From: Dictyostelium discoideum
Taxonomy: Eukaryota
Length of the DNA stretch: 64,000 nt
Direction of reading: 5' to 3'
Assembly: GCA_000004695.1 (NCBI GenBank)
Contig: CM000152.2
Coordinates: 128,001-192,000 of the forward strand
Shown here: positions 1 through 64,000 of the stretch, in pieces
Numbering within the stretch: the first letter of the stretch is position 1
Layout of the letters: each line of letters opens with the position of its first letter
The notes under the pieces: model-generated
Database searches by the model: none
Told to the model about the DNA's origin: nothing
What the model saw: the letters and a program-made list of their open reading frames with translations, nothing else
Program-made: the position numbers and the translations under genes

Positions 1-567
1 TCGAGTCAAATTCAAAGAGTCATAGACGAGGGTTTGGTTAAAAGAGCTATTGAAACCGGTAAAAAGCCAACAATCAATATGGACACTAAGCGTGAAATCA
101 CTTGGGCTATCATTAACGCTATCACTGGTGCTTCCAATCCACAATTGCTCTACTTGATACAGAATGATTGTCTTGATTGTTTGAAAAAGAATTATTCAAC
201 AGCTCAAGCTCAATCAAATCTATTTCATTACTATTTGGATGGCATTACCAATATATTAAAATTGGTCAATAAATATACCAAAGAAACAAACTGTTTAAAA
301 CTTTTCAACACTTTTATCGATGATGAATTCTTTGGTACTTTAATTGACGATATCAATTCTTGTTCACCAGAATTTGTCGAAAATTACTCGTCAATCAATT
401 CTGCACATTGCGAGTTGAAAAAAGTCGTTAAACATATTATTGAAATTAAAAATTCAAAAGGTGAAAATGTAAATGAAGTTTTTTTAAAAAATGGTTTTGA
501 AAATATAAAAAAAAGTATTGAATTTGAATCTGATTTAGATGAGGATGAAATTGATTGTGAATCTGTC

Positions 568-601
<34 letters not shown>

Positions 602-657
602 CTTCTGATTATGAAGATGATATTGCTAAATTAAACGAAATGGATCTTAATGAATAA
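1..657 (+). CDS. 3' fragment (C-terminal about 218 aa) of an ARM-repeat, importin-alpha-like protein with an acidic poly-Glu tail. The gene starts upstream of the window.
   Basis: Frame 1 is open from base 1 (SSQIQRVIDEGLVKRAIETGKK...) to TAA at 655-657. The segment KREITWAIINAITGASNPQLLYLIQNDCLDCL resembles the importin-alpha ARM 9/10 consensus (EAAWAISNATSGG..QIxYLV..GCIxPL). The C-terminus is EEEEEEEEEEEASDYEDD. No start codon lies inside the window; the ORF-track start at 34 is a TTG. Confidence 0.4.
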
Positions 658-716
658 AAAATAAAATAAAATAAAATAAAATAAAATAAATAAATAAAAT
701 TCAATTGGAAAACTAT

Positions 717-756
<40 letters not shown>

Positions 757-1064
757 TGGATTAGTTCTGTTTTGATTTCATTAATTAAAAATTTAAAAAA
801 TATTTTTTTATTGTATTTTTTATTAAATTTTATCCCAATCATTTTTTTTTTTATTTTTTTTATTTGTTTCCAATAATATATACGAATTAGGTGATGACTC
901 AATTAAAAAAATTTTTTTTACAAATTTAAAATAAATTTTTATAAATAAATAAAAAACCTGTTTTACCTTTTTTTATATTTCACAATTATTTTATTTTCAA
1001 ATATCCTTTTTGAGACAAACTAATAAAAAAAATTAATCAAACATTTTCTTATTTAATCTTATTC

Positions 1065-1325
1065 ATTTAGTTAATTTGGTCCAATTGGATTATATGGTTT
1101 ATTTGTTTTATTTTGTTAATCTATTCCATTTGGTTCATCTAGTTCTTTTGGTTAATTTGGTTCTTCTGGCTCATTTGGTTCATTTGGTTCATTTGGTTCA
1201 TCTGGTAATCTAGTTTTTGGTTGGTTCATTTAATTCATTTGATTGGTCATCTGGTTATCAAGTTCTTTTGGTTCATCAGGTTCATCTGGTTATCTAGTTT
1301 TTGGTTGGCTCATTTAATTCATTAG
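1065..1325. repeat. Minisatellite of about 28 copies of a 9-bp unit TGGTTCATY, with variants (TGGTTAATT, TGGCTCATT). It includes an internal duplication of about 60 bp (1200-1260 and 1262-1320).
   Basis: Direct reading: ...catttggttcatctagttcttttggttaatttggttcttctggctcatttggttcatttggttcatttggttcatctggtaatctagtttttggttggttcatttaattcatt... The GC content is higher than the surrounding intergenic DNA. Confidence 0.8.
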
Positions 1326-1370
1326 TATCAGATTTTACAGGTTTATCAGTTATAAAAGATACAAGTTTAA

Positions 1371-1410
1371 CAGATGAACCAAATTTTCCAAATGACCAGA
1401 TGAACAAGTT
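1371..1410. repeat. Inverted copy of the minisatellite unit (cagatgaaccaaattttccaaatgaccagatgaacaag). It forms an inverted-repeat or hairpin partner for 1065-1325.
   Basis: cagatgaacc is the reverse complement of ggttcatctg, and accagatgaaca is the reverse complement of tgttcatctggt. The two lie about 45 bp downstream of the array. Confidence 0.6.
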
Positions 1411-2345
1411 GAACTATTAAAACTGTTAAAAATGGTGAACCAAATGATTCTGTGCCAAAGATTGGAGAGATTATAAATCTATCTTTGCACTATAACATCA
1501 ATAATGTTTTAATAATTATTAATACTTCAACAGCAACAAAAAAAAATAAAAAATAAAAAATAAATAATATGAAAGAATCAACAAGTAATAGTCAATTAAA
1601 TTTATTATCAAATAATAGAGATATTATTAATTAAATATGATAATCATCCAATAATAAACCCAAAATGATTTTTAAACTCACAAATTTTTATAACCATTAT
1701 CATTAATACAAATGTCATTTAATTTGCAAAATTAACCTTAAATAACCATTTACATAAAATTTAACATGTAATTTTTTATTTAAATTTGTTGATCCACTTG
1801 AACTACTACTAATACTAATACTACCAATACTATCTCCATAGTAACACCTAAACTATTACTATATCCACTATTTTCTATTTCTATACCAAATACTATTTCC
1901 ATTGACTGAATTTAAACTTGTTGAATTTGTTGTCGAGGTAGTATTGGTAGTAGTTGTTGTTGTATTTGTTGATATTAATTAAGAATGTGAAATGGAATTG
2001 ATCAATAAAGCATATTCATCACCACATTATTTTTTGATTATGAGAAGGTGCAATCAACCATCAAAATCTTTAAGAGGTAATGGTAACCATAGGGAAGGGT
2101 GGGAAAAATAAAAATAAAAAAAAGGTAGGGAGGAAAAAAAAAAAAAAAAAATAAAAAAAGAGAAGTGGAAGAAAAAATAAAATAAATAATAATTTTATTT
2201 TTTTTATTTTTTCATTTTTTTTTTAAATTTATGATTCAACCTTTTTTTTTTTTTTTTTTTTTTCATTTTCATTTTTTTAATTTTCAGTTCACAAAAAAAA
2301 ATAAAAAGCGATCTTCATGAAGAAAATATACATATAAAATAAAAA

Positions 2346-12572
<10,227 letters not shown>

Positions 12573-12826
12573 AAAAAAATAAAAATTATTTTAATTATTA
12601 ATTTATTTTATTTATTCATTTTTTATGAGTAATGAATTGTTTTAATTTAAAATAAAAAGAAAAATTTAAAAGAGTTGGAATTAGTTTTAAAATTTAAATT
12701 TATTTTAAAAGAAACAAATATTATATAAGAAATAAATAATAATAAAAAAAAAAAATAAAGAAAATAACAATTTTTATATATGATAACTATTTTTTTTTTT
12801 TTTATATATTGAATTTTATTTTATTT

Positions 12827-12861
<35 letters not shown>

Positions 12862-12894
12862 TATTTATTTTTTTTTTTTTATTCATTTATTTAT

Positions 12895-14743
<1,849 letters not shown>

Positions 14744-15530
14744 CTTAATTTCTAATTTTTTGATATTTTGGTTTTTTTTTTTTTTTTTTTTTTAGTTTTT
14801 AAAAAAAAAATTATTAATATATGAATGTGGTGGTATGTAAAAATTTTAATATAAAATAATGAAAATCACACTATAAAACAAAAAAAATAATATTAATAAA
14901 AAAAAAAAAAAAAAAATTTATCTCCTAAAAGGGGTTAGGGAATTAAAAAAAAAAAAAAAAAAAAATTAAAAATAAAATAAATTAAAAAAATGAAAAAAAA
15001 TTTGATGAAAATCCCAATTTATCTTTTTTTTAAAAAAAGAAAAAAATAAAAATAATAATGGTTGATAGAAAAACAATTTATGAATTATTTTTAAAATGAG
15101 TAACACAAATTGTTTTTTTTTTTTTTATATGAATGTTTATAGTGTGTGAAGTTTATTATTGATTTTTTTTTTTTTTTTTATCTTTTTAATTTTTTTTTTT
15201 TTTTTTTTTTTTTTGTATATCATACCAATTGGTGATTTAAATTCCAATTTTGATTTTATTGATGACGATGGTTGTAAAAAATTAAATTGAAATAGTAATG
15301 TGAATAAAGAAAACAAGAAAAAACAAAATATCTTTTTGTTTTTAATAATTGTTATAATTGATTTGATTGTTATTTTCAAAGTCTTTTTTATATAAAAAAA
15401 AAAAAAAAAATTTAAAAAATTAAAAAATTAAAAAAAAAATAAAAATAATTTAATTTAAAAAAAAAAAAGAAAAAAAAAATTAAAAATTTAAAAAAAAATT
15501 AAAAAAAAATCAAAAAAAAAGTCAAAATTG

Positions 15531-15554
15531 GGAAGGGGAGGGGGGTTGTGTGAA
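15531..15554. promoter_or_regulatory. G-rich element gggaaggggaggggggttgtgtg, a candidate G-box (GBF-type) regulatory site, about 790 bp upstream of the ugpB ATG.
   Basis: It is one of very few G-runs in 2.2 kb of otherwise more than 90% A+T intergenic DNA. Dictyostelium G-box binding factor recognises G/T-rich (T/G)G(T/G)G-type elements in developmentally regulated promoters; that is established knowledge, but the assignment here is inference. A second G-rich motif, ctcctaaaaggggttagggaatt, lies at 14921-14943, about 180 bp upstream of the ATG. Confidence 0.3.
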
Positions 15555-16947
15555 TATAGTAATGTTGCTGACAATTTAGAAATTAAGATAATCTATAAAT
15601 TTTTGTTTGTAATTGTTTTTATGAGTATAATTTGTTTAATACCAATTGTATAAAAAAATTTATTTTTAGTTTTTTTTTTATTTTTAAATTTTTTTATAAT
15701 TTTATTTTTATTTTTATTTTTTTATTTTTAAATTTTCCTACCTCCTATGTTTTTTTTTTTTTTTTTATAAATATTAAATAAAGTGGTAGTTGTAGTAATG
15801 ATGTGTTACAAAGAGTATTTTTAAGTGTGGTATAGGGGGTTATTTAAAATGATGATTAATAAAAACTCCAAATAATAATAAGTGTACCCTTAAAAGAAAG
15901 ATTTTGTGATTTAATACATTAAATTTCAAAAATAAAAAAAAAATTTTAAATCAAAAAAAAAAAAATTAAAAAAATTTATTTGATAAAAAAAAAAAAATAA
16001 AAAATTTAAAAAAGAAATTTCCTTTTCAATTCTTAAAAGGCAAAAACAAAAAAAGAAAAAGATGAAATTTAAAAGAAAAAAAAGAAAACAAATTAAAACA
16101 AGAACAAAGAAATAGGAAATATTATTTAAAAATATTGATAATAAAATTATAAAAATTACATTGAAATTAATTTTTCAAACATTAGAAAAAAAATATTGTG
16201 CTTTATTATTATATTTGTTGTAGTATTAAAAAAAAAAAAAAAAAAAAAAAAAATGTAAATCAAAATTAATACAATAAAAATTATTGACACTTACATTAAA
16301 AAAAATATTAAAATAAGACCACAATTTGATTATTATAAATTAGTGTTACTATAGATTTTATAAAAATAAATTTTTATGATATGAATTAAATTAGTAAAAA
16401 AAAAAAAAAAAAAAAAAAAATTAAAAATAAATAATAATAATAATAATAATAATTTTGATAAACACAAAAAATAAAAATAAAAAAAAAATAAAAAAAATTA
16501 AAAAAAAAAAAATATATTTGTTTCACACAACAAATTAACAAAAAAAAAAAAATTAAAAAATTAATTAAAAAAAAAAAATAATAAAAAATAAATAAATAAA
16601 AAAAAAACAAAAAAATAAAAAAAAGATGTGTTAATGTTCTTATCAAATGAAATGTTACTAAATTATAAATTTTTATTAGTATGATAAAATAAAAAAACAA
16701 AAATAAAAATAAAAAAAATAAAAATAATATAATTTTTTTTTTTTTTTTTTTTTTTAACCAATGCAATTTATTTGTTTTTTTCCAGTGAAAAAAAAATCTA
16801 AAAATAAAATTTCAGTGAAAAAAAAAAAAAAATAAAAAAAATAAAAATCTAAAAAATAAAAAACTGAAAGGCTTGGCACCAAAAAAGGTTGTAAGATTCA
16901 TTTTAATTTTAATTTTAATTTTAATTTTAATTTTAATTTTTTCAAGC

Positions 16948-17263
16948 TTAAGCTTGTTGTTGTGTTTGTGGTTTTTCAATCTCAGAATAATAATTTGAAG
17001 TGAAACCAGTTTTTAATACATTAATTGAATCACCGACATGAATAACCCTATTGATGAATTTGCTATTATCAATGACAGCATAAGTTCCAAGTAAAACTTT
17101 TTCACCAATTTTACAAGTTACCTTTCTAAAAGTTTTCAAAGTTCTTAATGGTTCATCATCATTATATGGATCCATTATACCATTAACTTGATCAACTACA
17201 ACTACTGGACAACGTGCATTTGCTTCTGCAATGGTTAATTCAACATTATTATTATCATTATCA

Positions 17264-17296
<33 letters not shown>

Positions 17297-18199
17297 ATAC
17301 TAATTAATTTCCAATTATCTTCTTCAAAAGTATTAACACCAGAAATTAGAATATTTGGACGATATCTATCCCAACCAAGGTGTGCTTGAATTTGTTCACC
17401 TTTCTCTTTACGAGTTTTGTCAATTCTAATATTAGTTTCATGAATCGATTCTTTTGATAAAATCATAATTTGACAACTATTTGATAAAGAGTTCTTGTAG
17501 AGTTTAGAAGCTTGGGTATTGGCATTCAAATTATCACTCATATGAGTACGAATCTTTCTTTGCCAAATACCTTCTGGACACATTTGAACTAATCTAAAAC
17601 CTTTATCAGCAGTAGTACCATCAGCACTACCACCAATGACTTGATCTAACCATTGTGCACATTCATCACCTTCATCATAACATTGTGATTGGTTATCAAA
17701 CATTGCAACATTATTATAAATTCTCTTTTCATCTAATTGTTGTAATTGTAATGGTTTAGTTGAAATTTTTAATTGTTTTTCAATACCTTTTTTTGAAATT
17801 ATTAAAAATTCACCATCTTTTGAAAATGATGTTTCAATTGTTGATAATATTGGATACGCTTTTTGTGCACAATATCTATTATTATAAATAATCATCCATC
17901 TTCTATCATTTTCAAATCCATATTCTGTTAATTTACATTTTTTTAATTCAATACCTTTACATGCTTTAACTAAAATTATAATTAATTAATTAATATTTAT
18001 TTATTTGTTTTTTATACAAAATAAAAATAAAAGACATACCTGGATAAATAATGATATTTTCAATTTTAATTTGATTTTCATTAATTTTACTTAATCTATT
18101 AATATCATTTTCACTAATAAAATATTTTTTCAAACTATACATTAATAATGCACTTGAAAAAATTACTACTGAATATTTTAATAATATTGATTTATCCAT
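16948..18199 (-). CDS. MOSC-domain protein (MOSC N-terminal beta-barrel plus MOSC; mARC / Moco-sulfurase C-terminal family), about 384 aa, 2 exons.
   Basis: join(18199..18040,17969..16948) on the minus strand; the intron 17970..18039 is 70 bp (GTATGT..ttttag), phase 1. Exon 1 encodes MDKSILLKYSVVIFSS...IIIYP. The spliced junction gives IIIYPVKACKGIEL, matching the mARC N-terminal motif LWIYPVKSCKG. Downstream motifs: GDECAQWLDQV, RPNILISG, and conserved Cys in AEANARCPVVVVDQVNG. There is a poly-Ser insertion (SSSSSSSSSS, encoded by (TCA)n 17266-17300). Confidence 0.8.
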
Positions 18200-18553
18200 T
18201 ATTTTTAATTTTTTTTTTTTTTTTTTTAAGATTTGACCAATGTGTGTCTTTATAATAAAAAAGAGGCAAAAAACACAGATAATAAAAATTGAAATTTGGG
18301 AAATGAATTAAAAAAATCACGAATAATTTTTTTTTTTTTTTTTTGTCCAGGGTGATGATGAAATTTAAAAAAAAAAATAAAAAAAAAAAAAATAAATGAA
18401 AAAAATTATGAAAATGGGATTTTTAAAAATATCTTTGGAATTTGATTCTTTTCCTTTGAAAAAAATTGGTCATGCAAAAAGAATTTATTGTAATTATTTT
18501 CTTTCTTTGTTTTTTATTTTTATTTTTATTTTTATTTTAAAAAAAATCCCTTT

Positions 18554-18946
18554 TTACTTCCAAATACTATCTCTACATAATCCATTATAAATACCATCAA
18601 TTCTTGAACCAAATCTGTTATTTGAAAAATAATCTTTATTTACTCTACGAGAATAGATTTGATGTTGTTCAAATGGATCCCATTTTATAAAGCACACATT
18701 TATAGTTCCAGAAATGAATGAACCAACATTATTATGAAATTTATTTGGTAATTCTAAATAACCCATACTTGTATTATAAATGAATTTTTCACCTTGAAAA
18801 TTAATTTCAGTAAATAGAATTACTTGATTTGATTGGTCATTAAAAAATGGGTATGGGAAATAATCATCTGCGTTTGAATATTTAAATAATAATAAAAATA
18901 AAAATGATAAAATTATTATTAAAATACCTTTAAAATTATTTATCAT
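18554..18946 (-). CDS. Small secreted protein with a single beta/gamma-crystallin-like Greek-key domain (Physarum spherulin-3a-like), 130 aa.
   Basis: Single ORF. The N-terminal signal peptide is MINNFKGILIIILSFLFLLLFKYSNA|DD. Greek-key signatures are ILFTEINFQGEKFIY (Y/FxxxxFxG), NNVGSFISG (conserved Ser) and a second half INVCFIKWDPFEQHQIY...RFGSRIDG. The motif match is from memory of the betagamma-crystallin consensus. Confidence 0.5.
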   Translation of the reverse strand: MINNFKGILIIILSFLFLLLFKYSNADDYFPYPFFNDQSNQVILFTEINFQGEKFIYNTSMGYLELPNKFHNNVGSFISGTINVCFIKWDPFEQHQIYSRRVNKDYFSNNRFGSRIDGIYNGLCRDSIWK

Positions 18947-19403
18947 TTTTTTTTTTTCCTTTAAAATTAAATAAATTATTATTGTATTAAATTAAAAAAA
19001 ATAAAAAAAAAAAACCAATAATAAATAAATAAATAAAATTCAAAAAAAAAAAAAAAATAAAAAAAAAAAAAAATAAAAATTAATTGATTTATTTGTTTAA
19101 AAAAGAAAAAAAAAAAAAAAAAAGACTTTTTTATTTTTATTTGGAATGGAAATATTAATAAGTTTATATATAAACTAGGTCGAATTAAATCATCAAAAAA
19201 AAGTATTAAAAAAGTGTATTTTTGGGAAAAATAAAATAAAATAAAATAAAAAATAGATTTTAAAAAAAAATAATAATAATAATTTTATTATAATTATAAA
19301 TTTTATTTATTATTATTATTATTATTATTTATTATTACTGTCATATTGTTACTACTCTATTATTACTATCTTAAAAATTATATATATATAAATGTCAATA
19401 TTT

Positions 19404-20477
19404 TTAAAAGAATTTGAATTTTCCTTTCTTTTGTTTAGAAGGAGTATTCGAGCCAGAATCCAAATCAATTTGATCTAATAAATCAGTTAACATTGCTTTC
19501 TTTTGAACATTTTGTTGAGTTTTATCACTACCACCACCACTAGCACTATTACTATTACTATTGTTATTGTTATTGGTATTGGTATTACTATTACTATTAC
19601 TATTATTTACTGTAGTTGAAAGTGAATTTGTTGAAGAATTTGAAAGATTTAAAGATGGTGAAGTTGTATTTGAATTTGGAGAGAAAGAACCAGAAGAACC
19701 TAAACCAGTATTTGCAGTTGAAGTTGTTGAAATCGAAGGTGAAGTTGTACTTGAAACTTCATCTGAAACACCTAAACTCAAATTTGAAATTTCAAAATCA
19801 TCTTTTAAAAACTCTGATAACATCGCATTCAATTGTAATTCAGTTTGATATTTTGTATCCCAATCTAAATTTGGCTCTTTATTTGATACTGATAAACTAC
19901 TTCCAATTGGTGATGATTGTTTTTGTGCATTTTGTTTATCATCTTCATTATTATTATTATTATTAATATTATTTTCTTTACTATTTTCATCCAATGATAT
20001 ATTCTCTAATTTATCTATTTTTATTATATTATTACTATTATTATTATTATTTTCATTATATATATTATTTGTATTTGTATTATTTGTATTTGTATTATTA
20101 TTATTATTATTTGATAATTGTTCAATTCTAGATTTTAAAAATTGAATTTCATCTTTATATTGTTTTTCTTTTTGTTGTTGTTGTTGTGTTATTGTATTTA
20201 CTAAGGAATTGAATTCATCGGATAAATCATTTGATCTTTTTATAACATTTCTAACTAATTGAACAGTGTATAATCCTAAATTCGATGAATCAAACTGTGA
20301 TGAATCAATAGCTTGTGCTTGTGTATTAATATTTATATTTAATGAATTCTCTGCTTGATGTAATGTATTTTGATTGTTTATTAATGATCTTTCTATACTT
20401 TGTGAAAATGCTACTAAAACTTTAAATACTTTAGTATCAATTTCGTTCTTATATTCTTGTTCTAATAATACAGTCAT
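19404..20477 (-). CDS. Hypothetical low-complexity protein with an N-terminal coiled-coil region and a C-terminal S/T/N-rich region, 357 aa.
   Basis: Single continuous ORF from ATG at 20477 to stop at 19404. The N-terminal 130 aa (MTVLLEQEYKNEIDTKVFKVLVAFSQSIERSL...IQFLKSRIEQL) has heptad-like spacing. No recognisable family. Confidence 0.45.
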   Translation of the reverse strand: MTVLLEQEYKNEIDTKVFKVLVAFSQSIERSLINNQNTLHQAENSLNININTQAQAIDSSQFDSSNLGLYTVQLVRNVIKRSNDLSDEFNSLVNTITQQQQQKEKQYKDEIQFLKSRIEQLSNNNNNNTNTNNTNTNNIYNENNNNNSNNIIKIDKLENISLDENSKENNINNNNNNEDDKQNAQKQSSPIGSSLSVSNKEPNLDWDTKYQTELQLNAMLSEFLKDDFEISNLSLGVSDEVSSTTSPSISTTSTANTGLGSSGSFSPNSNTTSPSLNLSNSSTNSLSTTVNNSNSNSNTNTNNNNNSNSNSASGGGSDKTQQNVQKKAMLTDLLDQIDLDSGSNTPSKQKKGKFKFF

Positions 20478-20700
20478 TTTTATTTATTTATTTATTTATT
20501 ATATATTTAGACAAATACTAGTATTTATACAATTTATTTCCAGTTAGTTGTTGATATTTTTTTATAAAATTTTTTTTTGGTTTTGGTTTTTTTTTTTTTT
20601 TTTATAGAATTTTAAAATATATAAACCTCGGTGTTTTTATATATTATTATTATTATTATTATAAAATGAAATAAAATTAAAATTAAATTTTAAAAATTAT

Positions 20701-20738
<38 letters not shown>

Positions 20739-20907
20739 ATTATTGGGTTTGGAAGGATTGATTTGTTTTTTTTTTTTTTTTTTTTAATTATTACAAATAT
20801 TATTTATAGTAAATTATTGTAGGTTGAAATAAAAAAAAAAAAAAAATAAAATAAATTATTTTATAATACAGTTATGTGTGGTTGAAAATGATTTGAAAAG
20901 TTTTTGG

Positions 20908-20954
20908 TGGTGTGTGTGTGTATATGTGTATATGTGTGTGTGTGTGTGTGTGTT
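20908..20954. repeat. (GT)n / (TG)n dinucleotide microsatellite with TATA interruptions. It is a G/T-rich block about 430 bp upstream of the 19404..20477 gene.
   Basis: Sequence: ggtggtgtgtgtgtgtatatgtgtatatgtgtgtgtgtgtgtgtgtgttgagg. Confidence 0.8.
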
Positions 20955-21349
20955 GAGGAAATAATTATTTTTTTATTTTTTATTTTTTTATTTTTGCTTG
21001 TGTGTATAAACAAATATGTAAAAAAAAATAATAAGAATTCTTATTATGTGGCACTTGTGATTATTTAATTTGAAAATTCCTTTATTGATCGATAAATTTA
21101 ATATCTAAAAGAAAAAAATAAATAAATATATATAGATAAACAAAATAAAATTTTGAGGTTAGTTTTTTTTTAAAAGATTTTCCAAAAGAGATATAAAAAA
21201 TTATCCTCCCCAAAATTGAAGATTAATTTATTATTGATATTAATATTGTTAATCAAAACAAAACCATTTAAAAAAAAAATAATAATAATAATAAAATAAA
21301 AATTAAAAATATTATTAAAAAAAAAATAAAAAAAAAATAATAAAAAAAA

Positions 21350-21387
<38 letters not shown>

Positions 21388-21919
21388 TAAAAAAAAATAA
21401 AAAAAAAAATAAAAATTTTTAATTAAGATAATTTAATGTTATGAATATGGGGGTGTAACAAATATTGATTTTATTTCTTGTTTTTATTATTATAAAATTT
21501 AATAAAAAAAAAAAATAAAAAATAGAAAATCAATTCAATGGAACGCATAGGTGGTGATTGTGTTGTGATAAAAAAAAAAACATAAAAAAAAAAAAATAAA
21601 TAAATAAAAAAAATCTCTACACAACCCCACAAAATCTATTTATATATATGTATATATATAAAAACACAAACCACAAAACAATAGTTTTGTTGTCCTAAAA
21701 AAAAAAAAAAAGTCAATAAAAAAATAAAAAAAAAAAGTGTTTAAAAAAGAAAAAAATAAAATATCTCTTTGATGGGAGAGTTGGAATTAATTACAATAGT
21801 AATTACTAGCAAATAAAATAAATAGATTTTTATTTTTTTAATATACTATATCTACTATAGTTAGTTTTTTTTTTTCTTTTTTTTTTTATTCATTTATTTA
21901 TTAATTTATATTGCGAGCA

Positions 21920-21950
<31 letters not shown>

Positions 21951-22319
21951 GAAAAAAAAAAAAAGAAAAATAAAAACAGATATAAAGTTTATTTTTTTTA
22001 AAAAAAAAATAAATAATAAGTATCTAAAGTATGGAAAGATGGATTGTTTTATTTATCTTTATTCTTTTATTTTGTTTTACTTATTTTATTTATTTTATTT
22101 TACCATCTTTATTTTTTATTTTTTTTATTTTACCATTGATTTGATTATATTAAACAATTACAAAAATAAAATATAAAATAAAATATAAAATAAAATATAA
22201 AATAAAATATAAAATAAAATATAAAATAAAATAAAAAATAAAATAAAATAAAATATAATTTAATGTGAGTGTCTTTTGTTACTTTTTCTTTTTTTCTTTT
22301 TGTTTTTTGGTTTGTTTTA

Positions 22320-22443
<124 letters not shown>

Positions 22444-22752
22444 GTAAATTTTATTAAAATCAAGAAAATTGATTTTATATATATTAATTAATTAAAAAAA
22501 GTCAAAGGATACATAAAAGGATATAAAAAAAAAAAAAAAAAAAAAAAGATAAAATTAAAATAAAAAAAAAAAAAAATAATAATAAAAAATAGAAAAAAGA
22601 AATAAAATTAAATTAAAAAAAAAAAGGAAAAAAAAAAAAACACCAAAAAATAATACCATCAGGTTATTGATATGTCAATTATTTAAAAAAAATATATGTA
22701 TATATATTAATATATAAATAATTGTGGGTATTGGAATCCACACCAAATGTTC

Positions 22753-22756
<4 letters not shown>

Positions 22757-22813
<57 letters not shown>

Positions 22814-22822
22814 TTATTATTA

Positions 22823-22917
<95 letters not shown>
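22757..22917. repeat. (TTA)n microsatellite of about 53 units with three T insertions, intergenic. A G/T-rich island (22925-23060) follows immediately.
   Basis: It produces the ORFs 22722..22958. Confidence 0.9.
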
Positions 22918-23232
22918 TTTTGCTTTATTTTTTAAGTGTGGTTAATGTGTACATGTAATGTAAGCGGTAGAGAGTTGTATATGTGGGTGTAAGTGTGAAA
23001 TTGAATGTGAACGAGTGTGAATAATAAATATTTTTGAGTCTGTACTGTGTTTTTGTATTTTTTCGCTACCACACTTTTTCACACAATTTTGTCAATTGAC
23101 ATATGTATTTTTTTTTAAATTTTTTTAATTTTTTTTTTTAATTTGATTTGGTGGGCAACCATCTTTAAATATTAACTTAACTTAACTTTTTTTTTTTTTT
23201 TTTTTATTAATTCTTTTCAATTAATATTGCCA

Positions 23233-23272
<40 letters not shown>

Positions 23273-23902
23273 TTTATTTAAAAAATATGATGCAAATTTT
23301 TATTATGATTTTTTTTTAAAAAAAAAAAATAAAAAAAAAATTCTCTCCTCTCTGGGGGCTATAGGAAGAAATAATAAAAAAATAAAATAAAATAAATAAT
23401 AATAAAAATAATAAAATTTTTAAAAGAAAAAGATTAAATAAAATTACTCACTAAACGCACTTAATGTTACCATAAAATAAAAAAAAGAAAAAAAATAATT
23501 GTTTTGGGCGTTTTACATACAAATTTGATTTATAAATCTTTTTCTTTTTTTTTTTTTTTTTTTTTTGTTTTGGTATGGCAAAAAAAAAAAAAAAATAAAA
23601 ATAAAAAAAAAAAAAAATAACAGAAAAAAAAAAAAAAATAAAAAAAAAATAAATAAAAGAAAAAAAAAAAAAAAATAAATATCCACGCAACTGATTCAAA
23701 ATTGTTGTCATTAGAGAAAAAAAAAAAAAAAAAAAAAAGAGCCATTTGGTCATTGTAATGAACGTGAAATCTAAAATATCTAAAAATTAAGTTATTTTGC
23801 CCCACAATATTATTTTTATTTTATTTTATAAAAAAAAAATCTTTCCTTTTTTTACACCCTGAACAAATTGATTATTATAAAATTAAAAATATAATTAAGT
23901 GT

Positions 23903-23936
<34 letters not shown>

Positions 23937-24112
23937 AAAAAAAACCTAAAAAAAAAAAAAAAATAATATCATATTGCAGTTATCATTCATTATTATTTTT
24001 GATTTTTACTATTTTGTTCTTCTTCTTCAACCATTGCTAAATAATCATTTTGTGACTAATATATATATATATTTTTTATAATTATTATTATTATTATTAG
24101 AACCAATAGTTT

Positions 24113-25090
<978 letters not shown>

Positions 25091-25603
25091 TTCTAAATAT
25101 CTTGTGTTGTGTGTTTTTTAAGTTTTTTGAAGTGAATTTTTTTTTTTTTTTTGTATTTGAAAATGAAAAAAAATTTTTTATAATATTTTCATTTTTTTAT
25201 TTTCAATTTTTTTTTTAATTTTGAAAATTCTTAGAAAATCATTGTTTTGGTCCATGTAATAAAAAAAATAAAAAATGATAAAAATAAAAAAGATATTTAT
25301 AAAAATATTTATAATAAATAAAATATAAAAAAAAAAAAAAAAAAAAAAAGAAAAATCAAATAAATAAAAAAGTTTGATGTTATAAAAATATTTATTTTAA
25401 ATTCGAGTTTAGAACCATTATCATTATATTTTTATTTTTATTTCTATTTTTTTAAAAAAAATCATTATTTTTTATTTTTAACTTTTTTTTTTTTTTTTTG
25501 TCATGAATATCCAGTTTTGTAGTTTACAACAATAATTAGCAAGTTTCATAAGTGTTTGTTCGTAAATGTGGTTATTTCTTCTACCACCCTTGAGGGAATC
25601 TTT

Positions 25604-25810
25604 TTACTTATTATTATATGATTCAAGTTGTTCAAGAATCTTTTGTTTTTCTAATAAAATTTTTTCAATTAATAATTTTTCATCTTCTTGTTGTTGTTTT
25701 AATTTTTTTATTTCTTCAAATTGATCTCTTGCTTGTTGCGCTATTGATTGAATCTCTTGCTTTTTATTATCAATTTCATTTTTTAAATTATTTTCAGTTT
25801 CACTTGACAT
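25604..25810 (-). CDS. Possible small coiled-coil protein (68 aa); may be an exon of a larger unrecognised gene.
   Basis: ORF MSSETENNLKNEIDNKKQEIQSIAQQARDQFEEIKKLKQQQEDEKLLIEKILLEKQKILEQLESYNNK has non-repetitive, charged heptad-like content unlike the surrounding poly-A/T. No splice partner found. Confidence 0.25.
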   Translation of the reverse strand: MSSETENNLKNEIDNKKQEIQSIAQQARDQFEEIKKLKQQQEDEKLLIEKILLEKQKILEQLESYNNK

Positions 25811-25830
25811 TGTGTTTGGGTTAAAAAAAA

Positions 25831-25866
<36 letters not shown>

Positions 25867-26172
25867 AAAAATAAAAAAAAAATTAAAACAAAAAACCCAA
25901 TATTTTTTTATTTTTTTTTTTATTTGAATATATTAATAGGTTTACTTTTGATCATTTTTAAAGATTAATCGGTATTTTTAATTTTTTTTTTTTATGCTGT
26001 TATTTATTTTTTTTTTTTTGTTTTTCTTTGATTTTTTTTATTTTTTTGTTTTTCTTTGATTTTTTTTTATTTTTTGTAATTTTTTTTTTTTTGTGATCAA
26101 AAATTAATCCCACAAAAAAAAAAAAAAAAAATAATGGTTTAAAAAAAAAGGTTATATAAATTTGAAATATAA

Positions 26173-26426
26173 ATGAAAGAGAAAATTATTAAAGCTGTGG
26201 TTCTTGGTGATGTAACAATTGGTAAAACATCATTATTAGTTACAAAAAAAATTGGATTTCCATTGGAATATATACCCACAATATTTGATAATCACTATTT
26301 CGAAATAAAAATAAATGACCAAATTATGAGAATTGGTTGTTGGGATACTGGTGGTGGTGAGGAATATCCTCGTATAAGGATGTTTTTTTTTATTTTTTAT
26401 TAAAAATTTTAATTATTATTTTATTT

Positions 26427-26465
<39 letters not shown>

Positions 26466-27011
26466 AGGACCATTATCATATCCACAAACAAATTTATTTT
26501 TAATTTTATTTTCAATATCTTCAAGAAATTCATTTAATAATTGTGAAACATATGTATGTAATTTAATTTTAATAATATATATTTGTTTTTTTTTTTTTTT
26601 TTTTAATCACATATTAATAATAAATAAAATAAAAAGTGGTTACCTGAAGTGACAAAATTTTTACCAAGTGTACCAATAATATTAGTTGGCACAAAAACGG
26701 ATTTAAGAAATTGTGATGATTATAAAGATAAATCAACATTTGTAACATATGAAGAAGGATTGGAGATGAAGGATAAAATTAATGCATCTGCATACCTAGA
26801 ATGCTCATCATTATTAAATAAAGGTGTAGATGATTTGTTCGATACAATGGCAATCATTGGTAATAATGACCTAAAATCAATAATTCCAAATCAATTACTT
26901 AGAGATCATTATAACCAATCACAAAGGAGTGAAATTTATGAAGCTCAAAGAAATAATTATGAAAATAATAACAATAATAATAATAATAATAATAAATGTA
27001 TAATTTGTTAA
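26173..27011 (+). CDS. Atypical Rho/Rac-family small GTPase, copy 1 of a tandem pair. It has a CAAX box (CIIC), and the catalytic Gln is replaced by Gly. 3 exons.
   Basis: Exon 1 is 26173..26377 (or ..26371), exon 2 is 26468..26553, exon 3 is 26637..27011. The G1 motif GDVTIGKT fits GxxxxGKT. Switch II is WDTGGGEEY, where canonical Rac has WDTAGQEDY. Also present: RPLSYPQTNLFLILFSISS, the G4 motif LVGTKTDLR, the G5 motif ECSSLL, and C-terminal KCIIC. The exon-1 donor at the position homologous to copy 2 reads GGATGT, not GT; the only in-phase GT donor is 6 nt upstream (C|GTATAAGG) and would delete two residues. Confidence 0.7.
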
Positions 27012-27064
27012 ATAAAAAAATGAAATTAAAAATTTTAATTATAATAATAATAATAATCCTTTTC

Positions 27065-27110
<46 letters not shown>

Positions 27111-27235
27111 TTATTCAAATTTGTGAAACATAAAAAAAATAAAGAACCAAAATATTAATAAAAATGGAAATTATATAATAAAAAAAAAACAGGTTATTAT
27201 TATCACATTTTATTTTTCTAAACCAAACTAAAACA

Positions 27236-27276
<41 letters not shown>

Positions 27277-27489
27277 ACCAAAATGAAAATAAAAAATTAA
27301 AAAATTAAAAAAAATTAAGATATTTATAAATTTTGTGCTTATTTTAAAATTAACCAATCAAAACTGACCAACAATCACTTAATATTTTGACTTTTTTTTT
27401 TTTTTTTTTTTTTAATTTTTAATAGGAAGTTTTTTTTTTTTAAGTTTTTGAAAAAAAAAAAAAAAGTTTTATTTATTATTATAAATAAA

Positions 27490-28262
27490 ATGGAAGAAAA
27501 TAAAATTAAAGTGGTATTGGTAAAACATCTTTATTGTATACAAAAAGGTAGAGGTACTTTTGAAACATACAATCCTACCTTATTTGAAGATCATATAAAA
27601 ATAAACAAAGATGGTAAAGAATATAATTTAGATTGTTGGGATATTAGCAGTGGTGCTGAGGATTATTCTCGTTTGAGTATGTCTTATAGTTAAATTTTAT
27701 TATATATAGGTTTTTTTTTTTTTTTTTTTTTTTTTCATTTGATTATTCAGTTTTATTTATTCTATTTTTAATTTTATATTTCTGTTAATAAAAAAACAGG
27801 ACCACTTTTATATCCAAATACAAATGTATTTTTTATTTGTTTTTCAATATCTTCAAGAGACTCATTTAATAAATGCACATGGGTATGTATTTAATTTCCA
27901 CCAACGAATATAAATAAATATTATTCAGTAAATTAATTTTTTCTATTTTGGGAAAAAAAAATTAAAATAAAAAGTGGGCCAAAGATTTAACTGAATATTG
28001 TCCTGACGTACCAAAGATATTGGTAGGAACTAAAATAGATTTAAGGGATGATAATGATCCAAATAAATCTGATTTTGTAAAATATAAAGAAGGTATAAAG
28101 ATGAAGGATAAAATTAATGCATCTACATACATAGAATGTTCGTCATTATTAAATAAAGGTGTAAATGATTTATTTGATACAATTTCAATCTTTAGTGACA
28201 ATAGAATACAAAGTAATTGTAATAATAAAAATCATAAAGAAAATAAATGCATTATTTGTTAA
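27490..28262 (+). CDS. Atypical Rho-like protein, copy 2 of the tandem pair. It is a probable pseudo-GTPase with a degenerate P-loop and no catalytic Gln; CAAX CIIC. 3 exons.
   Basis: join(27490..27676,27801..27883,27975..28262). Introns are GTATGT..aaacag and GTATGT..aaaaag, with phases 1 and 0. Where GDGAVGKT is expected the protein reads MEENKIKVVLVKHLYCIQKGRGTFETYNPTLFEDH, with no Gly or Lys of the Walker A motif. Switch II is WDISSGAEDYSRLRPLLYP. The G4 motif LVGTKIDLRDD and G5 motif ECSSLLNKG are retained, and the C-terminus is KCIIC. Exon/intron positions are identical to copy 1, consistent with tandem duplication. Confidence 0.65.
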
Positions 28263-28514
28263 ATAAAATAAAATAATTTTTATTATTTATTTTTTAAGTT
28301 TTCCGTTTTTTTATTAAAAAATTTTAAGTGATCAATTTTCCGACCTAGATATTTTAATTTTTTTTTTAAAAAAAAAATTCCCTGGTCCGACTTAAAATTT
28401 TACAAAATCAGAAAAAAAAAAATATGCATTTTTTTTTTCTATAGTTTTTTTTTTTTATTTTTATTTTTTTTTTTTTCTAATTTTATTTTAATCAAAATTA
28501 ACTTTGTTGTGATA

Positions 28515-33593
<5,079 letters not shown>

Positions 33594-34119
33594 ACTATAC
33601 ATTTGAGATATGGTAATTTCATGAGAAAAAAAATAAATTAAAAAAATTAAAAAAACTAAACAAAATTAAAAAAAATAAAATAAAATAAAATTTTAAATAA
33701 AATTTAAAAATAGACCAATCAATCAATCAATAAATAAATAAATAAACAAAAAAAAATGTTTAAAGAAGGGTAATTTTAGTGAATATTGTTTTCTAAGAAA
33801 TTTTTTTAATACAAAAGATTGTAAATCCACTTTCATATTTTTGCAGCATTTAAAAAACATTGATATTTATTTTATTTTATCTTATTTATTTTAATTTAAT
33901 ATCATGTAAATTAATTTTTTTTTTTTTTTTTTATTTCTTTTATTTAATTTTATTAAAAAAAAAAAAAGAAAAAAAAAAAAAAAAAAAAAGAAAATAAACC
34001 AAATAATTGTTTTTTTTTTTTTTTTTTTTTACAAAAATACAGTGTTTTTTTTAGTTTTTTTTTTATTATTATTTATTTATTTACAAAATTTGTATATAAA
34101 TTTATATATACAAATAAAA

Positions 34120-34377
34120 TTAGCTTGGTGATGGGTTGAGAGCTGGATTACCACTATTGTCACCTACTTCTTCTAAGAATCTTTGTTCAGCAGATAAAGT
34201 GTTGAAACAAGATTTGTGGATAGCATACAATGAAGCGAATCTTTCGTTCTTACTACTTAAATTAAGGGTTGATAAGAATTTGCTTGAATCTATGGTATTC
34301 TTTGAAAAGTTAACGAGGTTTGAACCGTTTGAATAAACTTTAGTTGATGATTGAATTAATTTACCAATGGAATTCAT
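34120..34377 (-). CDS. Hypothetical small Ser/Asn-rich protein (85 aa).
   Basis: Isolated ORF MNSIGKLIQSSTKVYSNGSNLVNFSKNTID...AEQRFLEEVGDNSGNPALNPSPS. It sits in a GC-richer island (34120-34400) inside an otherwise extremely AT-rich 2.7-kb intergenic region. No family recognised; it could be spurious. Confidence 0.3.
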   Translation of the reverse strand: MNSIGKLIQSSTKVYSNGSNLVNFSKNTIDSSKFLSTLNLSSKNERFASLYAIHKSCFNTLSAEQRFLEEVGDNSGNPALNPSPS

Positions 34378-35635
34378 TTTTGATTTGTATTGAATTTTTT
34401 TTTTTAATACGACGGGAATTGATTAGATTTTGTGCGTTTTAATTTGGATAAAATTGAATTTTTATGTAAAGAGTTGTTTATAATGATATTATTTATCGAA
34501 GCCAATTTAAAATTTAATATAATATAGCTTTTAAAAAATATTATATATTAAAATTTAAAAAAATTTAAAATTGGTAATTATGAAATATTAAAAGGGAAAT
34601 AAAATAATTATTATTGGTAAATGTTTAATGAAAATTGAAAATAAAAAATAATTTTTTGATTCTGTTGTTTTTTTTTTTTTTTGTTTTTTTTTTTGTATTT
34701 TTTCAAATAAATAAATAAAAAAAATAATAATTTAAAAAATAAAAAAAATTAATAATTAGTATAAAAAAGTAATAAAAATAGAAATTATAATAATTATAAA
34801 TTTTTTTTTTTTTTTTAAATACATTATTAAGAAAAACTGCCTTTAAATAAAAAGAAAAAAAAAAAGAAGGCAACCAGTACAAAAAAAAATTATTTTTCAC
34901 CACAATACTCAAATTTTTATGTATCCAGCCAGCTTATAGATTATAATAATTACTATTATTATTATAATATTTTTTTAATACATCTTTTGTTTGTTGGTAT
35001 GAGGTGTGGTAAAATAATATTTTTTATTATAATTATTTGCCATATTTTTTTATTTTTTTTTTTTTATTTTATTTGCTTTTGTTTATTACATCATTGGATT
35101 TTTTTTTTTTTTTATTTTATTTTTTTTTTTTTATTTATTTATTAAAAACTTACAAATTATTTCCTTTTTTTTTTTCTTTTTTTTTTTTGAATTAATTGAT
35201 TGCGAGAGTGAATTAAAAATGATTAATATTTGTGAAACCTTTTTGCCTTTTATTCTTTTTTTTTTGTAATTTTTTAAAAAAAAAAAAAATTAAATAAAAT
35301 AAAATTTAAAATAAAAAAAAACAAAAATTAAAAAAAAATATTATTATTTTTTAGCATTGAAAAATTGACATTTTGTGACACTTTTCAAATAAACTTAAAA
35401 AAGATTTTCAAATCTAGATTTTAAATTCGATAATTATAATATTTTTTTTTTTTTTTATTACAATAATGGTTTTTTTTTTACTTTATTTTTGGGAATTTAT
35501 TAATAATTTATGATTATTTTCGTAATAGTTGAAACTTTATTTTTATTTTTTTTTTTTTTTTTTTTTAATTTTTTATTTTTTTTTTTTTTATAATAATAAA
35601 ACAAGGGGTTAAAAAATTAAGTTTTACTATTTTTT

Positions 35636-35670
<35 letters not shown>

Positions 35671-35789
35671 GTTTTTTTTTTACTGTTTTTTTATCTTAAA
35701 AACTAACCCTTTTAGGTGTGCCTGTGTCACTTTTTTTTTTTTAGAAATTTTTCGAAAATAGAAAAGAATAGGATCACAACAATTCTTGA

Positions 35790-35841
<52 letters not shown>

Positions 35842-36354
35842 TATTTTTATTTTATTTGTTTAATTTCATTTATTTTTCAAATGGTTTTTGTTATTGATTT
35901 TTTTTTTTTTTTTTTATTATTTTATTATTTTTTTAATTTTTTTTTTCTTTCCTTTGTGTTAAATTAAAATAATAACTTGTGAAAGTAAATATCTTTTTAT
36001 TTTTATTTATTATCATAATAATAAAAGTGTGAGAAAATTGTTGTAAAAGTATCTTAAGATATTATTTTTTAAGTTATTATTAGAAAGAAAAAAAAAAATA
36101 AAAAAATAAAATAAAAATAAAAATAATTTAATTTTTTTTTTATTTTAATTATTTTTTATTTTAATTTTTTGTTGAAATTAATTCCAAAAAAAAAATATTT
36201 ATTTTTAGTGACCAATTAGGGTGATTTGAGAAAAAAAAAATAAAAAAAAAAAATTGAAAATAATCCAAAAAAAAAAAAAAAAAAAAAAAAAAATTTAATT
36301 TTATTAAATTATTTTATTATTATTTTATTATTATATATATTTTTTTTATCTTTA

Positions 36355-36514
36355 TTAATTTTCATGAATTACTAAACGATTTTCGTTTAAACCCAAAAAT
36401 TGGTCACTAACATCCAACTCACTCACCAATTGATGAATTGATTTTAAAATTGATTGATTATAAAGTAATGACTTTGGTAATGGTGGATTTGATTTAACTT
36501 GATAAATCTATTTT

Positions 36515-36552
<38 letters not shown>

Positions 36553-36576
36553 TAAATATAAATATAATCAAATGTT

Positions 36577-36615
<39 letters not shown>

Positions 36616-37921
36616 TACATACATTATCTTGAAACTCTTTATGTAAATAAAAAGTAGCATGACAAAAGATAAATCTAATAATGAAAGATCTTAAGAAATC
36701 ATCCAATAAAAAGAAAGAAAAGGATGGATGTAAATCAACACATTCAAACAATAATTTTGAGATGATCTCTAAACTGTTTTGAGCCAATAAACTAATGTTA
36801 TTAAATGTTTTTGATGGTATCTTATTGCCACAAGAGATATCACAAAAAGCACTAATTGGATCGTGTAAAAAGAATGTAAATAAATTACCACATTTTAAAT
36901 TTGATACCAATTCTAAAAATAAATGATAGAAAATAAAGATATCAATAAATATGTATATTGTATGTGAGATATATAAATAATGTACATACTCTTTGGTATT
37001 GATTGTGGGGATAATAGTGAAACGAATGGTTGATTAAATGTTGGAAGTTCATTGAAAATATCACTTGATTGAGAGTTCACAATTAAAAAGAATGGTTTTC
37101 TACAAAATGGTAATAAATCCATTGGATATAATGATTCAACCTTTGTATTGAAAGGTGCTTCATTATATTTATAAATTGGAATATTTGATGTTGTTGATGT
37201 TGAAGTTGAGTTTGTTGTTGTTGTAGTGGTGGTGGTTTGAGCTGTTACATTTGTTGCTGTTGTTGTAGTGGTTGGAACTGTTACATTTGTTGTAGTATTG
37301 TTGTTGTTATTATTTACTGTTGGTGAATTTATTGCTTGTGAGGGTTTTTGCATATTTAATGTTAAACCTTTTGTAAACAATTTATTATATAATGGATTTG
37401 TTGCTGTTGCTGTTGTAGTAATTGGAATATTTGTATTTGAATCATCAATCAATGATGGTACAGTTTCTTGTTGAATTGATGGTGGTGGTTGTATATGTTG
37501 ATTTACATGATTATCTTCATTTGTGAAACCATCAGCACAAATATAGAGTAACATTGCTTTATTATCACCCAATTCCTTGAATGAATATGATAAAAATAAT
37601 AATATTTGTGAAATTGTTGGCCTATACAATAAGTATTTATGTGGATTCCTTTTCTTAATTCCACTACCATTACCATTTTGTTGTTGTTGTTGTTGATGAT
37701 GTAAATGTTGTTGAAGTGGTTGTGAGGGTATTGTTGTGTTTTGTTGATCTGTTCCATTATTCTTTTCTTTTGCCTCTGCTGCTTGTTGTTGTTGTTGTTG
37801 TTGTAATGCTGTTAATTGTTGTTTTAATTTCATATCATTTTCTTTTGCTTCACTCATTGGTTCATATTCTAATGATTGTGTCATTCTAAACATATCTAAT
37901 GTAATTTCACTAAATTTAATC

Positions 37922-37961
<40 letters not shown>

Positions 37962-39062
37962 TATTTTTTAAAATATATTAAATAATGATAATATCTATTG
38001 TTTACTATATTAATTACTTACTTGATTTTGTTGACTTCCAACTAAAATTGCTTGTTGTAAAATTTGAGTAGATTCTAATGGGAAAGGTGGTGATGGGCAA
38101 TTTAAATGATTTAAACGATGTGATTGAACTGTATTATTTGTATGTTCACCATTATTATTGTTGCTATTGCTATTATTATTTATAATATTACCACTATTTG
38201 TTAAAGATGGTGATTGATTTGTATCAGAGAAAGTTGCACATTGATCAGCTTGTAAGAAAGAAAAGATTTCTTGTAATACTAAACTCCATTCTTGAGCATC
38301 AGATGGTTTATAAATTTTAGTATAATCATTAACATGTTTTAATAACTCTTCAATTAAATCGAATACTACTTTCTTTTTATTTAATAATAAACAAACTACA
38401 ATGAATCTTGCATAGTAACGTAATTGTTTAACCATCATATCTGGTGTTTTATCTAATGAAACATCTTTAAAATATGATCTTAATCTAATAGCTTCATAAA
38501 ATATATATGATTCATTTAAATAATTTGTGTCACTAGTTCTTAAATAATAATGATAATATAATCTTTATAATTATTGATAATAATAATAGTTTGAAATTAG
38601 TATTTAAATATATATATATATATATATGTAAATTATAATTTACATTGAGACTTACTGTCCAATTTTTGAAGCGATTTCACCAATTTCACATCTTTTTAGA
38701 CCATATTTTGATTTATCTTCAAGAATTGAACGATATTGTTGTTGAAATTTCCATAATTTTGTATAGAGTTCAAATGTTTTTTGAAAGAATGGTTGCCATT
38801 GTCTACCAAATTGTGGAAGATCTCTTAATCCTATAAATAATCTTTGTGATTTTCTTAATAAATGTTCAAATGTTTTAATAATCTCTGTGGGTAATACTGT
38901 TATTGGTTGTGCTGATGTTGATGAAGTTGTTGTTGTTGTTGAATTATTGGGTGGTGATGTATGACCAGTTGCACTATTTTCTGATTTTATTGGTGTTACT
39001 GTTTTATTATTATTATTATTTAAATCATCAGTTGTTGTTGATGATTTTGTAGTGATTTCCAT
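36355..39062 (-). CDS. scai: SCAI (suppressor of cancer cell invasion) family protein ortholog, about 773 aa, 5 exons.
   Basis: join(39062..38656,38562..38022,37920..36990,36912..36623,36507..36355) on the minus strand. Introns are 93, 101, 77 and 115 bp with GTAAGT/GTATGT donors and ttttag/aaatag acceptors; phases 2,0,1,0 were verified. The model merges four ORF-track ORFs. Matches to human SCAI recalled from memory: GLRDLPQFGRQWQPFFQKTFELYTKLWKFQQQYR, YGLKRCEIGEIASKIGQ|LYYHYYLRTSDTNYLNESYIFYEAIRLRSYF, KQLRYYARFIVVCLLLNKK, IKFSEITLDMFRMTQSLEYEPM, NPHKYLLYRPTISQI, DLLPFCRKPFFLIVNSQSS, DDFLRSFIIRFIFCHATFYLHKEF. Q-, T- and N-rich insertions are Dictyostelium-specific. Confidence 0.85.
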
Positions 39063-39303
39063 TATTTAATTTATAAATACAATGCAATGTATTTAATTAA
39101 TATGAAAAAAAAAATATAAAAAAATAAAAACACAAAAATATTAAAAAAAAAAAAATTAAAAAAAAAAAAAAATTGAAAAAAAAAAAAATATATTTTTTTT
39201 TTTGTTTTTATTAATTTGGATCCCTTTTTATTAATATAGTATTTTTTTTTTTTTTTGTTTTTATTTATTTTATTTTTTTTTTTTTTTTTTTTTTTTTTTA
39301 TTA

Positions 39304-39864
39304 TTATAAAGCAATTGCACGGAAATCATTAGCCAAACTACCAATTACACCAAATGCATCAAATTTATCTTGTTTTTCATTGAATGTTCCCAAAATAAAA
39401 GTTGTTTTAGTTTTTTCAAGTGAAAATCCACATTTGGTTTTAGAATTAAAACCGTAAATAGAATATTTTGATACACCTTCAACAATATAACCGTCACCCA
39501 ATAATTCAATACCACAATTTGCAACCACTTCTTTATTTAATTGACCCAATGGAGTTTTTTCAAAATATTTTGATAAATTAATACCTTGTTTTGGAAATGA
39601 TTTGGTATTAATATTTTTATTTGTAATTACAATTCCATTCAAATCAAAAATAACAACACCACTAATATAATCATGTTCAAATAAATTTGTAATAATTTGT
39701 TTCCAAAATTGACCACCATCTTCATTTTCAATTACATCATTTAAATTTTTTTTATTATTATTATTATTATCGTTACTACCACCAGCTTCATTATTTAAAA
39801 TTTTTTTTTTATTTTCATTTTGTTTATTATTATTATTATTTTTTTTGGAAGTTCTGATTGACAT
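39304..39864 (-). CDS. Profilin-like protein with an Asn/Lys-rich N-terminal extension, 186 aa.
   Basis: Single ORF. The C-terminal 135 aa follow the profilin pattern: FWKQIITNLFEHDYISGVVIFDLNGIVI resembles WxxYIDNLMxDGxxxAAIVGxDGSVWA. CGIELLGDGYIVEGV resembles GLTLGGQKCSVIRD. SLEKTKTTFILGTFNEK resembles VTKTDKTLVLLMGKEG. FGVIGSLANDFRAIAL is the C-terminal helix. The similarity is moderate and recalled, not searched. Confidence 0.5.
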   Translation of the reverse strand: MSIRTSKKNNNNNKQNENKKKILNNEAGGSNDNNNNNKKNLNDVIENEDGGQFWKQIITNLFEHDYISGVVIFDLNGIVITNKNINTKSFPKQGINLSKYFEKTPLGQLNKEVVANCGIELLGDGYIVEGVSKYSIYGFNSKTKCGFSLEKTKTTFILGTFNEKQDKFDAFGVIGSLANDFRAIAL

Positions 39865-40536
39865 TTTTTTTTTTTTTTTTTTTTTTTTTAATAGAATCTA
39901 ATAATATAATAAATTTTTATTGTTACAAAAAAAAAAAAAAAAACAATAACAAAAAAAAAAAAAAAAATACAAAAGTACAAAAAAAAAAAAAAAATAAATA
40001 AATAAAATTAGTAAAATAATAAATTAAAATAATAAGTGAAATATATTACAAAAATATTTCATAGAGGTGTGGGTGTGTTAATAAAAAAAATATGAAAAAA
40101 ACAAGTTTGGGGGTTTGAATATATGCCATTGCTTTGTTTGGTGGTTTAAATAAATAATAATAATAATAATAATAGTAATAATAATAATAAAAAAAAAAAA
40201 AAAAAAAGAATATTCATTAATATTAGAAAAAAAAAAAAAGATTTCAGTTTTGAACCAAAATAAATCAATAATTTTATATTTCCAATAATCCCTCCTCATA
40301 GGGGAGAAAAAAAAAAATAAAAAATAAAAATAAAATAAAGTGTTTAAAAATAAAAAATAAAAATAAAATAAATTTTTTTTTTTTTTTTTTTTTTTTCTCT
40401 TTTAATCCTCAAATTGTCTAAAAAGAATTTTATTATTAAAAAATCGATCATCAATTATAACTTTTGTTTATTTTATTTTTATTAATTAATTTTATTTATT
40501 TTTTTATTTTTTTTTTATTTTTTTTTTTTTAATTTT

Positions 40537-40575
<39 letters not shown>

Positions 40576-40686
40576 GATAATTTTTTATTTTTTTTTATTT
40601 TGTTAAATATTTCTTTTTTTTTTTTTTTTTGGTTTTAAAAAATTATATATATTATTTATATATATATTTTATTTATATATTAAAAA

Positions 40687-42015
40687 ATGGCAAAAATAAT
40701 TAAACCACCAACACAAGAAGAAATGAGAGATTTAACATCATTATTATCATCAGGTGAACCATATGAAATATTAGGATGTGATCCTGATTCAACACAAAAA
40801 GAAATAACAAAAAGATATAGAGATTTAGCAAGAAAACATCACCCAGATAAACAACAGCATAATGGTAATAATAAAAACGATGGTGGTGATATGATGACAA
40901 AGATTAACAATGCATACAAGTTACTCTCAAATGAAAGATTTAAAGAAGTCTATGACGTCTATCTATTACAAGAGATGATGATGGATGGTGATGGTAGTGG
41001 TAGTGGTGGTGTTGATTTTGATACAGATAGAATATATCGTGAAGCTAGATTCAAAAACATCTTATTAACCTCACTTGGACTCTTATTCAACACTTTCTCA
41101 ATCCCATTCAGAACTATAGCTGTTGTAATTCAATCAAATCCAACCATAATCAAACCAATGACTGTACTAAAATCAATGACCAAAGGACACGGTTTCTTCA
41201 AAGGTCTATTCAGGGGCACCGCCTTCCTCCTCTCTTCATCAGTATTAGAATTAATTCGTGAGAAATCAATTGAAACTTCATTTAAATATATTGACAATTT
41301 AATAATACCATCATCATCATCATCTGACAGTGGTAGTGGTAGTGGTGGTAGTAAAAAATTACAAATTTTAAAATCATTTATAAATATATTCACTAAAGCA
41401 ATATTAAATTTCCCAATTCGTATGATTGGTAATATTTTAATATTGTCACCACCTGGGTATGGTGTATTTAGAGTTATTAAGGATGTAATATTACGTTATG
41501 ATCAAGCCACCACTGGTAATATCATTATGAGCGTTAGCAATGGTAGAGCCCCGCCAATTCAGTGGAAGAATTTATTCTACTCGTTGGGTTATTCATTGGC
41601 AATTGTTTATAGTAAAAAGTTGATTATAAAAGGTTTGAAGGTTATTGATATTCATGTTTACGAAGGTAGTATCAAAGATCCAAATAGTAAACTCTATCGT
41701 TACTCAAACTATCTCCTTAGTAAAACTTTATTCCGTGTCGCTTTGCAAACCATCCTCGTTAATCCATTCGATGTTTTGCATTCTCAATATCCACGTATCC
41801 TTTTAGATAGTTGGTTAAATGGTTCCATACCTGTACCTGTTGCTCAGAATCCAATCTCATTGGCAATCGATATCTATCGCTCAAATAATAATAGTATAAC
41901 TAAATTCTTTAATGGTGTAATTCCATTATTCTTTTGTAAGATTTTCGAAGATTTTTGTGAGCAATGTGATGTTAGTGATATTGATGATTATGAAGATGAC
42001 GATATTTATGCTTAA
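40687..42015 (+). CDS. DnaJ (J-domain) protein with a hydrophobic, possibly membrane-associated, C-terminal region, 442 aa.
   Basis: Single ORF. The J domain is YEILGCDPDSTQKEITKRYRDLARKHHPDK (invariant HPD) ... INNAYKLLSNERFKEVYD. A Gly/Ser linker and several hydrophobic stretches follow (LLTSLGLLFNTFSIPFRTIAVVI; ILNFPIRMIGNILILSPP). It is transcribed divergently from the profilin-like gene across an 820-bp intergenic region. Confidence 0.85.
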   Translation: MAKIIKPPTQEEMRDLTSLLSSGEPYEILGCDPDSTQKEITKRYRDLARKHHPDKQQHNGNNKNDGGDMMTKINNAYKLLSNERFKEVYDVYLLQEMMMDGDGSGSGGVDFDTDRIYREARFKNILLTSLGLLFNTFSIPFRTIAVVIQSNPTIIKPMTVLKSMTKGHGFFKGLFRGTAFLLSSSVLELIREKSIETSFKYIDNLIIPSSSSSDSGSGSGGSKKLQILKSFINIFTKAILNFPIRMIGNILILSPPGYGVFRVIKDVILRYDQATTGNIIMSVSNGRAPPIQWKNLFYSLGYSLAIVYSKKLIIKGLKVIDIHVYEGSIKDPNSKLYRYSNYLLSKTLFRVALQTILVNPFDVLHSQYPRILLDSWLNGSIPVPVAQNPISLAIDIYRSNNNSITKFFNGVIPLFFCKIFEDFCEQCDVSDIDDYEDDDIYA

Positions 42016-42688
42016 AAAAAAAATAAAAAATAAAAAATAAAAAATAAAAAATAAAAAAAGAACTAAAAATAGAAATTTTAAAAATTTAAAAAAAAAAACT
42101 AAAAATAGAAATTTTTTAAATATTAAAAAAAAAAAAACTAATATTCAAGATTGGAATTCATTATTACTGTTTTGTTTTTTTTTTTTTTGCTTTTATACCA
42201 AAAAAATAATAATAACGTTTAATTAAAAAAAAAATAAAACTTCTCAAATAGCCAAGATATTCCTGATTTTTCTTTAAATAAAGATATTAGAAAAAAAAAA
42301 ATAAAAAAATAAAATAATAAAATAAAAATAAAAATTTTAAAAAAAAAATTTTATTTTATAAAAAAAAAAATAAAAAAATAGAAAAACCAAATAAAAAAAA
42401 AAATTACAAAAAAAAAAAAAAAAAAAAAAAAAAACTCACACATTTTAAATTAAAGAAACAATTAGTAAATTATTTATTTCAAAAGGAAAAATAAAAAAAA
42501 TAAAAAAAATAAAAAAAAATAAAAAAAATAAAAAAATAAAGGGATAGGAAAAATAAATAAAAAAAAAAAAAAAAAAAAAAAAAGGTTACAAAAAAAATAA
42601 AAAATAAAAAAAAAAAAAAACAAAAAAAAAAAAAAAAAAAGGAAAAAAAAAAAAAAAAAAAAACTTATTCTTAAAAAAAAAAAAAAAA

Positions 42689-43377
42689 ATGAATATCTCA
42701 CCACCGCCACCTCTATCACATCCACACCACTCATATTCCAGTCACCAAAACAACAACAACAACAATAACAACCACCATCATAGCTCTAACAGCCATAGTC
42801 ATCACAGTAATAGCAATATGTACTCTCAGCAACAACAACAACAACAACAACCGCCGCCACCACCACCATCCCAGCAACATCATTTAAATTATCATAACAC
42901 TTCAACTCCACCACCACCTCCACCATTACAACATCATAGTGGTCACAATAATTCATACCATCATCAATATAGTAGTGTGACGCAACCAAGTATAGTTATA
43001 AGCCATTATCCGCCACCACCTCCACCACCTCCAACGGTGCCACCTCCTCCACCTCCATTACCTTCAAATAATACAATCGAACAACAACAACAACAACACT
43101 ATAACAACTCTTTTCAATCCAATGTACCATATAATAATCAACAACACTCACCTCAACAAACCACCCCATCAAAAAAAAATAATCCGCATGCTTCTCAAAA
43201 TAATAAAAATTGTATGTTTAATAATTAAATCGTATTTTATTTAGTAGTGAAAATATATAAATAAAAAATAAAAAATAAATAGTAATAACAATAATAAAAA
43301 TAAAAAACAAAAAAAAAACAATAAATAATAAATAATAATAATAATAACAATAATAAAAAATAAATAAAAAAACAATA

Positions 43378-43412
<35 letters not shown>

Positions 43413-43547
43413 TATAAATTTACTAACAAATCCTATTAATATTAAATAGTTAAAAAACAAAACCCATTCAATGGAAATACTACTGGTAACTCTACAGTTG
43501 TTTCAAAAAGTTTAACACCACCCTCTCATAATAATGTAAATAATAAC

Positions 43548-43621
<74 letters not shown>

Positions 43622-44404
43622 TAACAACAATAATAATAGCGGTAAGAAATATAAAAATGATCAAAGAAAAAGGTCATCAAGTGATAGTAATGCAAAACGT
43701 AATGGAGGTGGTAATGACTATTATAATCATAATAACTATTACAATAATAATAATAATAATAATAATAATAATCACCACCATCATCATCATTCAAATAGTA
43801 ATAGTAATTATTATAATTCAACTGCCGAAAACTATAATAACAATGGCTATTATAATAATAACAATAATAACAATAATAATGGTAATAATAATAACAATAA
43901 TAATGGTAATAATAATAATAACAATAATAATAATGAACCAATATTCTTTAAGGATTCTGATAAAGCAATACCAGAACTAATGAAAGAATATTTAGGTAGC
44001 TACTCTGAAGTTCATTTGGATCCTCATCCTCAACCAAATATTTACGCAATATTAAAAGAATATTTAAAAGATTTCTCTGCTCATAAAGAAGAAAGAGAAA
44101 GAAATAAATATCAACCAACAAGATGGCAAGAATATGCTATAAAACTTTTTATGTATACTGTATGTATTATTAAAAATTACAAATTAAAAATTAAAAATAA
44201 TAATAATAAAATAAACAAATTAACTAACCCAAAAGTTTTTTTTTATTTATTATTATATATTTTTAGTTGAAATTAAAAGAATTTGAATATGCTATTCATA
44301 AAAATGATTTACAAAGCTTATTAAACAGGGCAAAGAGTCATAAAGAGATTGAATTGGAGAATATTATCAATAACTATATATCAACAATCAGTAATAACAA
44401 TTGA
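42689..44404 (+). CDS. Hypothetical Pro/Gln/His/Asn-rich protein with a conserved-looking C-terminal domain, about 457 aa, 3 exons.
   Basis: join(42689..43211,43450..44159,44267..44404). Intron 1 is 238 bp (T|GTATGT..aaatag) and intron 2 is 107 bp (ACT|GTATGT..ttttag); phases 1 and 0 were checked. Exon 2 has no ATG and is open only from its acceptor. The C-terminal non-repetitive region is EPIFFKDSDKAIPELMKEYLGSYSEVHLDPHPQPNIYAILKEYLKDFSAHKEERERNKYQPTRWQEYAIKLFMYT|LKLKEFEYAIHKNDLQSLLNRAKSHKEIELENIINNYISTISNNN. No family recognised. Confidence 0.55.
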
Positions 44405-45054
44405 TCTGTAAAAGGATGGATTCAAAAAAAAAAAAAAAAACAAAATAAATAAAATAAGAAAGCAACGACAAAAACTAAAAAATAAAAAATAAAATATATA
44501 AACAACACTAATAAAAAAAAAAAAAATAAAAAATCATATGATAAATTTGTATTAATAATGTAATTTCATTATAAATATCCACATACATTTATCATCTTTA
44601 TATTTATTCTAATTAAAATTGATAATGTACTACAAGTTTTTTTTTTTTTAATCTTTTTATTTTATGGATTATAGTGTTACATATTATCCATCTTTTTATT
44701 TTTTATTTTTTTATTTTTTTTTTTTATTTATTTATCTGTATGTCTTGTTCATAAAAAATTGTAAATAAAGTTGTTGTTGTTGTTGTTGTGTAATTGTTGT
44801 TTTATTATTGAATTGCGTCGTTTTGAGTTTTCTTTATACATTCATGTTGTTTGTTTGTTTATTTGTTTATTTGTTTTTTTTTTTTTTTTTTTTTTGGATA
44901 TAAAAAAAAAAAATTATATATATATTTAATAAAATGATAGTAATTTTAATTTTTCTTTCTGCTAATTTTTTCTTCCTATAAATATTATAAAAAAAATATA
45001 CATATTAATATTTCATAGTTTCGTTTTATTTAAAACTATTATTGTAATTCCGTA

Positions 45055-45098
<44 letters not shown>

Positions 45099-45171
45099 GG
45101 TAAAACATATGTATATATATAATTTCTTGACCAAAATTATCAATTAATTTGATTGATAATAATAATAATAA

Positions 45172-45351
45172 TTAATAATTTAAACTTACTTTAAATAAAA
45201 CGTGTTGTCTAATTACTGGATCATATTTTCTAAGTAATAACTTTTTAGTGCTGAGTAAAGCACTTTTGGTTGTTCTATAAAAGTAACCAGTATTGGCTGA
45301 TGAAACCATTTTAATAATTACTGTACTAATCTTTTTAATTGGTGTACCCAT
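45172..45351 (-). CDS. mrpl33: Mitochondrial ribosomal protein bL33 (MRPL33), 59 aa. It is not in the ORF track because it is under 60 aa.
   Basis: Minus-strand ORF: ATG at 45351..45349, TAA at 45174..45172. Translation: [59 protein letters not shown]. It matches bacterial and mitochondrial L33 (E. coli RpmG: [55 protein letters not shown]). Shared features are S-A-x-T-G-x-FY, KYDPV-RQHV and the length. Confidence 0.6.
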
Positions 45352-45408
45352 TTTTATATTAAACTTTTATGTGTGATTTGTAAAATTGAAATAATAAAAA
45401 ATATTGAT

Positions 45409-45442
<34 letters not shown>

Positions 45443-46206
45443 AAATGAAAATAAAAAAAAAAAAATAAAATAAAAAAAATAAAAAAAAAAAAAACGAAAA
45501 AAAAAAAAGCAATCATTTTATTTATTCCAATGTTTAGTAATAATTATGGAAATTTACCAATTTATTAGATGTAACCATTTGGAAAAAAAAAAAAATAAAA
45601 TAAAAAAAAAATAAATAAAAAAAAATGTTTAAAAATTATAAATAAAAAATAAAATAAAAAAAAAAAAAAGAAAAATGGTCTCTTCAAAAAAATTACTTTA
45701 TCTATTATTATTATTTTAAAAATAGAGTGAAATAAATAAAATAAATAAAATTTAAGTTTTAAAAAACTAGTTTTAAATAACCATTTTTTATTAAATATCC
45801 AATATTCATTACTCCAATTTATTTAAAAATATCCAAATATGAAAAAAAAATTTTAATTTGGAATTTTTAATTAGTGTTTAGGAAAAAAAAAAAAAAAAAA
45901 AAAAAATACAAAAAAAAAAATAAAAAAATAAAAAAAAAGATGGTTTGGAAACCCAATTTTATTGTAAAAAAAAAAAAATCATTTTCAAAAATGAAAAAAA
46001 AATTAAAAAAAAAAAAAAAAAATCTCAACTTTTTTTTTTTTTTTTTTTTTTTTTCTTCATTATTAACATTATTTTAAAAAAATACAATAATTTATATAGG
46101 ATGGATTTACAAGCAGAATACATTTCATTGAAAAAGGTATTGACATAACATAACCCCTTACACTAAATCATTATTAAAAAAAATATCTTTTTTTTTTTTT
46201 TTTTTT

Positions 46207-46246
<40 letters not shown>

Positions 46247-46285
46247 ATATTTTAAAAATAAAAAATGTTATTAAAAAAAAAACTT

Positions 46286-46318
<33 letters not shown>

Positions 46319-46452
46319 CCCATTACAACACAATAAAATAGATATATTAAAATTTTAATATATTAACCTTTTTTTTTTTTCCCCAAAAAAATTTTTTTTA
46401 ATAAAATCTAAAAATAATAATAAATAATAAATAAATAAATCAAAAATCAAAA

Positions 46453-47235
46453 ATGGCACAGGAAATTGCATATCTTTCAGAATTAGCAAAATTAGTTCAA
46501 GAAACAGCTTCAATTAGAAAAGAATTGGAATCAATTAGAGTCGAAGCAAATAAAGTACAATCTGCTCCAAAATCAACTCCAGCACCAGTTGAAACTAAAC
46601 CAACTCCAGCACCAGCACCAACTTCAGTACCACATGTTGCAGCATCAACTAAACCAGCAGCAGTAGCACCAAAAACTGTTGTTGCACCAACTCCAACTCC
46701 AACTCCAGCACCAGCAGTTGAAAGTAAACCAGTTGATACAAGAACAACCCAAGAAAAATTAAATACAATTTCATCAGTTAAACAAGTTGTTACAACACCA
46801 GCTGGTTTCAGAGTAACAGGTTCTCCAGCTCCAACTCCAACACCAACTCCAGCACCAGCTAAAACTTCAACAACACCAGTTTCATTCAATTCACCAGCAA
46901 AACCAGCTCCATCAACAGCCAAAGATGGTGTTTCTCCACAAATTGTAAGTTTATTAAATTTTTTTTTTAAATCATAGAAATATTAAGATTATTAATACTA
47001 ATTTCCAATCTTAAATTCCTTTTTTTTTTTTTTTTTTCATTTTTTTATTTAGAAAACAATTGTTGATGCAGTTAAAGCTAAATCTAAAGTAGACAAGACA
47101 ATGGATCCAACTAAACTTGAAAACTATTTATCAGAATCAGACTTTTTGGTTGTATTTGATTGTTCATTAGCTGAGTTCCAAAAATTACCAAAATGGAAAC
47201 AAGATAGTAAAAAGAAAGAAACTGGTATTTATTAA
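46453..47235 (+). CDS. Hypothetical protein with an N-terminal coiled-coil, a Pro/Thr/Ala-rich (PTPTPAP) linker and a small conserved C-terminal exon, about 224 aa, 2 exons.
   Basis: join(46453..46944,47053..47235); the intron is 108 bp (ATT|GTAAGT..tatttag), phase 0. Exon 2 encodes [60 protein letters not shown]. The antisense ORF 46497..46922 is a mirror artefact of the GC-richer PT repeat. Confidence 0.55.
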
Positions 47236-47306
47236 ATTATTTTTAGTTTTTTTTACCTTTTTTTACACAACAACATTTAAGTGTATGTGTAGGATTTGAT
47301 ATTAAG

Positions 47307-47346
<40 letters not shown>

Positions 47347-48080
47347 GGTCTTTGGTAATTGGTTTTATGTCAAATAATTAATATTAATTTTTTTTTTTTT
47401 AATTGAAAAAAAAAAAAAAAAAAAAAAAAAAGATTTTTTTAAAATTAAAATAAATATTTATTTTATATGTTGTAATATTAAAAAAAAAAAAAAAAACATT
47501 ATTTGTTTTCTATTCTTTTTTTTATTTTGTTATTTTGTTATTTTTTTACTTTATATTATTATTATTTTAAAATGTTGGTAAAAATTGGAAAACTTTGTTG
47601 ATCAGAATTTTCAACAAAGAAAAAAAAAGGAAATATGAAAATTTTTTAAAAATTTCATTTTTTGACGATCATTTTTTTTTTTTTTATTTTTATTTTCAGT
47701 GTTTCATTCTAAAAACAATAAAAACCATTGTATATATTAATACCCAAAAAAAAAAAAAAGGACAAATAAAACCTATTTATTGTTTTTATATTCATTTTAA
47801 ATTCTCACACAAAAAAAAGAAAAAAAAAAGAAAAAGAAAAAGAAAATAAATAACACTCAAAATAAAAACTAAAAATACTCAATACATACACATACATATA
47901 TAATTATAAAGAATGAAATTAGTAAGGTAAGAACAATAAAATAATTATAGGAATTATATAAAATAATAGCCACAAAATAAATAGGGATGTGGAGGGGGAA
48001 TGAATAGTAGTTGATTAATTATCATTTATTATCATTTATTATTATTATTATTATCATTTATTATTATTATTAGATTTTTA

Positions 48081-48563
48081 ATGAAATTACATAATGAAAC
48101 AGTTACAATTGAATTAAAGAATGGAACAATTGTACAGGGATCAGTTGCAGGTGTTGATGTTAGTATGAATACTCATTTAAAAACAGTTAAACTCACACTC
48201 AAAGGAAAGAATCCTGTAAATTTAGATACATTAAGCATTAGAGGAAATAATATCAGATATTTCATATTACCAGAATCTTTAAATCTTGGTACACTTTTAG
48301 TTGATGATACTCCAAAAGTTAAAGCAAAGAAAACTACTTCAAAACCAGGTGGTAATTATCAATAACATTATTAATCATTTATTTATTCATTATTAATTAT
48401 TAATTTATTTATTAATTTTAATTACTAACTATTATTATTAATTTATTTTTAAAATATAGAATCTAAACCAAGTATGAGAGGTGGTCGTGGTGGTGGTCGT
48501 GGTGGAGCAAGAGGTGGTTCAAGAGGTGGTTCAAGAGGTGGTTCAAGAGGCGGTAGAAATTAA
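48081..48563 (+). CDS. snrpD1: Small nuclear ribonucleoprotein Sm D1 with a C-terminal RG repeat tail, about 124 aa, 2 exons.
   Basis: join(48081..48351,48460..48563); the intron is 108 bp (G|GTAATT..atatag), phase 1. The N-terminus is [76 protein letters not shown], near-identical to human SmD1 ([70 protein letters not shown]). Exon 2 encodes [34 protein letters not shown], the methylatable RG tail. Confidence 0.9.
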
Positions 48564-48620
48564 ATAAATTTGTAAAGAAAATAAATTATAATAATAAAAA
48601 AAAAAAAAATAAAATAAAAT

Positions 48621-48651
<31 letters not shown>

Positions 48652-48736
48652 AAAATCAATGTTATTATTATTTATTTATTTATTTTATTTATTTTTTTAT
48701 TTTTTTTATTTATCTATTATTATTATAATTAATTTA

Positions 48737-50182
48737 TTATTTTTGGTATGAAAAGATTTGATTTTCTTTATCATGTTTTTGGAAAACTTTCATTGATAAA
48801 ATATTTGAATTATTAATACAAAGTTCTTGAAATTGATTTGTGGTTAACCATTCATGTTGAATAATTGTGTAATGAGAAATATACGGATTTGAATCTACTA
48901 TTCCTTTAAGAATTAACCAATCTTCTGGATTATGAATTTCTAAATATTTCACAGATTCTGGTAATTTATTAAGTAATTGATTTAAAAAAATTGGTAATTC
49001 CAAATTATATTTAATATCATCTAAATAAGATCTAATGTTATCACTTAAACATTCATTTTTAACTGATAATGATTTTAAATTTTTATGATTTCTTAATGAT
49101 TCAATTAGTGATTTCCAAATTGAATTAAACTCAATTTCATCGCATTCTCGTGAATTGTAAATTGAACAAAGACATTTTGTTGAAGGTAAATCATCTGTTG
49201 GTGGTGGTGATGTTGGTTCAGATAATTTAAGATTATTTTTAATATCTGAATAACAAACTGAAATTGAAATTTCATTAAGTAATGGGAAATTTTCAAGTAG
49301 TCTTAATAGATTTGGTATATCTAAATGTTTGGCTCTAATTGATGTTAAATTTGAGAAAATTTTATGATTTGAGAAATTGTTTAAAAATAAACTCCAAGTA
49401 AAACTGAATCTTTCATGTGATGGACTAACATATGTGCATGTATTTGAAATACCATTTGAATTAATATCCATTTCTAAATCTAAATAATATTCATCTGTTA
49501 CATTTGGATATTTTTGAGCTTTAATACCTCTAATTATTAATTTTTTATTATTATCATTATAATAATTTTCTAAGTGATTAATTTTCCTTAAAAATGGTTT
49601 ACTTTGATTAATTAAAACATTATTTATAAATTTTAAATTTGGATTTGTAATTTTCTTCATATATTGACAACTAATTTTACGAATTTCAATAGTGGTTGAT
49701 GGTGGTAATTTCAATTTATTTACAAACTCTAAGCTATTAAGTGCATTTGATACATTATTATGTTCAATATCAATTGAAACATTTTGTAAATTTGTAAATT
49801 TTGAAATTAATAAATTTACATGACTTATCATTGCTTCAGCATTCTCTTGTTTATATCTGTATTCACGATGATGTAATTTCAATGTTGTTATATTTTCAAA
49901 TTTATAAATTGAATATTTACTTGTACTGATATACACTGTTTTGGTTGTTAATGGTGGTGGTGGAAAAAATGATTCACCCCATGGTTCAAAATTAAAATCT
50001 TGAATACAATATAAATAATTTGATAAAGTTTGATGATATGACCAACAAACTAATGATAAATTAACTAAAATTTTATTATATCTTCTTTTCTCTTTATGAT
50101 TTAATATTTTCTTTACATTAAAATAATGTAGACAATAAATTTGAATTATTTCTTTTTGAATGTAAATTGGTAATAGTGCCAT
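48737..50182 (-). CDS. Hypothetical F-box-like / leucine-rich-repeat protein, about 481 aa from the likely true start.
   Basis: The ORF-track ORF 48737..50290 starts in a poly-A/T-derived Phe-rich run. The first ATG in real sequence is at 50182 (MALLPIYIQKEIIQIYCLHYF, an F-box-like LPxxIxxxI motif). The body has LRR-like periodicity (LKSLSVKNECLSDNIRSYLDDIKYNLELPIFLNQLLNKLPESVKYLEIHN). It is convergent with snrpD1, 173 bp apart. Confidence 0.5.
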   Translation of the reverse strand: MALLPIYIQKEIIQIYCLHYFNVKKILNHKEKRRYNKILVNLSLVCWSYHQTLSNYLYCIQDFNFEPWGESFFPPPPLTTKTVYISTSKYSIYKFENITTLKLHHREYRYKQENAEAMISHVNLLISKFTNLQNVSIDIEHNNVSNALNSLEFVNKLKLPPSTTIEIRKISCQYMKKITNPNLKFINNVLINQSKPFLRKINHLENYYNDNNKKLIIRGIKAQKYPNVTDEYYLDLEMDINSNGISNTCTYVSPSHERFSFTWSLFLNNFSNHKIFSNLTSIRAKHLDIPNLLRLLENFPLLNEISISVCYSDIKNNLKLSEPTSPPPTDDLPSTKCLCSIYNSRECDEIEFNSIWKSLIESLRNHKNLKSLSVKNECLSDNIRSYLDDIKYNLELPIFLNQLLNKLPESVKYLEIHNPEDWLILKGIVDSNPYISHYTIIQHEWLTTNQFQELCINNSNILSMKVFQKHDKENQIFSYQK

Positions 50183-50407
50183 TATTTTGTCAAGTTTTTT
50201 AAAAAAAAAAAAAAATAAAAAGTAAAAAAAGGAAAACAAAAAAAAAAAAAGAAAAATAAAAAAAAAGAGCCGTTTCCAAAATATTTCCAATTTTTATATG
50301 ACAAAACTCACCAACTATTTTTAATTTTAAAATTTTTTTTTTTTTTTTTTTTTTTATTTATTTAATAAATTAATAATTTAAATTTTAAATCAATACGATT
50401 TAATTAT

Positions 50408-50445
<38 letters not shown>

Positions 50446-50450
50446 TTTTT

Positions 50451-51156
50451 TTAAAAATTAGAAGGTAATGAATTAAAATAATCAATATATGTTAAATTTA
50501 ATGTGCCACCATATTCAAATAAAACTTTTGATTGATCAATAGTTGTAAAGATTTGATCATTTTTACAAATTTCAATTCTTGAAATTAATTTATTCTTCAT
50601 AAAAGTTTTAGCAAGTGATAATAATGGTTTTAATACCCATGGTGGATTTAAAATATAAATTTTTTGAATTCTACCAATGAAAACATCTTGCATATCATTT
50701 AATTTATTCTTTTTAAGAAAATCTTGTAATCTTGAATCAAAATGTTTAAAAATTGATATTTTATGTAAATCTTCAATAATTGTCATACCATTTCTATGAA
50801 CTGATGAATGATCATGTGCACTTTGATCTTGTGACCAAAGTAAAAATGTCATATATTCTTTTAATGTAAAATCCTTTGGTTTCGCTTTTGATGGATGTAA
50901 ATATGAAATTGAACAACCATTATTATCTCTATAGCCAATAATATTAAAACTACTTGATTTCATTGCCAATTCTGGATTAACTTGATTTTTAACAACTGGT
51001 AAACTAATTTCTAATTTCTCCCTTATTAATAAATTGTTTTTAATTAATGTATGTGCTTTTTCTAAATCAAATTTCTTTGAAAATAAAAATAATAATAAAT
51101 ATTGATCTTTTATATCTATAATTTTTTACAAAAAAATATTTATTATTAGTAAATTG

Positions 51157-51194
<38 letters not shown>

Positions 51195-51303
51195 TACCTT
51201 TGCAAATTGGAAAATCTTTAAATTTACTTAATGCAATTAATTCGTCATTTGTTAAATCTTCAAGAATTTTAAATTCTTCTTCATTTAATTCAAAGGAAAC
51301 CAT
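50451..51303 (-). CDS. Sec14-like / CRAL-TRIO domain lipid-transfer protein, about 256 aa, 2 exons.
   Basis: join(51303..51198,51115..50451) on the minus strand; the intron is 82 bp (G|GTATTT..ttatag), phase 1. Exon 1 encodes MVSFELNEEEFKILEDLTNDELIALSKFKDFPICK. Exon 2 encodes DIKDQYLLLFLFSKKFDLEKAHTLIKNNLLIR, the CRAL-TRIO N-domain (yeast Sec14 RFLRARKFDVQLAKEM). The C-terminal YILNPPWVLKPLLSLAKTFMKNKLISRIEI resembles IINAPWIFSTLWKIIKPFLDEKTRSKI. Confidence 0.8.
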
Positions 51304-51911
51304 CTTGTATTTTTTATAAGATTAAAAAAATAATTATTTTTTTTTTTTTTTTTTTTTTTATATTGAAAATGATTATAATATTAAAATAATTTAATTTAAA
51401 TGATTAGTTTTTTTTTTTTTTTTTTTAATGAAAAAGTTTTTTATCATGCTTTTTATATTTTTTTTTTTTTTTTTTACTGGGTGGAACCTTTTCATTTAAT
51501 TCACCAGGCAAGAAAAATGTCCGAAAAAAAAATCTAATTAATTTGATTTTATAAGTATCCCAAATAAAAAAATATCTATTTTTTTTATAAAATTTATTAT
51601 TTTAGGTTATTATTATTTTATTTTTTATTACCATTTTTATTTTATTTTTAAAAACAGGTTATTGTTATTTAAATAATTTAATCTTAAAAAAAAAAAAATT
51701 TAATATAAATATAAAGAATCTAAATTTAAAAAAAAAATGAATTCAAATTGATATATTGATTAAAAAGTACAAAATAATTATTTTATTTAATGAATTTTTT
51801 TTTTTTTTTACCATTATTTTAGTTTTCTAATATCGAACATTTTTAAACAAATAAATTATATACATTGAAAGAAAAAAAAAAAAAAAATTTCGCCTATTTT
51901 AACCAATTAAT

Positions 51912-53995
51912 TTATTGCATACTCCACCAGTCAACAAATTCACGTTCACTTAATGAACCACTGTAATCACGATCAATTGAATGGAATAACATTTTAGTTT
52001 GACCTTTAGAGAAATAGTAACCTAAATGTTTAATGAGCTAATAAATTAAAAAAGTTAGTATTAATGAATTATTGTTTTTTTTTTTTTTTTTTTTTTTTTT
52101 TGTGCACATAAATGTTAAATTCATACTTTTTTAAATTCTTTTTTAGATAAAGTACCACTACAATTGGAATCATGAATTCTGAATGCAGCACTTGCGGCCA
52201 TCATTTTTTGTACAACATGTGGTGGTAAACCAACTGGAACTACAAAAGCAGCGGTTCTAGAATATGGAGTTGCATAAGAGTAAGTTGGTCTAGTGTAAGA
52301 ATAAGTTGATGTTGCACCATAACCGATAGCAGTTGTTTGATAGGCAGCATATGCAGTAGTTTGACCTGGATAAACACCCATTGGTGTTTGACCTGGATAA
52401 GCACCAGTTTGATAAGCAGCGGTAGTTTGTGAATATGCTGATACACCATATTGTTGTTGACCTGGATATGCACCCATTGGTGGTTGACCTGGATATGCAC
52501 CTTGTTGACCTGGATATGCACCTTGTTGACCTGGATAAGCACCTTGTTGACCTGGATATGCACCTTGTTGTGGTGGATAAGCACCCATTGGTGGTTGTTG
52601 ACCTGGATATGCTACTTGTTGTTGTTGTGGTGGATAAGCTCCTGGTTGACCTTGTGGTGGATAAGCTCCTGGTTGACCTTGTGGTGGATAAGCACCCATT
52701 GGTGGTTGTTGACCTGGATAGGCACCTTGTTGTGGTGGAACACCTGGTTGACCTGGATAGGCACCTTGTGGTGGTGGAACACCTGGTTGACCTGGAGCAC
52801 CTGTCTTGGCAAGTGTATTTTGTACACCTAAAAATAAAATAAAATATTTGTTATTATTACAGTGTCCTACATTTTTGGTATTTTGGTTTCAAAATAACTA
52901 AATAGCCAAGAAAACTTACCTTGTTGTGGTGGATAGGCACCTGGTTGACCTGATTGTTGTGGTGGGTAGGCACCTATTTATTATTTATAATTTATAATTT
53001 TTATTATTATTTTTTTTTTTCCAAGTTTTAAAAATAAAATAAAATAAAGAATTAATAAAATCCAATTTGTTTCCAAGAAATGATGATTTGTCAAAATCTG
53101 GAAAAAAAAAAAAAAAAAGTGAAAGGTTGTAGTAATTAAAATAAACATACCTGGTTGACCTGGTTGTTGTGGTGGATATTGACCTTGTTGTTGTGGTGGA
53201 TATTGACCTGGTTGACCTGGTTGTTGTGGTGGATATTGACCTGGTTGACCTTGTTGTGGTGGATATTGACCTGGAGCACCTGGTTGTTGTGGTGGGTATC
53301 CTAAAAATAAATAAAATAATTTAAATATTAATTAACTATAAAATTAAATTTGGATGGGTATAGTTTTTTAAATTATAAATTTCGAAATTTCCAAGTATTT
53401 GTGTAATCTTCAAATCCAATTACTATATATTAATGATAAATCCAATATTTTTATATAACCTCTACTTGAACTATCCCTATCGTAAAAAAAGTGAACATAC
53501 CTGGTTGACCTGGTTGTTGTGGTGGATATTGACCTGATTGACCTGGTTGTTGTGGTGGGTATCCTATAAATAAATAAAAATATAACCAAAATTAGAGTTT
53601 TTTCAATATTGTATAAAATTTCCCTGTAGTGATTTATGTTTTTTTTTTTTTTTTTTTGTTTTTTTTTTTTTTTTGTTTTTCTTCTTTTCCTTATTTCCAA
53701 TGTGATTAATAATAAAATCCATACCTGGTTGACCTGGTTGTTGTGGTGGGTATTGACCTGGAGCACCTGGTTGTTGTGGTGGGTATTGACCTATTAATAT
53801 TCAAATATCAAGAGTTAATATGAGAAATGTTTGAAATTGGATATATATATAAAAAAAAAAATATCTCCAATTTTAAATGAAATCCAAAACATTTTTTTTT
53901 TTTTTTTTCTATTAATTTCTTTTTCCATATCTATATTCCTATTGTATAAAAGTAAACATACCTGGTTGACCTGGTTGTTGTGGTGGGTATTGGCC

Positions 53996-54081
<86 letters not shown>

Positions 54082-54605
54082 TATTTATTAATTAATTTAT
54101 TAATTTATTTATATTAGTAGTTTACTTTTAAGAAGAATTTGAAGGTACTCCGATAAATCATCAATTCTATTCCTCTTTTATCATATAATTAAAAACATAC
54201 CTGGTTGTTGTGGTGGGTATTGACCTGGAGCACCTGGAGCACCTGGTTGTTGAGTACCTGGATATGGTGGTAAATTAGAACCTGGAGCACCTGGTTGTTG
54301 TGGTGGATATTGACCTGGAGCACCTGGAGCGCCTAATTTGTGAAAGTTTGAGAACTAATTAGTTTTTGTTTATTTTTTATTATTTTTTTTTTTTTTATTT
54401 TTCATTTTTTTTTTATTTTTTTTCAGCCTAACCCGATGATTAAATTGTAAGTGTTATTATTAAATCGGTGTTAAATAATTAAATATACAATACCTGGAGT
54501 TGATTGGCTACCTGGAGCACCTGGAGTACCCATTACTTTAACTGGCATTTGTGAGTAAAAATCAGCAGCTGAACCAGCTGGTGGTGGGTTTTGTGGATTT
54601 TGCAT
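51912..54605 (-). CDS. Repeat-rich protein with a long N-terminal (G/A)(Q)YPPQQ(P)GQP low-complexity region and a C-terminal pair of EF-hands, about 478 aa, 9 exons.
   Basis: join(54605..54494,54332..54201,53994..53962,53790..53725,53563..53501,53300..53151,52973..52920,52827..52127,52037..51912) on the minus strand. Every internal repeat exon ends ...CAACCAG|GTATGT or a variant and begins G(A/T/C)..., so all junctions are phase 1. Exon lengths are 112,132,33,66,63,150,54,701,126 nt. The N-terminus is [38 protein letters not shown]. The EF-hands are [24 protein letters not shown]|[41 protein letters not shown], with loops [12 protein letters not shown] and [12 protein letters not shown]. One intron carries (ATT)27. 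The architecture resembles peflin or annexin-VII-type N-termini, but only two EF-hands are present. Confidence 0.65.
53997..54080. repeat. (ATT)n microsatellite of about 27 units inside the intron between exons 2 and 3 of the EF-hand repeat gene.
   Basis: A pure run lies directly downstream, on the + strand, of the 33-nt mini-exon 53962..53994. Confidence 0.9.
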
Positions 54606-54764
54606 TGTATATAATAGGCTTTATTTATATGTAAAAAAAAATAAAAAAATAAAAAAATATATGTAATATATAAATGAAGGTGTTATATATTAACAATTTA
54701 AATTGGTGGTTTAAAAAAAAAAAAAAAAAAAAAATTTGTAAAAAAAAAAAAAAAAAAATCAAAA

Positions 54765-54800
<36 letters not shown>

Positions 54801-55062
54801 CAAATTATTCACAATTTCGATCAGTGATCACAAAATGGTTTAACACACAAGCAATCAAAGAAAAAAAAATGAAAAAAAAATAAAAAAAAAATAAAAAATA
54901 AAAAAATGAGACTTTTTGGTTTTTTTCAAAAAAAAAAAAGAAAAAACTTTTTAAATTATCTCTATTTTTTATTTTAAAAACTAATATTATTATTATTATT
55001 TTATCACAACTATATTATTACTCTATATTACTATATTTTATTATTCTATTATTACTATTATA

Positions 55063-55068
<6 letters not shown>

Positions 55069-55147
<79 letters not shown>
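55069..55147. repeat. (TTA)n microsatellite of about 26 units, intergenic between the EF-hand repeat gene and naa50.
   Basis: Pure run. Confidence 0.85.
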
Positions 55148-55152
<5 letters not shown>

Positions 55153-55213
55153 TATTCTTTTTTTTTTTTTTTTTTTATTAATTGTGTAAAAAAAAAAAAA
55201 AAAAATAAAACTT

Positions 55214-55262
<49 letters not shown>

Positions 55263-55266
<4 letters not shown>

Positions 55267-55872
55267 TCTTGTTTGGTATTATCATCTTTTTTTTCATCGG
55301 AAGTTATCATTTTCTTGGACATAACATAACAATCAGCTGGTTGAATATTACGATAATAATTATTAATAGTTGATTCGATTGAGAAAGAAAACTTTTTATA
55401 AAAATCGATTGCATCTGAACCAACTTGAACATGTAATGATATTTTTTCATATTTTTCAGTTTTACATAATTCTTCAATGTATTCCAATAATTTACGACCA
55501 ATACCTAAATTTCTATATTGAGCTAAAACACAAAATGTCATTATATATAAAGATGGTTGTTCACCTTGAACTTGTGATTGATCAATTTTACAACATACTG
55601 CACCAACCATAATATCATTGAAAAATGCTATATAAAAATTTATTATTATTATTAATATATAATTTCATTTTTTTTTTTTTTTTTTTTTTTGTATTTTAAT
55701 TAATATGTGTGTTTTAGTATTACTTACCTAATTTTGAAACAAAACCAGTGGATAATAATTTTGAATAGAATTTTTCTTCATATGAAACTGGAAGTGTAGT
55801 ATTATTTAATAATACTAATTGACCAAGATTCTTGTCTGTCAAATCTCCTAATTCAATTAAATTTTTGCCCAT
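55263..55872 (-). CDS. naa50: N-alpha-acetyltransferase 50 (Naa50 / NAT5 / San), NatE catalytic subunit, 169 aa, 2 exons.
   Basis: join(55872..55728,55627..55263) on the minus strand; the intron is 100 bp (G|GTAAGT..tatatag), phase 1. Protein: MGKNLIELGDLTDKNLGQLVLLNNTTLPVSYEEKFYSKLLSTGFVSKLA|FFNDIMVGAVCCKIDQSQ...LYIMTFCVLAQYRNLGIGRKLL...HVQVGSDAIDFYKKFSFSIEST.NNYYRNIQPADCYVM. This is collinear with human NAA50 (MKGSRIELGDVTPHNIKQLKRLNQVIFPVSYNDKFYKDVL...[39 protein letters not shown]...) and has the same 169-aa length. Confidence 0.9.
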
Positions 55873-55922
55873 TTCGATCGATATTTATGAGTGTGGTGAT
55901 TATTCGTTTTGAAATGAAAATG

Positions 55923-55958
<36 letters not shown>

Positions 55959-56301
55959 AAAAAAAAAAAAAAAAAAAAAATTTAAAAATAAAAATAAAAA
56001 TAAAAATTCAATTTCCCATCAATTGTTAACAATCAAATATAAAAAAAATAATAAAAAAAAAAAAAAAAAAATAGTTATAATTTCAATGAAAAAAAAAAAA
56101 AAAAATGAAATTTTTAAAAGGTTTCCAAAAACGACAAAGAATAAAAGATTCATAAAACAAAACTAATAAAAAATAAAATAAAAAAAAAAAACAATTGTTT
56201 AATAAAAAAAAAAAACCTTTTTTTCCATTATTTTTATTATTATTTTTTTTTTAATAAAAATTTTTTTATTTGTATATTAAAAAAAAAAAAAAAAAATAAT
56301 A

Positions 56302-57878
<1,577 letters not shown>

Positions 57879-58226
57879 ATATCTAAACAAAAATAGGAAA
57901 TTTTTCCAAATATATCTCAAATTAAAAATAGAAAAATAAAAATAAAAATAAAAAATAAAAAAAAAGATTTATTATTTTTTTTTTTTTGGAATTATTCATA
58001 TTTTTTTTTTTTATTTTTTTTTTTTTTGTCAGTTTTTTTTTCGTAAAAATATTTAAACGCTGAATTTTTTATTTTTTATTTTTTTTTTTTTTTTTTTTTT
58101 TTATTGTCTAACCAAACGATCATTTATTATTTATATTAATTAATAAATAAATAAATTAAAAAAATATAAAAAACACCCCACAGATACACACACACACACC
58201 CACATAAAACATAAATATATATAAAG

Positions 58227-59053
58227 ATGACATCTATACTTTTTGAAGACACTTTTGAAGTCAAAGAAATTGATCCAGATGGAAAAAAGTTCGACAGAGG
58301 TATGTTGATGATCTTTTACATCTTCAACAAAAACCACAACAACAACATTATATATTAAAAAAAAAGTAATATTATTTTTATTAAGATTTTCTTTTTTATT
58401 AACATTCTTTTTTTTTTTTTTATTTACTTTTTTTAATAATAAAAATAGTTTCTAGATTCGTATGTTATAGTGAAAATTATGAAATGGATTTACAAATTGA
58501 TATTGCAACACATATTTATCCATTAGGACATGAAAGATTTAAAATGGTTTTAGCATCATCATTAAATTTAGATGGTTCATCAGATAATAGTGGTTCATAC
58601 GATACTAATAAACCATCTTTAGCTGATAAATATGATTATGTTATGTATGGTAAAATTTTTAAATATCAAAAAGAAAACTCTTCTTCAAAAGTGTAAGTTT
58701 TTGAAAATAATAAAAAACACACAAATTTTCTATACCCCCTATATCATTTTTGATCAAATCAACAAACAAATTCAATAAAACCATATTCACACAATACCAT
58801 ATACATACATACATATGTAACACATCAATACCTACCATTCTATACCATACATCACACATACACCACACATAAATCAAATATACCTTTCACTAGATCAAAA
58901 AAAAAAAATAATACTAATATGAACTTATTAAATTATTTTAGGTCTGTTTTTGCATCATTTGGTGGTTTATTGGTTCTCCTTCAAGGTGACCCAAGATACT
59001 TACCAGGTATTGAATTAGATGCTCGTATTTATTTATTAATTAAAAAAGCTTAA
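58227..59053 (+). CDS. rpb8: DNA-directed RNA polymerases I, II and III subunit RPABC3 (Rpb8 / POLR2H), 142 aa, 3 exons.
   Basis: join(58227..58299,58449..58692,58942..59053). Intron 1 is 149 bp (G|GTATGT..aaaatag) and intron 2 is 249 bp (GT|GTAAGT..attttag); phases 1 and 2 were verified. Protein: [24 protein letters not shown]|[39 protein letters not shown]...[20 protein letters not shown]|[37 protein letters not shown]. It is collinear with human RPB8 ([44 protein letters not shown]...FEYVMYGKVYRI...[38 protein letters not shown]). Confidence 0.9.
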
Positions 59054-59949
59054 AACCAATAGATAAAATAAATAAATAAATAAAAAAAAAAAAATAAAAA
59101 AAAATTTAATAAAGATAAATACACGTGTAGATTTATTAAATACATTAATAATAAATATGGAACACATAATTATATTTAGATATACTAACTTTTATTATGT
59201 AGTATAAGCCAACAAAACTTATACCAAATTTTAGTATTTTGAATTTTTATTTTTATCTCATCAATTTCATTATTACCAAAAAAAATTGTAATAACGCCTC
59301 CGATTGATGAATTTGAAACCATTGTTGATTTTAAAACAATTATGTATAAAAATGAAATTATTGTTAAAATTGTTAATTATAGATCACCTGCTCAAAATAA
59401 TAACAATAAAATATCATTTAAATTATTGTTAACATACAATAAAGAGATTGTCTTTAAGAATTCATTTTAATCATTTTTTTTTTAATTAAATTTAACTTGA
59501 AAATTTATTAATGGTTGGATTTAGATGATTAAGGAAAATAGCAAAAAATAAATGGAAGTGTAAAAATGTTGATGATTTTAAAGATGGTAAATCAAAATTT
59601 GAATGATAAATAGTTTTAAATTAACTAATAGTTCTTTTAACTTTAAAAAAATTACTTATGTAGTTTTTGAAATTAATGGAATAGTTTTTAAATACCAAAA
59701 TTAACTGTTTGGTTATTAAGATTAATTGTAAAAGTGATTAAATTAAATATGAAATTTTGGACAAAAAAAAAAAAAAAAGAAAAATTTATATAAATTATAT
59801 TTTTCAAAAGACTAGTAATAAATATAATATTTATTATAATTTGAATTTTTTTTTTTTTTTAATTTAATATACTATAACAACATTTTGGTTTTTTTTTTTT
59901 TTTATTTTTTTTTAAATCTAAAAATGGAATAAATAATGAATGACTAAAT

Positions 59950-61267
59950 TTATTTAGTCATTTCAACTTGCCATAATGAAGCGAAAAGGGTTAAAACCAT
60001 CTTTGGTTTAACTTCAACAATATCTTCTGGAAGAGCGAAAACAACAGCACCAACTTTACGAGCGGTAGAAACAGCGAGTTTAGCATTTAATAAGTTATCT
60101 TCAGCAGAACCAGAGGTAGCAACTAAAGCTGGATCAACTGAACCTGGTCTAACAGCTTCAATGACATCCAAGATTGGAATACCGGTAGAGATGGTGGAAT
60201 CTTTGAAACCAGAGATTTGTTTCTTACCAGCGGCAGAGAGTTTAGAGTTTGTCCAATTGACGATATCAGCATCAGCGATTGGTTTACCAGAACCAGAGAG
60301 AGCAGTCAAGATGGAAATAACATGACCTCTCATCAATTGCCATAAGATTGAGAGGGTGAGAGTCTTATTTTTATCATAGACATTCTTACCATCGATACCA
60401 ACCAAAGAGTATTTACAATCTTTACCAAGTTGAATGGCGTAATTACAATTTTCAATCTTTTTCATTTCAGCACCCATTGCCTTGTATGGTGGATAGTTGA
60501 CTTTCTTATGATCGACGAGACCTGGGTAAATCTTATCGAATAATTGAATTAAGATTAAACCATCATAGGTACCTTCGTAGAGATTGTTAACGAATGGATC
60601 TACACCTAAAGAATTCATCCAATTACGGAAAGTCTTTTCTTCACGAGTCTCTTCAATTATAACAACATCTTCAACTGGTTCCAATGCTGGATGAGTATTG
60701 AAAAGATTGGCAACGAATGCTAAATTAAGTTTTTGGAAACCAGTTACGATATCCTTTGGTTTAAGGAACTTCTTACAACCTAATTTATCGGCATTCTCTA
60801 AAACTTTAACAGCACGTTGATCTAAATTTGAGATATTCAAAGCAGAGGTTTCGACACCAGCATCCTTTGGTGCGATTTGTTTCAAAAGGATTGTATAACA
60901 TTCTGAATCTTTAATATCACCAGAGAAATTCTTTACTCTTCTTTGTGAGCCAGCAGCGGCTAAATGATAATTGAACCATCTCAATAAGATCTCTTCAACT
61001 GGAAGTTTCAATAAATCTTCAATTGTTTCACCATCATGTAAAAGACGATACAACTCTGGATGATTAGTTAAATTAATACGTGCGAATAAACCAATCTTAA
61101 TAATTTGCCATGTTAAACCCATAATTAAATGAGCTCTACCTTCAACTAAATCACCTGCACCAATATTAACAACATTACAACCAATTGCTTTTGCTGAATT
61201 AATACAAAGTACTTGATTTTCATTAATACGGAATGCATTTAAATTCTTTTTATTTAAAACACGTTCT

Positions 61268-61314
<47 letters not shown>

Positions 61315-61871
61315 TTTAATATTATTATTTATATATATTTATATATATATTTACCATCAATTGTATCTGGTACAGCATCATTAATTAATTTACATAATAA
61401 TAAACCATCATTACATGCTGCAAAGAATTTATCACCATCTTCTGGAATTGGTAATCTTGATTTGAGATCAACATCTTTTGCTAAACAATTGTTAATCCAA
61501 TCAATGTAGGCAACTTTCTCTTCATCGGAATAGGAATGTTGTACACCAGATGCTGTTGAACCAGAATAACCACCAATGGTATTGACAGCGCCAACTTTTT
61601 TAACAGCTGATGCAAATGCTGGTGATGCATTGGCAGAGTGTTGTCTTGCTTTTTGCATAACTTGGAGGAACTCTTTGAAATCAATTGAACCATTTCCATC
61701 GGTATCAACTTCTTTAATCATATCTCTAACTTCGACACCAGTTACTTTTTCACCACATTTGGTTAAAATCTTTTGTAATTCTAATGCACTAATTTGACCA
61801 TCACCATTTTCATCAAATTGATTAAAACTTGCTTTAAATTCTGAAATTTCTGATTCACTAAAGTTTGTCAT
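59950..61871 (-). CDS. fimA: Fimbrin / plastin: two N-terminal EF-hands plus four calponin-homology domains, 610 aa, 2 exons.
   Basis: join(61871..61355,61265..59950) on the minus strand; the intron is 89 bp (G|GTAAAT..ttaaatag), phase 1. Lengths 517+1316 nt give 610 aa, the length I recall for D. discoideum fimbrin. EF-hands: FDENGDGQISALEL and DTDGNGSIDFKEF. CH domains: EKVAYIDWINNCLAKD, LLLCKLINDAVPDTIDG|ERVLNKKNLNAFRINENQVLCINSAKAIGCNVVNIGAGDLVEGRAHLIMGLTWQII. The C-terminus NAKLAVSTARKVGAVVFALPEDIVEVKPKMVLTLFASLW matches plastin [39 protein letters not shown]. Confidence 0.95.
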
Positions 61872-62300
61872 GTTTTTTTTTATAAAAATTGAAAAAAAAA
61901 AAAAAAAAATCTATTTATAGAATTATTTTAATTTAAAATTTAAAATTTAAAATTTAGTATAAAAATTAAAAAAATTATTTTATTTTTTTTTTTTTATTTT
62001 ATTTTTTAAGAATTTCACACCTACAAATATTTATATCAATAATGAAGAAAAAAAAAAAAAAAAAATTATGATTTTATAATTTCAACTTAAAAAAAAAAAA
62101 ATATTTTAAAAAAAAAAAAAAACCCAAAAAAAAAAAAATCAAAATAATTTTATTTGAATTTGATGGTTGGTTGATTATTAAAAAAAAAAAAATAAAAAAA
62201 AAACTATGTATAAAATGGGAAGGGGTATGGCAAAAAATGTTTTTTTTTTTATTTTTTTTAAATTTTTTTTTTTTTTTATTTTTAGTTATTTGAACCATTA

Positions 62301-62340
<40 letters not shown>

Positions 62341-62689
62341 AGGGAAAGATCCAATTTTATCAACAATCGTTTAGTCATATTTTTATTATAATAAAGAAAT
62401 AATAATTTTACTATATCTCATTTGAAATTTTTTTTTTTTTTTTTAAAATTGTTTTGTTTTAAAAAATTAAAATTTGAACTTCATTTTTTTAATTAAAATT
62501 CCAATCTCAATCCCTAGTAATTTCCAAAAAAAAAAAAAAAAAAAAAGAAAAATGGACTTTATTTCAAACTAAATTATTTTTTATTTTTTTAATCTTTCCA
62601 GATTTATTTTTTATTTTTACCAATTTAGGCAATAATTATAATAATAATAATAAAATTAAAAATAATAATAATAATAATAAAAATAAAAA

Positions 62690-62765
<76 letters not shown>

Positions 62766-62793
62766 TATAATATAAATAATAATAATAGTAAAA

Positions 62794-63792
62794 ATGAGTG
62801 AAACATTTTCTTATTGGATAGAAGATAATATATATCCTAAAAAATGGGATATTATTTATAAACAAAGAGAAAATCAAGTTTTTTTAATTAAAATTAATAA
62901 AGGATCAAGTGAATATATAATAGTTTCAGAAAGATTTAATGAAACTATGAGTAATTCATTTGAAATTATTAAAATAGAAAGAATTCAAAATAAAAGTTTA
63001 TGGAGAAATTTTGATGAATCAAGAAAAAGGTTAAATGAGAAATATCAAGTTTCAAATTTAGATTTCCTTGAAAGTACTTTATTCCATGGCACTAGAGCTA
63101 ATGATCCAAAATTAATATTTTCATCAAAAGTTGGATTCGATATCGGTAAATCTTCATTTGGTAATTATGGCATTGGTTTATATTTTGCATTAAATGCAAG
63201 TTATTCCAATAATTATAGTTTTGAAGAATCACCAACCAGTGGTTGTAAACAAATGTTTCTATGTAGAGTATTATTAGGCAATAGTGCACCTCCAACTCAA
63301 AAAGAATTAAAAAATGATAGTACTCAAGATAGTATAAAAGGACCAGGAGGTGAAATGTTCATTTTAAAATCAAATCATACTGCATATCCTGATTATTTAA
63401 TTTCATACCGTCAAAAAGTAATCGTTAATAATAACACTAACAACAATAATAAAAATAAAAATAAAAATAATAATAAAAATAATAATAAAAATATTAAAAT
63501 TCAAAATGAAAATAAAAATGAAAATAAAATTGAAAATAAAAATGAAAATGAAAATCAATTTGATAATTATGGTTTCAATACTAATTTTAGTCAAAATCTT
63601 TATGATAAATATGGTTTAAAATATCCAAGTCAAGAAAAACCAAAACCTGGATTTTTCACTCCAAATAAAGAATTGGAATATGAAATATTCCCTCTTTTAT
63701 TTGAAAAAAATGAAAAAGAAGAAGAATTAGAAGAATTAGAAGATTATCAATTAGCTTTATTATTATCAACTAGTTCTTTAGGGTCAAAATAG
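62794..63792 (+). CDS. PARP catalytic-domain (ADP-ribosyltransferase) protein with an uncharacterised N-terminal region and an Asn/Lys-rich C-terminal tail, 332 aa.
   Basis: Single ORF. Catalytic signature: LFHGTRANDPKLIFSSKVGFDI (His of the H-Y-E triad), NYGIGLYFALNASYSNNY (Tyr), QMFLCRVLLGNS, GGEMFILKSN (Glu-equivalent of the tankyrase AEYVIYR / PARP1 NEYIVYD motif) and HTAYPDYLISYRQK. It is very close to the tankyrase region QAYPEYLITYQI. The triad appears complete. Confidence 0.75.
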   Translation: MSETFSYWIEDNIYPKKWDIIYKQRENQVFLIKINKGSSEYIIVSERFNETMSNSFEIIKIERIQNKSLWRNFDESRKRLNEKYQVSNLDFLESTLFHGTRANDPKLIFSSKVGFDIGKSSFGNYGIGLYFALNASYSNNYSFEESPTSGCKQMFLCRVLLGNSAPPTQKELKNDSTQDSIKGPGGEMFILKSNHTAYPDYLISYRQKVIVNNNTNNNNKNKNKNNNKNNNKNIKIQNENKNENKIENKNENENQFDNYGFNTNFSQNLYDKYGLKYPSQEKPKPGFFTPNKELEYEIFPLLFEKNEKEEELEELEDYQLALLLSTSSLGSK

Positions 63793-64000
63793 GTTAAAAA
63801 AAAAAAAAAAAAAAAAAAATATTCAACTTGTTTGTGGTATAGTTATCATTAAAAACATTTAATATTTCACTTCCCCTTATTATTATATTATATATTATTA
63901 AATAAAGTTTTTAATTTTTTAATTTTTAATTATTTTATTTTATATTTTTTTTTATTTTATTTTATTTTTTTTTATAACCATTTTGCTCTTTTAAATAAAC

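Follow-up and report, generated by a model that had tools for sequence, protein, structure and literature searches.

The neighboring genes at positions 26,173 to 28,262 of the window, a 64,000-nucleotide stretch of Dictyostelium discoideum DNA, are racN and racQ of AX4 chromosome 3, both already known and named. Comparison with related strains and species makes it quite probable that RacN is an atypical Rho protein and that racQ was recently disabled in the NC4-derived laboratory lineage. A 16-nt deletion in this lineage would have broken racQ recently and presumably left RacQ without function. The sequence-only reading had taken the second copy for an evolved, membrane-targeted pseudo-GTPase. 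As the P-loop loss stems from a recent frameshifting deletion of 16 nt in the laboratory lineage, and other isolates keep Gly-Lys-Thr, we prefer to regard RacQ as a newly broken copy. What is added to the known genes is the cause of the P-loop loss in RacQ and the mismatch between the AX4 reference on one side and AX2-214 and cDNA on the other. The weight for general biology is small, because these are two named, uncharacterized members of the Rac family and the "pseudo-GTPase" is explained most simply as a recently broken copy; the case is one of ordinary gene decay in known genes, at the level of curation.

The racN–racQ locus and its Rho-family products

The features discussed below are as follows (positions in the window).
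26173..27011, + strand: racN (RacN, Q54YY4/XP_642068), 219 aa, spliced translation identical to the annotated protein
26173-26371, 26468-26553 and 26637-27011, + strand: annotated racN exons
26206..26229, + strand: RacN P-loop GDVTIGKT; Ras G12 position occupied by Val
26341..26364, + strand: RacN G3/switch II WDTGGGEE, with A59G and Q61G equivalents
26372..26379, + strand: racN intron-1 donor region; 26378-26379 is GG in the AX4 reference and GT in 7/7 other loci
26997..27011, + strand: RacN C-terminal CIIC (CAAX) and stop, kept in all orthologues
27490..28262, + strand: racQ (DdRacQ, XP_001134575.1/Q1ZXJ6), 185 aa in the AX4 reference, exact match to the annotation
27490-27676, 27800-27882 and 27975-28262, + strand: racQ exons
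27510..27551, + strand: racQ P-loop/alpha-1 remnant S-G-I-G-K-T-S-L-L-Y-T-K-R-stop from three-frame translation, out of frame
27536..27547, + strand: AX4-private pair in racQ exon 1, with G at 27536 (A elsewhere) and an extra G at 27547
27637..27663, + strand: degenerate RacQ G3/switch II WDISSGAED, with a one-residue insertion and Q61A; length varies among orthologues
28248..28262, + strand: RacQ C-terminal CIIC (CAAX) and stop, CIIC or CTIC (D. citrinum) in orthologues; prenylation predicted

As initially described, the two genes form a tandem duplicate pair of atypical Rho genes from which the catalytic Gln is absent. They are co-oriented, with 478 bp between the end of the racN stop at 27011 and the racQ ATG at 27490, and each has two introns at homologous positions, in phase 1 and phase 0. 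The motif strings quoted in that description were all found again, namely GDVTIGKT, WDTGGGEE, VVLVKHLYCIQKGRG, WDISSGAED, TKTD/TKID, ECSSL, and CIIC in both copies. Its further remark that the pair does not resemble the known Dictyostelium Rac genes was mistaken: Table S1 of PMC8305917 lists XP_001134575.1 as DdRacQ, and racN and racQ are two of the 20 named rac genes which, together with racK_ps, a review gives for D. discoideum. The same review reports developmental expression peaks for racN and racQ, that of racQ being at 1 h of development, and from this stage-specific expression it follows that the racQ locus is transcribed. Identification of the second copy with racO was rejected, since the published RacO primer encodes KIVTVGD-LIGKTTLLMT and belongs to another gene. 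With GTATGT at 27677 as its donor, racQ yields the annotated 185-aa protein, which contains EDYSRLRPLLYP, and an alternative GT 6 bases upstream of 27677 would give a 183-aa product that is absent from the records. The peptide VVLVKHLYCIQK belongs to the predicted RacQ product.

Rho-family identity was confirmed for both genes by Pfam Ras (PF00071) matches, at residues 7-167 of RacN (E = 2.3e-32) and at residues 25-158 only of RacQ (E = 4.6e-24), and by Rac1 as the best solved relative of each (E = 6e-44 for RacN and 8e-32 for RacQ). RacN can be aligned to Rac1 residues 5-173 (phmmer), and identity to non-Dictyostelium matches of the Rac1/RhoG type is 46-49%. With Rho proteins of this type the pair shares the G-domain, TKxD, ECS[AS]L, the switch I Thr, a putative, shortened Rho insert and a CAAX box. 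The retention of G4, G5 and CAAX claimed at the outset was borne out by the translations (TKTD/TKID, ECSSL and CIIC), and the switch I Thr lies in YIPT/YNPT. The Rho insert region is 5 residues shorter than that of Rac1 in the phmmer alignment; AlphaFold models have a short helix at this place (119-123 in AX4 RacQ), with a three-residue turn only in the CR116C control. The pair differs from the Rac1/RhoG type in G3, where DxxGQ with Gln61 is absent (DTGGGE in RacN; DISSGAE with one extra residue in RacQ): RacN has Gly and RacQ has Ala in place of Gln61, and Ala59 is replaced too. RacN also differs in its long Asn-rich C-terminal extension.

Members of this fast-evolving subfamily occur only in D. 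discoideum and a few closely related Dictyostelium species, with 58-88% identity between close species. No second rac copy was found within 4 kb on either side of the racN orthologues of D. firmibasis and D. dimigraforme, and the RacQ search returned no further orthologues and no transcript-derived sequences.

RacN as a putative GTPase-deficient Rho protein

In the numbering of the 219-aa product, with W58 paired with Rac1 W56, the positions equivalent to Ras G12, A59 and Q61 are V14 (Gly or Ala in wild relatives), G61 and G63. The Walker A motif described for the first copy is indeed kept, as GDVTIGKT in the AX4 reference and GDVAVGKT in AX2, and it reads GDGAVGKT or GDAAVGKT in wild relatives. 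Loss of the catalytic Gln is common to all eight RacN orthologues examined, from five species, and in every one of them both this Gln and the Ala before it are Gly; DTGGGE is kept in seven of the eight, D. dimigraforme having YDTRGGGE. The racN ORF is intact in 8/8 genomes, dN/dS among orthologues is 0.2-0.55, and G1, G4, G5 and CAAX are conserved across a dS of ~0.5. As the Gln loss is conserved in orthologues with dN/dS in this range, a GTPase-deficient RacN is plausible, and a reasonable reading of these comparisons is that RacN is a GTPase-deficient, prenylated atypical Rho. By motif analogy, such a protein would bind GTP and hydrolyze it poorly or not at all, and it may be prenylated, located at membranes and controlled by expression rather than by a GTPase cycle.

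In proteins of the Rnd/RhoH type, substitutions at the equivalents of Ras 12, 59 and 61 abolish hydrolysis, so that the proteins are constitutively GTP-bound. RacN is likewise substituted at these three equivalents and keeps its CAAX box. Neither Rnd nor RhoH is found among the best 60 solved-structure matches, all of which are Rac, Cdc42, RhoA/C or RhoG, and judged by sequence comparison the likeness of the RacN/RacQ subfamily to Rnd/RhoH is convergent, with no specific relationship. The Rnd/RhoH-like, GTP-locked state first suggested is plausible for RacN from the conserved WDTGGGE and the low dN/dS. As a possible constitutively GTP-bound Rho of non-animal origin, RacN is a reasonable candidate.

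The racQ deletion and the AX4-private patches

Alignment of the DNA with five other loci revealed a 16-nt deletion in racQ that is common to AX4 and AX2-214, the latter represented by assembly GCA_054883475.1, which was identified with this strain by eliminating the other entries in the strain list of PMC12745789. The junction lies at about 27516/27517. The deletion eliminated the F-V-G-D-K-V codons and caused a frameshift, leaving the GKTSLLYTK codons intact but out of frame; in frame, the AX4 sequence at the P-loop site is VVLVKHLYCIQKGRG, with no Walker A. The claim that the second copy has no Gly-Lys-Thr is therefore correct for the in-frame product, but the GKT codons are still present in another frame. 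It had been foreseen that the Walker A Gly and Lys might turn out to be present after all, through another frame or another splice model; the former is the case, and no splice model rescues the motif. GKTSLLYTK (27519-27545) and the in-frame TFETY are less than 15 nt apart in different frames, and splice rescue of the P-loop was rejected because no intron fits between them. The remnant frame contains no ATG and is flanked by stops.

In the racQ orthologues of CR116C, OT3A, 'cf. discoideum' and D. citrinum, GKT is in frame, within a P-loop that reads GD-KVGKT (one residue short) or GESNVGKT, and among the loci compared a racQ without P-loop occurs only in the AX4/AX2 laboratory lineage. In AX2-214 the ORF meets a stop after 35 codons, and the uncompensated frameshift would make racQ a pseudogene in this strain; the gene model predicted for AX2-214 bypasses the lesion and joins racN and racQ into one gene. 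The AX4 reference is back in frame through one additional G, 30 nt downstream of the deletion. As in a young unitary pseudogene, a frame-disrupting racQ lesion set against intact orthologues is present in both AX4 and AX2-214. In keeping with a recent event, the rest of AX4 racQ is free of disruptions, and its dN/dS relative to the orthologues is 0.28-0.39.

Homology of AX4 RacQ to Rac1 starts at RacQ residue 26, which corresponds to Rac1 residue 31. The AlphaFold model shows residues 13-35 as coil, the mean pLDDT of the 10-residue blocks across residues 11-30 is 58 and 49, and the core is confident from residue 36 onward, with no alpha-1; the CR116C RacQ control model has a helix at 17-26 with pLDDT of 86-92. 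The 185-aa ORF of AX4 is therefore predicted to have neither the P-loop nor helix alpha-1.

The extra G is one of eight differences private to the AX4 reference (26215, 26218, 26252, 26364, 26379, 26405, 27536 and 27547), which fall into two patches, of 191 bp in racN exon 1 and intron 1 and of 12 bp in racQ exon 1. The AX4 state is derived in all eight. Between AX4 and AX2, 6 of the 16 substitution columns in 22 kb lie inside the 191 bp, with two further private differences within the 12 bp, and the Poisson probability of such clustering is ~5e-10 per window of comparison. The effects on racN are GDVTIGKT (from the P-loop bases 26215 and 26218), K-I-G, E instead of D (26364), the GG donor and one intron base. 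With GG at the donor, the AX4 annotation of racN uses a cryptic GT at 26372, by which Ile-Arg of switch II is lost. The annotated junction is thereby 26371|26468, as against 26377|26468 for the canonical donor. A cDNA-derived RacN primer (Li et al. 2023, Ax2/Ax3) spans the canonical intron-1 junction and is exact to the AX2-214 CDS spliced at the canonical donor, with 10 mismatches to the annotated AX4 CDS; in the same study, all Racs were cloned except RacQ. Considered together, the AX4 patches are probably reference errors, and for the extra G at 27547 a reference sequencing error appears more likely than a private AX4 change.

It is possible, if rather doubtful, that the eight differences are real mutations of the AX3/AX4 lineage, in which case AX4 would have a RacN without two switch II residues, or a mis-spliced one, and a truly frame-restored racQ. 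The AX4 reference is finished and curated, its gene models are consistent with the sequence, and the primer may derive from Ax2 and not from Ax3/AX4; AX3 was obtained via chemical mutagenesis, which can give clustered mutations. Against real mutations stands the density of eight derived changes in 191 + 12 bp, compared with roughly ten other substitution columns over 22 kb, of which several also lie in tight clusters or reflect alignment shifts. Nitrosoguanidine is expected to give GC>AT, and the observed spectrum (G>A x2, G>T, T>A x2, T>G, A>G and one inserted G) is not of this kind, so that nitrosoguanidine mutagenesis of the AX3 lineage is a less likely cause of the patches. Of the racN changes, moreover, 4/6 alter an amino acid, one destroys the intron-1 donor and the sixth is intronic, and both private racQ changes sit in a stretch that was already frameshifted. 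Gene conversion from racQ was likewise rejected as the origin of the AX4-private racN bases, the homologous stretch being deleted in racQ, and no third close paralogue that could serve as conversion donor was found in AX4, where the next is RacM with 43% identity. Independent read-level support did not emerge: a search for homologues of the 76-aa exon-1 ORF gave no candidates, and exact look-ups of an exon-1 ORF, of AX2-type RacN and of the truncated AX2 RacQ peptide found nothing. The RacN of the AX4 reference (219 aa, GDVTIGKT, switch II two residues short) is probably not what laboratory strains express.

Alternative readings of racQ

The idea that AX4 RacQ is a functional, prenylated pseudo-GTPase that dispenses with nucleotide binding, beside a GTP-locked paralogue RacN, deserves consideration, although we hold it to be quite unlikely. 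AX4 racQ is open for 185 codons with G4, G5 and CAAX kept, which leaves room for a P-loop-less protein, and its expression is reported in the review. In addition, the orthologues have dN/dS of 0.28-0.55 (Fisher p between 0.012 and 6e-5), and this purifying selection persists despite an abnormal G1, one residue short, and a degenerate G3, as would fit a nucleotide-independent protein. However, the P-loop-less state is limited to the laboratory lineage and originates in a frameshifting deletion, AX2-214 has a premature stop after 35 codons, and the G that restores the frame occurs in the AX4 reference alone, inside a suspicious patch; furthermore, the P-loop is gone together with helix alpha-1, which belongs to the core of the fold. 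Pseudo-GTPases are G-domain proteins without nucleotide binding, such as CENP-M and the pseudo-GTPase domains of p190RhoGAP, and the RacQ ORF of the AX4 reference is likewise a G-domain without G1. To our knowledge, recognized pseudo-GTPases have a stable fold and an ORF conserved across species, whereas the loss in RacQ is a lineage-private frameshift that includes helix alpha-1, with the ORF truncated in the sister laboratory strain.

A related proposal, in which the nucleotide pocket was lost stepwise under selection, with a genuine frame-restoring G in AX4 and a functional 185-aa prenylated protein as its product, also seems unlikely. The RacQ sequences can be arranged in a corresponding series: D. 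citrinum combines a full-length P-loop with a shortened switch II, one P-loop residue is missing in the discoideum clade, the DxxG glycine is gone as well in 'cf. discoideum', and the NC4 lineage has wholly lost the P-loop and alpha-1. Alternatively, racN and racQ might both be decaying duplicates without function in every strain, which we judge very unlikely. The subfamily evolves fast (58-88% identity between close species), racQ of CR116C and OT3A differ by 9 non-synonymous and 2 synonymous changes, and no effectors are known; in yeast two-hybrid assays, the WASP GBD was bound only by Rac1A/B/C, RacA, RacB and RacC, and Fbp17 by RacC only. Nevertheless, racN is intact in 8/8 genomes with dN/dS well below 1 and with G1, G4, G5 and CAAX conserved, and racQ is intact outside the laboratory lineage with dN/dS significantly below 1.

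Under the preferred reading, in which racQ alone was probably disabled in the laboratory lineage, racQ may need pseudogene status in NC4-derived strains. Such a reclassification would alter the number of functional Rac genes and would explain the absence of RacQ from systematic Rac screens. The sole annotated rac pseudogene of D. discoideum, racK_ps, is like racQ a Rho-family copy disabled by mutation, but racQ is still counted as a gene because its ORF is open in the AX4 reference.

A tandem pair of named Rac genes

The two genes lie in AT-rich DNA, and splicing of their obvious exons gives a Rho-family product from each:

26173-26371, 26468-26553 and 26637-27011, plus strand: exons of racN (copy 1)
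27490-27676, 27800-27882 and 27975-28262, plus strand: exons of racQ (copy 2)

Both products match Pfam Ras (E = 2.3e-32 for copy 1 and 4.6e-24 for copy 2) and have Rac1 as their best relative of solved structure, and the genes share one orientation, are separated by 478 bp and carry introns at homologous sites in phases 1 and 0. These features bear out the tandem, co-oriented Rho-family pair proposed in a sequence-only reading, and every motif string quoted there is present in the sequence. Its impression that the pair was unlike the known Dictyostelium Rac genes did not hold. Exact look-up returned RacN of D. discoideum AX4 (Q54YY4/XP_642068, 219 aa) for copy 1 and Q1ZXJ6/XP_001134575.1 (185 aa) for copy 2, the latter listed as DdRacQ (Filic et al., 2021, Table S1; PMC8305917); both are already known and named, though uncharacterised. 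Identity of copy 2 with racO was ruled out, as the published RacO primer codes for another P-loop. A review tallies 20 rac genes plus racK_ps and places the developmental expression maxima of RacN and RacQ at 5 h and 1 h, respectively.

The genes flanking the pair are ordinary eukaryotic ones, and no tRNA genes were found in the 64,000-nt window:

3798-12572, plus strand: low-complexity ORF of 2924 aa
16948-17895, minus strand: MOSC-domain protein
36913-37893, minus strand: SCAI-domain protein
40687-42015, plus strand: DnaJ protein

At 28509-33514 on the plus strand are two long ORFs of 484 and 1184 aa, which contain very long poly-Asn tracts and give a weak ankyrin signal. They are a single 1646-aa protein in the AX2-214 annotation, and an AAT repeat at ~29011-29063 is offset by 36 bp in the alignment of AX4 to AX2.

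Conservation of the pair and of the Gln loss in RacN

Three isolates kept as D. discoideum, AX2-214, CR116C and OT3A, were sequenced under PRJNA1300491 (PMC12745789). The locus L002/L008 is 99.3% identical to AX4 and lies on a chromosome record of the size of AX4 chromosome 3, a karyotype specific to the AX4/AX2 lineage (PMC12745789); its assignment to AX2-214 is inferred by elimination rather than read from a strain label. CR116C carries the D. discoideum label, yet it shares only ~92% identity with AX4 in the coding region downstream and 85-87% over the rac locus. Its dS to AX4 is ~0.13 in each rac gene, and this divergence, far above that between AX4 and AX2, is in line with the description of tropical isolates such as CR116C as genetically diverged from AX4 (PMC12745789).

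RacN and RacQ form one clade, whose members come only from D. discoideum, 'cf. discoideum', D. citrinum, D. dimigraforme and D. firmibasis; in AX4, RacM (43% identity) is the next paralogue. The tandem layout is kept in CR116C, OT3A, 'cf. discoideum' and D. citrinum, and no second rac copy occurs within 4 kb of the locus in D. firmibasis or D. dimigraforme.

Replacement of the catalytic Gln in RacN, as had been claimed, is confirmed: DTGGGE is present throughout the RacN orthologues, with the variant DTRGGGE in D. dimigraforme. G1, G4, G5 and CIIC are also conserved, and dN/dS is 0.2-0.55 at dS up to ~0.5. Together, this motif conservation and the dN/dS values indicate from sequence comparison that the Gln loss is old and maintained. 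By analogy of its motifs to those of Rnd/RhoH and of oncogenic mutants of Ras and Rho, RacN would bind GTP, hydrolyse it poorly and be constitutively 'on'. It belongs to neither the Rnd nor the RhoH family, and its nearest relatives are Rac/RhoG. The CAAX box suggests anchoring at the membrane, and the literature reports control by developmental expression.

Probable decay of racQ

Orthologous loci were retrieved from seven other genomes and their DNA was aligned with racQ exon 1. At the deletion site, CR116C, OT3A, 'cf. discoideum' and D. citrinum read ...GTGGTATTTGTTGG[CT]GA-TAAAGTTGGTAAAACA..., which codes for V-F-V-G-D-K-V-G-K-T (G-E-S-N-V-G-K-T in D. citrinum). AX4 and L002 have a 16-nt deletion in common, which takes out the first half of the P-loop and causes a frameshift. 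The racQ ORF of L002 ends at a stop after 35 codons; only the AX4 reference regains the frame, through one extra G located 30 nt downstream at 27547. The AX2-214 annotation merges racN with racQ (L002 2001-4068, protein P0108, 381 aa), joining ...NNNKC straight onto TFETYNPT..., apparently because the predictor was forced past the frameshifted racQ start.

The reported P-loop loss in copy 2 is real in frame, but the GKT codons survive in an alternative frame of exon 1 (27510-27551, S-G-I-G-K-T-S-L-L-Y-T-K-R-stop). Rescue by splicing was ruled out, as this remnant and the downstream in-frame TFETY lie <15 nt apart in different frames. Structural data agree with the loss: similarity of AX4 RacQ to Rac1 starts only at RacQ residue 26, and its AlphaFold model has low-confidence coil at residues 13-35 without helix alpha-1, whereas in the CR116C orthologue, modelled by the same procedure, residues 17-26 form a confidently predicted alpha-1.

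The proposal that copy 2 is an evolved pseudo-GTPase is not upheld, since the frameshifting deletion is confined to AX4 and L002 while the four other racQ loci aligned keep GKT; the loss is ordinary recent gene decay, and lab strains most probably carry a null racQ allele. Should the extra G of AX4 be real, RacQ is at best a destabilised relic lacking alpha-1. A minority reading, in which RacQ has long been drifting from nucleotide dependence, retains some room because its nucleotide-binding motifs wander while dN/dS (0.28-0.55) stays significantly below 1: the discoideum clade lacks one P-loop residue, the length of switch II differs among orthologues, and the DxxG glycine is missing in 'cf. 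discoideum'. Between CR116C and OT3A, racQ (L001 3001-3806 and L003 3001-3807) shows 9 non-synonymous and 2 synonymous differences (dN/dS ~1), against 1 and 6 in the adjacent racN, which hints that constraint on racQ has recently relaxed in that lineage too.

Differences private to the AX4 reference

Homopolymer and microsatellite length differences set aside, AX4 and AX2-214 differ at 16 substitution columns over 22 kb, six of them (26215, 26218, 26252, 26364, 26379 and 26405) packed into 191 bp of racN, in exon 1 and at the beginning of intron 1, where 0.09 would be expected at the background rate (P(>=6) ~5e-10 per window). In racQ exon 1, a substitution at 27536 and the extra G at 27547 occupy a 12-bp stretch. 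At all eight sites AX2 agrees with the outgroup, so the AX4 state is derived.

Of the six changes in racN, four are non-synonymous and another abolishes the splice donor. The P-loop reads GDVTIGKT in the AX4 reference and GDVAVGKT in AX2; AX4 also has K-I-G for K-S-G and Glu for Asp. At the conserved intron-1 donor, AX4 has GG and all seven other loci have GT; a cryptic GT lying six bases upstream serves as donor in the AX4 annotation, leaving Ile-Arg missing from switch II. The RacN mutagenesis primer of Li et al. (PMC10072221), which provides independent evidence at the cDNA level, agrees at every base with the AX2-214 CDS when this is spliced at the canonical donor, and shows 10 mismatches against the CDS annotated in AX4. 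All Racs were cloned in that study 'except for RacQ'.

The mixed spectrum of the AX4-private changes does not fit nitrosoguanidine well. Given this spectrum, the clustering, and the four coding changes and donor loss in racN, errors in the reference sequence are probably the better explanation. A useful by-product of the comparison is a probable patch of errors in the AX4 reference, which bears on the protein model of RacN and on the status of racQ as a gene.

In Table 1 of PMC10072221, a construct is named RacN G14V, yet its primers convert the Gln61-equivalent Gly to Leu (..GGT GGT TTA GAG..), which is consistent with Val already occupying position 14 in the lab-strain gene. The remaining AX4/AX2-214 differences (20678-20696, 21548, 23806, 23845, 23973 and 34841-34844) also tend to bunch, with four in 19 bp and two in 4 bp; some of them could reflect shifts of the alignment in AT-rich sequence, and the bunching is consistent with locally poor sequence quality in one or the other assembly.
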